NCBI GenBank assembly: GCA_963804165.1
Contig: CAWDPO010000011.1
Location: forward strand, 134,578-198,577
Origin: an uncultured delta proteobacterium
GTDB lineage: Bacteria > Desulfobacterota > Binatia > UBA9968
Reading direction: 5' to 3'
Length of the DNA stretch: 64,000 bases
Positions 1 through 64,000 of the stretch are shown here, piece by piece (the first letter of the stretch is position 1; the number at the start of each line of letters is the position of its first letter). Both the position numbers and the translations under genes were made by a program. The notes under the pieces were generated by a model. It saw only the letters and a program-made list of their open reading frames with translations, had not been told where the DNA came from and did not search any database.

Positions 1-928
1 CAAAGCTTTTCGGAACCGCTGTCGCGGCTTTCGGCGTGCGTGGGGCGATGTCGTCGAGGAGCGTCTTGACGCCCTCGGCGTTCGGATAGGGAACCTCCGG
101 GAACGCGCCGTTGTAGGCGCGGTAAGCGCGTTCCAGGCCCTCCGGATCGTTGGTTTTCAGATTTTTGCCGATCAGCGCCTTGGTCTCTTCCTTGTTGGTC
201 TTGATAAAATGAAGCGCTTCGGTGAAGGCGCGGACGACTTTGGCGACGAACGGGCGCCGCTCCTTGACGGTCTTCTCGCGGGTGACCACGGCGTTGACGT
301 GATAGGGAATCTTGAGCGTGCCGATGTCGATCAAGTCGCGGAAGCCCATCTTCTCGGCCTCGCGCACCAGCGGCTCGCCAAGGAGCGTAAACTGCGTGAT
401 GTTGCGCGACAAGGCGGCGAGACGCTGCGGGTTTTCGCCGGTGGCGATGATTTTGGTGTCTTTTTCTGGATCGATGCCGAAGCGGCGCAGCGCCAGGCGT
501 AACGTCATATCCGAAGTCGTGCCGAGGCGGTTCACGCCGCCGGTTTTGCCCTTTAATTGCTCAACGCTCGTGATGTCGCCGAGCGAAACGATGTGATCGA
601 TGAAAAGCGGCAAGTTCGTAGAGATCATCACCGTATCGGCACCCGCCAGTCGTGAGGTGACTAGAGTGGCAGAGGGAGCGATGATGAAATCGACTTCACC
701 GGTGAGCAGGGCTTGAATAACAATCGTGCTTGCACTGATGGCGATTACTTCGGCGTTCAGGCCATTTTTCTTGAAAAAACCTTTCTGATCGGCGACCCAG
801 ATCGGCGTGTTCGAAGGGGTGCTGCCCGCCCAGGCGATGCGCATGCGCTCCTGGCCAAAGACGGGTTTTGCGAACAACAGCGCAAACGCAAAAAGAACGA
901 CGAGCCGCGATATCGATCTCCGGATCAT
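1..928 (-). CDS. ABC transporter substrate-binding protein (NMT1/SsuA-like), runs off the window start
   Basis: Manual translation from ATG at 928: MIRRSISRLVVLFAFALLFAKPVFGQERMRIAWAGSTPSNTPIWVADQKGFFKKNGLNAEVIAI. It has a signal peptide and the typical W-V-A-x-x-K-G-F-F-x-x-x-G-L motif. Not in the ORF track because the stop lies outside the window. Confidence 0.85.
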   Translation of the reverse strand, partial: MIRRSISRLVVLFAFALLFAKPVFGQERMRIAWAGSTPSNTPIWVADQKGFFKKNGLNAEVIAISASTIVIQALLTGEVDFIIAPSATLVTSRLAGADTVMISTNLPLFIDHIVSLGDITSVEQLKGKTGGVNRLGTTSDMTLRLALRRFGIDPEKDTKIIATGENPQRLAALSRNITQFTLLGEPLVREAEKMGFRDLIDIGTLKIPYHVNAVVTREKTVKERRPFVAKVVRAFTEALHFIKTNKEETKALIGKNLKTNDPEGLERAYRAYNGAFPEVPYPNAEGVKTLLDDIAPRTPKAATAVPKSF

Positions 929-1215
929 CGGAAACTCCCTGCCAGGTGAATCTCAAAAATCCCATACCTGGAACGCGCGGAATATAGGCCCGTGAATCTG
1001 CCGTGTCAATCGGCTTTCCCAACAGCGATGAACGATCTTACGAGTGCAGCTTCTTTCTTCTTTAATAAGTGGAAACTGACGGCGATCGTAGCTATGATCG
1101 CTGGAATTCGGCCGGATTCGTTAAGGTGACCAAAGGCGGACCTATGGGACCGTTGGATTGCCTTCGGCCGCCCGGCATACAAAATTATTTTTTTTGGGGC
1201 GGAAAGCGTTACGTT

Positions 1216-2316
1216 ATGAGCGGTCGCGAATCAAAATATATAATTGTTCTAGCCGCCATCATTGCGCTGCCGCAACTGCTCGCAGCCGCCGATGGCGGCG
1301 GCGAGTGGGCGCGAATCGTCGACGCGGCCAAGAAGGAAGGCAAAGTCGTCATCGGCGCGCCGCCCGGCAGCGATTTTAGAAACGAAGTGCAAGCGATATT
1401 GAAGAAGCGCTTCGATCTCGACAGCGAGTTTATTCAGGCGCCGGGACCGAGTCTGATGAGCAAGATTGTTGCCGAAAAGAAAGCCGCCGTTGCTTCCGTC
1501 GATGTATTTCTTATCGGTCCCTGCACGGGAAATTCATTGCTCAAAGCGGATCTTTTTGAACCGCTGGCGGCGGCAATGATTCTTCCGGAAGTAAAAGACC
1601 CGGCGAGATGGTTCGACGGTCATCTGTGGGCCGACAATCAGACCGGAAAAAATATGCTGTACAGCTTCGTTGCGCAGATAACGCCGTCGGTTTACTACAA
1701 TACAAAATTAGTCAAGCCGCAGGAAGTGCGCAGCTATAACGATCTGCTCGATCCCAAGTGGAAAGGTAAAATCGGTCTTCGAGATCCGCGAGTTCCAGGA
1801 GGTGGACTGGCGATGTGGGCGTTTCTTTTGGACTTGAAGGGCGAGGAGTACATCAAGAAATTGGCGCAGCAGGAAATGTTCGTCAGCCGTAACGCGCGGC
1901 AAATCGCCGACGCGTTGGCAAAAGGGAGTCTGGCGTTGACCGTTGGCGTAGGTTACCGGGACTTCGACGCGTTTTTGGATGCAAACCTGCCCGTCAAACA
2001 TCTGCCGACGCTCAAGGAAGGTACTTACGTCAGCGGCGGCAACGGCATTGTCGGTATCATCAAGGGCGCGCCCCATCCGAGTGCGGCGAGAGTCTTCTTC
2101 AACTGGATACTCAGCCGCGAAGGACAAGAGCTATATGGAAAGACCGTGCAGCAACCGACACGCCGTTTGGACGTCGAAACCAAAGGCCTGGATGGCCAGG
2201 CGGCCAAGGACATCTTGACTGCCGAAGAGTTTAGGCGCTTTCAAAACTTCACGGAAGATAAGTGTAACAACTCTTGGTTCCCGGGAGCGAAGTTGGCTGA
2301 GGCGGTGCTTAAATAG
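1216..2316 (+). CDS. Extracellular solute-binding protein (Fe3+/thiamine/polyamine SBP family)
   Basis: ORF 1069..2316, likely ATG at 1216. Signal peptide, AAKKEGKVV, YNTKLV, DLLDPKWKGKI, APHPSAARVFFNWILSREGQ. Confidence 0.88.
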   Translation: MSGRESKYIIVLAAIIALPQLLAAADGGGEWARIVDAAKKEGKVVIGAPPGSDFRNEVQAILKKRFDLDSEFIQAPGPSLMSKIVAEKKAAVASVDVFLIGPCTGNSLLKADLFEPLAAAMILPEVKDPARWFDGHLWADNQTGKNMLYSFVAQITPSVYYNTKLVKPQEVRSYNDLLDPKWKGKIGLRDPRVPGGGLAMWAFLLDLKGEEYIKKLAQQEMFVSRNARQIADALAKGSLALTVGVGYRDFDAFLDANLPVKHLPTLKEGTYVSGGNGIVGIIKGAPHPSAARVFFNWILSREGQELYGKTVQQPTRRLDVETKGLDGQAAKDILTAEEFRRFQNFTEDKCNNSWFPGAKLAEAVLK

Positions 2317-2402
2317 GACTGGAGCTCGTTCCAGTCGTTCAAATCGTTCAAACCGTTCCAATCGTTGGAAGAATATTCGGTCTCGGAGATCGAGCATTTA
2401 CT

Positions 2403-3167
2403 ATGATCGCTCAGGAAGAAAATAATTTACTGATTCAGACCAACCGTGGCACACCCTGCGGTGAATTGATGCGCCGCTATTGGCAGCTGGCGGCTGTATC
2501 GGACGACTTGAACGCCGATAAGCCCCTGCCGGTGACGATGTTCGGCGAAGAGTTGATTTTGTTTCGCGACGATCAGGGGAATCCCGCGTTGATCGGACGC
2601 TACTGCGCGCACCAGGGTGTGGATATGATCTACGGTCGCGTCGAGCCCGGCGGGATACGCTGCATGTACCATGGTTGGTTGTTCGACAATTGCGGCAAGG
2701 TGGTGGTGCGGGGCGACTGGCTGCCCGGCGGAGAGCAGCGGATGTCGGTGGGACAGCCGGCCTATCCCTGTATCGAAGCCGGCGGCATGATTTTTACTTA
2801 CATGGGACCGGGCGAAGCGCCGGCGCTGCCGGGTTATGAATGTTTCATCAAGCCACCGGCGCGTTCCGCGCTGACGAACGTTCTCAGCGACGAAAATTAC
2901 CTGCAAGGAATTCTCCGCGCTAACGAACCGCCGCTCAACAACGCTAGATTTGTCATGCCGAATCTCGTGGCTTATGTGGGAGCGCCATCGGGCGCAGAAA
3001 GCTGGCTGTGCTGGCATGTGCCGGTCGATGACAACTCCCATGGGCAATTTACCTTTCGATACTTCGGGGAGTCCGCAATTGCAGGTGAGCTGCTGGGTGC
3101 AGCGCATCAGGTCCTGCTCAAAGCGATTGAAGAAAGTCGCACGCAGCAGCAAGTGGCGTCGCCGTGA
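2403..3167 (+). CDS. Rieske 2Fe-2S protein, phthalate-dioxygenase-like N-terminus with shortened catalytic domain
   Basis: GTPCGELMRRYW, Rieske ligands CAH...CMYHGW, WHVPVDD. Only 254 aa. Confidence 0.8.
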   Translation: MIAQEENNLLIQTNRGTPCGELMRRYWQLAAVSDDLNADKPLPVTMFGEELILFRDDQGNPALIGRYCAHQGVDMIYGRVEPGGIRCMYHGWLFDNCGKVVVRGDWLPGGEQRMSVGQPAYPCIEAGGMIFTYMGPGEAPALPGYECFIKPPARSALTNVLSDENYLQGILRANEPPLNNARFVMPNLVAYVGAPSGAESWLCWHVPVDDNSHGQFTFRYFGESAIAGELLGAAHQVLLKAIEESRTQQQVASP

Positions 3168-3191
3168 AAGACCTCTAGTCCACAATCTGCG

Positions 3192-4280
3192 TCAAGCCAG
3201 TAACCGTCCGAGATTGACGATGACTTCCTCGATGTCGTCGAGGGAGTTCCAGCGCGGCGAGCCGCCGAGGTGCGGCGTGACGATCACGTTGGGGAATTTA
3301 ATCAGCGGATCGTTGGCATCTCCCGGTTCTTCATAAAACGTATCTAACCCATATCCGCCCAGCCGTCCTGAAGCCAACGCGCGGCGCAATGTCTCGCGGT
3401 CGACCAGGTTCGGTTGCGAGACATTGATCAAGAACGCTCCGGGCTTGATGATCGAAAGCTCGGGATCACCGATGAAGTTGATTGTCGCCGGACTGCGCGG
3501 CAAGTGCAGGCTAACGAAGTCGGAGCTGCTGAGCAGTTCAGCCAAAGTACAGTAGCTTGCTTGATACTGTTGTTCGACGTTTGCAGGGAGGCGCGTGCGT
3601 TGCGAATAGACGATGCGCATGCCGAGCGCGATCGCGCGGAGCGCCAACTCCCGGCCGATCTCGCCAAGACCGACGATGCCGAGCTGCTTTTGGTAAAGCG
3701 TGACCATTTCCGGGATGCGCGCCCAGTTGCCGTTGGGTGTATGTGAGCGATCGTAGGTTGTCGGTTCGTAACCTGCGGCTTTCAGCTGGTCGATACTGAT
3801 CAGATTGGCGTTGCGCGTGACTTGGCGCGCGAGCGCGAGCATGAGCATCAAGCCTTGCTCGGCGGTGGAGATATTTGCGCGCCGGCGAATCGTGAGTACG
3901 CACACACCGGCGCTGGCGCAGGCGTTGTTGTCGATGTTGCGAGTGGTGACGCCGTACTTTTGCACAAACTTGAGCGCGCTCCCGGCCGTGGCTATTTCTT
4001 CGGCGCCGACAGTCAACTCTTCGACGACGACGACACTCGCGCCGGACACGTTCGCCGACAAATCGGCTTGATCGTCGACAAGATGAACAATCGCCGGATA
4101 GGTATTTCGCGCCTGCGCGCGGATCTTGTCACACCAGCCTTGGAAATCCGGCGTGTCGTGCTTGCAGAAATGCGCGAACGCTTCGAAACGCTCTTTCGGT
4201 GCAGACGGATCGAGAACGACTTGAATCAAGCGGAGGAAACTGTCGTTTTCGACGACGAACTTAATTTTCGGCGGTGGCAT
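3192..4280 (-). CDS. D-isomer-specific 2-hydroxyacid dehydrogenase family protein
   Basis: GIVGLGEIG NAD-binding motif, SDFVSLHLP, LDTFYEEP, NVIVTPHLGG. Confidence 0.88.
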   Translation of the reverse strand: MPPPKIKFVVENDSFLRLIQVVLDPSAPKERFEAFAHFCKHDTPDFQGWCDKIRAQARNTYPAIVHLVDDQADLSANVSGASVVVVEELTVGAEEIATAGSALKFVQKYGVTTRNIDNNACASAGVCVLTIRRRANISTAEQGLMLMLALARQVTRNANLISIDQLKAAGYEPTTYDRSHTPNGNWARIPEMVTLYQKQLGIVGLGEIGRELALRAIALGMRIVYSQRTRLPANVEQQYQASYCTLAELLSSSDFVSLHLPRSPATINFIGDPELSIIKPGAFLINVSQPNLVDRETLRRALASGRLGGYGLDTFYEEPGDANDPLIKFPNVIVTPHLGGSPRWNSLDDIEEVIVNLGRLLA

Positions 4281-4378
4281 GGCTACGAAGCTTCGCGTTC
4301 AATGTTCAACGGTTCAATGTTCAACGTCAGAAAACGGGTCGAGACCCTGACCTTTGAACCTGGAACCTTGAACTTTTG

Positions 4379-4906
4379 TTAGGGTTCCGGATCGACTTTT
4401 AGCGCTTTCAAAAATCTCGTCAGCATATTGTAGGCGCCGATGAGCATCGTGAGCTCTACCGTTTGGCGCTCGCTGAAATGGCTGCGCACTTCGCTGAACA
4501 CGGAGTTCGACACGTCAATCTCGTGCGTCATCGCGTCGGTGTAGGCGAGCAGTGCGCGCTGTTGCGCGCTGAATAAATTCGACGGATGCCAATTCGCCAC
4601 GGCTGCGACTTGCTCGGGAGTAAGACCTTCCTTCAAAGCGTACGCAGGACCGTGCGCGCGCTGCACGTACTCGACGTTGTTTAAAATCGCCACGCGTATC
4701 ACCGCCAGCTCGCGGCTCTGGCCGTCGATCTCGGTGCCGTATCGCACGGTCTGATTCAGATCGAACCAGGCATTGGCGAGCGCCGGACTGTGCAGCATGA
4801 GCCGATAAATGTTGATGAGCCGACCCTGACGAGCGCCCTTGATCTTGGCGATGGAATCCGCCAGCTCGGGATGTTCTGCTTCTTCGATGAGCGGGACACG
4901 CGCCAT
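4379..4906 (-). CDS. Carboxymuconolactone decarboxylase/AhpD-like family protein
   Basis: MLHSPALA, RELAVIRVA, ALLAYTDAMT, HFSERQTVELTMLIGAYNM pattern. Confidence 0.85.
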   Translation of the reverse strand: MARVPLIEEAEHPELADSIAKIKGARQGRLINIYRLMLHSPALANAWFDLNQTVRYGTEIDGQSRELAVIRVAILNNVEYVQRAHGPAYALKEGLTPEQVAAVANWHPSNLFSAQQRALLAYTDAMTHEIDVSNSVFSEVRSHFSERQTVELTMLIGAYNMLTRFLKALKVDPEP

Positions 4907-5048
4907 AAGAATCCTTCGTCTCTATTCTTAGATAACTTAACAACGCGGAAATTTCTATGGATGACACGAATCTGAAGATTTGGGCGCGACGGGTGAAGAC
5001 GTTTGGAGTATACTCGCCCTCGAAGCGAAAATTATTGAGGACGCGATT

Positions 5049-6239
5049 ATGGGGCGAGGAATAGGTTGGAACCGGCGACTGAAGGCCATTGCGGTTGGGC
5101 TCGCTGTTGCCCTTAGCCTCTTGACTGCGCGGCATTGGTACGAGACGTATTCGCTTGGTCATCCAGACTGCGATAACTGCCGTGCCGACTTTCCCGCGCT
5201 TTACGCCGGCGCCAAACTGATGTGGGAAAATCGCAGCGTGCTTTACGACCTCGATCGGCAGCTCACGATCCAAAGGACCATCGATTCTCGTATCGGCGAT
5301 TCAGTTTTGGGTTTTGCTTATCCGCCGTTCACCGCCTTTCTTCTGATGCCCCTCGGCTCGACTTCCTTCCCAAAGGCTTTCTTGATCATGAGTATGGTGA
5401 ACGGATTGCTACTATTCACGGCGCTCAAATTACTCATCGGGCACTTATCTTTGAACAGAGAGCAATCAACATGGCTTCTAGCGACGACATTTTGCAATTT
5501 CGGCGTCCACAGCACGATTCTCCAGGGCCAGACTTCATTCGCGGCTTTGTTGTTGGTTACTCTTTACCTGAGATCGCTTCGCCGTGAAAACGAGGTCAAA
5601 GCGGGGCTGTGGAGCAGCGCCATGAGCTTCAAGCCGCAGTTGTTGACCGTGCCCCTGATTGTCCTAGCGACGCGGCGAAAGTGGTGCGCGCTCATGGTGT
5701 GTGCCGTAGTAATCGCTGGGCTGGTGATTTTCTCGGTGATGTTGGTGGGCCCGAAGGGAATCGCCGACTATATCGAAATATCCCGGCGTTTTAGCAGCCT
5801 GGAAAGCGACCTGGGCACCCATCCGCGGGAGATGCAAAACCTGCGGGCACTGGCGTTTAGTGTCGCCTTGGGGTGGCCGGCGCTTTACGTCTGGGTGACT
5901 CTCAGCGCGGTGATTGTCGTCGCCGTGTTTATACTCAACCGGAAAGCTTATGGCGGAAACGTTGCCGCGGGAATGCAATGGATCGGTAACGTAGTGGCGA
6001 TCCTGCTGCTGTCGCCTCATGTGCACTCTCACGATCTTGCGCTGTTGGTTGTGCCGAACGCTCTGACGTTGAGTCTCTTTGGCGAGTCCATTCCGGCTGC
6101 CGTGTCCATCGGATTAATTCTAGTTGGATTACTTCCACTGTTGTCCTTTGTACTTGTCCATCCGCCGCCCGTCGTCCCTTTGATTCTCTTAGCCGTCTTT
6201 GTTGTGAGCGTGTGGCTTGTCTGGCGTGCCCGCGCATAA
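5049..6239 (+). CDS. Glycosyltransferase family 87 (DUF2029) membrane protein
   Basis: ORF 4980..6239, likely ATG at 5049. DFPALY, FAYPPF, ILQGQ, FKPQ, SPHVHSHD motifs and many TM segments. Confidence 0.82.
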   Translation: MGRGIGWNRRLKAIAVGLAVALSLLTARHWYETYSLGHPDCDNCRADFPALYAGAKLMWENRSVLYDLDRQLTIQRTIDSRIGDSVLGFAYPPFTAFLLMPLGSTSFPKAFLIMSMVNGLLLFTALKLLIGHLSLNREQSTWLLATTFCNFGVHSTILQGQTSFAALLLVTLYLRSLRRENEVKAGLWSSAMSFKPQLLTVPLIVLATRRKWCALMVCAVVIAGLVIFSVMLVGPKGIADYIEISRRFSSLESDLGTHPREMQNLRALAFSVALGWPALYVWVTLSAVIVVAVFILNRKAYGGNVAAGMQWIGNVVAILLLSPHVHSHDLALLVVPNALTLSLFGESIPAAVSIGLILVGLLPLLSFVLVHPPPVVPLILLAVFVVSVWLVWRARA

Positions 6240-6278
6240 CGAGTGAGCGGACCGCAAATCGCGTGTCATAGAAGGCGA

Positions 6279-7747
6279 TTATCCTCGTGGCAACTTTTCC
6301 ATTCGGATCGAATAATCGCGGTTTTGAACGTACACGCTCTTGCGTTCATTTTGTTTGCTCAGCTCGCCGATGAGATTCACCAGCGGATTGCCGTTCTCGT
6401 TGTAGCTGCGCGGTGGGCCCGCGGCGTGCATGCGATCGACATCTTCTTTGCTAGTGAAAAAACGCGACAACACTTCTTCGTCGCTCACGCCTTGCCCGCC
6501 GTATTTGCGCCGCAAGTCTTGTAGGGAATCACTCGGATGGGGCCGCTCGGCGATTTCGTTGGCGCGCGCGCGGTTGAGAATTTTTTCTTTCACGTTGGGG
6601 TCCATGAGCGCGGCGCCTTCCTTGCCCCAGATGCCCATGGCGTATTCAATGGTTTGATCGGTGACTTGCTTGTAGCGCTCGCCGACGATGACATTGATCG
6701 CCGCCTGGCTGCCGACGAACTGCGACAGCGGCGTTACCATGATCGGGTAGCCGAAGTCGGCGCGCACCTGCGCGGCTTCTTCGAGAGTCTGATCCATCTT
6801 GTGTTCCATGCCGACGCGGCGCAGCTGGAATCGCAGGTTGGAAATCATGCCGCCGGGGATCTGATGCACGTACTGGGCGTAGTCATATTCAGGCGTTTTG
6901 CCGATGGGCAGATTTTCCTCTTTGGCGCAAGCCGTGAAGTGCTTGGCTACGCGGCGCAACGGTTCTTCATCGATCCTTGTCTTGTACCCCAACGCGCGCG
7001 CATTCATGGCGACGTTAAAAATCGAGGGATTCGATGAGCCGTCGGCAAGCGGCGGAATCGCCGTATTGATATTCGTCATGCCGGCTTTGATCGCTTCCAG
7101 GCAACAGAGCGTGCCGAGGCCGGTGGTGCAGTGCGTGTGCAATTCCACGATTGTGCGGCCGGCGGCGTTGAGCACGGCCGGCACGAGCGTCTTGGTCCGC
7201 TCGGGCGTCAAGATGCCGCCGGGGTCTTTTAGAATGACGCGGTAGACATCGAGCGCGATCGCTTCGCGGATCTTCGCCGCGAAATACTCGTCGGTGTGAC
7301 GCGGAGAAACCGTATAGATAAGATTGATGATCGGTTGAGGCCGGCGTTCTTTGCCTGTTTGACCCGCCAAGCCCAATCGGCCGGATCATTCCAAGAATCC
7401 GAAATCCTCACTTCGCTTACTCCCGCGTTGGCCATGCAGGTATCGTAAAGCTGATGCAGCGCGGCGGGGTAAATCGCAAAACCGCTGCGCGTGCCGTGGA
7501 TCAACCGCAACGGCGTTTTCTTGAATTTCGGGATGATCAACCGGTAGCGTTCCCAGGGATCTTCGCGCAGCTCTTTGACGCACTTGGGCAGCTCCACCGG
7601 TCCGCCGAGCTCGACGGCTTCGAAGCCCGCGGCATCGATATATTCGACGGTGGGCGCGATCATGCCGGTTCGCATGTTGTAAGCCCATAAACTCTGTTGC
7701 CCGTCGCGCAGAGTGGTATCGACAAAAACAACGTCGGTCATGGTCAT
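6279..7747 (-). CDS. Pyruvate carboxylase subunit B / oxaloacetate decarboxylase alpha-type carboxyltransferase (no biotinyl domain), frameshift near 7335
   Basis: ORF 7229..7747 has DTTLRDGQQS and EDPWER. ORF 6279..7376 has KDPGG, HTHCTTG, HQIPGGMISN and GYPIMVTPLSQFVGSQA. One indel joins them. Confidence 0.85.
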
Positions 7748-7777
7748 GTCCCGGGAGACCCCACAGAGCGAATTAAT

Positions 7778-8238
7778 TTATTCTTCGCGCAGCCAAGTTT
7801 GGCTGCGCCCGAAGAGGGAGAAGCCGATGAAACCGCGCACTTCGAGTTTCTTGCCGCCGTCGGCCAGCTTCATTTTCGCCCGATAAATCTTGCCATTTTC
7901 CGGATCGAGGATTTCCCCGCCTTGATATTCGTCTCCCTGCCTGGTAAGTCCCCACAGAAAAGTCATGCCGAGCACGGGTTGATTCCGCCGGGCGCCGTCG
8001 CACTTGTCGCATTTCGGAGCCGGATCGTCGCCCGGCTTGGGAAAAATCTTTTCTATCCTTCCTTCGTACTGGCCGTTGACTTCTCGTGATGCGCACCAAA
8101 CCTTTCGGCTGGCCGCTTTGATCATCGATGGTCTTCCATAAGCCCGACCGGGGATGGTTCGGCGGCGTGAAGAGAGACGGTGGTGAGCAACAAGATGACG
8201 GCTGACGAAAACCAATTATGATCTCGCAAATACGCCAT
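7778..8238 (-). CDS. DUF2147 family secreted protein, frameshifted near 8100-8140
   Basis: Signal peptide from ATG 8238 (MAYLRDHNWFSSAVILLLTTVSLHAAEPSPVG). C-terminus has CDKC, GGEILDPENGKIY and LEVRGFIGFSLFGRSQTW. Confidence 0.85.
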
Positions 8239-8256
8239 GGTCAGATTAAGTCCTTT

Positions 8257-8391
8257 TTACCAGTTGCAAAAGCGATTTTCGATATGGGTAACGATGCTGA
8301 CGAGGGCGAATCCGAAGAGCGCGAGGAGCACGATGGTGACGAATGCCACGAAAACACTGCCGACCAAGAACCAAAAAATCAATTTGCGCAC
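8257..8391 (-). CDS. Putative 44-aa single-pass membrane protein
   Basis: GTG 8391 to TAA 8257 reads MRKLIFWFLVGSVFVAFVTIVLLALFGFALVSIVTHIENRFCNW. It overlaps the LLM stop and fills the gap to DUF2147. Confidence 0.5.
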   Translation of the reverse strand: MRKLIFWFLVGSVFVAFVTIVLLALFGFALVSIVTHIENRFCNW

Positions 8392-9399
8392 TGAAACTTC
8401 GGAAAGATCTCGTTGGACATCAGCTCCAGGGTCCGGCGCACGTCGGGCATCGGCACGCCGCCGAAGTTGACCATGCAGATCACATGGGTCACGCCGGTTC
8501 TTTCATAGTCTCGGAAGATCGCTTCTGCTTGCGGTGGCGTCGGTGAAAATCACCAAACTTTCTTTCTTTAGCTCGTCGAAGTTGGGAATCTTCGATCCCG
8601 GGCGGCGATGCGTCTTGGTGAATGAGGTGACGCGGTCGAAGTAAGGGCGGCTGAGCGTCACTGCATCTTCCTCATTCTCATGCAGATAGACGTGCAAAGC
8701 GACCATGATCTTTGGCTCGGCCCCGTGGCCGGCTGCGAATGTAATTGTCTTTGTATAAATCGTTCTTCGCTTTCACATCGAGCGAGATTGTTCGAGCGCG
8801 CGAATGGGATACCCATCATCGGCCAGCCCAGTTGGCCGGCTTTGACGAGCGTGTCGTCGCTCGACGCCGCGAGCCAGATCGGCGGCATTGGCCTTTGCAC
8901 CGGTTTCACGTAAAGCGTTGCGTTGTCGTACTGATAATATTTGCCCTTGTGGGAAAATTCCTCTTCCTGCCAGGCTTTTAGGATGACGTCGGTCGCTTCC
9001 CAGAAACGTTTCTTTGGCCTCTTCCATGGTCATGCCGAAGGTCTTGAACTCCACCGGCGAAAAGCCGCTGCCCAGAGCAAATTCGAGGCGTCCGCCGCAG
9101 AGATTGTCAGCGAATGCGTACTCTTCAGCGAGCACGAGCGGATTATGAAAAGACGGAACGGAAACCGCGGGGCCAAGACGGATTTTCTTGGTACGTTGCC
9201 CGAGAGCGGCGATGATCGTCGGCGGCGAAACCAAAGTGCCATACCAGTAGAGATGATGCTCGCCGAGCCAAAACGAATCGAAACCCAATTCCTCGGCCCA
9301 CTCGGCCATGGTCAAAACTTCTTCGTAATATTTCTGATTTGATCGGCCGAGCTCGGGGTGGTTGTCGCCGAAAACAAAGATGCCGAATTTCATATTCAC
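8379..9399 (-). CDS. LLM-class flavin-dependent oxidoreductase, multiple frameshifts
   Basis: AEELGFDSFWLGEHH, GGRLEFALGSG and KPVQRPMPPIWLAASS lie in successive frames. Ends LELMSNEIFPKFQCAN* at 8379. Confidence 0.85.
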
Positions 9400-9514
9400 G
9401 AGACTCCGCTTTTAAGCCGCCAGGGTGGTTTAGGGTCGACCTGTTATTATCCTAAGGCGAAAGAAATTACTATCCGCGGGAGGCGATCGTTCGCAATCGC
9501 GAAAGTCGCTTTGA

Positions 9515-9593
9515 CGTCATTCTGAGCGTTAGCGAAGAATCTCGCATTGTCGTGCACTTACGAAGACGGGTCCTTCGGCTATTGCCTCAGGAT
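9515..9593. repeat. CGTC-tagged palindromic REP-like element
   Basis: CGTCATTCTGAGCGTTAGCGAAGAATCT ... TCCTTCG..CTCAGGAT, an inverted pair in the intergenic gap. Confidence 0.6.
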
Positions 9594-9606
9594 CATTCAG
9601 TCTCGA

Positions 9607-10455
9607 CTACTTAAGCGCGGAGAATACCCATATCGCATTGTTCCGGTTTCGTAGGCCAGCCGAATGCGAAAAACAGTTTTGGCAAAGACCCGGTTGGTGA
9701 AATGGGGATCGAGCAGACGGCGACGCAGCGTCGAGTCGGTGAAAAATCGTGTGATGAGCCGAAGCGCGCAAATCGTCCAGGTCTTTTTTACGCTGCGCGT
9801 CAGATCTAAAAATTTGAGATCGCGAAAGCCGGCGTTGTTTCAGCATCGTTTGAAATTCCGCAGCCGACGCCATGCTCGGCAACCGGCCCTCGACGCAAAT
9901 CGGCTCGAGAAGATGTTTAGACTCCCACGGCGCCGGGCGCTCGCGGGTGAGCCAGGCGGCGATGACGCAACGTCCGCCCGGACGCAAGAGGCGCCGGACT
10001 TCGCTGAATAATTGCGGCTTGTCCAGAAATGCTCTGAGCTCTCGACGGCAATGACCGCGTCGAATGTTTCCGATGGCAGATCATTTTGTAGGGCGTCGCG
10101 GAGCAAAAAATTGACGGCTGGGATTTGCCGCCGCGGCGACTGTGCGTGGCGCGTATTGTTTCGACGAAATCGTAATCCCGGTGACCGCGGCGCCATATTC
10201 GTGGTTCAGCGTCAGCGCCGCGGCGCCATAGCCGCAGCCGATGTCGCAAACCCGATCGCCGGGGCGGATCGCGCCAGCTCGGCGACCAGGCGGGTCAGAT
10301 TCAAAACAGCTTCCTCAACGGATTCCCTTCCCATGATCCAGTAGCCGTGATGAATGCTCGTGCCCCAGACGCTGCGATAAAGATCGTCGAGATCGTCATA
10401 ATGGGCGGCGACGGCGGCGAGGTCGGCGTGTGGCCGGCGTGATCACGGGATTCAT
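9607..10455 (-). CDS. SAM-dependent methyltransferase (tocopherol/sterol methyltransferase-like), multiple frameshifts
   Basis: Fragments across frames: AAHYDDLDDLYRSVWGTSIHHGYW, CDIGCGYG, FDAVIAVESSEH, LRPGGRCVIAAW, ICVEGRLPSM. Confidence 0.8.
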
Positions 10456-10527
10456 CTTACTGCTTGCTCCACACTCCTTACAGAAGGGGTGAGAGACAGG
10501 GCTAAGGAGTAGGGGACACCCAACATT

Positions 10528-11521
10528 TTATTTGCGGCCATAGAGCTTGTCGACGAAGCCGCTTTTTTTCATCTCGTCGACGAAGCGGAGCTCGACCATA
10601 TCCTCGGCTTTGAATTTCGCGGCGCGCGGGTCGGTCAAGCGCTTGAACATCCAGCGTTTGCTTCAATCCTTCGATGGTCGGATAGGTGTCTTCGACAAGC
10701 AGCTCGGAGTTCGCCGCGTGGGCCGCTTCCAAAATTTCGCGCGGCAGGCCGCGAGTGTATTTTTGCATGATCTTGACCGATTCATCTTTGCGCGTTTTGA
10801 AAAAATGAATCGACTCCGCCATGGTCCAAACCACACGGCGCACTTCGTCGGGATTCTCGCGAATTTTCTTGCGCGTGGTGACGCTGCAATTGAACTGAAA
10901 CGGCACGTTCAGTTTCGCCATGTCGATGATCACTTTAAGCCCCAATTTTTCTCCCTGGAGTTTTTCGCCGTCGGTGACCACGGTGAAATCCGCCTGACCC
11001 TGGGTGACGGCGGCGAGCCTGGCGGGCGCGCCGCCCACGGTGATCGCTTTGATTTCTTTGTAAGGGATGCCGGCTTTCGTAAGCGCAAGGCGCATGGCGA
11101 AATCCGCCGAGGTGCCGGGGATATGCACCGCCGCCGCGCGTCCTTTGAGCATTTCCGGCGACTTGATATTGGCGTTGCCGATGATGAAGTAGGGCAGGGT
11201 GTTCATCTGGCTTTGAATGATCGCGATGTCTCCGCCGGCGAGCTTGGCGTTGATGACCGCCGTTCCCACCGCGCCGCTGTAGCCGAGATCGCCGGCGATC
11301 AGGCTCTGAATGCCGCGCACGCTGCCGTTGATGAAGATCGTATCGAGATCAAGGCCATGCTTCTTGAAGATGCCGGCTTCTTTCGCGATCCAATAGATCA
11401 CCGAAGAATTGGTCGAATCCGAAATGTAGGCGATGTAGCTTTTCGCCTCGGCCGCGCGGCCGGATAAAGTCCACGAGACGAACAACGCGCCAAGGATCAT
11501 CGGACGAAAATGGATCTTCAT
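10528..11521 (-). CDS. ABC transporter substrate-binding protein (NMT1/SsuA-like), frameshift near 10637
   Basis: Signal peptide, WIAKEAGIFKKHGLD, IQSLIAG. The true C-terminus ...DKLYGRK* is in a shifted frame. Confidence 0.85.
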
Positions 11522-11617
11522 GACGGTGCCTCCTTTGACTGCCACAGGCGGTGCAAGCCGCGGTCACGCTTATCGCATCAACTGACACTGGGCAAGAGGG
11601 TTTGGTGAGTCGAAGAG

Positions 11618-12799
11618 CTATTTCAAAGCCGCCCAGTGCTTGGCCGTGAGAGCGAGTCCCACTGCGCACAAAATGGCCGCGCTGATGTACATCCAACTAA
11701 AGCCCGCGATGTCTACGATGAAACCATTAAAGAGCGCGCCCACGCCGTTGCTGAGAGGAAACGCCACGGAAAAACTCGCCATCGCCCGGGCGCGTCTTTC
11801 GACCGGCGCGCTTTCCATGGCGAGGGCGAGAATTTGCGCGCCGCCAATGGCGGAGCCGAGATACCAGAGCGCGCCGCCGATGATAATGCCCGCGAGATTC
11901 GTAACCATCGGCATGATGAGCAATGCGATGGTTTCCAATCCAAAGGCGACGATAAGCGAACGGCCGCAACCGATTTTATCCGAGACGCGGCCGAGGAGCG
12001 GGCGAGCTACGGTGCTCGTGATGCCGATCGCGACGTAGTACCAGCCGAAATGGCTGACGCCGAGTTGTCGCGCGTAGAGCACGACAAAACTCGAAATACA
12101 GGGCAGCGAAAGGTGCAGCGTAAAAAGCAGCGCGGCGGCCAAGACAATGTGGCGGTCGAAGATGTTGAGGATTTCGCGCCACCAGATTTCACCCCCGTCG
12201 GGTTCGGTCCGGTGCGGCTGTGGCGGTACTTGCCGCGACAATAGATAGGCCGCAACCGCGCCCATGAGCACCAGGCTCGTGGCGACAAGAAACACCGCAT
12301 TGAATCCGCCCTGGGGTGCGTCGATGATCCACAACGCAACGGCCGGGAACAATATCGTCGCGGTCGACTGCACTCCTCCGTAGTAACCGGATGCTTCGCC
12401 GCGGCGGTTTGCGGGTGCCGCGGTGGCGAGCAGCGTGTAGCCGCCAGTGTTCATGCCGGACCAACCGATGCCTCGGAGGCCGTTGGCCATCATCGTCGCC
12501 CCGGCGAAAGGGATGAGACAGATCAGACTGCCCAGAGTTTGCGTCAGCAGACCCAGGATCATGACACCGGTGACGCTCCAACGGTCCGCCCAATAGCCGA
12601 GGATTGGCCGCGAGATGACGCTGGTGACACCGAAGGATGCAATCACCAACCCGACGACAAAAGGCGAGCCGCCGAGATGTGTAATGTAAAGCGGAAAGGT
12701 GGGTTGGAGAACGAAGTGCTGCGCGTAGCCCAGGAATTCCGCCAAGCAGAGCAGGGCGAAGACGCGGGTCCAAATCGATTCGGGCTTGTTAACATTCAT
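11618..12799 (-). CDS. MFS transporter (paralog 3 of a tandem trio)
   Basis: About 12 TM segments, GYWADRW, RRGEASGYY, GRVSDKIG. Confidence 0.9.
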   Translation of the reverse strand: MNVNKPESIWTRVFALLCLAEFLGYAQHFVLQPTFPLYITHLGGSPFVVGLVIASFGVTSVISRPILGYWADRWSVTGVMILGLLTQTLGSLICLIPFAGATMMANGLRGIGWSGMNTGGYTLLATAAPANRRGEASGYYGGVQSTATILFPAVALWIIDAPQGGFNAVFLVATSLVLMGAVAAYLLSRQVPPQPHRTEPDGGEIWWREILNIFDRHIVLAAALLFTLHLSLPCISSFVVLYARQLGVSHFGWYYVAIGITSTVARPLLGRVSDKIGCGRSLIVAFGLETIALLIMPMVTNLAGIIIGGALWYLGSAIGGAQILALAMESAPVERRARAMASFSVAFPLSNGVGALFNGFIVDIAGFSWMYISAAILCAVGLALTAKHWAALK

Positions 12800-12812
12800 T
12801 GATGAGCATTCG

Positions 12813-14009
12813 TCAATTTGACTGCGCTCTGAGGTTGGCCGCGTTGATCAATACGAAGATCAACCCCAGCGCCTGCACCGCGGTCAAGATGAAAAACATG
12901 CCGGTGTAGCCGGCGAATTCCACGGCGCTACCGGTGAGCAGCGAGCCCATGCCGTAGCTCAGCGGATATGCGATCGAGAAAGTCGCCATTTGCTTGCCGC
13001 GGCGCTGCGGGTCGGCGCGCTCGAGCGCGATCGCCAGGGTGGTCGAGCTGCCGATGGCATTGCCGAGCATGTAAACCACGCCGCAGACAATCATGCCGAC
13101 GAGATTTGAAACCGTCGTGATCAGCAGCAGGCTTGCTACCTGCAAACCAAATCCAGCGGCGACCGAGAGATCGCGCCCGATCTTATCGGAGAGCCGGCCG
13201 AGCAGCGGACGCGCCAGCAAGCTCGTTATGCCGACGATGATGAAGAACGGTCCGAAATTTGTCACGCCGAGCTCGCGGGCGTAGAGCACGCTAAAGTTCG
13301 TGATCGCAGGCAGCGAAACGTTCAGCCACAGCAGCATGACCGACGGTAGCAAGATATCGTGCTCGATGAAATGAAATATCTCGCGCCACCATTGGCGAGA
13401 TGTTGTCGGTGCCGCGTTGGGACGCGCGGCATGAGTCACGTGGCGCGCCGTCATCCCGCCGAGCACGGCGCCGAGCCAAGAAAAGATTGTCGTGGCGAGA
13501 AACACGGCGGAAAAACCGCCGAACGATTGATGGAGCAGCCAGAGGGCGAAAGCCGGAAACAAAATCGACGAGGCGCTTTGCACGCCGCTGTATAAACCGG
13601 AGGCTTCGCCGCGGCGCGACTCGGGTGCGATATGCGCCAGCAGCGAATAACCGCCGGTATTGAGTCCGCCCCAGCCGATGCCGCGCAAACCGTTGGCGAG
13701 CATCGCGGTTTCCACCCGCGGAATGAAGCAGAAACAGATACTCGCGCCTTGGAAAAGGAGTCCGGAGATCATCACTCCCGCTTCGCTCCAACGGTCGGCC
13801 CAGTGGCCGACGAGCGGCCGGACGATGACGCTGGTGGCGGCGAAACAGGCGAGCACCATGCCGACGATAAAGGGCGAGCCGCCGAGCTGGGTGACATAGA
13901 GGGGTAAGACCGGAGCGAGCATGGCGTTCTGCGCGTAGCCCAAAAACTGCGCCGCGCAGAGGATCAAGAATGTCTTTGTCCAAATCGTGTCCGGCGAGTT
14001 GTTGCTCAT
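12813..14009 (-). CDS. MFS transporter (paralog 2 of a tandem trio)
   Basis: GHWADRW, RRGEASGLY, GRLSDKIGR. Confidence 0.9.
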   Translation of the reverse strand: MSNNSPDTIWTKTFLILCAAQFLGYAQNAMLAPVLPLYVTQLGGSPFIVGMVLACFAATSVIVRPLVGHWADRWSEAGVMISGLLFQGASICFCFIPRVETAMLANGLRGIGWGGLNTGGYSLLAHIAPESRRGEASGLYSGVQSASSILFPAFALWLLHQSFGGFSAVFLATTIFSWLGAVLGGMTARHVTHAARPNAAPTTSRQWWREIFHFIEHDILLPSVMLLWLNVSLPAITNFSVLYARELGVTNFGPFFIIVGITSLLARPLLGRLSDKIGRDLSVAAGFGLQVASLLLITTVSNLVGMIVCGVVYMLGNAIGSSTTLAIALERADPQRRGKQMATFSIAYPLSYGMGSLLTGSAVEFAGYTGMFFILTAVQALGLIFVLINAANLRAQSN

Positions 14010-14031
14010 GAAATCTTTTCCGCCGGCAATC

Positions 14032-15213
14032 TCATCTAAGGCGCGCGCGGCTCAAGACTGTCACGATCAGACCGAGCGCCGCGATGCCGGCAGCGGTGAG
14101 ATACATCCAAAAATATCCAAACGATTGAACCACAGCGCCGCAGACCAGCGCGCCGACGCCGTTGCTCAGCGGTAAGGCGATGGAAAACGTCGCCATGGCT
14201 CTGCCTCTCCGTTCGGGTTTGGCCTGTTCCATGGCGATCGCCAAGGTTGTCGAACTGCTCATGGCCAGACCCACCATATACAGCGCGCCCGAAATCATCA
14301 GGGCGATGAGCGTGGCAGCGTGGGCTAGAGTTACGAGAGCGAGTGTCTGTAGAACAAAACACGCGAGCAAGGCGCGGCGCCGGCCGATCTTGTCGGAAAC
14401 CTTGCCCAACAGCGGACGCGCGAGAATGCTGGTCGTGCCGCTGGCGACGTAGAACCAACCAATGTTGTCGATGCCGAGCTCCCGAGCATAGAGCACTAGG
14501 AAACTGGCCACCGCCGGAAAAGTCACATGGGAGCTGAACGATAGCACCGAGGCAAGAATGATTTCCCGGTCCAAAACATTCAAAATCTCCTGCCACCAGG
14601 GTCCGGGCTCGCTACTTTGCCGATCGTGAATCTTCTTGGGCGCTTGTCGAGCGAGGATCGTGCTGGTGCCGGCGCCGAGTGCGGCTAGAACAATCGCTAC
14701 GACGAAAACCACCTGGAAGCCACCGAACGGCGCGTCGATGAGCCACAGCGCCACCGCCGGCAACAAAATGGTCCCGCTGGCTTGGACGCCGCTATAATAA
14801 CCCGATGCTTCGCCGCGCCGTTGCGGCGGAGCGCTGAGCGCGAGCAAAGAATAACCGGCGGCGCTCATCGCCGCCCAGCCGATGCCGCGAAGAGCGTTGG
14901 CGAACATGGTCGCTTCGGGGTACGGGATGAAGCAGATCAACACCGCGGCGGATAACAACGACAGGCCGCAAACGGATACACCCGCTTCGGACCATTGGTC
15001 GGCCCAGCCGCCGATGAGTGGACGGAAGACGACGCTGGTCACGGCGAAGCAGGCGAGCACGAGGCCGACTTTAAACGGCGTGCCGCCGAGAGAGGTGATG
15101 TAAAGCGGAAAGGTCGGTTGCAGCAGCGCGTGTTGAGCCGAACCGAAAAACTGAGCGCCGCAGAGTAACGCGAAGACCGGAGTCCACAGGGACTGGGATT
15201 TTTGTGCGGCCAT
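14032..15213 (-). CDS. MFS transporter (paralog 1 of a tandem trio)
   Basis: ORF 14032..15282, likely ATG at 15213. GGWADQW, RRGEASGYY, GKVSDKIGRR. Confidence 0.9.
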   Translation of the reverse strand: MAAQKSQSLWTPVFALLCGAQFFGSAQHALLQPTFPLYITSLGGTPFKVGLVLACFAVTSVVFRPLIGGWADQWSEAGVSVCGLSLLSAAVLICFIPYPEATMFANALRGIGWAAMSAAGYSLLALSAPPQRRGEASGYYSGVQASGTILLPAVALWLIDAPFGGFQVVFVVAIVLAALGAGTSTILARQAPKKIHDRQSSEPGPWWQEILNVLDREIILASVLSFSSHVTFPAVASFLVLYARELGIDNIGWFYVASGTTSILARPLLGKVSDKIGRRRALLACFVLQTLALVTLAHAATLIALMISGALYMVGLAMSSSTTLAIAMEQAKPERRGRAMATFSIALPLSNGVGALVCGAVVQSFGYFWMYLTAAGIAALGLIVTVLSRARLR

Positions 15214-15685
15214 GAAAGCGAAGATTTGCCGAAAAGGTTCTTTGCGCGGCCTGTCGAGTTCCAGACGAGGCGAGGAGTGCAAAGCGCATCCAAACTAACA
15301 CGAAGCAAAGGCGGAAGCGAGATGGAATTTAGAGAAACGCCACCACCGAGCGCCGCCTCTCAAGCTTCTGCCCGCATACACGCAGCGGTTGCAAGGCACG
15401 AGATGGGTGACATCGGCACAGCGAGTTTGTTTGGATGTTGTGGAAGTGGAAGTAGGGTTGCGATCAAGATGATCTGCGCTTGATCAAACTACCGACGAGT
15501 TGGTTTGATCAAAAATAGCAGAACAGGAAGGCAGCAGGTCGAATTGTTGAAGGTTGAGGCCAAACCGATCCCACCATCAACCGGATCCAGCAGTTGCGGG
15601 ATCGAATCGAACAAAAGAACTCAACACTCAGGGTGCGAGCCGCGTGTTCAAGTTTCTTGCAAAAAAGATAGTCGAGTGTTTTGTC

Positions 15686-16039
15686 TCAGAGCCCGGCAGA
15701 CGCGAAACTTTGGTTCGACGCTTCGTGAGTCATAGGCTCGGGGGAGGGCAGAAATCTCTGTCCGCGCCCCACCATCGTAGAAAGAAAATTGTATTCGCAC
15801 GCATCACAAATGAGCGCTGAGAGCGGTAGTTGCTCGGTACAGTTTGGACACTTCTTTAGCGCCGGGATGCGCGGCCTGTCAAAAAGTCGATCGGAAACGG
15901 AATTATTCGCAAGCTTGCTTTCCGCTACAAAAGTTTTGAAAGAGCGGGCGTATTTCTTTTTCGCTATCATTGCCGCCAGAAAAACGAGGATCAGCGCTAT
16001 TGCAGAAAAATGAAGAATATTTAAGCCGTCGGCCATCAT
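15686..16039 (-). CDS. Small membrane-anchored zinc-ribbon protein
   Basis: N-terminal TM helix (FSAIALILVFLAAMIA) then KKCPNC-x10-CDAC. A GGAG RBS precedes ATG 16039. Confidence 0.65.
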   Translation of the reverse strand: MMADGLNILHFSAIALILVFLAAMIAKKKYARSFKTFVAESKLANNSVSDRLFDRPRIPALKKCPNCTEQLPLSALICDACEYNFLSTMVGRGQRFLPSPEPMTHEASNQSFASAGL

Positions 16040-16744
16040 AAGAGTTCTCCCGTCCGTCTCTACCCATTCCGCTAAGATTGAAAAATTTCCCATAATCGAT
16101 TGGTACTGATGTAGAGCAACGGGAATGCCGAAAAACGGTGTTTATTCATTACGCTAGGATGGCACGCATGTCCGCAAATGTGCCAATCCCGTCCATTGTC
16201 AAACTGCCCCAATTCTGCCCAGGGATGGAACAACGGGTTTTTTAGCCCGCGTGATCGGCGGTGGCCGGGTCGAGGTTTCAGGAAGAAACTTGAGGCCGCA
16301 CGCCGGTCGGTCGCGACTTTAGGCCATCCGATCCGGTGAGATGAATTGGCGGTAGATGAGTTCACGCGTGGGCGATGGAACTTGAATACATTCCCTGTCA
16401 TTCATTTCGTGCCTTCGCTCCGGAGGGTTGAATCGCGCGGACAACCCGGAAGCGGATCACCGCGGGCGGAACAGGATCTATCGCGCCAGTCATTTCGCTT
16501 TTCGACTCCTTCTAGAACCAGACTCACTGACACTCGGAGCCAGACCGAACTCTCCATGTCCTCGCGACTCTGCCCGCAACGAGACGCGGATAAACACGCC
16601 GCACGAACACGATCACGATGGCTCGGAGACGGCGAGCCATCGGCGCTCGATTTCGACGCTAGCAGATCCGGCGAGAAAAATGACTGCGATGAAACCGTAC
16701 CCAAGTCACTTGCATAATGATAGTTACTGGAGTATATTTTTTCT

Positions 16745-17302
16745 ATGCAACGTAAAAGCTTCGGGAAGATGGCCTGTCCTATCGCGCGCAGCCTTGAGCG
16801 GGTCGGCGAGTGGTGGAGCATCCTGATTATTCGCGACGCCTTGCACGGGTTCACGCGCTTTGACGAATTCCAGAAGAGCCTGAACATCGCGCCCAACATG
16901 CTGACCCGGCGGTTGAACGCTTTGGTCGATGCCGGTCTCCTGCAGCGCCGTCGTTACAACGAACGGCCGCCGCGCTACGAGTATATTCTGACTGAGCGGG
17001 GCCGCGACTTTCGCTCGGTCATAGTGGCGATGTTCGCCTGGGGCAACAGGCACTTCGCTCCCGAGGGCGCCAGCGTATTGCTCATCGATAAAAAGTCCCG
17101 CGCGGTGGCCGATCCGGTGCTGGTCGATCGAAAAAGCGGTCGACCCTTCACCGAGCGCGACTATGGATTTGCCGCCGGTCCTGCCGCCAGCGAGAGCACG
17201 CGCCGCCGCTACGCATTCATCCAGCAGAAACAAATCGCCGCGCAGCAGTCGTCGAAAGCGGTGCGCGGCAGTCTCCAAGGCAGAAAGCCCAGGGCGTCAT
17301 GA
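16745..17302 (+). CDS. HxlR-family winged-helix transcriptional regulator
   Basis: CPIARSLERVGEWWSILIIRD, RFDEFQ, RYEYILTERG. Confidence 0.92.
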   Translation: MQRKSFGKMACPIARSLERVGEWWSILIIRDALHGFTRFDEFQKSLNIAPNMLTRRLNALVDAGLLQRRRYNERPPRYEYILTERGRDFRSVIVAMFAWGNRHFAPEGASVLLIDKKSRAVADPVLVDRKSGRPFTERDYGFAAGPAASESTRRRYAFIQQKQIAAQQSSKAVRGSLQGRKPRAS

Positions 17303-18714
17303 TTACCGCAGCAAGCCGCCAGGCAGTAATCGCCGCTCCCGTCGTTGCGCCGCCGCGAGCTGCTGCTGAAGTCGACTCACGCACGCGCCAGCTATTGCGC
17401 GGAGCCATCGTTCCTACGTTGCTGCGTCTTGCTTGGCCCAATATCCTCGTCATGCTAGCCCAGGCGTCTACGGGGTTGATCGAAACCTGGTGGGTTTCGC
17501 ATCTCGGCACCGACGCGTTGGCCGGGATGGCGCTGGTATTTCCCGTTGTCATGTTGATGCAGATGGTTTCCGCCGGAGCCATGGGCGGCGGCATCTCTTC
17601 GGCGGTCGCGCGGGCATTGGGGGCCGGGCGCCGCGATGAAGCCGACTCGCTGGTATTGCATGCGGTTGTCGTCAACGTTGCTCTAGGTGTTTTCTTCTCG
17701 ATCGTCATGCTCGCATTCGGTTCGACGATATACCGCGCGTTGGGTGGGACAGGCGGCGAGCTGCAGACGGCGCTCAGCTACTCCAACGTTGTCTTCGCCG
17801 GCAACGTTTTACTCTGGACCATGAACGCGCTGGCGAGCGTGATCCGTGGCACCGGCAACATGCTGGTGCCGGCCATGGTCATCTGCGCGGGTGTGATTGT
17901 TCTCGTGCCGCTCTCGCCTTTTCTGATCTTCGGCGTTGGTCCTTTCCCGGAGCTTGGCGTGGCCGGAGCGGGATTGGCGCTTGTTCTTTTCTATGCGGCG
18001 GGAACCGCGGTTCTTCTCTGGTACATCCTTTCCGGACGCAACCTGGCGCGCTTGCGGTTGACGCCTCTGCGTTGGCCGCTGTTTCGCGATATTTTAGCCG
18101 TGGGTGCGGTCGCCGCGATTACCTCACTGCAAACCAACGTGACGATCGCGCTCGCCACAGCGTTGGTCGCTGGCGTCTCCGGAACCAACGCTGTCGCCGG
18201 CTACGGCACTGGTGTGCGCTTGGAGTATCTACTGGTGCCGGTGATCTTCGGCTTGGGTGCGCCGCTGGTGGCGTTCGTCGGCACCAACATCGGCGCTGGC
18301 CAAAAACAAAGAGCGCTGCGCATCGCGCTGGTCGGCGGCGCCATCGCCTTTGCAATCAGCGAAGCGCTCGGGCTGATCGCAGCGCTTTGGCCGCAGGCGT
18401 GGCTCGCGCTCTTCAGTCCCGATCCCGGCGTGATCGAGACGGGCAGCGCTTACTTGCGCATCGTCGGACCGACGTATGGATTCTTTGGCTTGGGCCTGGC
18501 GCTCTATTTCGCATCCCAAGGCGCCGCGCGGCTTTTCTGGCCTTTGTTAACGGGATTCCTGCGTGTCTTGGTCGCAATCGGCGGTGGCTGGCTTGTGCTT
18601 CATCTGACCGGCTCGCTCAACTGGCTGTTCGCGGCGCTCGGCTTGGGCCTGATCGTCTATGGTGTTGGCATTACGGTCGCGGTCAGATCTGGGTCGTGGT
18701 TCAATCGTGAGTAA
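17299..18714 (+). CDS. MATE family efflux transporter
   Basis: LLRLAWP, LGTDALAG, GTNIGAG, YLRIVGP. ATGA overlap with the regulator. Confidence 0.92.
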   Translation: MITAASRQAVIAAPVVAPPRAAAEVDSRTRQLLRGAIVPTLLRLAWPNILVMLAQASTGLIETWWVSHLGTDALAGMALVFPVVMLMQMVSAGAMGGGISSAVARALGAGRRDEADSLVLHAVVVNVALGVFFSIVMLAFGSTIYRALGGTGGELQTALSYSNVVFAGNVLLWTMNALASVIRGTGNMLVPAMVICAGVIVLVPLSPFLIFGVGPFPELGVAGAGLALVLFYAAGTAVLLWYILSGRNLARLRLTPLRWPLFRDILAVGAVAAITSLQTNVTIALATALVAGVSGTNAVAGYGTGVRLEYLLVPVIFGLGAPLVAFVGTNIGAGQKQRALRIALVGGAIAFAISEALGLIAALWPQAWLALFSPDPGVIETGSAYLRIVGPTYGFFGLGLALYFASQGAARLFWPLLTGFLRVLVAIGGGWLVLHLTGSLNWLFAALGLGLIVYGVGITVAVRSGSWFNRE

Positions 18715-18930
18715 TCCATAAAAGAGCCCGGTTAACCGCAATGAATGATAATGCAGTTAGCTGCTTCCGTGCTCCCGGCACGACAAATGTTCACCGTTCA
18801 AACCTCCGCGGAAATGTAGAAAATGCGCGGTGCGCGTGATTGCAGATCGCGTAAACGCGAAAAGCTGATCTAGACATTTTTGCGGAGTTGGAGTAAGCGG
18901 GTTCTTTGAGCCACCGGAACAGAGCAAAGC

Positions 18931-19926
18931 ATGAAACGAAGCGTGACGTCGATATTGCTAGTTGCTTTACTGCTGGCGCCGCTGTCTAAATTAGCGGCCG
19001 CGGAAGTGCCGCTCAAAGTCGTCAACGTCGCGGTGCCGGCGGTGTCGCTCTTGCAATCGCCGCTGTTCGTCGCCATCGATGCCGGCGCGTTTAAAAAATA
19101 CGGTATGGAGGTTCGCTACATCGTCACCGGCGCGCGCACGATTCAGGCACTGGTCGGCGGCTCGGTGCAGTTCGCCCAGGGGGTTTCCAGCCGTACCGTG
19201 CCCGCGGCGGTGTTGGCGGGAGCGGACGCGGTGTTGATCGCAAACTTCAGCGACAAGCTCTTGTTCACCATGCACAGCGCGCCGGAAATAAATTCGCTGC
19301 AAGATTTGAAAGGTAAGGTCGTGGGTGTCTCCGGCATCGGTGGCTCCACCGACTTCGCCACACGGCTGGCGCTCCGGGAAGCCGGGCTCACTCCCGATAA
19401 AGATGTCGTAATCCGCGGCGTGGGCGGCGTGCCCGAGACTGTCGCGGCGCTCAAAGCCAAAGCTGTGCAAGCCGGCACGCTTTCGCCGCCCTCTTCCTTT
19501 GTCGCGCAGAAGGCCGGCTTTAAACTATTATTCGATATGTCGAGCTTGGGCGTGGATTACGTGTCGTCGGGGCTCGGCGTTAAAAAATCTTATCTGACCG
19601 CCAATCGGCTCGAAGCCAAGCAGTTTCTCATGGCGATGATCGAGGGGGCAAAAATTTTGACCACCAACGAGGAATTCGCATTGCGCGTGCTCGCCAAGCA
19701 CACGCGCATCTCGGATCGCGAGGTTTTAAAAGACAGCTATAATTACCTGCGGCCATTTTTCTTAAAAGTCCCTTATCCGTCGCAACGAGCGATCAAAGAT
19801 ACCCTGGACATTCTCGCCAAGGATCTGCCCAAAGCGAAAGACGCCGACCCCAAGGATTTCATCGACAACTCGCTGGTGCGAGAACTCGAATCGAGCCGCT
19901 ATATCGAGAGTGTTTATGGCAAATGA
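18931..19926 (+). CDS. ABC transporter substrate-binding protein (NMT1/SsuA-like)
   Basis: Signal peptide, IQALVGGSV, DLKGKVVGVSGIGGSTD, DFIDNSLVRELE. Confidence 0.9.
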   Translation: MKRSVTSILLVALLLAPLSKLAAAEVPLKVVNVAVPAVSLLQSPLFVAIDAGAFKKYGMEVRYIVTGARTIQALVGGSVQFAQGVSSRTVPAAVLAGADAVLIANFSDKLLFTMHSAPEINSLQDLKGKVVGVSGIGGSTDFATRLALREAGLTPDKDVVIRGVGGVPETVAALKAKAVQAGTLSPPSSFVAQKAGFKLLFDMSSLGVDYVSSGLGVKKSYLTANRLEAKQFLMAMIEGAKILTTNEEFALRVLAKHTRISDREVLKDSYNYLRPFFLKVPYPSQRAIKDTLDILAKDLPKAKDADPKDFIDNSLVRELESSRYIESVYGK

Positions 19927-21079
19927 CACGCAATACCGCTTTATCTCCGCCGACGATCACATTGACCTGCGCTGGTTGCCGGAAGATCTCTGGAGGGCGC
20001 GTCTGCCGGCCAAGCTGCGCGAGCGCGGTCCGCGCGTCGTCGAAAACGACAAGGGCTCGTTCTGGACCTGGGAAGGCCAGACCTTCAGCCCGCACGGTTA
20101 CTACACGGCGGCGCAGGGTAGCGGCGCCATGTGGGCCATCGAGCGCGGCGGCGTGATGCGCGAGGGCGAGCTGCGTCCCACCACGGCGGAACTTCGCTTG
20201 AGCGACATGGACAGAGACGGCGCCGATGTGTCGGTCATGTACGGTCCCACCGACCCGATGGCGATTGAAGATGCGGAACTGAGACGCGCTTGCTACGAGG
20301 CGTACAATGATTGGTTGAGCGAATTCTGCGCCGCGAAACCCGAGCGTTTGATCGGCGTTGCGCAGCTCTCCATGGAAGATCCTGAGGCCGCGCATGATGA
20401 GCTCGCGCGTCTGGCCCAAGGGCGCGGCCTGCGCCATGTTAACATACTCGCCTCGCGCGCCAATCCCCCGGTGTATGATGAGCGTTGGGAATCTTTTTGG
20501 GCGCTGGCCGAGGAAGTCGGCATTCCTATCGGTTTCCACCTCGCGGTGCTCGTCAAAAAGACCCGCCTCGACGAAGCCAACCGCGGCGCCGTCAACCTGG
20601 TGGTCGCTACCGCATCGCGTTTTGCCCAGGAGCCGCCCGGCATGCAACTGCTTGAACCGATGACCGGTCTGATCTTCAACGGCGTGCTCGATCGCCATCC
20701 GCGCGTCAAGATCGTCATGGCCGAAGCCGGCCTCGCCTGGGTGCCGAGCATGATTCAGGGCCTCGATATCTGGTACCAGCGAACGAAAGACGGCCGCAGG
20801 CTGACAGGCGACGGTCCGATCACGCTGCCGAAATTACTGCCCAGCGAATATTTTCACCGGCAAATCTGGATCAGCTTCGTCGACGATCCCCTCGGCGTGA
20901 AAATGGTCGGCAACGTCCTCGACGCCGACAAGGTAATGTTCGGCTCCGACTACCCCCACCCGGCCAGCACCTGGCCCGACTCGCAGAAGGTCATTGCAGA
21001 CGCCGCGCGAAATCTACCGGCCGGCATCCGGCAAAAAATATTCCGCGACAATGCCCGCGCCCTGTTTGGAATTGAATAA
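19916..21079 (+). CDS. Amidohydrolase_2 family protein
   Basis: ISADDH, DMDRDG, AYNDWLSEFC, AEAGLAWVP, MFGSDYPH. Start overlaps the SBP stop. Confidence 0.9.
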   Translation: MANDTQYRFISADDHIDLRWLPEDLWRARLPAKLRERGPRVVENDKGSFWTWEGQTFSPHGYYTAAQGSGAMWAIERGGVMREGELRPTTAELRLSDMDRDGADVSVMYGPTDPMAIEDAELRRACYEAYNDWLSEFCAAKPERLIGVAQLSMEDPEAAHDELARLAQGRGLRHVNILASRANPPVYDERWESFWALAEEVGIPIGFHLAVLVKKTRLDEANRGAVNLVVATASRFAQEPPGMQLLEPMTGLIFNGVLDRHPRVKIVMAEAGLAWVPSMIQGLDIWYQRTKDGRRLTGDGPITLPKLLPSEYFHRQIWISFVDDPLGVKMVGNVLDADKVMFGSDYPHPASTWPDSQKVIADAARNLPAGIRQKIFRDNARALFGIE

Positions 21080-21462
21080 CGATTCCTACTGGAACCTCGG
21101 CGACTCGTGATTTTGCGCTTGCGAGGATCGAGCAGTTTGTCGAGTTAACCAGCCTAGATCCAGACTTTTTGATTGAGCAAATCCGGCTGTCGCAGCGCTT
21201 GGCGTGATCGCTCTCCCGAAGTCTTTTCCCTCCCCCGCTTGCGGGCGAGGGTCTGACTAAGGAAGGCAGGGAGTCGAATTATAAAGGTTGAACCTAAGCC
21301 ACTCCCGCGACTTTCGTAATTGCGCATTGTCTCGATCGCGACCGACGCTTCCTTTGTCCTAACGCTTGGGCTGCGGCCGGCGCCGACGCTCGGAGCGTGG
21401 CTCCGGCGCAATTGGGATTGTTCAGCTCGGAGAAAGAGTTAGACTATTCTGCAGTGACGACG

Positions 21463-23625
21463 ATGCGAAATGAACAGGGCTTGTTGATTAACCGGGATCT
21501 CTCTTGGCTGGAATTCAACCGACGCGTTCTAGAAGAGGCCAAAGATTCCACGGTGCCTCTACTCGAGCGAGTGAAGTTTCTCGCCATTTTCAGCTCCAAT
21601 CTCGATGAATTTTTCATGGTCCGCGTGGCGGGACTGAAGCGCCAAGTCGGCAGCGAGGGAACGGCCGACTCCAATGGGGTCGCCCCGGATGGGATTTTGC
21701 GAGCCATCTCCCGACGAGTCCACGAACTGACGGAGGAACAGCACCTCTGTTTTCTCAACACGGTCTTGCCGCAACTTACCGAGGAAGGAATCCATTTGGT
21801 TCGTCCGGAAGAAATGACCGGCGAGCAGGCGCAGTGGTTGGAGGAATTTTTTCAACGGACCCTGTACCCGATCGTGACGCCCTTGGCCATCGATCCCGGT
21901 CATCCGTTCCCGTATCTTACCAACCGTTCACTTTCTTTGGTCGTATCGCTGCGGGCGAAGATCGCGTCCCCTTTGCCGCACACTGAACTTTCCATCGTGC
22001 ATATTCCCGGTCAGGTTGTGCCGAGATTTATTCAGCTGCCGGCGCGGGAAGGACAATACGCTTTCATTTTGCTCGAACAAGTTCTGCGTCACTATCTGCC
22101 GCGTTTTTACCATGGTTTCGAGATCCTCTCGGCTCACGCCGTGCGGGTGACGCGGGACGCAGAATTCGGCCTCGTGCGCCGACGCGACGAGGATCTGCTG
22201 ATGACCATCGAACAGGGCATCCGCGAACGGCGTATGGGCGATGCCGTTCGTCTCCAATATGATCCGGATCTTTCCAAGGACCTTTTGACCCAGCTCGTGG
22301 AGGAGCTCGAACTGACCCAAGACGATCTGTACCCAGGCAAAGGGTTTACCGCTTTTACCGATTTATTTCAGCTCTATTCCGCGGTTAATGTTCCCCGGCT
22401 CAAAGATCGACCGCAGACGCTGTTGCCCGTCTCTGGTTTCGAGCGCGGCCCCGATATTTGGAACACCATCCGGAGCGGCGATGTCATGGTCTTCCATCCT
22501 TATGAGTCATTCGAAGCGGTCACCCATTTCGTCGAAGAGGCGGCGAAAGATCCCAAGGTTTTGGCGATTAAGATGACCCTTTATCGAGTGAGCGCCAATT
22601 CGCCGATTGCTCAGGCGCTCGCGCGCGCCGCCGAGGCGGGTAAAGAGGTATCGGTGTTGGTCGAACTACAGGCACGCTTCGATGAGGAAGCCAATATTAC
22701 CTGGGCACGCGCGCTGGAAGAAGTGGGCGCTCATGTTGTTTACGGCATGGTCGGCTACAAGACCCATTGTAAAGTGTGCCTGGTGGTTCGGCAGGAAGTC
22801 GACGGCATCCGGCGTTACTGTCATCTCTCGACCGGCAACTACAATGTGCGCACGAGCGGAATCTATAGCGATCTTGGACTGTTCACTTGCCGGGAAACCT
22901 TTGGCGAGGATCTGACCGAGCTGTTTAATCTCCTGACGGGCTACACCCGGCCGCAAAAATTCCATCACCTCGTGCTGGCGCCGACCGGCCTGCGGGAGCA
23001 CTTCATTGATCTTATCCGGAACGAGGCCGAGCGGGCGCGTGCGGGAGAACCCGCCCGCATCGTAGCGAAGGTGAATAGTTTGATCGATGCCGCTGTTATC
23101 GAACAGCTGTATCTCGCCAGCCAGGCGGGCGTACAGATCGATCTCATCGTGCGCGGCATGTGCAGCCTGCGGCCCGGGCTCCAGGGAGTCTCGGAGCGCA
23201 TCCGCGTGATCTCGATCGTCGATCGATATCTCGAGCACGCTCGCATCTTCTATTTTCACAACGGTGGGACTCCAACTTTTTGGCTCGCATCCGCGGACTG
23301 GATGCCGCGAAACTTCATCCGCCGGATCGAAATTGCGTTTCCCGTGATCGAACTTCAACTGCAGACAAGGTTGAAGGACATTCTCGAGCTTCAACTCGCC
23401 GATTCGGTTAAATCCTGGCGCATGGAGCCCGACGGCAGTTATGTTCGAAACCGGCGCGAGAACGGGCCTGCCTTCCGCTTTCAGGAACGCTATTACGAAA
23501 TGTTGCAAGCTGAGGAGCGCTCTCGGTCTTCGAAGGGCATCGCCCCGATTGACGGGCACGATTTTCGCCGTACCGAGCATGAGCGCGATGTTATTCAACA
23601 TGACGAGAGAAGCGCATCAAAGTAA
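21463..23625 (+). CDS. ppk1: Polyphosphate kinase 1
   Basis: NRDLSWLEFNRRVL, SNLDEFFMVRVAGL, HPFP, IKMTLYR, ELQARFDEEANI, KTHCK, STGNYN, RYLEHAR, SADWMPRN. Confidence 0.97.
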   Translation: MRNEQGLLINRDLSWLEFNRRVLEEAKDSTVPLLERVKFLAIFSSNLDEFFMVRVAGLKRQVGSEGTADSNGVAPDGILRAISRRVHELTEEQHLCFLNTVLPQLTEEGIHLVRPEEMTGEQAQWLEEFFQRTLYPIVTPLAIDPGHPFPYLTNRSLSLVVSLRAKIASPLPHTELSIVHIPGQVVPRFIQLPAREGQYAFILLEQVLRHYLPRFYHGFEILSAHAVRVTRDAEFGLVRRRDEDLLMTIEQGIRERRMGDAVRLQYDPDLSKDLLTQLVEELELTQDDLYPGKGFTAFTDLFQLYSAVNVPRLKDRPQTLLPVSGFERGPDIWNTIRSGDVMVFHPYESFEAVTHFVEEAAKDPKVLAIKMTLYRVSANSPIAQALARAAEAGKEVSVLVELQARFDEEANITWARALEEVGAHVVYGMVGYKTHCKVCLVVRQEVDGIRRYCHLSTGNYNVRTSGIYSDLGLFTCRETFGEDLTELFNLLTGYTRPQKFHHLVLAPTGLREHFIDLIRNEAERARAGEPARIVAKVNSLIDAAVIEQLYLASQAGVQIDLIVRGMCSLRPGLQGVSERIRVISIVDRYLEHARIFYFHNGGTPTFWLASADWMPRNFIRRIEIAFPVIELQLQTRLKDILELQLADSVKSWRMEPDGSYVRNRRENGPAFRFQERYYEMLQAEERSRSSKGIAPIDGHDFRRTEHERDVIQHDERSASK

Positions 23626-23983
23626 CTCTCATCCATAATCCGTACGCTTTAATTATTTCCTGAGGGGCGCGGTGTTCCCACTTCCGTACACGACGGGATC
23701 CTGACCAGCGCCGCGAAGCTGGCCTTCGTCGAAAGATAAGATTCTTTCGTCGAACTTTGTGCAACTCCTCACTCTGGCTCGACCTTCGACTTCCGCATTC
23801 GAGCGTCATCTCATCCCGCAGTCCTCTGTTCGGAATTCACTGACGTTGGCAACTGTGTCTCATCTTTGGAACTAGGAAAAATCAGACACGAATTACCATT
23901 CGTGTTAGGAAATTCGCTCTTCCGTCGTCGCCATTAATTCAACTCACAATCACATCTCTATTCGTTTCGATGATTTGCCGGGC

Positions 23984-23998
23984 TGGCATGTCACTTGC
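23984..23998 (+). promoter_or_regulatory. Sigma54 (-24/-12) promoter
   Basis: TGGCATGTCACTTGC has GG-N10-GC spacing and lies about 60 bp upstream of ATG 24056. Confidence 0.65.
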
Positions 23999-24055
23999 GC
24001 CTTTTGCGATTGGACAACAGCGCGAAGTTATTTCGCTCGAATAAGGAGGCTAATA

Positions 24056-24619
24056 ATGAAACGAAAGCGACAGATTTTAACGGCGGCTCTATTGTCTGCA
24101 AGCGTCGGCTTGGGAGCGCAATCGGTACTGGCGCAAACTGCTCCACGCGACGGCTCGACAGGGCCGACCAATCCGACGGAGCCGGTTGTCCCTCAACCTC
24201 AGCCCGGACCGAGCCTTCCTCGTGAAACCCAACCGACTATTCCCGGACAACCGGCGCCTGGTATTCCACAACCGGACCGGATGCCGGGACAACCCGGAAC
24301 CATTCCGGAAAGAGTGCAACGTCCGAGCAGCGGCGATCAGAACATGAAGATATCGTCCTCTGATATTAAAAAGGCCCAGGATGCCCTCAAGGCCAAGGGG
24401 CTCGATCCCGGAACGGACGGCAGAATGGATGCCAAGACTCAGCAGGCACTGCGCGATTTCCAAAAATCCAACAATCTGCCGGCCACTGGAGTGTTAGACG
24501 ATAGAACCATAGAGAAGCTCGGAGTAAACAGCGGTACGAACTCTGCTCCGGAGCGTGGTAGCTCTTCCAATAAACCTGACAGCTCGCTCCCCAAATCCGA
24601 TAGATCGCCTCCCCAGTAG
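24056..24619 (+). CDS. Secreted Pro/Gln-rich protein with a peptidoglycan-binding (PG_binding_1) domain
   Basis: AGGAGG RBS, signal peptide, IKKAQDALKAKG..DGRMDAKTQQALRDFQKSNNLPATGVLD. Confidence 0.85.
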   Translation: MKRKRQILTAALLSASVGLGAQSVLAQTAPRDGSTGPTNPTEPVVPQPQPGPSLPRETQPTIPGQPAPGIPQPDRMPGQPGTIPERVQRPSSGDQNMKISSSDIKKAQDALKAKGLDPGTDGRMDAKTQQALRDFQKSNNLPATGVLDDRTIEKLGVNSGTNSAPERGSSSNKPDSSLPKSDRSPPQ

Positions 24620-24947
24620 TTTCAGCTCGCAAGTTCTTTTTTGCGCTGTTGTATTCGTAGCTGCGGGAAGGTAAACGGTGGCGTTTACCTTCCCGCGCAA
24701 GACCGAAGATAAGTACCAACCGCCTTGGATTCGATCGACGAGCGCGAAGAGTGGCGCCGCTAGCGAATGATCCGTTCAAACGGTTCATGTTCGCCAAGCA
24801 CGCAAGCACGCTCGGCAAGGGCGCGCCTTTCTGTCCTTGACTGGTGAAATCGCTTTGCCTTATCTTGCGCGCAGCTGACCTTGGCAAGGTCGCTCGATCT
24901 CGCCGCATCTTTGACCCGCACCGCCGCCGGAAATCGGAGAACTTGAA

Positions 24948-25961
24948 ATGATCGTAGGACGGCTCTTATTGAAACGCGGAAAGTTTTTTTGGCTCGCGGT
25001 GGTTCTCGCTGTCGCATGGCTGAATGGGCTGCAGTTGAAAGCGGCACGCTCCCAGGGGAAAAATCCGATCGCCGGGACCAAGATCAGACTGGCCACGCCG
25101 ACGGCATCGCTGAGCTATCTGCCGATCCATGTGGCGCTGAAGAAAGGCTTCTTCGCCAGACGCGGCTTCGACATGGAAGTGATTCAGATGGCGGCGGGTT
25201 TGGCGGCGCCGGCGCTGCTCAACCGGGCGATCGACTACACGACGATACCGAGCGGCCCCGCCACCGCCGGGGCGCGTGGAGCGCCACTCAAAGTCATTTG
25301 CTTCACGTCGGTGAAGCTCCAACATATTCTTATCAGCCGTCCCGAGATCATGACGGTCGCAGACTTGGCCGGCAAACGGATCGGGGCCGGCAGCTTCGGC
25401 ACTCTCCCGGCCTACGAGGTTCGCGTGCTGATAGAGAGATATCGTCTCGGAGCGAACACGATTATCGTGCCACTGAACTCGACCAACGACAGGATGATCG
25501 GCACGCAGCGGGGAACGATCGACGCCACGGTGGTTCGGGCGCCGTTCGATTTGAAGGCGGAAGAAATGGGCATGAGACGGTTGCTGCACATGGGGACGAT
25601 ATTACCGATTCCCCAGGCGGGGTTGGCCACGACAGAGGAAAAAATTAAAACCGCGCGCCAAGAAATTATCGAAATTCTCAAGGCGACGATCGAAGGACTC
25701 GACTATACCTGGAGCCAACGCGAGGGGACCATCGAAATTATCGCCAGATGGATGAACCTCAATCCAGCGCAGGCGGCCAAAGCCTACGACTCCGTGCGCG
25801 AGACTTTCTCCAAGAACGGCGTGCCGACCGAGGAGCAAGCCAAGGCTTACGTCACGATGCTGGCCTCGACGGCCGGATTGAAGGGTGAGCTACCTGCCGC
25901 GGCGATATTCGATTTTTCCCTCGCCGCAGAGGCGGCCAGAGAGCTGGCGGCGAAAAAATAA
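24948..25961 (+). CDS. ABC transporter substrate-binding protein (NMT1/SsuA-like)
   Basis: Signal peptide, VALKKGFFARRGFD, DLAGKRIG, IFDFSLA. Confidence 0.85.
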   Translation: MIVGRLLLKRGKFFWLAVVLAVAWLNGLQLKAARSQGKNPIAGTKIRLATPTASLSYLPIHVALKKGFFARRGFDMEVIQMAAGLAAPALLNRAIDYTTIPSGPATAGARGAPLKVICFTSVKLQHILISRPEIMTVADLAGKRIGAGSFGTLPAYEVRVLIERYRLGANTIIVPLNSTNDRMIGTQRGTIDATVVRAPFDLKAEEMGMRRLLHMGTILPIPQAGLATTEEKIKTARQEIIEILKATIEGLDYTWSQREGTIEIIARWMNLNPAQAAKAYDSVRETFSKNGVPTEEQAKAYVTMLASTAGLKGELPAAAIFDFSLAAEAARELAAKK

Positions 25962-26071
25962 GACTGGGTGTGCGCCCCAAAGATTCAACGAAACTCCACA
26001 ATGCCTAAAGATGCTCGCAAGATAAAACTGCCGAACAACCGGCGGCGCATCGGGAGAAGGGAGTAATAGCA

Positions 26072-27150
26072 ATGGCGCGGCAAACCATGCTCAAAGCTTA
26101 CGGGTCGGCGGCGGTGGTTGCCGCTCTTTTGGCGACTCACGCGCAGGTCCAGGCGCAGACGTTGAACGAGCTCATCGCCGGTGCAAAAAAGGAAGGGGAA
26201 CTCTCGTTCGTCGCCGGTCCGACGACTTTCGGCGGCCGGCAAGCCTTTGCGGACCTGCAGGGCATCTTCAACAAAAAATTCGGTCTCAATTCCCGTTTCA
26301 GCTTGACCGCGGGACCGAGTATGCCGGCGATGGCGGCACGTATCATCACGGAAGCTAAGGCGGGGAGAAAGTCATCGACCGATGTCCATCTCGGTCCGCC
26401 GGCGACGCATGCGGAGCTCCATAATGAAAAACTTTTGGAGCGGGTCAACTATTCGAACATCTTTCCCTGGGTGACGAAAGAAATGGAGATTTTGCCGGGT
26501 GACACGGTGTTGGTTTACACTCGCTGCAAGGAATTTTGTACAACTCCAAGCTATTGTCCAAGGACAAAGCGCCGAAGACCTACGAAGACCTCGTCGATCC
26601 GAAGTTCAGCCACAGTTGGGCGGGGAAATTGGCCATTCCGCCCTACAGCTCCTGGTTGGTCGAGTTGTCGCTCTTCTGGGGCGAGAAGAAAGTGCTCGAT
26701 TACTTGCGCAAGCTGCTGCCGCTGAGCGCCGGTCAAGTGCGTTACGGCGAAATCGAAGAGCGCGTGAGCAGCGGCGAATTTCTTGTCATGGCCAACTGCG
26801 GGTCGGCGGTGGAAAGCATGTGGGAGTGGCAGGGCAAGGGAGCCCCGCTGGTGGGTCTCACCGCTTCCGACCCGGTGCTGACGTCCTATTTTCAGCTCGG
26901 CGTGCCCAAGAACTCCGCGCATCCGAACTTGGCCAAGCTCTTTGTCGCGTTCATGGCGTCGCCCGAAGCGCAACGCGTAGTGGAAAAGTATGAGCAGCGC
27001 TCATCGCATCTGGTGGCGGGAACGCGTATGGCGAAGTATGTAAAGGAAAACCGTCTAAAACTGCAGAGCGCCGGCGATCTGATCGCCTCGTATCACGAGG
27101 GCAAAGGTCTCGAGTTTAGAGCCGAGCTGACCAATATGCTCAAGCAGTGA
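26072..27150 (+). CDS. Extracellular solute-binding protein, frameshift near 26520
   Basis: ORF 26072..26725 (signal peptide, GAKKEGEL) continues in ORF 26536..27150 (YNSKL, PKTYEDLVDPK, HPNLAKLFVAFM). Confidence 0.85.
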
Positions 27151-27205
27151 ACACGCTAAGCGAGAAAACAAATTGCGCAGGGTGCTTGTATTCAAGCGTG
27201 CGGCT

Positions 27206-27944
27206 TCAGCGATTTCCTATGGGCTCCAACCCACTATTGGTGATGGCGCGGGCCGCTTCCGGCGAGGCGAGGAATCTGATCAATCGCGTGAGCCGCGTCG
27301 GAATCTCTGGTACTTACGGCGACGCCGGCCGAGAACACGGAGACTTTCTGTACTTCCGGCGGTAGCGGGGTCACATGATCTATGCCCGCCACGGGAAGTA
27401 GCTCGCTCAATTGCTGGAAGCCGATTTCCGCCTCTCCGCGCGCGACTACGGCGCCAACTCGTTCGCCGCCGCCGATCAGCCGGCTTTTACTCATCACCTG
27501 GTCGGCTATTCCCAAGCGCTGATAAAGTTCCGTGGTGAGATAGTCGCCGCTTACGCTGGCGGAGTACGCGATGGATTGCGCTTGTAAAAGCGTGCGTTTC
27601 AGCGCGTCGACCGTGCTCAAGTCCGGCTTCGGAGCTCCTGCCCGCACCGCCATTCCGATGGCTGAGCGGGCGAGCGGAGTATAGCTTTCGGCGATGATCA
27701 GGCCGTCCTTGATGAATCCAACAAGCACGCCGTCCGCGACAATGACAACGTCTACTGCTTCACCGCGCCGCAGCCGGTTCGGTATGGAAGTTTCGCCCGT
27801 GCCGATGGAGGTGGCCGCAGTCACGAGTTTTTTATTCGTCAGGAGTTCGAGCCGGGGAATAAGTTCAAGATAAGCCGCGGTAAACGCGCCGGAGGTCATG
27901 ACCCGGATGTCATCTGTCGTTATAGTCATGGTTGTCTTAGTCAT
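27206..27944 (-). CDS. ModA-like substrate-binding domain protein (SBP_bac_11), frameshift near 27282
   Basis: IRVMTSGAFTAAY, VRAGAPKPDLS, SIAYSASVSG, VARGEAEIGFQQLSEL. The shifted C-terminus reads LIRFLASPEAARAITNSGLEPIGNR*. Confidence 0.82.
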
Positions 27945-28170
27945 CTTTAAAAGTGTCATGCTCAAGCGATAGTGCGGTGTCACAATCTCACAATTCTTTT
28001 TAATCAGGTAAAGCCGCGAGGGGATCAAAAACAGACACGATGCGAACAAAGGTCATAGTCTTACCATGATTCAAGGTTGAAATCTGAAGACGTTGCCGAG
28101 CCTTGAACTTTTGCACCCTTGAACTTCGAACGATTTTATTGACATTTAGTATGAAGAAGGAGTCAACCCG

Positions 28171-29234
28171 ATGCCCATGATCGATGCCGATACCCATGTC
28201 GACGAGTGCGAAGACACCTGGAAGAAGTTGGAAGGTACGCCGTACGCGAAGTATATCCCGGTGACGATCGCGATGCCGGCGGATGAGGCCAAACGCGCGG
28301 GCTATAACCCGACGAACAGCCGCTGCTGGGTGGTCGAAGGCAGGCTGCAGAACCGCGCGATCCGCGATGAAGTCAACCATCCTCCTCGGGTCTTTCGAGA
28401 GCTTCAGAACGTGGCGGGCCGGCTGGCCCACATGGACAAGATGGGCGTAGATGTGCAGGTTATCTTTCCGACGTTCTTCATCCGCTACAACACCAGCAAC
28501 GCGGAAGCCGAATGGGCGCTGACCACGACCTACAACCGCTGGCTTGCCGAGAAATGCGCGCAGACAAACGGACGGCTGCGCTGGGCGGCTGTGCTGCCGC
28601 TGCTTCAGCCCGAAAAGGCTGTGGAGGAGCTGCGCTGGGCGAAAGAGCACGGCGCTTGCGGTATTTTCAAGCGCGGCTTCGACCTCGACCGGAAGGTCAC
28701 CGATCCGCACTTTTCCCAATTTACGAGGAAGCCGGCGCGCTCGACATCCCGCTGTGCATCCACACCGGCCATCCGCTGCCGGGACACGAATGGGACAGGG
28801 GCTTTCCCATCATATACTCCTTCACCGCACTGGTGAGCTGCGGACTTGCAAGGAAATTCCCGAAGCTTCGCTTTGGGCTCATCGAGTCGGGAGCCTCCTG
28901 GATTCCCTACACGATCTCCCAGTTGGGCGCGGTAAAACGCCAAGCGCTGCGCGGTCACCAGACGCGATTGCCGCGCCTGTTCGAACTGGAACCGGAAATG
29001 TTCCGCGCCAACCGGCTGTTCGTCACCATCGACCCGATCGACGACATCGAGTCTCTGCTGAAGTTCGGCACCGAAGATAATCTGATGATCGGCACCGACT
29101 ACAGCCACACCGACATCTCCGCCAACCTGAGCGCGCTGGATGAAGTCCGCGGCTGGGTGGACGAGGGCAGGATCAGCAATGCCCAAGCTCGCAAGATTCT
29201 CGAGAGCAACTCCCAAGCTTTCTACGGTCTATAA
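28171..29234 (+). CDS. Amidohydrolase_2 family protein, frameshift near 28712
   Basis: IDADTH, MDKMGVDVQVIFPT and YNRWLAE, then CIHTG, ESGASWIP and IGTDYSH in the next frame. Confidence 0.87.
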
Positions 29235-29604
29235 AAATGTTCAAGGCTCCGTGTTCAATGTTCAAGGGTGGAATTCCAGGAGGCGACGTCCTACGGCGCC
29301 GATCCGGGGAATTCATGTTCTCTCACGACGAAGTCTGCAGCAAGAAATCACGCGTAAGGTACTCTACTCGAATTCGCAGTCAACGCCCACGACAGACCTA
29401 GCGAATCCCTCGAAGGACTCAAGTATTTTTAGTAGGCTTGAACGAGAACGAGCGGCGGTTCGCTTTGCGTCCGGACAATCGCTCCGTTCGTCATGAGCTA
29501 GTTTTAAGGCCCCAGAGGGTTGTGCAACGAGCTCCTAGATGTCAAATAAAATGTAAAGCGAACAATCAGGGTGAGAACATTCACCAGACGACCAAGGAGG
29601 AACT

Positions 29605-29964
29605 ATGCGCTACGTTGATGGTTTTGTCTTGCCGGTGCCGAAAAAGAACCTGCAGAGCTATCGCCGTATGGCTCAGAAGGCCGGAAAAGTTTGGCGTGAG
29701 CACGGTGCGCTCGAATACATCGAGTGCGTGGCTGACGACGTGAAAGCGGGCAAGCACACGTCATTCCCGCAGAGCGTCAAGTTGAAACCCGGCGAGACCG
29801 TGGTGTTCGCGTACATCGTCTACAAGTCGCGCGCCCAGCGTGACCGCATCAACGCCAAGGTGATGAAGGACCCGCGCCTGGCCTCCATGATGGACCCCAA
29901 GGCCATGCCTTTCGACGGCAAGCGTATGTTCTGGGGCGGATTCAAGCACCTGGTCGACGCCTGA
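29605..29964 (+). CDS. DUF1428 (YbaA-like) family protein
   Basis: YVDGFVLPVP, EHGALEYIEC, TSFP, MPFDGKRMFWGGF. AGGAGG RBS. Confidence 0.93.
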   Translation: MRYVDGFVLPVPKKNLQSYRRMAQKAGKVWREHGALEYIECVADDVKAGKHTSFPQSVKLKPGETVVFAYIVYKSRAQRDRINAKVMKDPRLASMMDPKAMPFDGKRMFWGGFKHLVDA

Positions 29965-29972
29965 GCATAAGA

Positions 29973-30102
29973 AAATCCGAAATTCGAAACAATTTCAAAA
30001 TTTCGAAACTATTAAAATCCAAAAATCGAATCCGAATCGAGGTTGTTTGGAACATCGGGGCTTTTGTCATTCGATGAAATTGCTTCGCGCTTCGCATTTC
30101 GG
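29973..30102. repeat. AT-rich imperfect inverted repeat (MITE-like)
   Basis: CCGAAATTCGAAACAATTTC at the left pairs with GAAATTGCTTCG..CATTTCGG at the right. Confidence 0.45.
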
Positions 30103-30243
30103 CTTGCGGATTACCGGTCTACAGCTTGGCGCCCCTTGCGCATTTGAAATTTTGGTTACGCCTTCGCCGCGCTGGAGTCTCTGTGGTAAATTCTTGGTGA
30201 TTGCGGCGCCAAATAAATCGTCCGAGAAGTGGGAAATTCACAG

Positions 30244-30435
30244 ATGAAGAAGACATATACGGGCAGCTGTCATAGGGGTGTGCGCTCGTTCGGACAAGGC
30301 GAGCTCGGCACGCTCTACGGCAACGTCATCTGCCTCGACAATGTCGAGATCGAGGGCCTTGTCAGCGCGTATCACCAACGCCGACGGCCGCCACGATAAG
30401 TGGGGTCACCGCCGTCCGAGACCCGCCACCTTTAA
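30244..30435 (+). pseudogene. GFA (CENP-V/aldehyde-activating) family remnant with internal deletion
   Basis: MKKTYTGSCH joins directly to GVRSFG..NVICLDNV. Shifted frames then give ITNADGRHDKW and PPSETRHL*. The central Cys-rich core is missing. Confidence 0.65.
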
Positions 30436-30469
30436 GCAATGAGTTCAGCGCCGCGACGGAGGATGCAAA

Positions 30470-32623
30470 ATGGCTTACGAACTCAAACATCGTACAACGA
30501 AGATCGTCGAAAATGGCAAGAGCTTTCCGCTCGGCGCCACGCTGGCGGCCGATGGAGTGAATTTCGCCGTCTACTCGAAGCACGCGAGCGAGGTTTTTCT
30601 CCTGCTCTTCAACACGCCTGATGGCGAGCCCAGCGATATCATCCAATTGAAGAACCGCGACAAATTCATCTGGCACGCGCGGGTGAACGGCGTGCGTGCC
30701 GGCCAGCTCTATGGCTACAAAGTGCGCGGCGAGCACCGGCCGGAGTGGGGCTTTCGCTTCAATGATGCCAAGCTGCTGCTCGACCCTTATGCCAAGGCCG
30801 TCACCGGCAAGTTCCGCAACGTCGACAATCTTTTGCTGCCCTACGATCCTCGGCATGAAGCGCGAGATCTTTCCTTAGACGCGCGGGACAACACGAACAT
30901 CGTGCCGAAGGCGATCGTCGTCGACGACGCGTTCGACTGGCAGGACGACGTCTCTCCCGATCTTTTGCTGGAACAGTTGATTATCTACGAGGTGCACGCC
31001 AAGGGCTTTACCGCGCACCGTCTTCCGGCGTCGAGCTTCCCGGCACCTATCTCGGTTTCATCGAAAAGATCCCGCATCTCAAGCGGCTCGGCGTCAACGC
31101 CGTGGAGCTCTTGCCCGTCCACGAATACGTCGTCGACGACTTTCTCGCTCGAGCGGGGCCTGACGAATTACTGGGGTTACAACTCCATCGGATTTTTCGC
31201 GCCGGAATCGTCTTATTCCACTCGACGGACGCCGGGCTGCCAGGTCGCCGAGTTCAAAACCTTGGTGCGGGCGCTGCACAAGGCGGGGATCAAAGTCATC
31301 CTCGACGTCGTCTATAACCACACCGCCGAGGGCAATGAGTTCGGTCCGAGCATTTGCTTTCGCGGTCTCGACAATCTCTCCTACTACAGCCTGACCGGGC
31401 CGGCCGACGCGCCGCGACGCTACTACATGAACTACACCGGCTGCGGCAACAGCCTCAACTTCGACAGTCCAGCGGTGATCCGGCTGGTCATGGACTCGCT
31501 GCGCTACTGGGTCGAGGTCATGCACGTGGACGGATTTCGCTTCGACTTGGCCTCGGTGCTCGGGCGCGGCGAACAGGACGGACATTTCCAATCATCGGCG
31601 TCGTTCTTCGACGCCGTCTCCCAGGACCCCGTGCTGAACCAGGTGATCATGGTGGCGGAGCCGTGGGATCTCGGCACGTATCAGGTCGGCAATTTTCCCG
31701 TCGACTGGTCGGAATGGAACGGCAAATTCCGCGACACCATGCGGCGCTTCGGCAAGGGCGACACCGGCCAGTTATCCGACGTCGGCTGGCGGCTTACAGG
31801 ATCGGCCGATCTTTACGGCGAGGACGGACGCTCGGCCTACAACAGCATCAATTTCATCACCTGCCATGACGGTTTCACGCTGCACGATCTGGTCGCGTAC
31901 AACGGCAAGCACAATGAGCCGAACGGCGAGAATAATCGTGACGGCTCCAACGACAACCATTCGTGGAATTGCGGCGTGGAAGGCGACACCGAACGATGAC
32001 CGCCGTCCTGGCGTTGCGTAAGCAGCTGATGAAGAGCAACGCTTGTTATCTGCTTTTTTCGTCGGGGACGCCGATGATTCTCGGCGGCGACGAGTTCGCT
32101 CGCTCGCAGCGCGGCAATAACAACGCTTACTGCCAGGACAACGAGATCAACTGGTTCGATTGGACGCTGCATCGAGCGCAACGCGGAGATTTTCGATTTC
32201 TTCCAAAAGGCGATCGCGTTTACGCGGCGCTTTCCGGTACTGCAGCATCGCAAGTTTTTGCTCGGCAAGGACCTCGACGACGACAACGTGTCGGACCTTA
32301 CTTGGTTTGCGCCGGACTTGGGCGAACCCCAATGGCAGGATGTCAACACGCGCACGCTTTGCTTCCAACTCGATGCCAGCGAGGACGGATCTCGATCTCG
32401 GCGTGGATCGTCTGTTCTTTATTCTCAACGCCCATTACGAGCCGCAATGGATCAAGCTGCCGCCGCTGGATTCCGGGCGCGCATGGCACCGGGCGATCGA
32501 TACGAGCATACGGGCAAAGAGAGTTTCACCGACGCCGGCCGGGAAATCCTCGTCGATCCGCCGGATCACTACATGGCCAATGCGCGCAGCACGGTAGTGC
32601 TGCTCGCCCGCGCGCCGGGCTGA
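30470..32623 (+). CDS. glgX: Glycogen debranching enzyme, several frameshifts
   Basis: [86 protein letters not shown]. Confidence 0.93.
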
Positions 32624-32872
32624 CCGACACTTGCGAATTTTTGGAAATGAGCGCCGAAGATGATTTCACCATGAAGTCCCAGCGCGGCGAAACCGCAAGT
32701 AAAGCGGAAAGTATTTAACCGCAAAGCTTGTCCTAGCAAAAGCGAAGGAACTTGAATCACGCAAAGGCCGCAGTGGAGCGAGGAATTCTTCTTCAATCCC
32801 TCAGCCCATGAATCACGGCCCTGATCACGGCTTTTAGCCTTATCGATCCGCCTTCCTAGAGAGAAGCGCGCC

Positions 32873-34504
32873 ATGAATAAAAACATTGTGATCTGCTCTG
32901 ACGGCACCGGAAACACGACGATCAAAGGGCGCGGCACAAATGTTTTCAAAATGTTTGAGTCCATCGATCTCAACGGCCATCGCTTCGACCCGGAGCTCGA
33001 CCCCCAGGTCGCGATCTACGACGACGGCGTCGGCATCGAAGATTTTAAACCGCTTAAGATCATTGGCGGAATCACAGGATGGGGTCTCAGCCGAAACGTC
33101 AAACAACTCTATAAGGAATTGTGCCGGATCTATGATCCGGGCGATAGGATTTTTCTGTTTGGTTTTAGCCGTGGTGCTTTCACCGTCCGAACCCTCGCCG
33201 GGATAATCACGAAGTGCGGTATTATCGACGCCAGAAAGCAACCCACGGCGAGCGCATTCGACCGCAGCGTCAATGCCGCCTATAAAGCCTACCGCAGTTG
33301 TTACCGAACAATTTTCATGCGCCTCATTCTTGGCGAACCGGACAGCGACGCGACAGTCGCTTTCAAAGCCAAATTCTGCCATAGCCAACCGCCCGAGGTT
33401 CATTTTATCGGCGTGTGGGATACGGTAGACGCCGTCGGGATGCCTTTCCACATCAGCGACATGATCAACACCGTCATTTATCCTTTCAAGTTTCCCAACC
33501 AGCGACTGAGTGAACATGTGAAGCACGCCTACCATGCGCTCGCCATCGACGATGAGCGTCACTCCTTTCATCCGCTGCTGTGGGATCAAAGCATCCCGAG
33601 CGAAAACAAAAATCAAAAGCTAGAGCAGGTTTGGTTCGCGGGTGCGCATTCCAACGTGGGCGGCGGCTATCCAAAACAAGGCATGTCTTTGGTTCCACTC
33701 GACTGGTTGATGGAGAAGGCAAAGGCCGCGGACTTGAGGTTCATCCCCGGCGAACGGGGGTACTATCGAGACCACGCGAATGTCGACGACAAGCTTTATG
33801 ATCCCCGCGCCGGGCTAGGGGTTTTCTACCGTTGGAAGCCTCGTGACATCGCCGCGATATGCCGAGAGAATGACGTCGCGCCGGTGATTCACCTCAGCGT
33901 ACTGGAGCGCGTCGCGCATGGTACCGAAGACTACAGCCCCGGCAACTTGCCATCAAACGCAACGGTCGTCATAACGCCCACAGGAGATCCGGAAAGGGAC
34001 GCGGCGGCTCAACAGAGAGCGCTCGCAACCGAGAACATTTTGAAATCCGCGCACAGTCATGAGGAGTCCCTGCTGGATCGTGTCCGCAACACGATCCGCA
34101 TCGGTCGATTCTCCTACTACATTTACCTGCTGTCCTGCGTTGCGACATTGATTGTCGGTTCAGGTTCTTTGGATAAGACGGCGGGACTCAATCCGTGGAC
34201 CCTCCTGAAAGACGTGGTTCTACTCGCGATCAACGTTTTGACCTCGCCCTTTTCTACCTTGTCTTCGATCTACGCGAACTTGTCTTACAAATCAGCGCGA
34301 CTCATTTGGATCTTTGGCGGATTCGCGCTGGCCTACCTGTTGATGAAGTTCACCGATCGAAGAATGACCGGGATCTTCTCACGATTCTGGTTTGAACAGC
34401 AGCAACGCCTGCGCGACGCGCTGAAGCTAGCGCGCGCGAAAGCTAAACAAACCGTTTCATCCAGGGTAGAGACCACAAATGAAAAACGGCGTCCTGTTGA
34501 ATGA
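32873..34504 (+). CDS. DUF2235 (Tle1-like alpha/beta hydrolase) domain protein with C-terminal TM helices
   Basis: ICSDGTGN, TNVFK, GFSRGAFTVR, GVWDTV, HALAIDDER, WFAGAHSNVGGGY. Confidence 0.9.
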   Translation: MNKNIVICSDGTGNTTIKGRGTNVFKMFESIDLNGHRFDPELDPQVAIYDDGVGIEDFKPLKIIGGITGWGLSRNVKQLYKELCRIYDPGDRIFLFGFSRGAFTVRTLAGIITKCGIIDARKQPTASAFDRSVNAAYKAYRSCYRTIFMRLILGEPDSDATVAFKAKFCHSQPPEVHFIGVWDTVDAVGMPFHISDMINTVIYPFKFPNQRLSEHVKHAYHALAIDDERHSFHPLLWDQSIPSENKNQKLEQVWFAGAHSNVGGGYPKQGMSLVPLDWLMEKAKAADLRFIPGERGYYRDHANVDDKLYDPRAGLGVFYRWKPRDIAAICRENDVAPVIHLSVLERVAHGTEDYSPGNLPSNATVVITPTGDPERDAAAQQRALATENILKSAHSHEESLLDRVRNTIRIGRFSYYIYLLSCVATLIVGSGSLDKTAGLNPWTLLKDVVLLAINVLTSPFSTLSSIYANLSYKSARLIWIFGGFALAYLLMKFTDRRMTGIFSRFWFEQQQRLRDALKLARAKAKQTVSSRVETTNEKRRPVE

Positions 34505-34772
34505 TTTATTAGTGTTGAGCGGACCCGTCGCTATTCCTACGCCTATCCGAGATCGGAAGAGTTTGCCAATGCCCGATCAATCACCTGCACCGGGAAGAGC
34601 ACTCCAAAAATTGCCATAGACATTGAGGTCTCGCTGCAGTAGAGAAGCTTTCAGAAGCGCAGCGAATGCTCGATTCGCTCGCCGAGGAGAACCCAGTCCT
34701 GTCTCGATGAGCGTTGCTTTGCTTCGGGGTTCAAAAGGGGAAAAGTTTACGTCGCTAACGTGAGGCGAACCA

Positions 34773-35939
34773 ATGGCCACGGGAGACACTCGATCGCCGC
34801 TTGACGCCGCGCAAGGCATGGCCGCTGCGATCCGATCCTGCGCCGACCAGATCGAGAAAGATCGGGAACTGCCGCGTCAGCTCTTTGACGCCTTGGCCGC
34901 CGCCGGTTTTTTCAAGCTGTTGATTCCGCGCACCGTAGGCGGTGCCGAGATCGACTTGCCGACCTACGTGCAAGTGCTTGAAGAGCTCGGCAAAGCGGAC
35001 GCGAGCACCGGCTGGGTCGTCAATCAGTGCGCGGTCTTCGCAACCTACGCCGCGCAAATGCCGCGCGATATCGCTCGCTCGATCTGGATCGACACGCCGC
35101 ACAGCGTGGTCGCCAATACTCCGGTGGCAACGGCCCAGGCTGTTGTGGTTCCCGGCGGGTACCGGGTCACCGGCCGCCAGGGCTTCAGCTCGGGTTGCCG
35201 GCACGCGGCCTGGCTCGCAGCGCGCGCTCTCATTCAGGAAAACAGCCAAACCCGACTTTTGGAAGATCAGCCCGAGGAGCGCTACCTGTTTGTGCCGGCT
35301 GCCGAGGCCCAGCTGCTGGACACCTGGCACGTGCGTGGTATGCGCGGGACGGGCACCCATCATTTTGTCGTGAAGGATGTCTTCGTGCCCGCAGAGCGAA
35401 CGGTTCTTCAGGCCGGCGCGCCGCTCTTGGAAAGCGGACCGCTCTACCAATTCCCACGGAGATTGTTGTTCGCCTCGGGCGACGCCGCCGTGGCCTTGGG
35501 AACAGCGCGCGCGTGCCTGGATGCTTTTTTTGAACTCGCCGGCGCCAAGACGCCGCGCTCCATGCAGGCCACTCTGCGCGATCAACCGGTGATTCAAGCA
35601 ACCGTCGGCCGCAGCGAAGCGCAACGACGATCCGCGCGCGCCTTTTTGACCGAGGCGGTGCGCGACATTTGGAGCGAGGCGATATCCACCGGCGCGATCA
35701 GCTCGGACCGGCGCGCGGTCCTGCGCCTGGCGACGACTCATGCGATTCGACTGGCGGTGGAGATCGTCGATTCTATCTATAATGCTTGCGGCGTTACGGC
35801 GATCTTCGAAGGCAACCCGATACAGCGTTACTTCCAGGACATTCACGTGATCAGCCAGCACACCCAGGGACGCCTCGCCCATTACGAATTGATCGGAAAA
35901 CATGCGCTAGGACTGAAGGTCGACCCAGCGCGATTCTAA
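34773..35939 (+). CDS. Acyl-CoA dehydrogenase-like flavin-dependent monooxygenase (HsaA/C2-type)
   Basis: GGAEID, ADASTGW, FSSGC, DTWHVRGMRGTGTH, IQRYFQDIH. Confidence 0.88.
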   Translation: MATGDTRSPLDAAQGMAAAIRSCADQIEKDRELPRQLFDALAAAGFFKLLIPRTVGGAEIDLPTYVQVLEELGKADASTGWVVNQCAVFATYAAQMPRDIARSIWIDTPHSVVANTPVATAQAVVVPGGYRVTGRQGFSSGCRHAAWLAARALIQENSQTRLLEDQPEERYLFVPAAEAQLLDTWHVRGMRGTGTHHFVVKDVFVPAERTVLQAGAPLLESGPLYQFPRRLLFASGDAAVALGTARACLDAFFELAGAKTPRSMQATLRDQPVIQATVGRSEAQRRSARAFLTEAVRDIWSEAISTGAISSDRRAVLRLATTHAIRLAVEIVDSIYNACGVTAIFEGNPIQRYFQDIHVISQHTQGRLAHYELIGKHALGLKVDPARF

Positions 35940-36247
35940 TCGGAACATACTTTTCAATTGTTCCAACGCCCATCGGATCAAAGCGCGCTCGGGATGGCCC
36001 GATGACGACGAGCAATGCCGCAAGTGGTTGCAATCAGAAGTCGGGCGGCAATCTGCGCTAGTGAATTCGCAACGCCGTCGGGCGAACACGCAATAGCGGG
36101 GTATCGGTCAGTAGCCAGGGTAGAGCCCGGCGTAAGCCTCTATTTGTTTCGCAGTGAGGGCCGGTGCCTAGGATCATGGCACAAGCGACGCATGCTCTCT
36201 GGTAATTCGCGCGAGAATGCCTCATCCTTTTCTTTCTTCCCGCCGCC

Positions 36248-37555
36248 ATGAGGTTTAAAAAGTTCAACGTTCGCGAAAGTCTCCGGTCGTCATTCAAGGA
36301 TGGTATCTTTGCCGCTTTTATGACCGGCGTTACCGATTATTACGCAACGCCCGCTGCGCTCTTTTTGGGCGCCAGCGTACAGCAGGTCGGTCTCGTCACG
36401 GCTTTGCCGAATCTTTTGTCTTCTTTGTCGCAGTTCTTTTCCGTAAGAGTCATTTATTGGGTCGGCGGCCGGCTCAAACTATTGGTGCGCCTGGTTTTCT
36501 CCCAGGCGTCACTCATTCTCTGTATCGCCATGCTGCCGTTGCTGGAGATCCCTAATCGAGTCGAGCTATTGCTGATCTTTTTAATTCTCGCGGCCATGTG
36601 TGGCGGCTTGGCTGGACCAGCCTGGGGCAGCCTGATGAGCGACTACGTGCCGGCGAAAAAGCGCGGACGGTATTTCGGCTGGCGAAGCAGGACCGTGGGC
36701 GCGGTCACCGTCGGCAGCATCGTCGCGTCGGGATTGCTGTTGAATTTTTTCCAAGAGATATCTTTCGGCACGGGTTTTTGGATTATCTTTTCTTTAGCTG
36801 CTGCGGCCCGATATGTTTCCGCTTATTTCATCAGCCGGATGGATGAGCCTCCGCATAGAAAAGATCCGGCCAGTGACTTCACTTTTCTTATGTTCCTGCG
36901 GCGCTTTAGGGAAAGCAATTTTCTCAAATTCGTGGTTTTCAGCGGTTGTCTGACTTTCGCTACGTATCTGGCGGCTCCCTTCTTCGCCGTCTTTATGTTG
37001 CGTGACCTGCAATTGAGCTACGTAACTTATATGGCGCTCCAGGTTTGCTCTTCGCTTGCTGCGCTTGTGGCCCTGCCCCTCTGGGGGAAACACGCCGATC
37101 TCGTCGGCAACGTAAGAGTTTTGCGGCTCAGCTCGTTTCTTGCGGCGCTGATCCCGATCTTTTGGCTTGTCTCACACCAGCCCGCCTACCTCATGCTGGT
37201 TCAAATGTTCGCCGGCTTTTCGTGGAGCGGAGTCACACTCAGCACCGGCAACTTCATCTACGACGCCGTGACACCGCAAAAGCGGGTCCGTTGCATCGCC
37301 TATTTCAATGTCATCAATGGCCTTGCGCTTTTTATGGGTTCCTCCCTGGGCGGTTATGTTGCCTCGCGCTTGCCGCCGCTTTTCGGCTACAACCTGCTCG
37401 GTCTGTTTGTGCTGTCCTGCGTCTGTCGGGTATCGGTTTACCTGCTGCTCTCGCGGAGTTTCCGCGAAGTCAGAACCGCCCACGAGGTTTCCATCCAGGA
37501 GCTTTTTTTCAGCGTTGTCGGTATCCGTCCGCTTGTTGAACCGGCGCAGGACTGA
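36248..37555 (+). CDS. MFS transporter
   Basis: SFKDGIFA, WGSLMSDYVPAKKRGRYFG, WGKHADLVGN, about 12 TM segments. Confidence 0.88.
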   Translation: MRFKKFNVRESLRSSFKDGIFAAFMTGVTDYYATPAALFLGASVQQVGLVTALPNLLSSLSQFFSVRVIYWVGGRLKLLVRLVFSQASLILCIAMLPLLEIPNRVELLLIFLILAAMCGGLAGPAWGSLMSDYVPAKKRGRYFGWRSRTVGAVTVGSIVASGLLLNFFQEISFGTGFWIIFSLAAAARYVSAYFISRMDEPPHRKDPASDFTFLMFLRRFRESNFLKFVVFSGCLTFATYLAAPFFAVFMLRDLQLSYVTYMALQVCSSLAALVALPLWGKHADLVGNVRVLRLSSFLAALIPIFWLVSHQPAYLMLVQMFAGFSWSGVTLSTGNFIYDAVTPQKRVRCIAYFNVINGLALFMGSSLGGYVASRLPPLFGYNLLGLFVLSCVCRVSVYLLLSRSFREVRTAHEVSIQELFFSVVGIRPLVEPAQD

Positions 37556-37917
37556 GCGGCGACGTCACCGCGCTCTTATAGACTTGATAAAGGAAAAGGA
37601 TCGGTCGCCGGAGAGTAAAAGCCCAGTGCTCAAGAGCGTGATGCGCCTGTAAAAATTGTTCAAAGTTCCAAGTCCAATGTTCAAGGGTGAATTCAAAAAC
37701 GCGGAGAAATAAGAAAATCGGGAAAGCTCTTCGCCGTTCGTTTGGATGCAAAGTCTCGGGCCGTCACCGATCCGGTTGAACAATTGGAACGGAGCGAAGC
37801 GATGGAACGTCTGGAACGACTCGAACCCTCAGGATCCAGACTGGAGGAAGTTGACAGGACAGCGCGTTAGCGCATACGCTGTTCTCAAAACAATTCGACA
37901 AATAAGGAGCTATTCCC

Positions 37918-38547
37918 ATGCTGACACTCTATTTCAGTCCCGGCGCATGTTCTTTGGCCTCTCATATCGGTCTCGAAGAAACCGGCGCGCCTTACGAGGC
38001 AAAGCCGATCCTGCTCGCAAAGGGGCAGCAGAGGACCGAGGAATATCAGAAGATCAATCCACGCGGTAAAGTACCGGCGCTCGATGTCGACGGCAAGATC
38101 CTGGTCGAGAACACGGCGATCCTCACTTACCTGGGGCGGCGGTTTCCGGAAAAGAAGCTCATGCCGACCGATCCGGCCGAGGAGGCGCGCGGCATCGCGA
38201 CCATGTGCTGGTTCTCCAGCATCGTGCATCCCTCGTACCAGCGCGTGAACCGGCCCGAGCGTTTTGCCGACAGCGAAGCGGCGCACGCAGGGGTAAAAGA
38301 AAACGGACGGAAATCGTTCTGGGCCAACTGCCAGGAGATCGACTCCATGTTCCAGGGAAAAGAGTGGATCCTGGGCAGTGAGTACACGCTCGTCGATCCC
38401 TACGCACTGGTTTTCTACGGCTGGGGCGTGCGCGGCGGATTTCCCATGAAGGAGCTCACTGCGTACACGGCATGGCAGGAACGCATGATGAAGCGCCCTA
38501 CCGTTAAGAAAACTGTCGACGCCGAGGCGAACGTCTCTACATCATAA
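37918..38547 (+). CDS. Glutathione S-transferase family protein
   Basis: YFSPGACSLASHI, INPRGKVPAL, ENTAILTYL. Confidence 0.93.
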   Translation: MLTLYFSPGACSLASHIGLEETGAPYEAKPILLAKGQQRTEEYQKINPRGKVPALDVDGKILVENTAILTYLGRRFPEKKLMPTDPAEEARGIATMCWFSSIVHPSYQRVNRPERFADSEAAHAGVKENGRKSFWANCQEIDSMFQGKEWILGSEYTLVDPYALVFYGWGVRGGFPMKELTAYTAWQERMMKRPTVKKTVDAEANVSTS

Positions 38548-38818
38548 TAGCTTCTTTCAGGTCAGACTCGGCTGACTTGCGGGATTGAGGCTACCGACGT
38601 CCGAATATCTCACAGCGACTTATCCTCACTGTGCCGAACGCTCGAGCAAGCCGCACCAATGAGGCCCTGCTTACTGTTTGCCCTTGGATTTTGAACGGTT
38701 CGGGGTTTGCCTGTTAAAGCGATTTGAACGAAGCGAAGCGATTGAACGTCTGGGACGACTGGAACCATTCGGGCTCGCAGCCCTTCACGGTGAGGCCAAA
38801 CTTGAGAGGGGAAATTCG

Positions 38819-39586
38819 TTGAACGCAAACGCAAAGTATTTTGATTGCCATTTTCATATCATCGACAAGAATTTTCCCGTCGTGCCCAATCAAGGATTCA
38901 TGCCCGACGCGTTCACCAGCGAGGATTATTTAGAGCGCTTGAAAGCGGTCGATCTTTGCGGCGGCGCGGTGGTGTCCGGCTCGTTCCAGGCTTTCGATCA
39001 ATCGTATCTCTTTCATGCTTTGAAGGTGCTTGGCCCGACCTTTGTCGGAGTCACGCAAGTGCCGCAGACCGTCTCGGATCAGGAGTTACGGGAACTCAAC
39101 AGCGCAGGGGTTCGCGCCGTCCGTTTCAACGTCAAGCGCGGCGGTTCGGAAGAAATCCACCACCTGGAAAACTTTGCGCGGCGCGTTCATGAATTGGTGG
39201 GCTGGCACACCGAGTTGTATGTCGATTCCACCGAGCTGGCCGATCTGTTTGAGACTCTTGTCGCGTTGCCGGCGGTCAGCATCGACCATCTCGGTCTGTC
39301 CAAAGCGGGTTTTCCAACGCTGCTCAAACTTGCGGAAAAAGGTGTGCGGGTGAAGGCCACCGGCTTCGGACGGGTGGACTTCGATGTGCGTTCCGCGCTG
39401 ACGGATCTCTATGCTGCCAATCCGCGGGCGCTCATGTTCGGCACCGACCTGCCGTCCACACGCGCACCAAGGCCTTATCAAGATGACGATTACACGCTGG
39501 TTCGAGAAACATTGGGAGATGAAAAAGCGGCAAATGTTCTTTACAAAAACGCCATTGAGTTTTATCGGCCGAAAAAGATTGAGTAG
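38819..39586 (+). CDS. Amidohydrolase_2 family (2-pyrone-4,6-dicarboxylate lactonase-like)
   Basis: FDCHFH, VVSGSFQ, GVRAVRFN, IDHLGL, MFGTDLPSTR. Likely TTG start at 38819. Confidence 0.85.
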   Translation: MNANAKYFDCHFHIIDKNFPVVPNQGFMPDAFTSEDYLERLKAVDLCGGAVVSGSFQAFDQSYLFHALKVLGPTFVGVTQVPQTVSDQELRELNSAGVRAVRFNVKRGGSEEIHHLENFARRVHELVGWHTELYVDSTELADLFETLVALPAVSIDHLGLSKAGFPTLLKLAEKGVRVKATGFGRVDFDVRSALTDLYAANPRALMFGTDLPSTRAPRPYQDDDYTLVRETLGDEKAANVLYKNAIEFYRPKKIE

Positions 39587-39628
39587 TTCTAGCGCAGAAG
39601 TTCGACCAATAAATTCTTCATATTTAAC

Positions 39629-39722
39629 CGTCATACCGGCGAATGCCGGTGGGTGTCCAGATACTTTGAAATTGTGGATTCCGGGTCGCCCCCGGCATTT
39701 GCTGGGGTTGCCCGGAATGACA
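39629..39722. repeat. CGTC-tagged palindromic REP-like element between convergent genes
   Basis: CGTCATACCGGCGAATGCCGG..TCCAG ... TGGATTCCGG..CCCGGAATGACA. Confidence 0.65.
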
Positions 39723-39820
39723 ATCGAATTATATATCGCGAATTCCTCAGTCACCCCATTGGAGCCTGTTCTATCCGCGCGTAACAAGCAGGTGCCGATA
39801 AACACGCCTCACGGACACGA

Positions 39821-41116
39821 TCACGATCGCTCGACGCCAAGATCGAGCGCGTAGATCTTTCTTGGCTCCCGCACTCCGCGCAGGGTGTGGTAGCCGAGCG
39901 GCTCGAGAGGGCGGCTGTCGCCGACCACCGACGCAAGTTCGGAAGAGATGAGCACCTTGCGGCCCAGGGGCTCACACAAGGTCTCGATACGCGCGACTTC
40001 GTTGACCGCCGGCCCGATGACGGTGAAGTCGAGACGGTCGACGGCGCCGACGTTGCCATAGAGAACCTCGCCGAGATGGAGCGCGAGGTCGACCACGGCA
40101 GTTGGCTTGCCGGCCTCTTGCCGCGCGGCATTGAGCCGATCGAGAGCATCCATCGTTTCCGCCGCGGCGTCGATGGCCCGGCTGCAGGTCTCATCCCGCG
40201 TCGCCTCCACGAAGGGAAACGTCGCGAGCATGCCGTCGCCGAGGAATTTCAGCACTTGCCCGCCGCGCGGCCGCAGTGAAGCGGTAAGCGTCTCAAAGAT
40301 CGCGTTGATCAACTCGATGACAATGAGCCCGGGTGTCGTGTCGGCGATCGCCGTGAAGCCGCGGATATCGGCGAACCACAGCACAGCACGGACACTTTCG
40401 ACCGAGCCGCGCTCCACCGCCCCGGCATGAACACGCGTGCCTGCGTCGCCGCCGAGATAAGCCTTCAGGAGTCCGGAGGCGATCATGTGGCCGCCATGGG
40501 TCATCATCGCGAGGGACAACGCGGGCAACACGGCCCGCAGCAATACGAGATCATCATCACGGAAGCCGCCGGGTAAATCGGTCGCAAACGAATAGCCGAT
40601 GCCGGTGCCGTAGGAAGCGTCGCCGTCGGGACCGAAGCCGACGACTTGCGCGAAATAATCGGAAGCGCCGGCGGCGGCGAGATCTTTGAGGATGGGATAT
40701 TCGAGCCGTGTCCCGGGTTCGGCGAGACGCCAACGCTGGTGCTGCCAGGGATCTCCCTCGGGTCCGGCCTTTTCCACTTGCCGGATCAGTTGGCCGAAGG
40801 GACTCTGCAGCAAGATCAGCTCGTACTCGTGGCCCCGGCCAAATTGCGCGGGCTCGATGGCGTTGAGATGACGCCACCAGGTGTAGCTGTAGCCGCCCCA
40901 CTGGGGATGCAATGTCGGCATACCTACGAAGGCGCGCCACAGCGGCACGCCGGCTTTCACAAAGCGCTGACAAAGACCATCGAAAACCGCGGCGGCATCG
41001 GCGCCGCGCAGTCCTTCGCGCACCACCCACGTGTGCAATTGGACGATCTGACGGCCGAGCACGCTGTCGAAATTCAGCGGCGACGACGGGCACCGAAGCT
41101 GGGCGTGATGGATCAC
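39821..41116 (-). CDS. Class III adenylate/guanylate cyclase
   Basis: TLHPQ, WFADIRGFT, LKFLGDGML, ALHLGEVLYGNVG, DFTVIGPAVNEVARIE. Confidence 0.92.
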   Translation of the reverse strand: MIHHAQLRCPSSPLNFDSVLGRQIVQLHTWVVREGLRGADAAAVFDGLCQRFVKAGVPLWRAFVGMPTLHPQWGGYSYTWWRHLNAIEPAQFGRGHEYELILLQSPFGQLIRQVEKAGPEGDPWQHQRWRLAEPGTRLEYPILKDLAAAGASDYFAQVVGFGPDGDASYGTGIGYSFATDLPGGFRDDDLVLLRAVLPALSLAMMTHGGHMIASGLLKAYLGGDAGTRVHAGAVERGSVESVRAVLWFADIRGFTAIADTTPGLIVIELINAIFETLTASLRPRGGQVLKFLGDGMLATFPFVEATRDETCSRAIDAAAETMDALDRLNAARQEAGKPTAVVDLALHLGEVLYGNVGAVDRLDFTVIGPAVNEVARIETLCEPLGRKVLISSELASVVGDSRPLEPLGYHTLRGVREPRKIYALDLGVERS

Positions 41117-41545
41117 GCATAAGAGCTCAAAAATGACTGTAGACTACGGCTGCGACCGCGCATATGCCATCCAGCTTCTGTGATGTGACTGTTATGCCTG
41201 ACACTTTTTTTCTACCGCAGCTTTTTTCACTTGTCTACGACGTCGTCTGCCGTTTGATGATTAAACGATTTGAACTCAGCGAAGCGATTTAACGTTTTGA
41301 ATTGTGGCCGTTCCGCGCCTTAGTTTGCGTTTTTTGCGTCCACAACCGGTGGCACGAATGCCCTTCCATCAGACCGGGCATCCGCGGCGGCCTCGGTATT
41401 TATGTCCTCTGGAGCAGATCTTCCAACCGCCCTTGTTGGCCTTAGACATAGGTTCTTATGCCACATTCGCGCATGCCGGCGTAACCGTTGCCGGCGCGTT
41501 TCTCGGGCAGCTTTCACGTCTCGACAGAGTTGCTAAGGTAACTTC

Positions 41546-42694
41546 ATGAAGGATTGGAAATCGCGGCTGCCGGCTTTGATCGAGCGAACGGATAAGTTGT
41601 CCGACAGCGTCCGCTCGCGCCTGAGGAGAATCACGGGTTTTAACCATCCTTTGATGATTATGCCTTATCTAGGCTACGGCACCGCGGACAAAATGTTGTT
41701 CGGAGGTAGGGTATTGGAGGACGAAGGGTTTAGTCCCGCCACCAGCGCCGATCGCACGTGGCGCAATCTCGTCAACATGTACAAGCGTTTTGAAACCGAC
41801 GAGGTGCCGGGAGCTCGCATACGCGCGCGCTTTCAGGGAATCGAAAGCGATGCGACCACGGATCACGAGGGCTATTTTAGTTTCGAGATTCAACCGGTTC
41901 AGCGCTTGGAGTCACATCCGTGGCAACTGGTTGAATTGGAGCTGTTGGATCCGCCGTTGCCCAAAGGAGCTCCGGTGCGCACCACCGCGCGGGTGCTGGT
42001 GCCTTCCCCAGGCGCCAGATTCGGTATCATCAGCGACATCGACGATACCGTGATATCGAGTAACGTCGGCAATAAATTGAAAATGATCCTGACGGTAATT
42101 CTCGCCAACGAGCATACCCGTAAGCCCTTCGAAGGCGTTGCGGGCTTTTACCGCGCCTTGCAGAGCGGCGCGACCGGCGGCGAAGACAATCCGATCTTCT
42201 ATGTCTCGAACAGCGCGTGGAACCTTTACACCGTGCTGCTCGAGTTCTTGAACCTGCAAAAGATACCCTTGGGTCCACTGCTGCTCAGGGATTTTGGCGA
42301 TCACTTGCTCTTTGCCAAAGATCACGAGAGCCACAAGAAGCGCAACATCAAAATGATTTTGGAATCATTTCCGCATCTGCCGTTCGTGCTGATCGGCGAC
42401 AGCGGCGAGCGCGACCCGGAAATCTATCGGGATGTGGTGAAAGAATATCCGACTCGGATTCGCGCCATCTATATCCGCAGCATCAATAAACAGCCCTCTC
42501 GGCTGGCAGCGATCGATAGGCTCATAGAAGAAGTCCGGCATACCGGCAGCCAGCTGGTGCTTACCCAGGACAGCGAATTTGCCGCCGCGCACGCTGCCGC
42601 GGAAGGCCTGATATCCACTGCTCTACTTGCCACCGTTCGTTCGGAGAAAAAAAAGGATCAGAGTGCGCCAACGCAGCAGGCGCTAACTCGCTAA
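41546..42694 (+). CDS. App1-family phosphatidate phosphatase (DUF2183)
   Basis: IISDIDDTV, FYVSNSAWNLY, GPLLLRD, LIGDSGERDPEIY. Confidence 0.9.
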   Translation: MKDWKSRLPALIERTDKLSDSVRSRLRRITGFNHPLMIMPYLGYGTADKMLFGGRVLEDEGFSPATSADRTWRNLVNMYKRFETDEVPGARIRARFQGIESDATTDHEGYFSFEIQPVQRLESHPWQLVELELLDPPLPKGAPVRTTARVLVPSPGARFGIISDIDDTVISSNVGNKLKMILTVILANEHTRKPFEGVAGFYRALQSGATGGEDNPIFYVSNSAWNLYTVLLEFLNLQKIPLGPLLLRDFGDHLLFAKDHESHKKRNIKMILESFPHLPFVLIGDSGERDPEIYRDVVKEYPTRIRAIYIRSINKQPSRLAAIDRLIEEVRHTGSQLVLTQDSEFAAAHAAAEGLISTALLATVRSEKKKDQSAPTQQALTR

Positions 42695-42736
42695 CCGAGA
42701 TTTGCGTTCGTGGGACTAACCGCAGCTGTGGCAATA

Positions 42737-42882
42737 GTCAGGTCACGATATCGCGAGTACGCTGGGTAGATTCTTGGCCGCTGGGAATGAAAACTCGCTA
42801 ATTGGCTTCCCCTCGTATTCATCTATGCAAGCCTGACCGATGCCTCTCCCCTGACCCGATGCCTCTCCCCAATGCCTCTCCC
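42737..42882. repeat. Mini-element with GTCAGG..CCTGAC inverted termini and a tandemly duplicated right flank
   Basis: GTCAGGTC at 42737 and ATGCAAGCCTGACC at 42825-42838, followed by three copies of ATGCCTCTCCC with CTGACC repeated. Confidence 0.5.
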
Positions 42883-43068
42883 TTTTGTTGCGTTTTAAAG
42901 GATCGCCAAAAAAACTTTCGGCCGCAATAGCTCCGCAAGCACGCCCCGGGTTTGGCACCCGAAAACCGAACGGCCTTAGGTATCACCGAGAATCTGACCG
43001 TGCAATCACGGTGAGGCAGTTCCATCTTTTTCCGCCAATTGTTGAACCGTTGCTTGCCGGCGAAAGTC

Positions 43069-43120
43069 TTGAACGATTTGAACGGAGCGAAGCGGTTGAA
43101 CGGCTTGAACGATTTGAACG
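43069..43120 (+). repeat. Best-conserved copy of the dispersed TTGAACG-N2 intergenic repeat family
   Basis: TTGAACGATTTGAACGGAGCGAAGCGGTTGAACGGCTTGAACGATTTGAACG. Related copies start near 2327 (reverse), 37776, 38721, 41261, 45354, 48012 and 49367. Confidence 0.75.
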
Positions 43121-43201
43121 ACCTATCAGTGCCAAACCGATTGCACCCGACGGTGAGGGTTTGCTAGTTTGATGCTCTGTTCTTCCGGAGAGGAGCAAAT
43201 C

Positions 43202-45217
43202 ATGCGGTCGCGGCGAAAGTTAAAAGACTCAAAGAAGAGCGCGGCAAAGAAAAACGCCTTCCGCGTCGAAGAGGCGACGATTGCCGGAGTGCATCGCGCT
43301 TTTCGCGCAAGGAAGCTCACGGCAATCGAGCTCGTGAATCGCTATCTCACGCGCATCAAAGCCTACAACGGCGTCTGTGTCAGCGGCGATGTCGATGCCG
43401 CCACCGGACTGCAATTGGGAGACATCACGCCGATCCCGAGCGCCGGGCAGCTCAATGCCTTCATCACTTTGAATCTGAAAGAAGACAATCGCATCAAGCT
43501 CGGTTTTCCCGAAAAAGTGAAACGAACTCACACCGGGCGCGACGATGCCAAATATCCCGACGCGCTGGATCGGGCGCGCGAGCTCGATCGTTACTTCGCC
43601 CGCACGGGCAAGTTTGCCGGCCCGCTCCACGGCATCCCGGTCGCAATCAAAGACAACTACGATACTTTCGACATGCGCACGACGGCGGCCGCGGCGGCGG
43701 AGTACACCGACGATCGCCCGCCCGACGACGCCACCATGGTCGCAAGGCTGCGCGCTGCCGGCGCGATCCTGCTTGGCAAGACCAACATGGACGAGTACGC
43801 TCCCGCGGGAATTGCCCGCAGCGCCTTCGGCGGCCAGACCTGCAATCCCTACGATACGACGAGGATACCCGGCGGATCGAGCGGCGGCTCAGCGGCGGCG
43901 GTGGCGGCCAACCTCGCCATGTGCGCCCTGGGCACGGACACATCCGGCTCGGTGCGCTTTCCGTCGTCGTGCTGCAGCCTGGTCGGCCTGGTCGCGACCC
44001 AGGGCTTGGTGAGCCGCGACGGCATCGTGCCGCTGTCATTTACCAGAGACCGCGGCGGCCCGATCTGCCGCACCGTGCAAGACACGGCGATCCTTTTGGA
44101 AGTTCTCGCCGGCTACGATCCCAAAGATCCGGTCACTGCCGCTTGCGCCGCGCAGCCGAGATACTCGTATGCGCGGCTTGCCGGTGGAAAATCGCTGCGC
44201 GGAAAAAGGCTCGGCGTGCTGCGCGATCTGATGATCGAAGCGAGCCGCGCCGATCGCGACAATATCCGCGTCGCCGACGAGGCGATCGCCGCCATGAGAA
44301 AAAGCGGCGCGACGATCGTCGATCCGGTAAACGTCGACAAAGCAATCGCCGACGTGATTCCCTGTTTCGAGCCCGGCTGGCTGGCGCGAAATTTTCTCGC
44401 GGCGTTTCCAGAATCCACCAAGCCCATCGACCGGATCGTGTCGATGGCGTTCGATCACGGGATGATTCCCTCCGGCGCCCGCGGCGTGAACCTGCGCATG
44501 CTTGCTGCGCAACCGCGTGGCCACGAAGCGCACTACGCGATCAACCGCTACTTGCGTGAGCGCGGCGATGCGAAGTTCAAAAATCTCGAAGACATGCTCG
44601 CCATGCCGATGTTTTCCGGCAGTCTGGATAATCTCAAGAGAGCGTTCAGCGCCGCCGCCGCCACTTTGGACACGCCGGCGCAGATGGATCATCTGGTGCG
44701 CATGCAGACCTTGCGGCAGATCATTCTCCAAGTCATGGCGGAAAATAATCTCGACGCGCTGGTTTACCCCTACACGACGATCCCGCCGCACATCATCTTG
44801 ACGAACCGCCTGGCGAAGACCGTGGAGACGCACACCGAGCCAAAGATTCTGAAAGCCGGCACAGCTCTGTCCGATCCGACCCTGGTACCCGGCGAACCAG
44901 TGCTGCAATCCGATCTCGACACCTACAGAGGATCGGGCTCGAGCTTTGCGGTCAATCTCAGCCCCGAGATCGGCTTTCCGGCCATCGTCGTGCCGGCCGG
45001 ATTTACCCGCGAAGTCTACGATCGCGTGCCGGACGATAAGGATCCGAACGGCAGCCGGTTGGAAGGGCCGAAACAAGTCGAGCTGCCTGTTGCTTTGGAA
45101 TTCCTCGCTCGCCCCTTCGAGGAAACAACGCTCTTCGCGATCGCCTCGGCGTTCGAAAGCATCACACGCCATCGCCGTCCACCACCGGCATTCGGCGAGC
45201 TTGCCAACCGAGAATAG
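43202..45217 (+). CDS. Amidase signature family protein
   Basis: GPLHGIPVAIKDN, GKTNMDE, PGGSSGGS, GTDTSGSVRFPS. Confidence 0.92.
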   Translation: MRSRRKLKDSKKSAAKKNAFRVEEATIAGVHRAFRARKLTAIELVNRYLTRIKAYNGVCVSGDVDAATGLQLGDITPIPSAGQLNAFITLNLKEDNRIKLGFPEKVKRTHTGRDDAKYPDALDRARELDRYFARTGKFAGPLHGIPVAIKDNYDTFDMRTTAAAAAEYTDDRPPDDATMVARLRAAGAILLGKTNMDEYAPAGIARSAFGGQTCNPYDTTRIPGGSSGGSAAAVAANLAMCALGTDTSGSVRFPSSCCSLVGLVATQGLVSRDGIVPLSFTRDRGGPICRTVQDTAILLEVLAGYDPKDPVTAACAAQPRYSYARLAGGKSLRGKRLGVLRDLMIEASRADRDNIRVADEAIAAMRKSGATIVDPVNVDKAIADVIPCFEPGWLARNFLAAFPESTKPIDRIVSMAFDHGMIPSGARGVNLRMLAAQPRGHEAHYAINRYLRERGDAKFKNLEDMLAMPMFSGSLDNLKRAFSAAAATLDTPAQMDHLVRMQTLRQIILQVMAENNLDALVYPYTTIPPHIILTNRLAKTVETHTEPKILKAGTALSDPTLVPGEPVLQSDLDTYRGSGSSFAVNLSPEIGFPAIVVPAGFTREVYDRVPDDKDPNGSRLEGPKQVELPVALEFLARPFEETTLFAIASAFESITRHRRPPPAFGELANRE

Positions 45218-45442
45218 CGCAAGCAGAGTTCAAAGTCCCGTGTTCAAGGTTCAAGGTGAAACGATAATAACCGAGCGCAGTGCTGAAACCCGTCGAGGCT
45301 GTCTTGGCGTCCGAGCAGAGTGAAACGTCTTACTGTTGCCTCACGCCTATGTGTTGAACGACTGGAACGCAGCAAAGCACTGGAACAACTGGAACCGTAG
45401 ACAACTTGGCGGGTCAGAACGGGTCAGCGCGGGATCGCGATT

Positions 45443-45745
45443 TTATACGATGTCGATCGCGGCAATATCCTGGACCGAGTGACCGAGGTGATTTCGAAAG
45501 ACTCGAAAGAAAATATCCGCGGCGGGCTCGTCGTCGAAACTCAGAGAGCCTACAAATCGGTCCCCGTCCGGCGTGCTCATCGTAAGAAAGATGGTGTTTT
45601 TTGAGAACGTGGGAAAGCTGGGCGTTTTGAAGCGTGCCGGCTTCGCCCTCTGCGGATGCGGACTTGTTTAGGCGATCCAGATCCAGTGAGGTGGCCAGAT
45701 CGGGCGGCCTTTGTAAACCATCCTCGGATGATCGCGCGGTTGCAT
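45443..45745 (-). pseudogene. Small hypothetical protein (about 100 aa) disrupted by two compensating frameshifts
   Basis: Reads MQPRDHPRMVYKGRPIWPPHWIW / EGEAGTLQNAQLSHV / NTIFLTM..FVGSLSFDD..FRNHLGHSVQDIAAIDIV*. Resembles, from memory, a recurrent LRDHP..WPP..GEVG small-protein family of Binatia genomes. Confidence 0.5.
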
Positions 45746-46551
45746 TCGAAGACTCTCAAAATAACGGTCCACGCTATGACAACATGTCTGTGATCTAACT
45801 TCCTAGAGATCCGTCCGTGGCTGGCTCTAAACGCTGTCGATCAATTATACATCACCCGCTCCAGATCGCAGCAAACGCTTTCAAGAATCGGTGTAGGACA
45901 TCAACCGACTTGGAAGAGGGTGAATGGATGATTGCGAACGTCGCGATTCAAGTGCACACTCCCGCCCGCAGGAGAGCTCGACAAATTTGCCGCCACGTGC
46001 ACTGTCCAACAGCGAGATAAGCCGGCTCTGAGCTAAGCATTTCCCGAAGCACCGCGATAATCCGGACTCTTGTCAGATCTGCTTCGGGATCTGCGTCATC
46101 ATCGAGGATGATGCCGCCCGGCGCGACGCGCCGACACGTTCCGAAGGGATAGACGGAGTATTAAAAACGATGGCAATCCGCCGGGAAGAGTTCGACGAAG
46201 TCAAAGCGGAAAAAGTGAAGGTCGATGCGCGAGGACTTTTATATCCAAAACCAAAGACCTAGAATCGCCAAACTAAAATCTGACAGCTACTGACATGGGG
46301 CGATCGGTCGTTTTTCTCTAGCGACTAACCGTCGCCGCATGCGAGCATCGGGAAACTCAACATCCTGTAAAAACCGGACTTCATATTGCAACGGGTGACT
46401 GAACGGCTGACTTGCCGACTTCATGCAGCGGTAGTAGTACATCGTCCCCGCTGCCCAGATACCATCATACTTGCCGGCCGCGCGGCAGACTTCGATGTCA
46501 GGTCCATCGTCCTGCGAATTGATGTGACAATTAGATTTATCATACAGCAAG

Positions 46552-46893
46552 GTCGGAGACTTTCTAGTAGCGCTGGGATTTTTTGTCGTCTTCCTGGTTT
46601 TCAAGGAAAATACTTATAGTGCCGGAACGATCGAGGTGGCCGTCGATCAAAAAGTCGTTTCGACCGGACCGTATGCGTGGGTTCGTCATCCGATGTATTC
46701 AGGGGCGCTCGTCATGCTTTTCGGCACGCCGCTGGCGCTCGGGTCCTGGTGGGGACTTACCCTGCTTGTCCCCATGACACTGGCGATTGTTTGGCGGCTT
46801 CTCGATGAGGAGAAATTCCTGCTTGGAAATCTCCAGGGATATGCGGAGTATCGTGAAAAAGTCCGCCATCGGCTGCTGCCTTTCGTCTGGTGA
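46552..46893 (+). pseudogene. Isoprenylcysteine carboxylmethyltransferase family, 5'-truncated
   Basis: VFKENTYSAGTIEVAVDQKVVSTGPYAWVRHPMYSG...RLLDEE. An in-frame TGA at 46525 closes the frame, so the N-terminal half is missing. Confidence 0.8.
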
Positions 46894-47071
46894 ATAGTTC
46901 GGGTATCACCGAGAGGCGGCGCCGCAGCACGAGGTTATGGCAGGAAAAAATTCTCAGCGATGCTGTCCTGGCTGTTCTAGTTCATTCGTCATAGAGATGA
47001 AAGACGAAAACGGAGAGTGACCGAAACGACCACGTCAGCAACACACAACCCAGCGAAAAGGAGAAGAAATC

Positions 47072-47518
47072 ATGTCAGGACACACTATCCAACTTCACCG
47101 CGTTCTCCGTGCAACGCCAGAAAAAGTGTATCGGGCTTTTCTCGATGGCGACGCCATGGCCAAATGGCTTCCGCCGAACGGGTTCACCGGTAAGGTTCAC
47201 CACATGGATGCCAAGGTCGGCGGCACCTACAAGATGTCGTTCACGAACTTCAGCACTGGCAAGAGTCACTCCTTCGGCGGAGAGTATCTTGAATTGGTGC
47301 CAAACGAACGCCTCCGTTACACGGACAGATTCGACGACCCGGGTCTGCCCGGAGAAATGCAGACGACAATCACCCTGAAGAAAGTGTCTTGTGGAACCGA
47401 GCTGAACATCGTGCAGGAGGGAGTGCCCGAGGTCATTCCCGCCGAGGCATGCTACGTCGGCTGGCAGGAATCGCTTAACCTGCTGGCGAAACTCGTCGAG
47501 CCCGAGATTCCGAATTAG
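47072..47518 (+). CDS. SRPBCC/AHSA1 family protein
   Basis: LHRVLRATPEKVYRAFLD, KWLPPNGF, GWQESL. GGAG RBS. Confidence 0.92.
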   Translation: MSGHTIQLHRVLRATPEKVYRAFLDGDAMAKWLPPNGFTGKVHHMDAKVGGTYKMSFTNFSTGKSHSFGGEYLELVPNERLRYTDRFDDPGLPGEMQTTITLKKVSCGTELNIVQEGVPEVIPAEACYVGWQESLNLLAKLVEPEIPN

Positions 47519-47781
47519 TGGAGCAAGATTTGGCGGTCAGTCTCATTCGCGGGCGCGCGAGGGGCATGAAACCAGTAGCACCCGAAGTCAAAAATGTTAC
47601 CGAGGAGGAGATCCCCGGCACTGGCCAGTGGCATCAGAAGTTCACGCTCTTTATGCCCGGCGACCCGGTGACCGAGCAGCCGTTCGATCGCACCGGGACC
47701 AAGCTCGATCTCTCCGACCCGCAGGTCCGTATCGATCTCTGGAAAACGCTCAAGGACCACCGCTTCAGCGACAGTGATTGA
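47518..47781 (+). CDS. Hypothetical protein or gene fragment
   Basis: 87-aa ORF with host-like GC-rich codon usage, abutting the SRPBCC stop. No recognised motif. Confidence 0.35.
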   Translation: MEQDLAVSLIRGRARGMKPVAPEVKNVTEEEIPGTGQWHQKFTLFMPGDPVTEQPFDRTGTKLDLSDPQVRIDLWKTLKDHRFSDSD

Positions 47782-48254
47782 GATCTGCGATATCCACGAG
47801 CACGAACAAGCTGGCGGGCGGGTCGGCGTTTTGTGCCCCTGAGCCGCGTCCGAAATCCGTGCGATTAGTTTCACGAGCCGAATAGATCACTTTCAAAAGA
47901 AGCGATCGATGCAGGCACCGCTGGCCATACAGTTCCTATGACCCTACAGTTCTCAGTTCCCCTCCGTTTTGGAACGACTCCAGCGCTGCAACGACGGGAA
48001 CCTCTGAAGCCTTGAACGACTTGAACGGAGCGCAGCGGTTAAAATCCCGCTCATGGTGATTCCTCGACCGGCTCGGAACTGAAGGCCGTCGAGGAAGCCT
48101 GCCGTGAGGCTTCTCGAACGGTCGAACCACTTGAATAATTTGAACGAGTCCCAAGTTACTCGGGCCGCGGAGGCGCTTGACGACTCGCTGGGTCGGCGAT
48201 ATGGCTCCGTCAGAGAAAAAGGTGTTTGAATTTCCTCTTCGTTTAGGAGGGACT

Positions 48255-49310
48255 TTGAAAACCAAACCATTCGCGAAGTCGTTCGTTCAGACCGCGCTTG
48301 CAGCGGCGTTCATGTTGGCGGGCGCTTCCGCCACGTCTTCCTGGGCGCAAAACGTAAAGATCACACCGCTGGGTACGCACACCGGCGAACTGTGCGACCG
48401 CGATCGCGCGACGATCTTCGAGGATCCCACTGGCGTGCGTATCCTTTACGATGCCGGCCAGTCCACCATGGGAGTCGACGATCCGCGGCTCGGCGACATC
48501 CACGCCGTGCTGCTGTCGCACGCTCATGCTGATCACATCGGCGACCAGAAGATGAAGGCGCTCGGAGCCGGCGCGTGCGAGAAACCCGACCTGGTCCCGG
48601 CCGGCGCACATTCCGTAACGGCCGAGATCGCCGCAGCCAAGAACGCAGCCATCGTGATGGTGGTGGATTTGTCCGTGTTCATCGGGAAAAAAGTCGAGGG
48701 ATTAACCGGCAAGCCGACAGCAGCATGCGCGCAGGCGGGCGGCGCAACCACGGTACCGGTCGCAGCGCCGTGTCGATCGAACATCCACTTGGGCGGTACG
48801 CACGTGCTCAAGGCGGCCGGCGCGGCTCAGGGCGTGGAGATCACGATTGTGTACGCGGCTCATGCCAACAGTCTGCCGCTTAGCCTGCTGGGCGAGGCGG
48901 AACGGAAAAGTCTCGCTGCGAACGGCGTGAGCGTCGAGCCGGGGCCGCCGACCGGCTTTGTCATCAAGTTTACCAATGGGCTCACGGCTTACCTGTCGGG
49001 GGATACCGGCATCCACACCGAGATGAAAACGATCGTGAACGAATTCCATAAGGCGAATCTCACGGTGCTCAATCTCGGCCCGAACGCGATGACCCCGCCT
49101 TCGGCGGCGCACGCGGTGAACGAGCTCATCAGGCCGGCGGCCGTCATCGCCACGCACGTGAACGAGGTCGCAACCTCAGGCGGCAAGGTAAGACCGAACT
49201 CACGCACCGCCGCGTTCACCAAACTGAGCAAGTCCCCCGTGCACCTTGCTCTAAGCGGTAGGACGATGGAGTTCGATGGCAGTGCGAAGTGCGTAGCAGG
49301 GTGTAATTAG
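48255..49310 (+). CDS. Secreted MBL-fold metallo-hydrolase
   Basis: AGGAGG RBS then TTG 48255. Signal peptide, SHAHADH, YLSGDTG, IATH. Confidence 0.87.
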   Translation: MKTKPFAKSFVQTALAAAFMLAGASATSSWAQNVKITPLGTHTGELCDRDRATIFEDPTGVRILYDAGQSTMGVDDPRLGDIHAVLLSHAHADHIGDQKMKALGAGACEKPDLVPAGAHSVTAEIAAAKNAAIVMVVDLSVFIGKKVEGLTGKPTAACAQAGGATTVPVAAPCRSNIHLGGTHVLKAAGAAQGVEITIVYAAHANSLPLSLLGEAERKSLAANGVSVEPGPPTGFVIKFTNGLTAYLSGDTGIHTEMKTIVNEFHKANLTVLNLGPNAMTPPSAAHAVNELIRPAAVIATHVNEVATSGGKVRPNSRTAAFTKLSKSPVHLALSGRTMEFDGSAKCVAGCN

Positions 49311-49647
49311 TCACACGGCTCACCCGATTTGGGCAACAAACGCGCTTGGTTGGAACCGTGCTAGCCTTAAACGATTTGAACGGAGCGCATCCTTCGACCC
49401 TGGAGCCTCCCCGATGAACCTTGTAAAAACGCCTTGAAAAAGATGAGCGACGCGCTCGCTCGTATCGCATCGAGCCCTTTTTGATCTGACTCTTTTTGGC
49501 CTCTCGCGAATCCAATCTCATCGCAAGGTTTGTCGGAGATTACAGCCAAGTTGAGGGTATTTATCTTCCTAGTCAAAAGCAGCATGTCCTAAGCGACCTC
49601 ATTCTAAGCTACTGAAATCTCGTTGTTCTATATTCCGAGTCCACAAC

Positions 49648-49662
49648 TGGCACTACAAATGC
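49648..49662 (+). promoter_or_regulatory. Sigma54 (-24/-12)-like promoter
   Basis: TGGCACTACAAATGC has GG-N10-GC spacing, about 77 bp upstream of ATG 49739. Confidence 0.55.
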
Positions 49663-49738
49663 GACCTCTAAGTTATCGAAGACTGCTTTGTTCAGGGTTC
49701 ATTTCCAATCAAAAAGGTTAACCCATGGAGGTGCCGCC

Positions 49739-50479
49739 ATGCTTCGCAAAATGAAAGATCTAAAAGGTTTATCTATCGGCGCGCGTGATGGTGACATCGG
49801 TGAAGCCAACGATTTTATTTTCGACGATAAACATTGGACGGTGCGATATCTGGTCGCGGACACCCAACGCTGGTTGCCCGGACGCAAGGTATTGATCTCG
49901 CCCATCGTCGTCGATCAGGCGGATTGGGAGGGAAAACGATTGCCTGTGCAATTGACTCAAGAGCAGGTAAAAAATAGTCCGGATATCAGCATGGACGAGG
50001 AGTTGTCGGCCCAGGACGAGATTAAATACTCCAACTACTACGGCTTCCCCTATTACTGGGCGGGGGACGAAATCTGGGGTCCGGTAACGCTGCCGCAAGA
50101 ACTAATCGCTCAAGACATCGATAGAAAAATTATGCTTACCGAGAAAGTGAATAGATCACATCTTCGCAGCATGAAAGACCTAACTGGGTATTCGATTCAA
50201 GCGACTGACGGCGAGATCGGCCACGTCGATGACTTCGTCGTTGACGACGAGGCCTGGACGATTCGCTATATCGTTGTCGACACGCGCAACTGGTTGCCAG
50301 GGAAGAAAGTGCTGGTCGCGCCGCCATGGGTCGCCAACGTTGATTGGAAGAATTCCAACGTCTACGTCAATATGTCGCGCGAAGCGATCAAGACGGGACC
50401 CGAATTCGATCCCGAAAAACTCGACCGCGAATACGAAACCAGGCTCTATAAACACTATGGTCAAGAAAATTACTGGTGA
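49739..50479 (+). CDS. Tandem PRC-barrel domain protein
   Basis: Two repeats of I-x-A-x-DG-x-IG...DD-x-x-WT-x-RY-x-V-x-DT-x-x-WLPG-x-KVL. GGAGG RBS. Confidence 0.9.
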   Translation: MLRKMKDLKGLSIGARDGDIGEANDFIFDDKHWTVRYLVADTQRWLPGRKVLISPIVVDQADWEGKRLPVQLTQEQVKNSPDISMDEELSAQDEIKYSNYYGFPYYWAGDEIWGPVTLPQELIAQDIDRKIMLTEKVNRSHLRSMKDLTGYSIQATDGEIGHVDDFVVDDEAWTIRYIVVDTRNWLPGKKVLVAPPWVANVDWKNSNVYVNMSREAIKTGPEFDPEKLDREYETRLYKHYGQENYW

Positions 50480-50534
50480 TGCTGAAGCAGTAGAGGCAGG
50501 AAATGGAGACAGAAGTAAGGAAGGAGGCAATCTC

Positions 50535-50774
50535 ATGAACAAAGAGCAATTCAAAGGGAGTTGGCAGGAATTCAAAGGTGAGATCAAAGCGAAATGGGGC
50601 AAATTCACCGATAACGACTTGCTCGAAGCGGAAGGCGATTACGATAAATTCATCGGCATCGTGCAAAAACGCTATGGCGATAGGAAGGACGAAATCGAGC
50701 GGTGGGCCGAGGATTGGCACGAGCGCAATGAGATTTTATCGCGGAAAGCGACCGAATCGCGAAATCAACTATAA
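50535..50774 (+). CDS. CsbD family general stress protein
   Basis: MNKEQFKGSWQEFKGEIKAKWGKFTDNDL...QKRYG. AGGAGG RBS. Confidence 0.9.
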   Translation: MNKEQFKGSWQEFKGEIKAKWGKFTDNDLLEAEGDYDKFIGIVQKRYGDRKDEIERWAEDWHERNEILSRKATESRNQL

Positions 50775-50976
50775 TCGTCCTTTAAAAATGCCGAGGCGAG
50801 GCGCACGCATCCGGTCGGGTGCCGGCGCCAGCCTTGGTTGCTCCTTCACTCCCACAATCCAAAGGCATCGAACGACGCCCGAGCCGACGCCCGATCGAAA
50901 TATGCGGGGCTCGTATCAGTTTTCATTGTCTGGCCCAGAAGCTGCCCCACTCCGCAACGATAATGTTGAGGTTTGA

Positions 50977-53064
50977 TTAGGGGTCGCGAGCGCTCCCGCT
51001 GTCCCCATCGGTAGCGGGCAAGATCTCTGTCTTCAGCGCCGGCGCACGCGGGAGCCCCGTGACATCGAGGATTTCCTGCTCGTTGAGGGTCTCACGCAAC
51101 AGCAAGGCTTCGACGAGCGCGTCGAGTTGCTTGCGATGCGCGTTAAGCAGCCGCTTGGCCTCGTCGTGGCTTTCGCCGATGATCTTGAGCACCTCAGCGT
51201 CAATGGCTTCAGCGGTCCTCTCGCTGAATGGCTTGGCGCCGGCGTACCCGTTCGCGCCGGTCAAGTAAGGATTCTCCCGCGGCGCGAGCTCTACCAGTCC
51301 GACGCGCTCGCTCATGCCCCAGCGCGTGACCATCCGGCGCGCCAGGCCGGTGGCTTGCTCGATGTCGCTTTCCGCGCCGGTCGTCTTGGTGCCGTAAACG
51401 ATCTCCTCGGCCGCGCGGCCTCCCAGCATTCCGACGATCCGCGCGCGCAGATAGGCTTCCGGATAGTTATAGCGGTCGCTGTCTGGGCGCTGATAGGTCA
51501 CACCGAGAGCTTGCCCGCGTGGCACGATCGTCACCCGATTCACCGGGTCGGCGCCGGGCACCACTAGACCGAGGATGGCGTGTCCTCCCTCGTGGTAGGC
51601 GATGCGTTCCTTATCGGCGTGGCTCAACAGAAGTGGCCGCTCGGGGCCGAGCACGATTTTTTCCAGCGCGTCCAGGAAGTCTTTGTAACGCACTTCGTTC
51701 TGCTCGCGCCGCGCCGCCAGCAGCGCCGCCTCGTTCACCAGATTCTTCAGGTCAGCCCCCGTGAACCCCGGGGTCGTGGCGGCGACTTCGCCTAAGTTTG
51801 CGTCGTTCGCGAGCGGCACGCCGCGAGTGTGGACTTTCAGGATCGCTTCGCGCCCGGTCTTATCCGGCAGGTTCACCACCACGCGCCGATCGAAGCGTCC
51901 GGGCCGCAGCAGCGCTTTGTCGAGCACGTCGGGTTGATTCGTTGCCGCCAATACGATGATGCCCTCCCGGCTCGAGAATCCGTCCATCTCGGTTAGGATT
52001 TGATTCAAGGTCTGCTCCTGCTCGCTCGAGCCGCCGATCGCCATCTGACCGCGGGCGCGGCCGATGGCATCCAGCTCATCGATGAAGACGATCGCCGGCG
52101 CTTGCTCGCGCGCCTGCTTGAAAAGATCCCGCACTCTCGCGGCGCCGACCCCGACGATCATCTCGACGAACTCCGCGGCGCTCATCGAGAAGAACGGCAC
52201 TCCCGCTTCTCCGGCGACCGCTCTCGCCAGCAGGGTTTTTCCGGTGCCGGGCGCGCCGATCAAGAGCACGCCTTTCGGGGCGGCCCCGCCCAGGCGCGTA
52301 TACTTCTTGGGATCCCGGAGAAAATCCACGATCTCGACCAGCTCGTTTTCGGCTTCGTCGATCCCGGCGACGTCATTGAAGGTAACTCTCGTATCCTTCT
52401 CCTCGTCGTAGCGGCGCGCCCTGCTTCGGCCGATACCCATGAGACCACCGCCCATCGCGCCACCCTGCTGTGCCGCCCGACGAAATAGCCAGACGTAAAA
52501 ACCAATGAGCAGCAAGGCCGGGCCAAAGCCGAAAAGAAATGTCGACCAGGGGTTTTCGCTCTCTTGAATCGGCTCGGCGCTGATCTCGACACCATGACCG
52601 ATCAAAAATGTTTCCAAACCCGGGTCTACGAAGGAGGGCAGTGTGGTCGCGAAGGTACTCACCTGTTCGGGCTGGCGCTGCGCGCCGCGAACATTCGGGA
52701 TCTGCGGCCGGCCGTCTGGCGGCGCGCTTTTTTCACCGCTGCGCGGGTAGGTGATCAGCGTCCTGAAGCGGCCCGTAAGGGTCTCACCCCGGGTGTAGAT
52801 CGCCGAGACATTGCGCTTCTTAACCTCTTCCTTGAAGAGAGTGTAGGGCACGGTGACCGGTGCTTTGGGGCCCGGTATGAGGAGCCGCACGAGCAAGAAG
52901 TTAGCGAGCAAGACGAGAACGAACCATAGCCACGCCTTGCGCGGCGGCATTTTCGGCTGCCCGGTAGCCTTGGCGGCTCCCCGACTGTCGGACGGCTGAA
53001 CGCGCCCGGGCGCCGCGGAATTCGTGTTCCGCTGCGTCTGCTGTCCCGTCGAGCTCATGGTCAC
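50977..53064 (-). CDS. ftsH: ATP-dependent zinc metalloprotease FtsH
   Basis: Two TM helices, [29 protein letters not shown] zinc motif. Confidence 0.95.
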
Positions 53065-53236
53065 CTCCTCAACCGTAATAACGGCAGAAATTTTTGCGGT
53101 CGTAGGTGACGACTACCACCTGCGCCAACTGGCAACAAGGTCATTGCTAACAGAACGCGCGCACACGGTAGGCGACGGCTATTGACGATGGACGATCAGA
53201 AATATGGCAGGGTGCGTCAGTGGGTCTGGTCAGTGG

Positions 53237-53265
53237 TGTTCAGACTTGCCTAACTCTACTAACTC
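53237..53265 (+). repeat. 28-bp motif, copy 1
   Basis: TGTTCAGACTTGCCTAACTCTACTAACTC. Confidence 0.75.
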
Positions 53266-53461
53266 AACTTCACTGACGATGCGCTAAGACGCGACGACAG
53301 AAAGCAAAAAGCGGACTTGACCCTATTTCCATTCCCTCAAACCCAACTCTCGATATCGTTGCTCGATTCTAAGATTCGCAAGAATAGAAAGCCTGATCCT
53401 GAGCATCCCCCTAAGCATCCCCTAAAAAACTTCGTGAGGTGCCCGGGTTTGGCGGACATAA

Positions 53462-54647
53462 GGAATCTCTGAACAAGCGCTTCAGTAATGTGGTCTAATA
53501 TGGAAAAGCAGCAAGACGGACAATGGTAGAGGAGGAAACAGATTGAAGGAGCAGACAACGTTTGCGAGTTTAGCGTGGGCGGGAAAGAAAAAGCAGACCA
53601 AGCGAGAGAAGTTTTGTATGAGATGGATCAAGTGGTGCCGTGGGAGAAATTGCTGGCGTTGATCGAAGCGCACTATCGCAAAGCGGGCAGTGGACGGCGA
53701 CCGATGCCGTTGGAACGGATGCTACGGATATACTTTGTGCAGCAGTGGTACGGGTTGTACGATACCGGGATGGAAGAAGCGTTGTACGACATCGAGTCGG
53801 TATGGCGATTTGCAGGGATAGAGTTGGGGGAAGAAGAAATTCCCGATGAGACCACGATTTTAAACTTTAGCCACTTACTGGAAAAGCACCAGTTAACCGA
53901 GAAGCTGTTGGAAGAGGTCAACGGGTATTTGAGCGAGAAAAGGCTTTTGCTCAGACAAGGCACGATCGTAGACGCCACGCTGATCGGTGCGCCGTCCTCG
54001 ACCAAGAACAAGGACAAGAAACGCGACGGGGAGATGAGTTCGACCAAGAAGGGCAACAACTACCACTTCGGCATGAAGGTGCACACGGGAACGGACAGTC
54101 AGAGCGGTTTGGTGCACACGGTCAAAGTGACCACGGCCAGTGTGCATGACAAGCAGGAGATGGAAGCGCTCCTTCATGGAGAAGAGCAAGCGGTGTTTGC
54201 CGACAAGGGTTACTTCAGCGACCAGGATAAGCGCTCAGCGAGAAAGACGGGACTATTCTGGGGCGTGTTGGACAAGGCCAAGAGCAAAAAGAGCTTGAGC
54301 CATAAGCAGCGGCGCAGAAACAGAAAACTGTCCAGTATACGGGCCAAGGTGGAGCATCCGTTTCGGGTGGTCAAGCGCCAGTTCGGCTACATCAAGACCC
54401 GGTATCGGGGATTGAAGAAAAACGCGGCACAGATCTACACGCTGTTTGCGCTGGCCAATCTGTATCGAGTGCGCCGTGCTTTGTTGGCGTAGTCCGATGG
54501 GGAGGAGCTTGGGCCGTCCACAAACGCATTGAGTGGCCAAGAAATCGAGGCAAACCCCATCCGATGTAATCACCGAGCCGCTTAGTCAACATGAAACAGT
54601 TTTAAATAATCGCCCCCTTCCAAATAACGTAGTTATTCAGAGGTTCC
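53462..54647 (+). mobile_element. IS5-family insertion sequence (about 1.19 kb)
   Basis: IRL GGAATCTCTGAACAA (53462-53476) and IRR TTATTCAGAGGTTCC (54633-54647) match at 13/15. The flanks are ATAA and TTAA. Confidence 0.9.
53543..54492 (+). pseudogene. IS5-family DDE transposase, frameshift near 53613
   Basis: MKEQTTFASL..KQTKREKF / EMDQVVPW, IPDETTILNF, IVDAT, FGMKVH, ADKGY, RAKVEHPF. Confidence 0.88.
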
Positions 54648-54824
54648 TTAACTAGTAGACAGTTTGACCGACTCGTACCGCATGGGCGTTTGATAATTTA
54701 AAGACTGATGAATTCGATTACGATTGTAAATTCATGTTCTCCAACGGCGTGCACGGACCGGAGGGCCTCATTGAAGAACCCCATGCTTGACGGTTACTCT
54801 TGCTCCAGGGTTCAGCTGAACTCT

Positions 54825-56507
54825 TCATGCACCCACAGTTAGATCAATCCCGCCGGCGCGGAACCAGCGATAATCGTAAGGCTGCAGCTGGACCATATAA
54901 CGCCCGTGCTCATCGGCCACGCTGTCGTTTCGAGCCAGGAGATCGACCAGCTTACTGCCACCCCCCTCAGTTGCAACGGCTGCACGGTCGAGCACAATAG
55001 CGCGCGGTTTGGAAGTGAAGTTATGGCAAGTGATAAGCGTGCTCTTATTCCATTCGTAGCGCATAACAAGCACGCCGGGCTGGTCGGTTTTTAATATCTT
55101 CCAATCGCCCCAGCTGATTTCGGGGCACTCCTTGCGCATCCGAATTTTTCGCTCCATCCAGTTGAGCAATGATTGTGGATCGCGGCGCTGGTTTTCGACA
55201 TTTACGTGTGGATAGCCGTAGATTGGATCCGAAATGACCGGCAGTACCGGCCGCTTTCCGGTCGTAAACCCGCCGTGGAGCTCGTCGGACCATTGCATAG
55301 GCGTGCGCGCGCACTCGCGTTCGGGAAGCGACAGATCATCACCCAGCCCTATCTCGTCGCCAAACTGCAGCATCGGAGTACCCGGCAATGTAAATAAAAT
55401 GCTAAACGCCAGCTCGAGCTTGCGGCGATCGTTATCCAACATCGGCGCCAGGCGGCGCCGAATGCCGCGATTGTAAAGCTGCATTTCCTTTGCCGGCGCA
55501 AAGGCGCGGAACACGCGATCGCGCTGCGCCTCGGTTAATCGGCCCAGATCGAGTTCATCATGGCTGCGCAGGAAGTTTACCCATTGCGCGGCCGGCGGCC
55601 GCTTGTAGGTAGCTTCGAGCGCGCGCACGAGCGGCTTGACGTCCTCCGTTGCCAATGCATAAAAGAAACGCTGATTGACGGCAAAATTCAGCATCATTTG
55701 CAGCCGCTCGCCGTCCTCGCCAAAATACTCCATGCTCTCGTCAGGTGGGACGTTCGCCTCTGCCAGCATGATCGCGTCGCGGCGGCGCCACTGCAGGAAA
55801 TCTCGCATCAGGTGGAGCATCTCGTAGTCTTTCCTCGACTTCACGCCCGCGCCTTTTTTCTCGATCAGAAACGGCACGGCGTCCATTCGGAAGCCGGTGA
55901 CGCCAAGCTGCAGCCAGAATCCCATGACCCGCATGATCTCGCGCTGTACCGCCTGATTTGACGTGTCGAGGTCCGGCTGAAACTCGTAAAACCGGTGAAA
56001 GTAGTATTCGCCGGCAACTGAATCACGGGTCCACGTTGCTTTTTGCACTCCCGGAAATACCATTCCGGTGTTCCACTCTTCCGGTCGTGTTTTTGACCAG
56101 AGATACCAGTTCCGATACGGCGACGCCGGGTCTTTGCGCGCAGCCTGAAACCATGGGTGACGATCAGACGTGTGGTTGATAACGAGATCGACGATCACCC
56201 TCATTCCGACCTGTTCCGCGTGATTCATGAAATCAACGAACTCGCCCAGCGTGCCGTGTTTTGGATGCACGCCGTAGTAGTCGGCAACGTCGTAGCCGTT
56301 GTCGCGATTCGGCGACGGATAAAATGGTTGTAGCCATACACAGGTAATGCCGAGGCCGGCGAGATAATCCAAACGTTGCGTGAGGCCGGCAAAGTCGCCA
56401 ATCCCGTCGCCATTGGAATCGATGTATTTCTCGACATCGAGACAATAAATGACAGCGTTCTTGTACCAAAGGTCGTCAATAGAGGGTCGCGGCAAATTGT
56501 CGCTCAT
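54825..56507 (-). CDS. GH13 alpha-amylase family, trehalose synthase (TreS)-like
   Basis: LWYKNAVIY, GDGIGDF, DLVINHTSD, FRMDAVPF, AEAN, FLRSHDELD, RGIRRRLAPML, RTPMQW. Confidence 0.9.
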   Translation of the reverse strand: MSDNLPRPSIDDLWYKNAVIYCLDVEKYIDSNGDGIGDFAGLTQRLDYLAGLGITCVWLQPFYPSPNRDNGYDVADYYGVHPKHGTLGEFVDFMNHAEQVGMRVIVDLVINHTSDRHPWFQAARKDPASPYRNWYLWSKTRPEEWNTGMVFPGVQKATWTRDSVAGEYYFHRFYEFQPDLDTSNQAVQREIMRVMGFWLQLGVTGFRMDAVPFLIEKKGAGVKSRKDYEMLHLMRDFLQWRRRDAIMLAEANVPPDESMEYFGEDGERLQMMLNFAVNQRFFYALATEDVKPLVRALEATYKRPPAAQWVNFLRSHDELDLGRLTEAQRDRVFRAFAPAKEMQLYNRGIRRRLAPMLDNDRRKLELAFSILFTLPGTPMLQFGDEIGLGDDLSLPERECARTPMQWSDELHGGFTTGKRPVLPVISDPIYGYPHVNVENQRRDPQSLLNWMERKIRMRKECPEISWGDWKILKTDQPGVLVMRYEWNKSTLITCHNFTSKPRAIVLDRAAVATEGGGSKLVDLLARNDSVADEHGRYMVQLQPYDYRWFRAGGIDLTVGA

Positions 56508-56869
56508 GGCAAAGCATTCCCTTCCTCAATATGATCATGAGCTGAGCAACCTCGGTAGAACTGCTCAGCATCCATATGGAAAACGGGTTACTAACACGAT
56601 AATCAGTCCAGCACATTACAGATCGCTGATCTGCATGCAGACAGCAGAGCCGGCCTTCAGCAGCTCATCAGTCCTCTCTCAAATAAGAATATAGACATTC
56701 CACCGACGCGATTGCCATATGTGTTCTTTAACGACCTCCGATTTGATACCGAACAGAATCACCGCCTGGTAGTCCGTGTGCTTCCCTATGCCGCGATTGC
56801 CAAACAGCAAAGGGCGGCGCGTATGCGCCTGAGATCGGACGTCCGGCGGCAGGGATGAAGATCATCAGG

Positions 56870-56908
56870 GGGGATTTGGGGATTTGGGATGGGGATTTGG
56901 GGTCAGAC
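56870..56908 (+). repeat. GGGGATTT tandem copies leading into a GGGGTCAGAC terminus
   Basis: GGGGATTT GGGGATTT GGGAT GGGGATTT GGGGTCAGAC. Confidence 0.6.
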
Positions 56909-57020
56909 ACAATCACTACTCTAAGCTGTCCTTGCTTACGCAGCTGAAGAGCTCTATTGTTATCGTTGCGCAACTCTCTCAACCAGATTCCGCAAAACAA
57001 GGTTCGATTAGGAGGTTTTT

Positions 57021-57209
57021 ATGTACAGGATTTTGTGCGACCGAACGCCGGCTCGCGAACTCGGTTCAGGCCTGACCTGGTTTATGGAAGACGGCAAGAT
57101 CGTCGAATTCTCTACGCCGGAAGAAGCCGGGGCTATGGTAAAAACGTTAAGTGAGGGGCCCAGAGCCGCGACGGTTAAGTACACGGCGAAAGAATTTAAC
57201 CTCGAGTAA
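57021..57209 (+). CDS. Hypothetical 62-aa protein
   Basis: AGGAGG RBS 5 nt upstream of the ATG. MYRILCDRTPARELGSGLTWFMEDGKIVEFSTPEEAG... Confidence 0.6.
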   Translation: MYRILCDRTPARELGSGLTWFMEDGKIVEFSTPEEAGAMVKTLSEGPRAATVKYTAKEFNLE

Positions 57210-57342
57210 GATCAACTCAGCCAAATATGCTCTGAGCCAAGCCGGCGTCGGAGCGGCCATTCGCTGTCCGACCGATAACCAATCTAGAGCTAGGCGACGA
57301 GCGATCCAGTTTACCCTTCGGCGACTATAGTCGATGGACCGA

Positions 57343-57370
57343 AGTTAATAGAGTTAGGCAAGTCTGACAC
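57343..57370 (-). repeat. 28-bp motif, copy 2
   Basis: AGTTAATAGAGTTAGGCAAGTCTGACAC on the + strand. Confidence 0.8.
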
Positions 57371-57516
57371 GAGCCTTCGACCCGTGGAATATTAAAAGAT
57401 TTGCAATGCGCAATCGCCGAAACTTACGCTACTCGAATGCGGCGACAAACATGGCGAACTGGGATCGCGCATCACTCGGAGGGCTGAGGTATCTGTAGTG
57501 CGAGAGAATGAGCGTA

Positions 57517-57543
57517 GGTTAATAGACTTGGGCAAGTCTGACA
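57517..57543 (-). repeat. 28-bp motif, copy 3
   Basis: GGTTAATAGACTTGGGCAAGTCTGACA on the + strand. Confidence 0.75.
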
Positions 57544-57564
57544 TGCTGGACCACCTGGAGTGAT

Positions 57565-57615
57565 GTTGCCCTCCGAAGGCAGAGATCACAAGTTCGAATC
57601 TTGTCGGGTGCGCCA
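57565..57615 (+). tRNA. 3' fragment of tRNA-Arg(CCG) (partial, pseudo)
   Basis: Anticodon arm TTGCC-CTCCGAA-GGCAG, T arm ACAAG-TTCGAAT-CTTGT, acceptor 3' strand CGGGTGC-G-CCA. No 5' acceptor strand or D arm upstream. Confidence 0.85.
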
Positions 57616-57627
57616 GACTTCAAATCC

Positions 57628-58692
57628 TCACTCCGGCGCATACACCACGATGCATCCACGGCAGGCCAACTCCTTCGCTGTCGTGGCCACATAGACGCGA
57701 TTGTTGGCGAGACTCACCCCGAGCGAGCGCGCGCCATTCGACGTCGGTAGCTGCTGCAGGCCCTTTTTCGTCTTGGTGTCGACCACCATCAAGTTTCCAC
57801 CTGAGGTGGAATGGTAGTACTGGCCGAGTTTGCGATTCACCGTCGAGCCGCCGTTGCCGCCGTATCCCGTGAGATTTGTTTCCACCTTGCCGGCCGCGAT
57901 ATCGAAAATCACCATGTCACCGCCGGGCTTGGGAGACGGGCCGTGGGCGCTGCTGCAACCCAGGAAAATGGTCGAGTCCGAGACGATGGAGAGACTATGC
58001 GGATGACACCCGAGTTCGTGCAGCTTCACGAGCTTGCCGTTTTTGGGATCGGTCTGCGCCAACAATCCCTTGGTGGTGTCCGCGCGTGATACCGGGATGG
58101 CTGTGTAGAACATGCCGCTTGGCGCGTGATACGCGGAACGCTCCAGGTTCTCGCCGGATTGCGGAATAGGGATCTTCGCCAGGATTTTGTGATCGGGCGC
58201 AGTCGAGATGAAGCTGAGGAACGGCGGATCGTCGTTCGAATTGGCGACGATGACGACGCCGATGTCTTCGCCCAAGGCCATCCCGTTGGCGCGCTTCGTT
58301 CCACCAGTGGCGACCGTCCCCGCGATCTGGCCGGTCTTGGTATCGATCACCTTGATCGTGCTGTCGCCGTCGCTCACCCATACTTCCGCGCCGACTACGA
58401 CAACACCATTCGGTCCCGAGGCATCGCCATCCTTCAACCGTCCGACGAAGCCCGGTATCCGCGAGACGAATTTGTCGGTCTTGGTATCGAAGACGACAAC
58501 GGATTTGTTGGTCTTGTCGGCGAGATAGCCAAGACCCGTCGTTTGGTCGATGGCCATAATGCCGATGTCGGTGATCGGATCACCGGGGATTGATATTTCT
58601 GCGACCTGTTTCAGGCCTCCGGCCTGCGCGGGACTAGCGGAGATCATGGCGGCGAGTGCTGCAACGATCACGGACGTGGAACGGGACTTCAT
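57628..58692 (-). CDS. Secreted YncE/YVTN-like beta-propeller protein
   Basis: Signal peptide (MKSRSTSVIVAALAAMISASPAQA). Repeated VVVFDTKT / IKVIDTKT / VVDTKT blades. Confidence 0.8.
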   Translation of the reverse strand: MKSRSTSVIVAALAAMISASPAQAGGLKQVAEISIPGDPITDIGIMAIDQTTGLGYLADKTNKSVVVFDTKTDKFVSRIPGFVGRLKDGDASGPNGVVVVGAEVWVSDGDSTIKVIDTKTGQIAGTVATGGTKRANGMALGEDIGVVIVANSNDDPPFLSFISTAPDHKILAKIPIPQSGENLERSAYHAPSGMFYTAIPVSRADTTKGLLAQTDPKNGKLVKLHELGCHPHSLSIVSDSTIFLGCSSAHGPSPKPGGDMVIFDIAAGKVETNLTGYGGNGGSTVNRKLGQYYHSTSGGNLMVVDTKTKKGLQQLPTSNGARSLGVSLANNRVYVATTAKELACRGCIVVYAPE

Positions 58693-59250
58693 CGGCTCCC
58701 TCCCTGTATCTTTTCTTGGCAAGCATTGGCGACACATTATCACGATCGGACCGATGGACGCATCACTAGAACAGAGAGAGCCATAATGAAAGCCGCCTGA
58801 GCTACAAGCGAAAGCTGTGGCAGCACGCTAGCCCAAGTCAATGTTGGTTGATTTAGAATGGCTTAGATACGGTGGGGCTCATTGTCCATTGCTCGCCAAG
58901 TGGCGCAGGCTTTGCGGAGAGTATGCGGGGTAAGTTGCGGAGAGTGTCAGTCTTTGCTTCTGTGATATTTAGCACTCCCTATCTGTTTGCAGCGATTTTC
59001 TTTAACAAGCAAATAAACAAGGCCTGACATGTTTGCCTCGTTTGCCTCTGACCGTTTGCCTTCTTTGAATTCACGAAAATCGCGCATCGCTCGCATGGAT
59101 TGATCTGTGGCATGGGAACTGTGAAAGTGTGAAGCCATATAATTCCTTCCTGTCGCGGTCAGTTTCAGATCCCGATTGCCGCTTGATTGGAAATTCACCA
59201 CCCACAGGTTTGCCTGCTGTAACCAACGTTTTAGTAACCAGAGACCCCTA

Positions 59251-59367
59251 TTGAAAAATCCGCTCATCCAACTCACCTCCGTTCAGGCGCGCAGAATCTG
59301 GCTGCATGCCCAGCGCCTGGACACCACCGAACCCTTCGGCTCCGGCCCGAAGGCCACGCCGGCAGCA
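59251..59367 (+). pseudogene. N-terminal fragment of a YcaQ/AlkZ-like winged-helix DNA glycosylase family gene
   Basis: LTSVQARRIWLHAQRLDTTEPFGSGPKATPAA, cut just before the expected LGYVQID motif. Confidence 0.6.
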
Positions 59368-59770
59368 TTTCCGAGCAATGTTTCCGCCAACAGGATCTCC
59401 TGACCGTGCCCTCGCCTATGTATTTATGACACTCGTCCATTCTAAGAAAATACGCGAGGGAGGTTACGAGCTGTATAGGCGAGCCCGTACGAATATGCTC
59501 TATGCATACTGTATGTCGGTTCTTTATAGATTTCGCCATTTGAAAAAGATTATCGGGATTGCTAGTGAGCCGCCTCCGAAACCGGGCGATCATGAATTAT
59601 TGTCGGAAGACATGATCATGATTGAGGCACCCACGGAGTGGTCGCAGGAACTCGTAGCCGAACTCGACCAATGGTGCAAAGGCATGGATATTATGAGAGA
59701 AGACCGCACTCGTAGGCGCAACTTTCATGCAACCGAGTATCCCGAGGAGCCGGGTAGATCGACAAGTTGA
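59366..59770 (+). pseudogene. C-terminal fragment of an unrelated larger hypothetical protein
   Basis: AYVFMTL..RRARTNMLYAYC..KKIIGIASEP..SEDMI..EYP. Lower GC, fused directly to the YcaQ-like piece, no convincing start. Confidence 0.45.
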
Positions 59771-59876
59771 CATCGGCAAAAGGAAGTCAAGTCCGCTTTT
59801 AGCTATTGACGCGCGACGAATTGAAAATTCAGAGAGTCTCTGCTTTCCGAGTCGGACCGTTTTTCGGAAGCGATCT

Positions 59877-59940
59877 GGGGCCAGGTCTTACAATCACACA
59901 TTTTCGCAATGCAAGACGCGATTCCACTATTCCGACCCCA
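59877..59940. repeat. About 50-bp mini-element with GGGGCCAGGTCTTACA / TGCAAGAC inverted termini
   Basis: GTCTTACA pairs 7/8 with TGCAAGAC. The right flank is imperfectly duplicated (CGATTCCACTATTC / CGACCCCATCATTC). Confidence 0.5.
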
Positions 59941-60334
59941 TCATTCGCGCGCGCGAATCACCTTGCTATTCAGCTTGCCCCATAGGTTAGAGTTTGCGGG
60001 TTTAAGGCTGCCGTTGTCCGAGTATCTTCCGGCGACGAATCGTCTGAACACTGTACCGAACGCGAATTCTCGATGAGGACAAACTCAAATACGGACCACC
60101 GATTAGACTGAGATTGCCGGCTTCCGTCTATCGCAGATTCCCTGCGGTTGACGCAGAGACACATTAAGAATCAAGAGTCCCAAGAATTAGCGCCGCGTGC
60201 CCAAGGGAGTACGTTTCCGATTCGGGCCATGACGTTGTTATGCGACGGAAATTTTATTGAGCAAACAGCCGTTGCACACGGCAGAATAACCAACAGTAAG
60301 TGATTATTGGTGCCGTGGAGGCGAGGTATAGTCA

Positions 60335-61561
60335 ATGCCTTATCGAGCATTTGTTTCTTCGACTTTTCTAGACCTGAAACAACACAGGGCGCATGTCATA
60401 CACGCCTTGCGTACGGCAGGTTTCATCGTAGACCCTATGGAAGATTGGACTGCGGACAGTGATGAGCCGAAGAAGTTCTCGCAGAACAGAGTTGAAGGTT
60501 GCGATCTGTGTGTGTTGCTTGTTGCGTTTCGTCGGGGGTACGTGCCCGAAGGAGAAAAATTGAGTATCACACAGCTCGAATATGAAACCGCCCGCAAACA
60601 GGGAATTGACGTTCTGACGTTTATACTCAAGGAGGGGGAACCTTGGTCGCCCGAGTTCAATGAGCTGGACAAGGACGCTGAAATCCGGCTGTGGCGGAAA
60701 GACCTCGAGAAGTATCATGGTGTTCAGGGTTTCAGTTGTGAGCCCAGTTCGATTGAAATGACCGGTGCTTTAGGACGTTGGCTAACAAAGAAAATCACGC
60801 ATCGAAAACGAGAACCCGGAACCTTTTTCCAGGACCGGTTAAAGGATGACTCCCCGGCTCCCGAGCTGGTGGTGATTCCAACCGGAACCTTTCGAATGGG
60901 CGATATTCGCGGCAGCGGTAGCGCTAATGAGAGACCAGTCCACACAGTTTATGTTCGGGGCGACACTGCCATAGGGCGATACGAGACCACTTTCGATGAA
61001 TATGACCGATTCGCTAGATCTACGGGTCGCGCTTTACCGGATGATAATCGGTGGGGACGAGGGCGACGGCCCGTAATCAATGTTTGCTGGTACGATGCGG
61101 TAGAGTATTGTCAGTGGCTTTCTCAGCAAACCGGAAAGCGCTACCGTCTGCCCACTGAGGCTGAATGGGAATATGCTGCTCGGGCGGGAACTGAAAGCTG
61201 CTACTGGTGGGGTGAAGACGGGACTTCCCGAATGGCAAATTGCTACGGCGGAGATAGTAGCTGGGCTGGAAAACAGACCGCACCGGTTGGCTCGTTTGAG
61301 CCAAATTCTTTCGGCCTCTATGACGTCGCAGGGAATGTTTGGGAATGGGTTCAAGATTATTGGCATGAGAATTACAAAGGAGCGCCCGAGAATGGATCAG
61401 CTTGGCAGCATGAAAACGACGGCGATTTCAGACAGCGTGTGATCCGGGGAGGGTCTTGGAATGCCAAACCAGAGTTTGTACGTTCGTCATTCCGGCTCCA
61501 ATTCAACCCGGGAAATCGAGGCTACGGGATAGGCTTTCGCATTGCCCACGATATCGAGTAA
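60335..61561 (+). CDS. DUF4062 domain fused to a formylglycine-generating-enzyme (SUMF1/FGE-sulfatase) domain
   Basis: N-terminus: FVSSTFLDLKQHR, RRGYVP, SITQLEYETA. C-terminus: FRMG, PVINVCWYDA, YRLPTEAEWEYAARAG, GLYDVAGNVWEW, RVIRGGSW, GFR. Confidence 0.9.
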   Translation: MPYRAFVSSTFLDLKQHRAHVIHALRTAGFIVDPMEDWTADSDEPKKFSQNRVEGCDLCVLLVAFRRGYVPEGEKLSITQLEYETARKQGIDVLTFILKEGEPWSPEFNELDKDAEIRLWRKDLEKYHGVQGFSCEPSSIEMTGALGRWLTKKITHRKREPGTFFQDRLKDDSPAPELVVIPTGTFRMGDIRGSGSANERPVHTVYVRGDTAIGRYETTFDEYDRFARSTGRALPDDNRWGRGRRPVINVCWYDAVEYCQWLSQQTGKRYRLPTEAEWEYAARAGTESCYWWGEDGTSRMANCYGGDSSWAGKQTAPVGSFEPNSFGLYDVAGNVWEWVQDYWHENYKGAPENGSAWQHENDGDFRQRVIRGGSWNAKPEFVRSSFRLQFNPGNRGYGIGFRIAHDIE

Positions 61562-61649
61562 ATCTAGCTAAAAGTGCCGGAGGCTTCGTGCCAGACGGAT
61601 CGCGCGGCCACGGCGATCGCCTATCGCGTTTAACCCCGGGAGAGCAAGA

Positions 61650-61678
61650 GTGTCAAACTCGCCTAACTCTATTAACTC
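61650..61678 (+). repeat. 28-bp motif, copy 4
   Basis: GTGTCAAACTCGCCTAACTCTATTAACTC. Confidence 0.75.
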
Positions 61679-61824
61679 ACCACCAGTGAGGAGGCGAGCA
61701 TTGTACATGAGCTTCTATGGAGGCTTCACCGATTGTCGTGGATGTCGATCGCGTTTGCTTAGGCGGCCGTGTCCCCGCTCCGTTTCCGGTGGACGCCGCC
61801 GGTTTCGTTGGGTATATTTCGGCT

Positions 61825-62013
61825 ATGGCTGCACATGATCACGATCATAAGGAGGGCTCCAACCTTTCCGAGATGGACCTGCGGGTGCGCGCGCTCGAAA
61901 CGATATTGGTCGACAAGGGATATATCGAATCCGCCGCGCTCGATCGCATCGTCGAGCTTTATGAAACTAAAATCGGCCCGCATATCGGCGCGCAAGTTAT
62001 CGCCGAGGCGTGA
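61825..62013 (+). pseudogene. nthA: Nitrile hydratase alpha subunit, N-terminal fragment
   Basis: HDHDH..LSEMDLRVRALETILVDKGYI..ALDRIVELYETKIGPHIGAQVIAEA. It stops at the position of the conserved W, and the metal-binding CxLCSC motif is absent. Confidence 0.85.
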
Positions 62014-62022
62014 AGAAATAAA

Positions 62023-62122
62023 CGGGGACATTCTCCTTTTCTCTTGCGCGCGTAGGTATCAAGCGATCGAAGCTTGAATATTCCGCTATAAAGTAAAGGA
62101 CTGACCCTAATTTGCTAATTTG
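62023..62122. repeat. About 85-bp mini-element GGGGACA...CTGACCC with duplicated right flank
   Basis: GGGGACATTCTCC at 62023 and GGACTGACCC ending at 62107, then CTAATTTG x2. Confidence 0.5.
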
Positions 62123-62140
62123 TTCCAAGGACACTCGGGA

Positions 62141-64000
62141 CATGAGAAAAAAATCCCCGGCGGCTCAGGGGCGTAGTATATATAGGAGCATACTGAAGTT
62201 CAGAGCAAGAGCCGGGCTCTTATAATAGAAGTCAGACGTGAAGCGGAGCGGACGAGGAGAAAAGAGAGTGGGGATTGAACAAGGGAGATTGGCGGGGTGT
62301 GAAGCGGCGGTTTTGAGTGAAGCTGAAGGGGAAGGCAGGCCGAAGTCTGAAGCCAGGTTTAGCAAGCCGCGCAACGAAGTGATCGACCGCGAGCAGCTGT
62401 GTTGGCGGCGGGTGGATGTAGAGCGGCTGATCGGGGAAGAGCATGCGGCGCGAGCGATCTGGGAATTTGTTGGGCGGCTGGATATGAGCGGGTACCGAGA
62501 AGAGGTTCGAGCGGTAGAGGGCAAAGCGGGACGGCCCGGGTGGGAGCCGCGGTTACTGATCAGCCTGTGGGTGTATGCGTACAGTCAAGGAGTCGGATCA
62601 GCGCGAGCGATCGAAGAGTTATGTGAATGGGAGCCGGCCTACCAGTGGCTGACGGGATCAAGAGTGGTCAATGCCCATACGCTATCGGACTTTCGCGTCA
62701 AGCACGACAAGGCGCTCCAAGGATTGTTCGTCCAGATCCTGGGGCTGTTGAGTGCCGATGGACTGATCACGCTGGAACGGGTGATGCAGGACGGGACCAA
62801 GATTCGAGCGAAGGCGGCCCAGGATAGTTTTCGGAGAAAAGAGCGAGTCGAACAAGCGCTCAAAGAAGCCAAGGAGCAAGTCGCCGCGCTCCAAGCGCAG
62901 AGCGAAGAGGAAACCAGCCGGCGCATGGCCACGGCATGCCAGCGAGCGGCCCGCGAACGCCAGGAGCGGTTGGAGCAGGTGCTTAAGGAATTTGAGCAAC
63001 TGGAGAAAGAAGGCAAGGACAAAGAGCACAGACGAGTCAGCACGAGTGATCCTGAGGCGCGAGTGATGAAGCAACCTGACGGTGGCTTTGCGCCGAGCTA
63101 CAACGTGCAGATCGACACCGATGCGAAGAACTGTGTGGTGGTGGCGGTGGGAGTGGTGCAAGCGGGCAATGACTTCGAGCAATTGGAGCCTGGGATTGAC
63201 CGAGTGCAACGGAACCAAGGCGAGACCCCTAAAGAGGTGGTCACCGACGGAGGATTTGTCAGCCGAGATACGATCGTGGCGATGAAGCGGCAGGCCATAG
63301 AGTACATCGCCCCCTGTGTCGATGAGGCGGGCAAGGGACAGAGTTCCTATGACAGCCGCGGCGTGAGCGCCGAGTATCAAAGTTCCCAGTTTATCTACGA
63401 TGCCCAGAGCAATAGTGATCGCTGTCCGCAGGGAAAGATACTCTCGTACGAGGGCAAAGAAGAGCGCCACCTGCAGCTGAGCTAGCGGTATCGAGCGCAG
63501 AGATCGGACTGCGAGGGATGTCCGATGAAGAGCCAATGTTGTCCTGGGAATCGAGTGACGGGGCGATCGGTGCATCGCAGCGAAGAGTTGGCCGAAGTGG
63601 CTGAGTTTCGCCACAAGATGCAGAGCGAAAGAGCGCGCGAGATCTACAAAACCAGAGCGCAGGTGGCCGAGACGCCCAATCTGTGGATCAAGGCGAAGTT
63701 TGGGCTACGCCAGTTCAGCGTGCGCGGGTTAGTCAAGGTGGGGATGGAGGCGTTGTGGGCTTGTCTAACTTATAACATCCGCATCTGGATTCGTCTGTGC
63801 TGGAGACGAGCGGCCGCGGTGATGCAGCCTGCGTAGAGAAAGAGGAGAAAAAGGACGTGTAGCAGGGAAAATCGGCCAGTTTTAAGCCGCTCAACGGTTT
63901 GCATCAGAATAATTGCGGCGCAGGTAGATTTTTTCTAAAAAGAAAAAACACCGACGCTTAGGATCAATCCAGATTACGCCAAATCAATTTTTTCTCATGA
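62141..64000 (+). mobile_element. IS1182-family insertion sequence (right end at or just past the window edge)
   Basis: CATGAGAAAAAAAT at 62141 and ATTTTTTCTCATG at 63987-63999 are inverted repeats around a DDE transposase. Confidence 0.85.
62238..63836 (+). pseudogene. IS1182-family transposase with an in-frame TAG at 63483-63485
   Basis: GRPGWEPRLLISLWVYAY, HTLSDFR, QDGTKIRA, STSDPEARVMK, SYNVQ, TDGGF, CPQG. After the stop, in the same frame: CEGCPMKSQC and IYKTRAQVAETPN. Confidence 0.88.

Follow-up and report, generated by a model that had tools for sequence, protein, structure and literature searches.

In the running text of Di Nocera et al. 2013 (PMC3733652), RAYT-like genes with long TIRs and dispersed TIR repeats were named TIRtrons or TIRYTs (TIR-associated tyrosine transposases); families of these TIRs are moderately abundant and occur as singles, dimers and groups, and most of the published TIRs, though not all, have the motif GGGGWSAS. 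In the classification of Quentin et al. 2018 (passages of PMC6006769 on these proteins), members of TnpA-Y1 subclass 2.1 have a C-terminal HTH extension (Bac_DnaA_C, HTH_23 or HTH_28 like) and the signature Y---NP; nearly all members of RAYT group 1 (Bertels et al. 2017, PMC5581495) were placed in this subclass, and for the 16-mers flanking group 1 genes a copy number of 12 has been reported. The published classification states that evidence for movement of TIRYT elements is lacking. TIRtrons/TIRYTs are probably identical with subclass 2.1, and such elements are common in genome surveys; to our knowledge, biochemistry exists for none of them and no bench study has ever been done.

We analysed 64,000 nt of DNA (the window) from the genome of an uncultured delta proteobacterium, G000. 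A reading of these letters without database searches (the sequence-only reading) had reported in it a 28-nt site repeated four times in both orientations, and had proposed that the copies are recombination or terminal sites of an undescribed module-capture or shuffling system acting in trans. Our searches confirm exactly four copies, in the places and orientations that had been given. With up to 3 mismatches allowed the pattern search recovered copies 2 and 4 only (0.00 expected from shuffles, n=100); the profile made from genome copies recovered all four, at E-values of 1.7e-10 to 1.5e-8. Chance accounts for none of the four copies. The next best profile match in the window had an E-value of 1.9, thus the first 53 kb contain no copy, as had been noted. 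The features of the region are as follows (F1, the family of the 28-nt site; F2, a second TIR family).

53236..53264, plus strand: F1 copy 1, putative solo TIR; 1-nt insertion (GTGT-T-CAGAC), C at the Y position; C-type, CTACTAAC variant; E 1.3e-8
53299..53323, minus strand: F2, right-end form; 17/17, E 9e-5; 34 nt from F1 copy 1
53459..54651, plus strand: IS5-family IS; DDE_Tnp_1 ORF at 53575-54492; ends unrelated to the 28-nt motif
57285..57297, no strand assigned: 13-nt partial match to the site (TAGAGCTAGGCGA); not significant alone
57343..57370, minus strand: F1 copy 2, putative solo TIR; full match to the consensus; E 1.7e-10
57517..57544, minus strand: F1 copy 3, putative solo TIR; 4 mismatches; G-type, 6-bp hairpin possible; E 5.8e-9
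57551..57612, plus strand: tRNA-like 3′ fragment; Rfam tRNA 33.9 bits, no call by ARAGORN
59782..59813, plus strand: F2, left-end form; 22/22, E 9e-8; matches the left end of the C46 element through ...GCTATTGACGCG
61650..61677, plus strand: F1 copy 4, putative solo TIR; 2 mismatches; E 1.5e-8
62138..64000, plus strand, continuing beyond the window: multi-copy DDE IS; 98% identical copies at four other places in the genome

The consensus of the site is 5'-GTGTCAGACTTGCCTAA[C/G/A]TCTA[C/T]TAACT. It contains the three phased 9-nt sub-repeats that had been pointed out; as a general rule for TIRs this phasing fails, as TIRs of paralogous elements, read by eye, do not have it. The supposed half-site at 57285 was not among the profile matches in the 64-kb window. 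With two positions left degenerate, its 13-mer occurs seven times in the genome, six of them within true copies (read by eye), while ∼0.9 chance matches are expected genome-wide by our own arithmetic; lying 58 nt from copy 2, this match may be a TIR remnant.

It had been suggested that genome-wide and cross-genome searches be run and that a gene of the Y1/HUH, tyrosine recombinase or DDE class flanked by the motif be looked for elsewhere; the gene met here belongs to the first of these classes. Profile search of the genome gave 16 copies at E<=0.0042 and 20 at E<0.2 (no matches for the reversed-pattern control): clusters on contigs C8, C28 and C11, singles and one doublet. The motif was present in 39 of 90 genomes of the family, a count that includes the unpublished G060. 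In this genome, four of the copies have a Y1_Tnp gene or its stub 2-18 nt downstream, and on C8 a full Y1_Tnp gene has inward-facing copies on both sides. Terminal sites acting in trans were thus a sound guess: the sites are of transposon type and the enzyme gene lies outside the window, on another contig of the same genome. The C8 element is degenerate and its cognate gene, the only one in the genome, is frameshifted; the window copies are therefore probably fossils now.

The element is laid out as a TIR, a spacer of 17 nt (17-22 nt to the start codon), a 287-aa Y1/HUH gene and, 2-10 nt after the stop codon, the inverted TIR. Seven elements from seven genomes could be aligned from TIR tip to TIR tip, with homology ending exactly at the tips; for example, elements from two different genera (G025 and G073) are 93.8% identical over 930 nt, from GTGTCAGAC to GTCTGACAC, between unrelated flanks. 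We saw no target duplication at six intact elements whose flanks were compared by eye. The TIR is specific for its gene: it was found at all seven loci whose transposase is 71% or more identical and at one locus with 57% identity, and at 0 of 72 loci with homologues of 47% identity or less. A plasmid collection held homologues of at most 40% identity, annotated 'transposase'.

We conclude, with a probability of about 0.85, that the 28-nt site is the TIR of an IS-like, TIRtron-type element of ∼930 bp and that the window copies are orphan solo TIRs. The element is a further example of a described, though little-studied, kind and no new system; the word 'undescribed' is at odds with the naming of TIRtrons in 2013 (running text of PMC3733652). 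The sequence-only reading had said that it would fail if the motif were the inverted repeat of a catalogued IS; in substance this applies, the motif being the inverted repeat of an IS-like element.

Several features of the transposase agree with this assignment. It matches Pfam Y1_Tnp (E 3.5e-12) and, in an intact relative, NCBIfam REP_Tyr_transpos (84.9 bits; cut-off 80), the frameshifted copy in G000 falling just below the cut-off (78.8 bits). The HUH motif (NHFH; N59 H60 x H62) and Y119 are invariant in 11 sequences, the catalytic-type tyrosine standing within RYIHLNP. The best fold match of the core is E. coli TnpA-REP (4er8_A, E 3.2e-7). In a predicted model (pLDDT 84.6), the C-terminal helix-turn-helix domain is folded like the DNA-binding domain IV of DnaA: superposition on 3pvp_B gave TM 0.79 and rmsd 1.2 over 72 columns, and on 1j1v_A TM 0.74. 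The Foldseek E-value for this domain was only 9.6e-3 despite the good TM-score and rmsd, and Pfam HTH matches in the C-terminal region were weak (E 0.07-0.23).

Compared with TIRtrons/TIRYTs, the element has a RAYT-like Y1/HUH gene on which fold and family profile agree, 28-nt non-REP inverted repeats flanking the gene at short fixed distances (in the seven aligned elements), and dispersed TIRs, with ∼20 copies in G000 as three clusters, singles and a doublet. As in TIRtrons, there are several distinct genes per genome, each with its own TIR: paralogous Y1 genes of the same genome have TIRs of their own placed 936-984 nt apart, three of which start GGGGTCA. With its usual preceding G, the F1 tip, GGTGTCAG, i.e. 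(G)GTGTCAG, agrees with the published GGGGWSAS at 7 of 8 positions; paralogous elements in G000 read GGGGTCAG or GGGGTCAA and agree at 8 of 8. The copy number is of the same order as that of RAYT group 1 (∼20 here versus 12 reported), and the likeness to subclass 2.1, judged by its published description, extends to YIHLNP and to a C-terminal domain modelled as DnaA domain IV (TM 0.74-0.79). The host lineage is a different one: the named records in which this element occurs are MAGs whose titles give Candidatus Binatia, Thermodesulfobacteriota or 'delta proteobacterium'. This TIR is not among the TIR sequences in the running text of PMC3733652, a paper that carries its TIR lists in figures and supplements.

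The relation to REP/RAYT systems (REPtrons, REPINs) is close as well. TnpA-REP (PDB 4er8) is the nearest solved fold and REP_Tyr_transpos the matching family; the gene is enclosed by a short repeat in two inverted copies, and singles and inverted doublets of this repeat lie in intergenic DNA too. Of 124 occurrences of the site, 90 have C and 33 have T at the Y position; the complement of CTACTAAC includes GTAG, overlapping the foot of a short stem, so on the opposite strand the majority C variant has GTAG at the foot of a possible 6-bp stem. The differences are that this repeat is non-palindromic, that it has tens of copies rather than hundreds, that the enzyme has an extra, predicted DnaA-like domain for binding duplex DNA, and that three of the four window copies (copies 2-4, T variant) have ATAG instead of GTAG. 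We tried a hairpin or REP reading of the site and rejected it: DNA folds of five window-copy strands gave z-scores of -0.71 to +1.07 against shuffles, and those of three element ends -2.0 to +0.5. Only copies of the G variant form the 6-bp stem, and weakly (-3.3 to -4.2 kcal/mol; z -0.7 and -2.0); no compensatory changes were seen by eye among the listed TIR variants.

With IS200/IS605 elements (IS608 and ISDra2 TnpA) this one has in common the HUH/Y1 fold (Foldseek E 2.5e-5 to 1e-3), small size and lack of target duplication. IS200/IS605 TnpA is ∼130-150 aa long; here the protein has 287 aa, about twice that length, with an added domain. The ends differ too: IS200/IS605 has subterminal hairpins on one strand and no inverted terminal repeats (PMC6006769), in contrast to the 28-nt inverted-repeat ends without hairpins seen here.

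Long non-palindromic TIRs, unlike the ends of IS200/IS605, are a hallmark of DDE elements; TIRs of 15-30 nt and gene-less TIR-spacer-TIR mini-derivatives also recall MITEs, as do the short doublets in our set, and GTTAGGC within the site fits the integron core GTTRRRY. One could therefore take the motif for a DDE IS or MITE inverted repeat, or for an attC-type site, with the Y1 gene as a passenger. We regard this as extremely improbable: the Y1 gene is the only gene inside the TIR-bounded unit, the TIR tracks the Y1 clade exactly, a DDE enzyme and (by eye, at the six intact elements) target-site duplications are absent, the commonest derivative is a single TIR and not a pair, and the boundaries of the IS5 and of the other DDE element are separated from the nearest copy by 194 and 460 nt. 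The attC site is an imperfect palindrome of 57-141 nt with paired core sites, arrayed beside an integron integrase, and it has to fold; the present unit is 28-29 nt long with sharp edges, its hairpin potential is not above that of shuffles, and the co-occurring gene is Y1. As folding is absent and our searches brought up no further feature of integrons, the integron analogy fails. The GTTAGGC that had been read as an integron-type core is indeed there; the meaning given to it is not upheld, GTTRRRY being a low-information pattern expected ∼1 per 1 kb by chance.

Alternatively, the site might serve the host, as promoter, as operator or as the place where a DnaA-like protein binds, its position at element ends being secondary. 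The left TIR ends 17-22 nt ahead of the transposase start codon, so that it is probably overlapped by the promoter or operator of this gene; 39 nt downstream of copy 4 there is a 98-aa ORF whose match is nitrile-hydratase-alpha-like; and the three phased sub-repeats are in keeping with an enzyme that carries a DnaA-box-binding type of fold. Still, no inward sigma-70-like promoters were found inside the copies (5 sites in the region versus 5.5 in shuffles), copies 1-3 have no in-register downstream gene, the motif is patchy (39/90 genomes) and low in copy number, divergence at a locus shared with relatives looks neutral, and the 9-nt phasing, by eye, is not common to paralogous TIRs. Such a function is, in our view, very unlikely to explain the site.

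How the solo TIRs arose is a separate matter. No tnpA remnant was found near copy 1, and tblastn found no transposase remnant of either the F1 or the F2 family in the window (best E not below 0.77). Among 80 metagenome loci, 44 of 85 distinct occurrences were solos and 34 were gene-attached ends and fragments; three inverted doublets were also found. In 61 solos information content climbs at TIR position 1 and is zero after position 29. At the variable position, solos have 44 C to 14 G and gene-attached ends 16 C to 30 G (Fisher p 5e-5, for sequences that are not independent); left ends have G in 16 of 20 cases, and right ends are divided between C and G.

Solos could be mere decay products, full elements having lost their interiors by ordinary deletion or recombination with nothing moving 28-nt units. 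End stubs with truncated tnpA exist on C1, C17 and C28, and in this genome stubs retaining 45-155 nt of interior number three left and two right; there is also an internal-deletion series of 931, ∼400 (G045), 157 (G032) and 97 bp (the C24 doublet of G000), thus deletion does yield some orphan ends. At a relic locus on C17, common to G000, G050 and G051, TIR and flanks have diverged at about the same pace, which speaks against selection acting on the TIR there, and most motif-bearing genomes have no cognate gene (31/39 by the thresholds used, many of the assemblies being incomplete). As a full account, however, decay is doubtful: random deletions should leave interiors of varied lengths, whereas the 61 solos have no residual conservation past position 29; their base at the variable position is unlike that of gene-attached ends, and in metagenomes they exceed gene-attached ends and fragments (44 versus 34).

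We lean slightly towards solos being precise, enzyme-made units, a view drawn from these sequence patterns. The enzyme would recognize the TIR as a sequence, since the TIR does not fold, and probably as duplex DNA via the DnaA-like domain; it would cut and join at the TIR edges without making target duplications. Solos of 28-29 nt would come from this end processing, through REP-like dispersal in trans or through precise loss of the interior, rather than from random decay. Where the TIRYT would bind and cut at its TIR, and which strand it would choose, are inferences of this scheme. No empty site was seen for any solo in the relatives' genomes compared. The element is compact (930 bp), with tips set to the base, and nearly identical across genera; it has two further assets, ends that tend to differ at one base and a precise orphan unit of 28-29 nt, and its enzyme appears from the model to pair an HUH nuclease with a DnaA-box-type reader. 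For these reasons it offers a practical model for the use of non-hairpin, duplex-type ends by HUH/Y1 enzymes.

One could speculate further that the TIRs serve as recombination sites for capture or exchange of modules, with the mosaic of the window as a product; blocks between or beside TIRs would then be cassettes, the transposase gene possibly one of them. Indeed, each of the four F1 copies is placed in a gap between blocks whose distributions in relatives are separate, and copies 1 and 2 point towards each other across 4.1 kb of non-transposase DNA. Left-end stubs that differ in inner content (G046 versus G050 and G051) have the same gene as their outer neighbour, and solos have a sharp inner boundary. 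A ParE/Phd toxin-antitoxin pair is found in three metagenome contigs between direct repeats of ∼120 nt containing the TIR, and one metagenome contig joins 53277 to 59823, removing the block between the two F2 arms. Against this, the transposase element was the only TIR-bounded block met in two contexts, and no copy-bounded block of the window was recovered elsewhere as a unit, so that the module capture or shuffling that had been proposed is not supported; the gaps between blocks are plain intergenic spaces, and the region has at least five further block junctions without a copy. The ParE/Phd repeats run beyond the TIR tip and are therefore not TIR-specific; the 53277/59823 joint is found in a single contig, with a short side of 35 nt at 88% likeness; and relatives are too divergent for base-level breakpoints. 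Module exchange is thus, to our mind, an improbable origin of the mosaic.

Equally unlikely is a more specific conjecture: that a duplex-reading Y1/HUH enzyme cuts precisely at the inner edge of the TIR and swaps or captures adjoining DNA as cassettes, these exchangeable cassettes being, as part of the same conjecture, the transposase gene, toxin-antitoxin pairs and multi-kilobase blocks. Were it true, it would be a cassette system driven by an HUH enzyme, and the mosaic, with the possible presence or absence of the 6.5-kb F2-bounded block, would record such events.

The genomic comparisons available for breakpoints were as follows. All that the closest relatives have in common with the window is the FtsH block (50975-53196, 92-93% identity), whose end lies 40-60 nt short of copy 1, and no relative spans any of the window copies. 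Neither empty sites nor synteny were found for the C24 doublet or for the relatives' loci compared with G000, and the paralogous clusters on C8 and C28, only ∼67% identical, are too distant for breakpoints; as the genus is too divergent, base-level breakpoint mapping was given up. The metagenome contigs compared with the window cover parts of the region only; an exact search among them with the inner flank of copy 1 gave no match, and no public run held more than 21% of the region's words.

The region around the copies is a patchwork assembled from mobile DNA, with two IS, members of a second TIR family, part of a tRNA and pieces of genes. For annotation of the window, it reads as a mobile-DNA graveyard with transposon ends as its repeats. 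The IS5-family IS has four further genome copies at 99% identity among the matches listed, and cognate elements of F2 are found in the same genome at C46:405768-406800 and C30:60475-61515. The tRNA-like fragment begins 6 nt from the outer tip of copy 3; in metagenome contigs the full 5′ half of the tRNA replaces the window sequence, with loose ends at 57565-57567, and the homologue in G048 is likewise partial.

The 28-nt motif that recurs in the window (family F1) is the terminal inverted repeat (TIR) of a Y1/HUH element. All four consensus copies reported in the sequence-only reading proved real: a pattern search (≤3 mismatches) recovered copies 2 and 4, with no match in 100 shuffles, while a profile made from ten genome copies of the motif missed none of the four in the 64-kb window (E 1.7e-10 to 1.5e-8).

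F1 TIR copies in the window, compared with the consensus of the sequence-only reading
53236-53264, plus strand: copy 1, one-base insertion
57343-57370, minus strand: copy 2, identical
57517-57544, minus strand: copy 3, four mismatches
61650-61677, plus strand: copy 4, two mismatches

The profile found no further F1 copy in the window below E 1.9, which bears out the earlier observation that the first 53 kb lack the motif; the half-site suspected at 57285 went undetected by the profile and is at most a possible remnant. No transposase remnant was seen in the window either (tblastn, no match below E 1.4); the window copies are solos, i.e. TIRs with no transposase gene beside them.

In the source genome, G000 (46 contigs, C1 to C46), the 25-nt core had 11 matches with ≤3 mismatches (reversed control, 0), and a profile search gave 16 copies with E≤0.0042, or 20 when the limit was E<0.2; three clusters, on C8, C28 and the window's own contig C11, held 11 of the profile-found copies. 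A gene start, M(P)RH.RVHAEGLLYHV, lay 2-18 nt downstream of four motif copies. The sole full-length gene copy, on C8 (Pfam Y1_Tnp 3.8e-10), is flanked by two inward-facing motifs; C1, C17 and C28 carry element fragments, a left or right end (the TIR attached to the start or stop side of the gene) with a stub of the transposase gene. The earlier reading of the sites as terminal ones, used in trans by a recombinase, was right: they are TIRs of a Y1/HUH element whose gene is elsewhere in the genome. The C8 element is degenerate: a one-base gap causes a frameshift, the ORF ends at 247 aa without the C-terminal domain, and the left TIR has two indels. Because the cognate gene is broken, the system is unlikely to be active in G000 today unless a paralogue substitutes.

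Intact elements were seen in related genomes, where inverted motif pairs ∼900 nt apart recur. Seven such units from seven genomes could be aligned over their full length; the layout is motif, 17 nt, an ORF of 287-294 aa, stop codon, 2-10 nt and inverted motif, and the pairwise alignments start and end at the motif tips, so that the mobile unit is delimited there. The elements of G025 (in the window's genus) and G073 (like G071 and G072, in another genus) share 93.8% identity across 930 nt, running from GTGTCAGAC to GTCTGACAC, and their flanks are unrelated, whereas the FtsH gene adjoining copy 1 has just 76-93% identity within the window's genus. It follows that this unit passed between lineages as one piece bounded by its TIRs. 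The flanks of six intact elements showed no target-site duplication. Of the family's 90 genomes, 39 carried the motif (a tally that takes in the unpublished genome G060), which was present in 12 of 23 genera, with 0 matches for the reversed control. The cognate transposase, at E≤1e-70, turned up in 11 of the 90, and 8 of these 11 bore the motif; many of the assemblies are incomplete.

Several elements, among them ones in L062/L063, have, just beyond the TIR tips, short tandem repeats copying the tip itself: three 21-nt units with GGCAAGTCTGACAC outside the tip in G073 (locus L064:1519-1589), a 48-nt duplication that includes an entire TIR in G030 (L068:1490-1610), and 7-nt units such as GAATTCC ×3 in G071. 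Slippage or aberrant end processing may have produced them.

Considering 80 loci encoding transposase homologues in the genome collection, we saw the motif flanking every one of the seven loci whose protein had ≥71% identity and a single locus at 57%, but no locus among the 72 with a protein ≤47% identical; on these counts the pairing of TIR and enzyme is clade-specific. A Y1 query had 17 matches in G000. Among seven paralogous loci examined, five have gene-flanking inverted repeats 936-984 nt apart; three of these repeats begin with GGGGTCA and one with GTGTCAGGCTT, which is near the window motif.

Pfam places the intact protein in Y1_Tnp (3.5e-12). With 84.9 bits it also exceeds the cut-off of 80 for NCBIfam REP_Tyr_transpos, which the truncated G000 copy, at 78.8, just misses. 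When aligned with six paralogues, it shows no variation in the HUH motif (NHFH) or at the tyrosine in RYIHLNP. The full-length AlphaFold model, confident solely in the core and the C-terminus, has as its top PDB match 4er8_A, E. coli TnpA-REP with a REP hairpin (E 3.2e-7), followed by the ISDra2 and IS608 transposases. The last 85 residues, modelled separately (pLDDT 84.6), superimpose on DnaA domain IV bound to DnaA-box DNA (3pvp_B, TM 0.79, rmsd 1.2 over 72 columns; 1j1v_A, TM 0.74), with a modest Foldseek E-value of 9.6e-3; the enzyme is thus predicted to end in a DnaA-domain-IV-like fold.

Several known kinds of element were compared with F1. A REP was rejected, as the motif has no hairpin: the TIR does not fold (z-scores of five window-copy folds, −0.7 to +1.1). 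IS200/IS605 identity was rejected on the inverted-repeat ends and a protein of double length, and a DDE element on the absence of a DDE gene and of target duplication. The likeness to an integron attC site did not hold, the motif failing the defining attC features. Every testable feature of a TIRtron is found in the F1 element. Di Nocera et al. (2013; PMC3733652), in the portions bearing on these elements, describe RAYT-like genes lying between long TIRs rather than REPs, named TIRtrons or TIRYTs, note a GGGGWSAS motif in many of the TIRs, and report that some TIRs form moderately abundant repeat families, as singles, dimers and groups. In the corresponding portions of Quentin et al. (2018; PMC6006769) most TIRYTs are placed in subclass 2.1, which has a C-terminal HTH or Bac_DnaA_C-like domain and for which REP-like structures are said to be absent nearby; RAYT group 1, assigned nearly entirely to this subclass, is described in part of Bertels et al. 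(2017; PMC5581495) as the most IS-like after group 6, with flanking 16-mers at about 12 per replicon. The terms TIRYT and TIRtron occurred, within the literature searched, only in the 2013 and 2018 papers. The F1 element is an additional member of this known but uncharacterised kind; an undescribed module-capture system, as had been proposed, is unsupported.

Solos are frequent outside the window as well. Among 80 soil-type metagenome loci having exact matches to the degenerate motif, there were 85 distinct occurrences: 44 were solos, 21 were right ends and 11 left ends, while 2 had other gene fragments beside them and 7 lay too near a contig edge for classification. Random erosion of elements also occurs: there are end stubs keeping 45-155 nt of interior, internal-deletion derivatives of about 400, 157 and 97 bp, and a relic locus common to G000, G050 and G051 whose TIR diverges as its flanks do. 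However, across 61 solos (genomes and metagenomes) information content climbs from zero at the first TIR position and is zero again past position 29; therefore, the orphan unit is exactly the 28-29-nt TIR. Furthermore, one variable TIR base is mostly C in solos (44 C, 14 G, 3 A), unlike left ends (G in 16 of 20, giving a perfect 6-bp palindrome) and right ends (14 G, 13 C, 3 A); the Fisher p of 5e-5 for solos versus gene-attached ends makes the difference look more significant than it is, because the sequences are related. The sharp boundaries and the base difference argue that most solos came from a precise process, or form a propagating lineage of their own, rather than from random erosion.

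Mini-elements of 77-100 nt, made of two inward-facing TIRs, occur in metagenome loci L187, L190 and L242 and in G000 (C24:86600-86698). Those from the three metagenome loci have the same unusual left arm, in which TTGCCTAA is duplicated internally, but differ in spacers and flanks, a pattern suggestive of a MITE-like lineage. On three metagenome contigs (L201:1026-2181; also L226/L227 and L248/L249) a ParE toxin / Phd-YefM antitoxin pair lies between direct repeats of ∼120 nt, each with one solo TIR, at a spacing of 1036 nt; the repeats run beyond the TIR tip. At C8:137252 (L012:4253-4283) a distance of 5 nt separates a solo TIR from the beginning of a 295-aa ORF, which is only the C-terminal part (AMP-binding_C and PP-binding) of an NRPS-like protein with a paralogue of 1174 aa on C28; thus, this TIR sits where a gene is truncated. 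On C8 and C28, the outer neighbours of TIRs are repeatedly genes for TctC-like binding proteins; in G050 the outer neighbour encodes an NMT1-like binding protein.

We infer that the TIR is recognised in duplex form by the C-terminal domain, whose candidate boxes are three phased 9-nt sub-repeats (TGTCAGACT / TGCCTAACT / CTAYTAACT); this phasing is absent from paralogous TIRs. The HUH core would nick the TIR edges, and solos would be by-products of such processing in trans. That the TIRs serve in cassette exchange we consider improbable.

To the right of FtsH the window is a patchwork, every block of which is distributed differently among relatives: an IS5 copy, an alpha-amylase-family gene, a ∼330-nt block, a tRNA fragment with a beta-propeller gene, a 139-nt piece, an FGE gene, an NHLP-like ORF and a second IS. 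Among the related genomes compared, none spans any window F1 copy. Copies 1-4 sit in gaps between blocks; since these gaps are also plain intergenic sequence and other junctions have no copy, a causal link between copies and mosaic junctions is only weakly indicated.

Other features of the mosaic region
53299-53323, minus strand: TIR of a second family (F2), right-end form, 34 nt from F1 copy 1
56919-57250: ∼330-nt block, no Pfam or Rfam match, 81-88% identity in at least 8 genus genomes
57551-57612, plus strand: tRNA-like 3′ fragment (Rfam 33.9 bits; anticodon loop CCG by eye)
59782-59813, plus strand: F2 TIR, left-end form, GGGGTCAAGTCCGCTTTTAGC... family
61717-62013, plus strand: 98-aa ORF, nitrile-hydratase-alpha-like N-terminal match (2.2e-9)

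F2 is the end of two intact TIRtrons in G000 (C46:405768-406800 and C30:60475-61515), where it has at least 16 copies, among them two inverted doublets (C17:79487-79875). The right-end form precedes the left-end form in the window, so that their outer tips face the intervening 6.5 kb. In soil metagenome run X1, one contig (depth 7.5) connects position 53277 with 59823 through eight other letters, so that 6545 nt are missing; such a joint would delete precisely the 6.5 kb that lies between the two F2 arms, and this block may be polymorphic for presence or absence. The run also has short contigs of the region at 100% identity. As the joint rests on one contig with a short side of 35 nt, we record it as unexplained.

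The ∼330-nt block ends ∼93 nt before F1 copy 2. The tRNA-like fragment begins 6 nt from the outer tip of copy 3; the window departs from metagenome contigs near 57566, where these carry the 5′ half of a normal tRNA (GCGCCCGTAGCTCAGCTGGATAGAGC...), and the beta-propeller gene beside it has 91-97% identity in many genus genomes, above FtsH conservation. This region resembles the end of an integrative element. The 98-aa ORF may encode a peptide precursor of NHLP type; a core of ∼220 nt (61756-62015) has 80-93% identity in many genus genomes, often in multiple copies.
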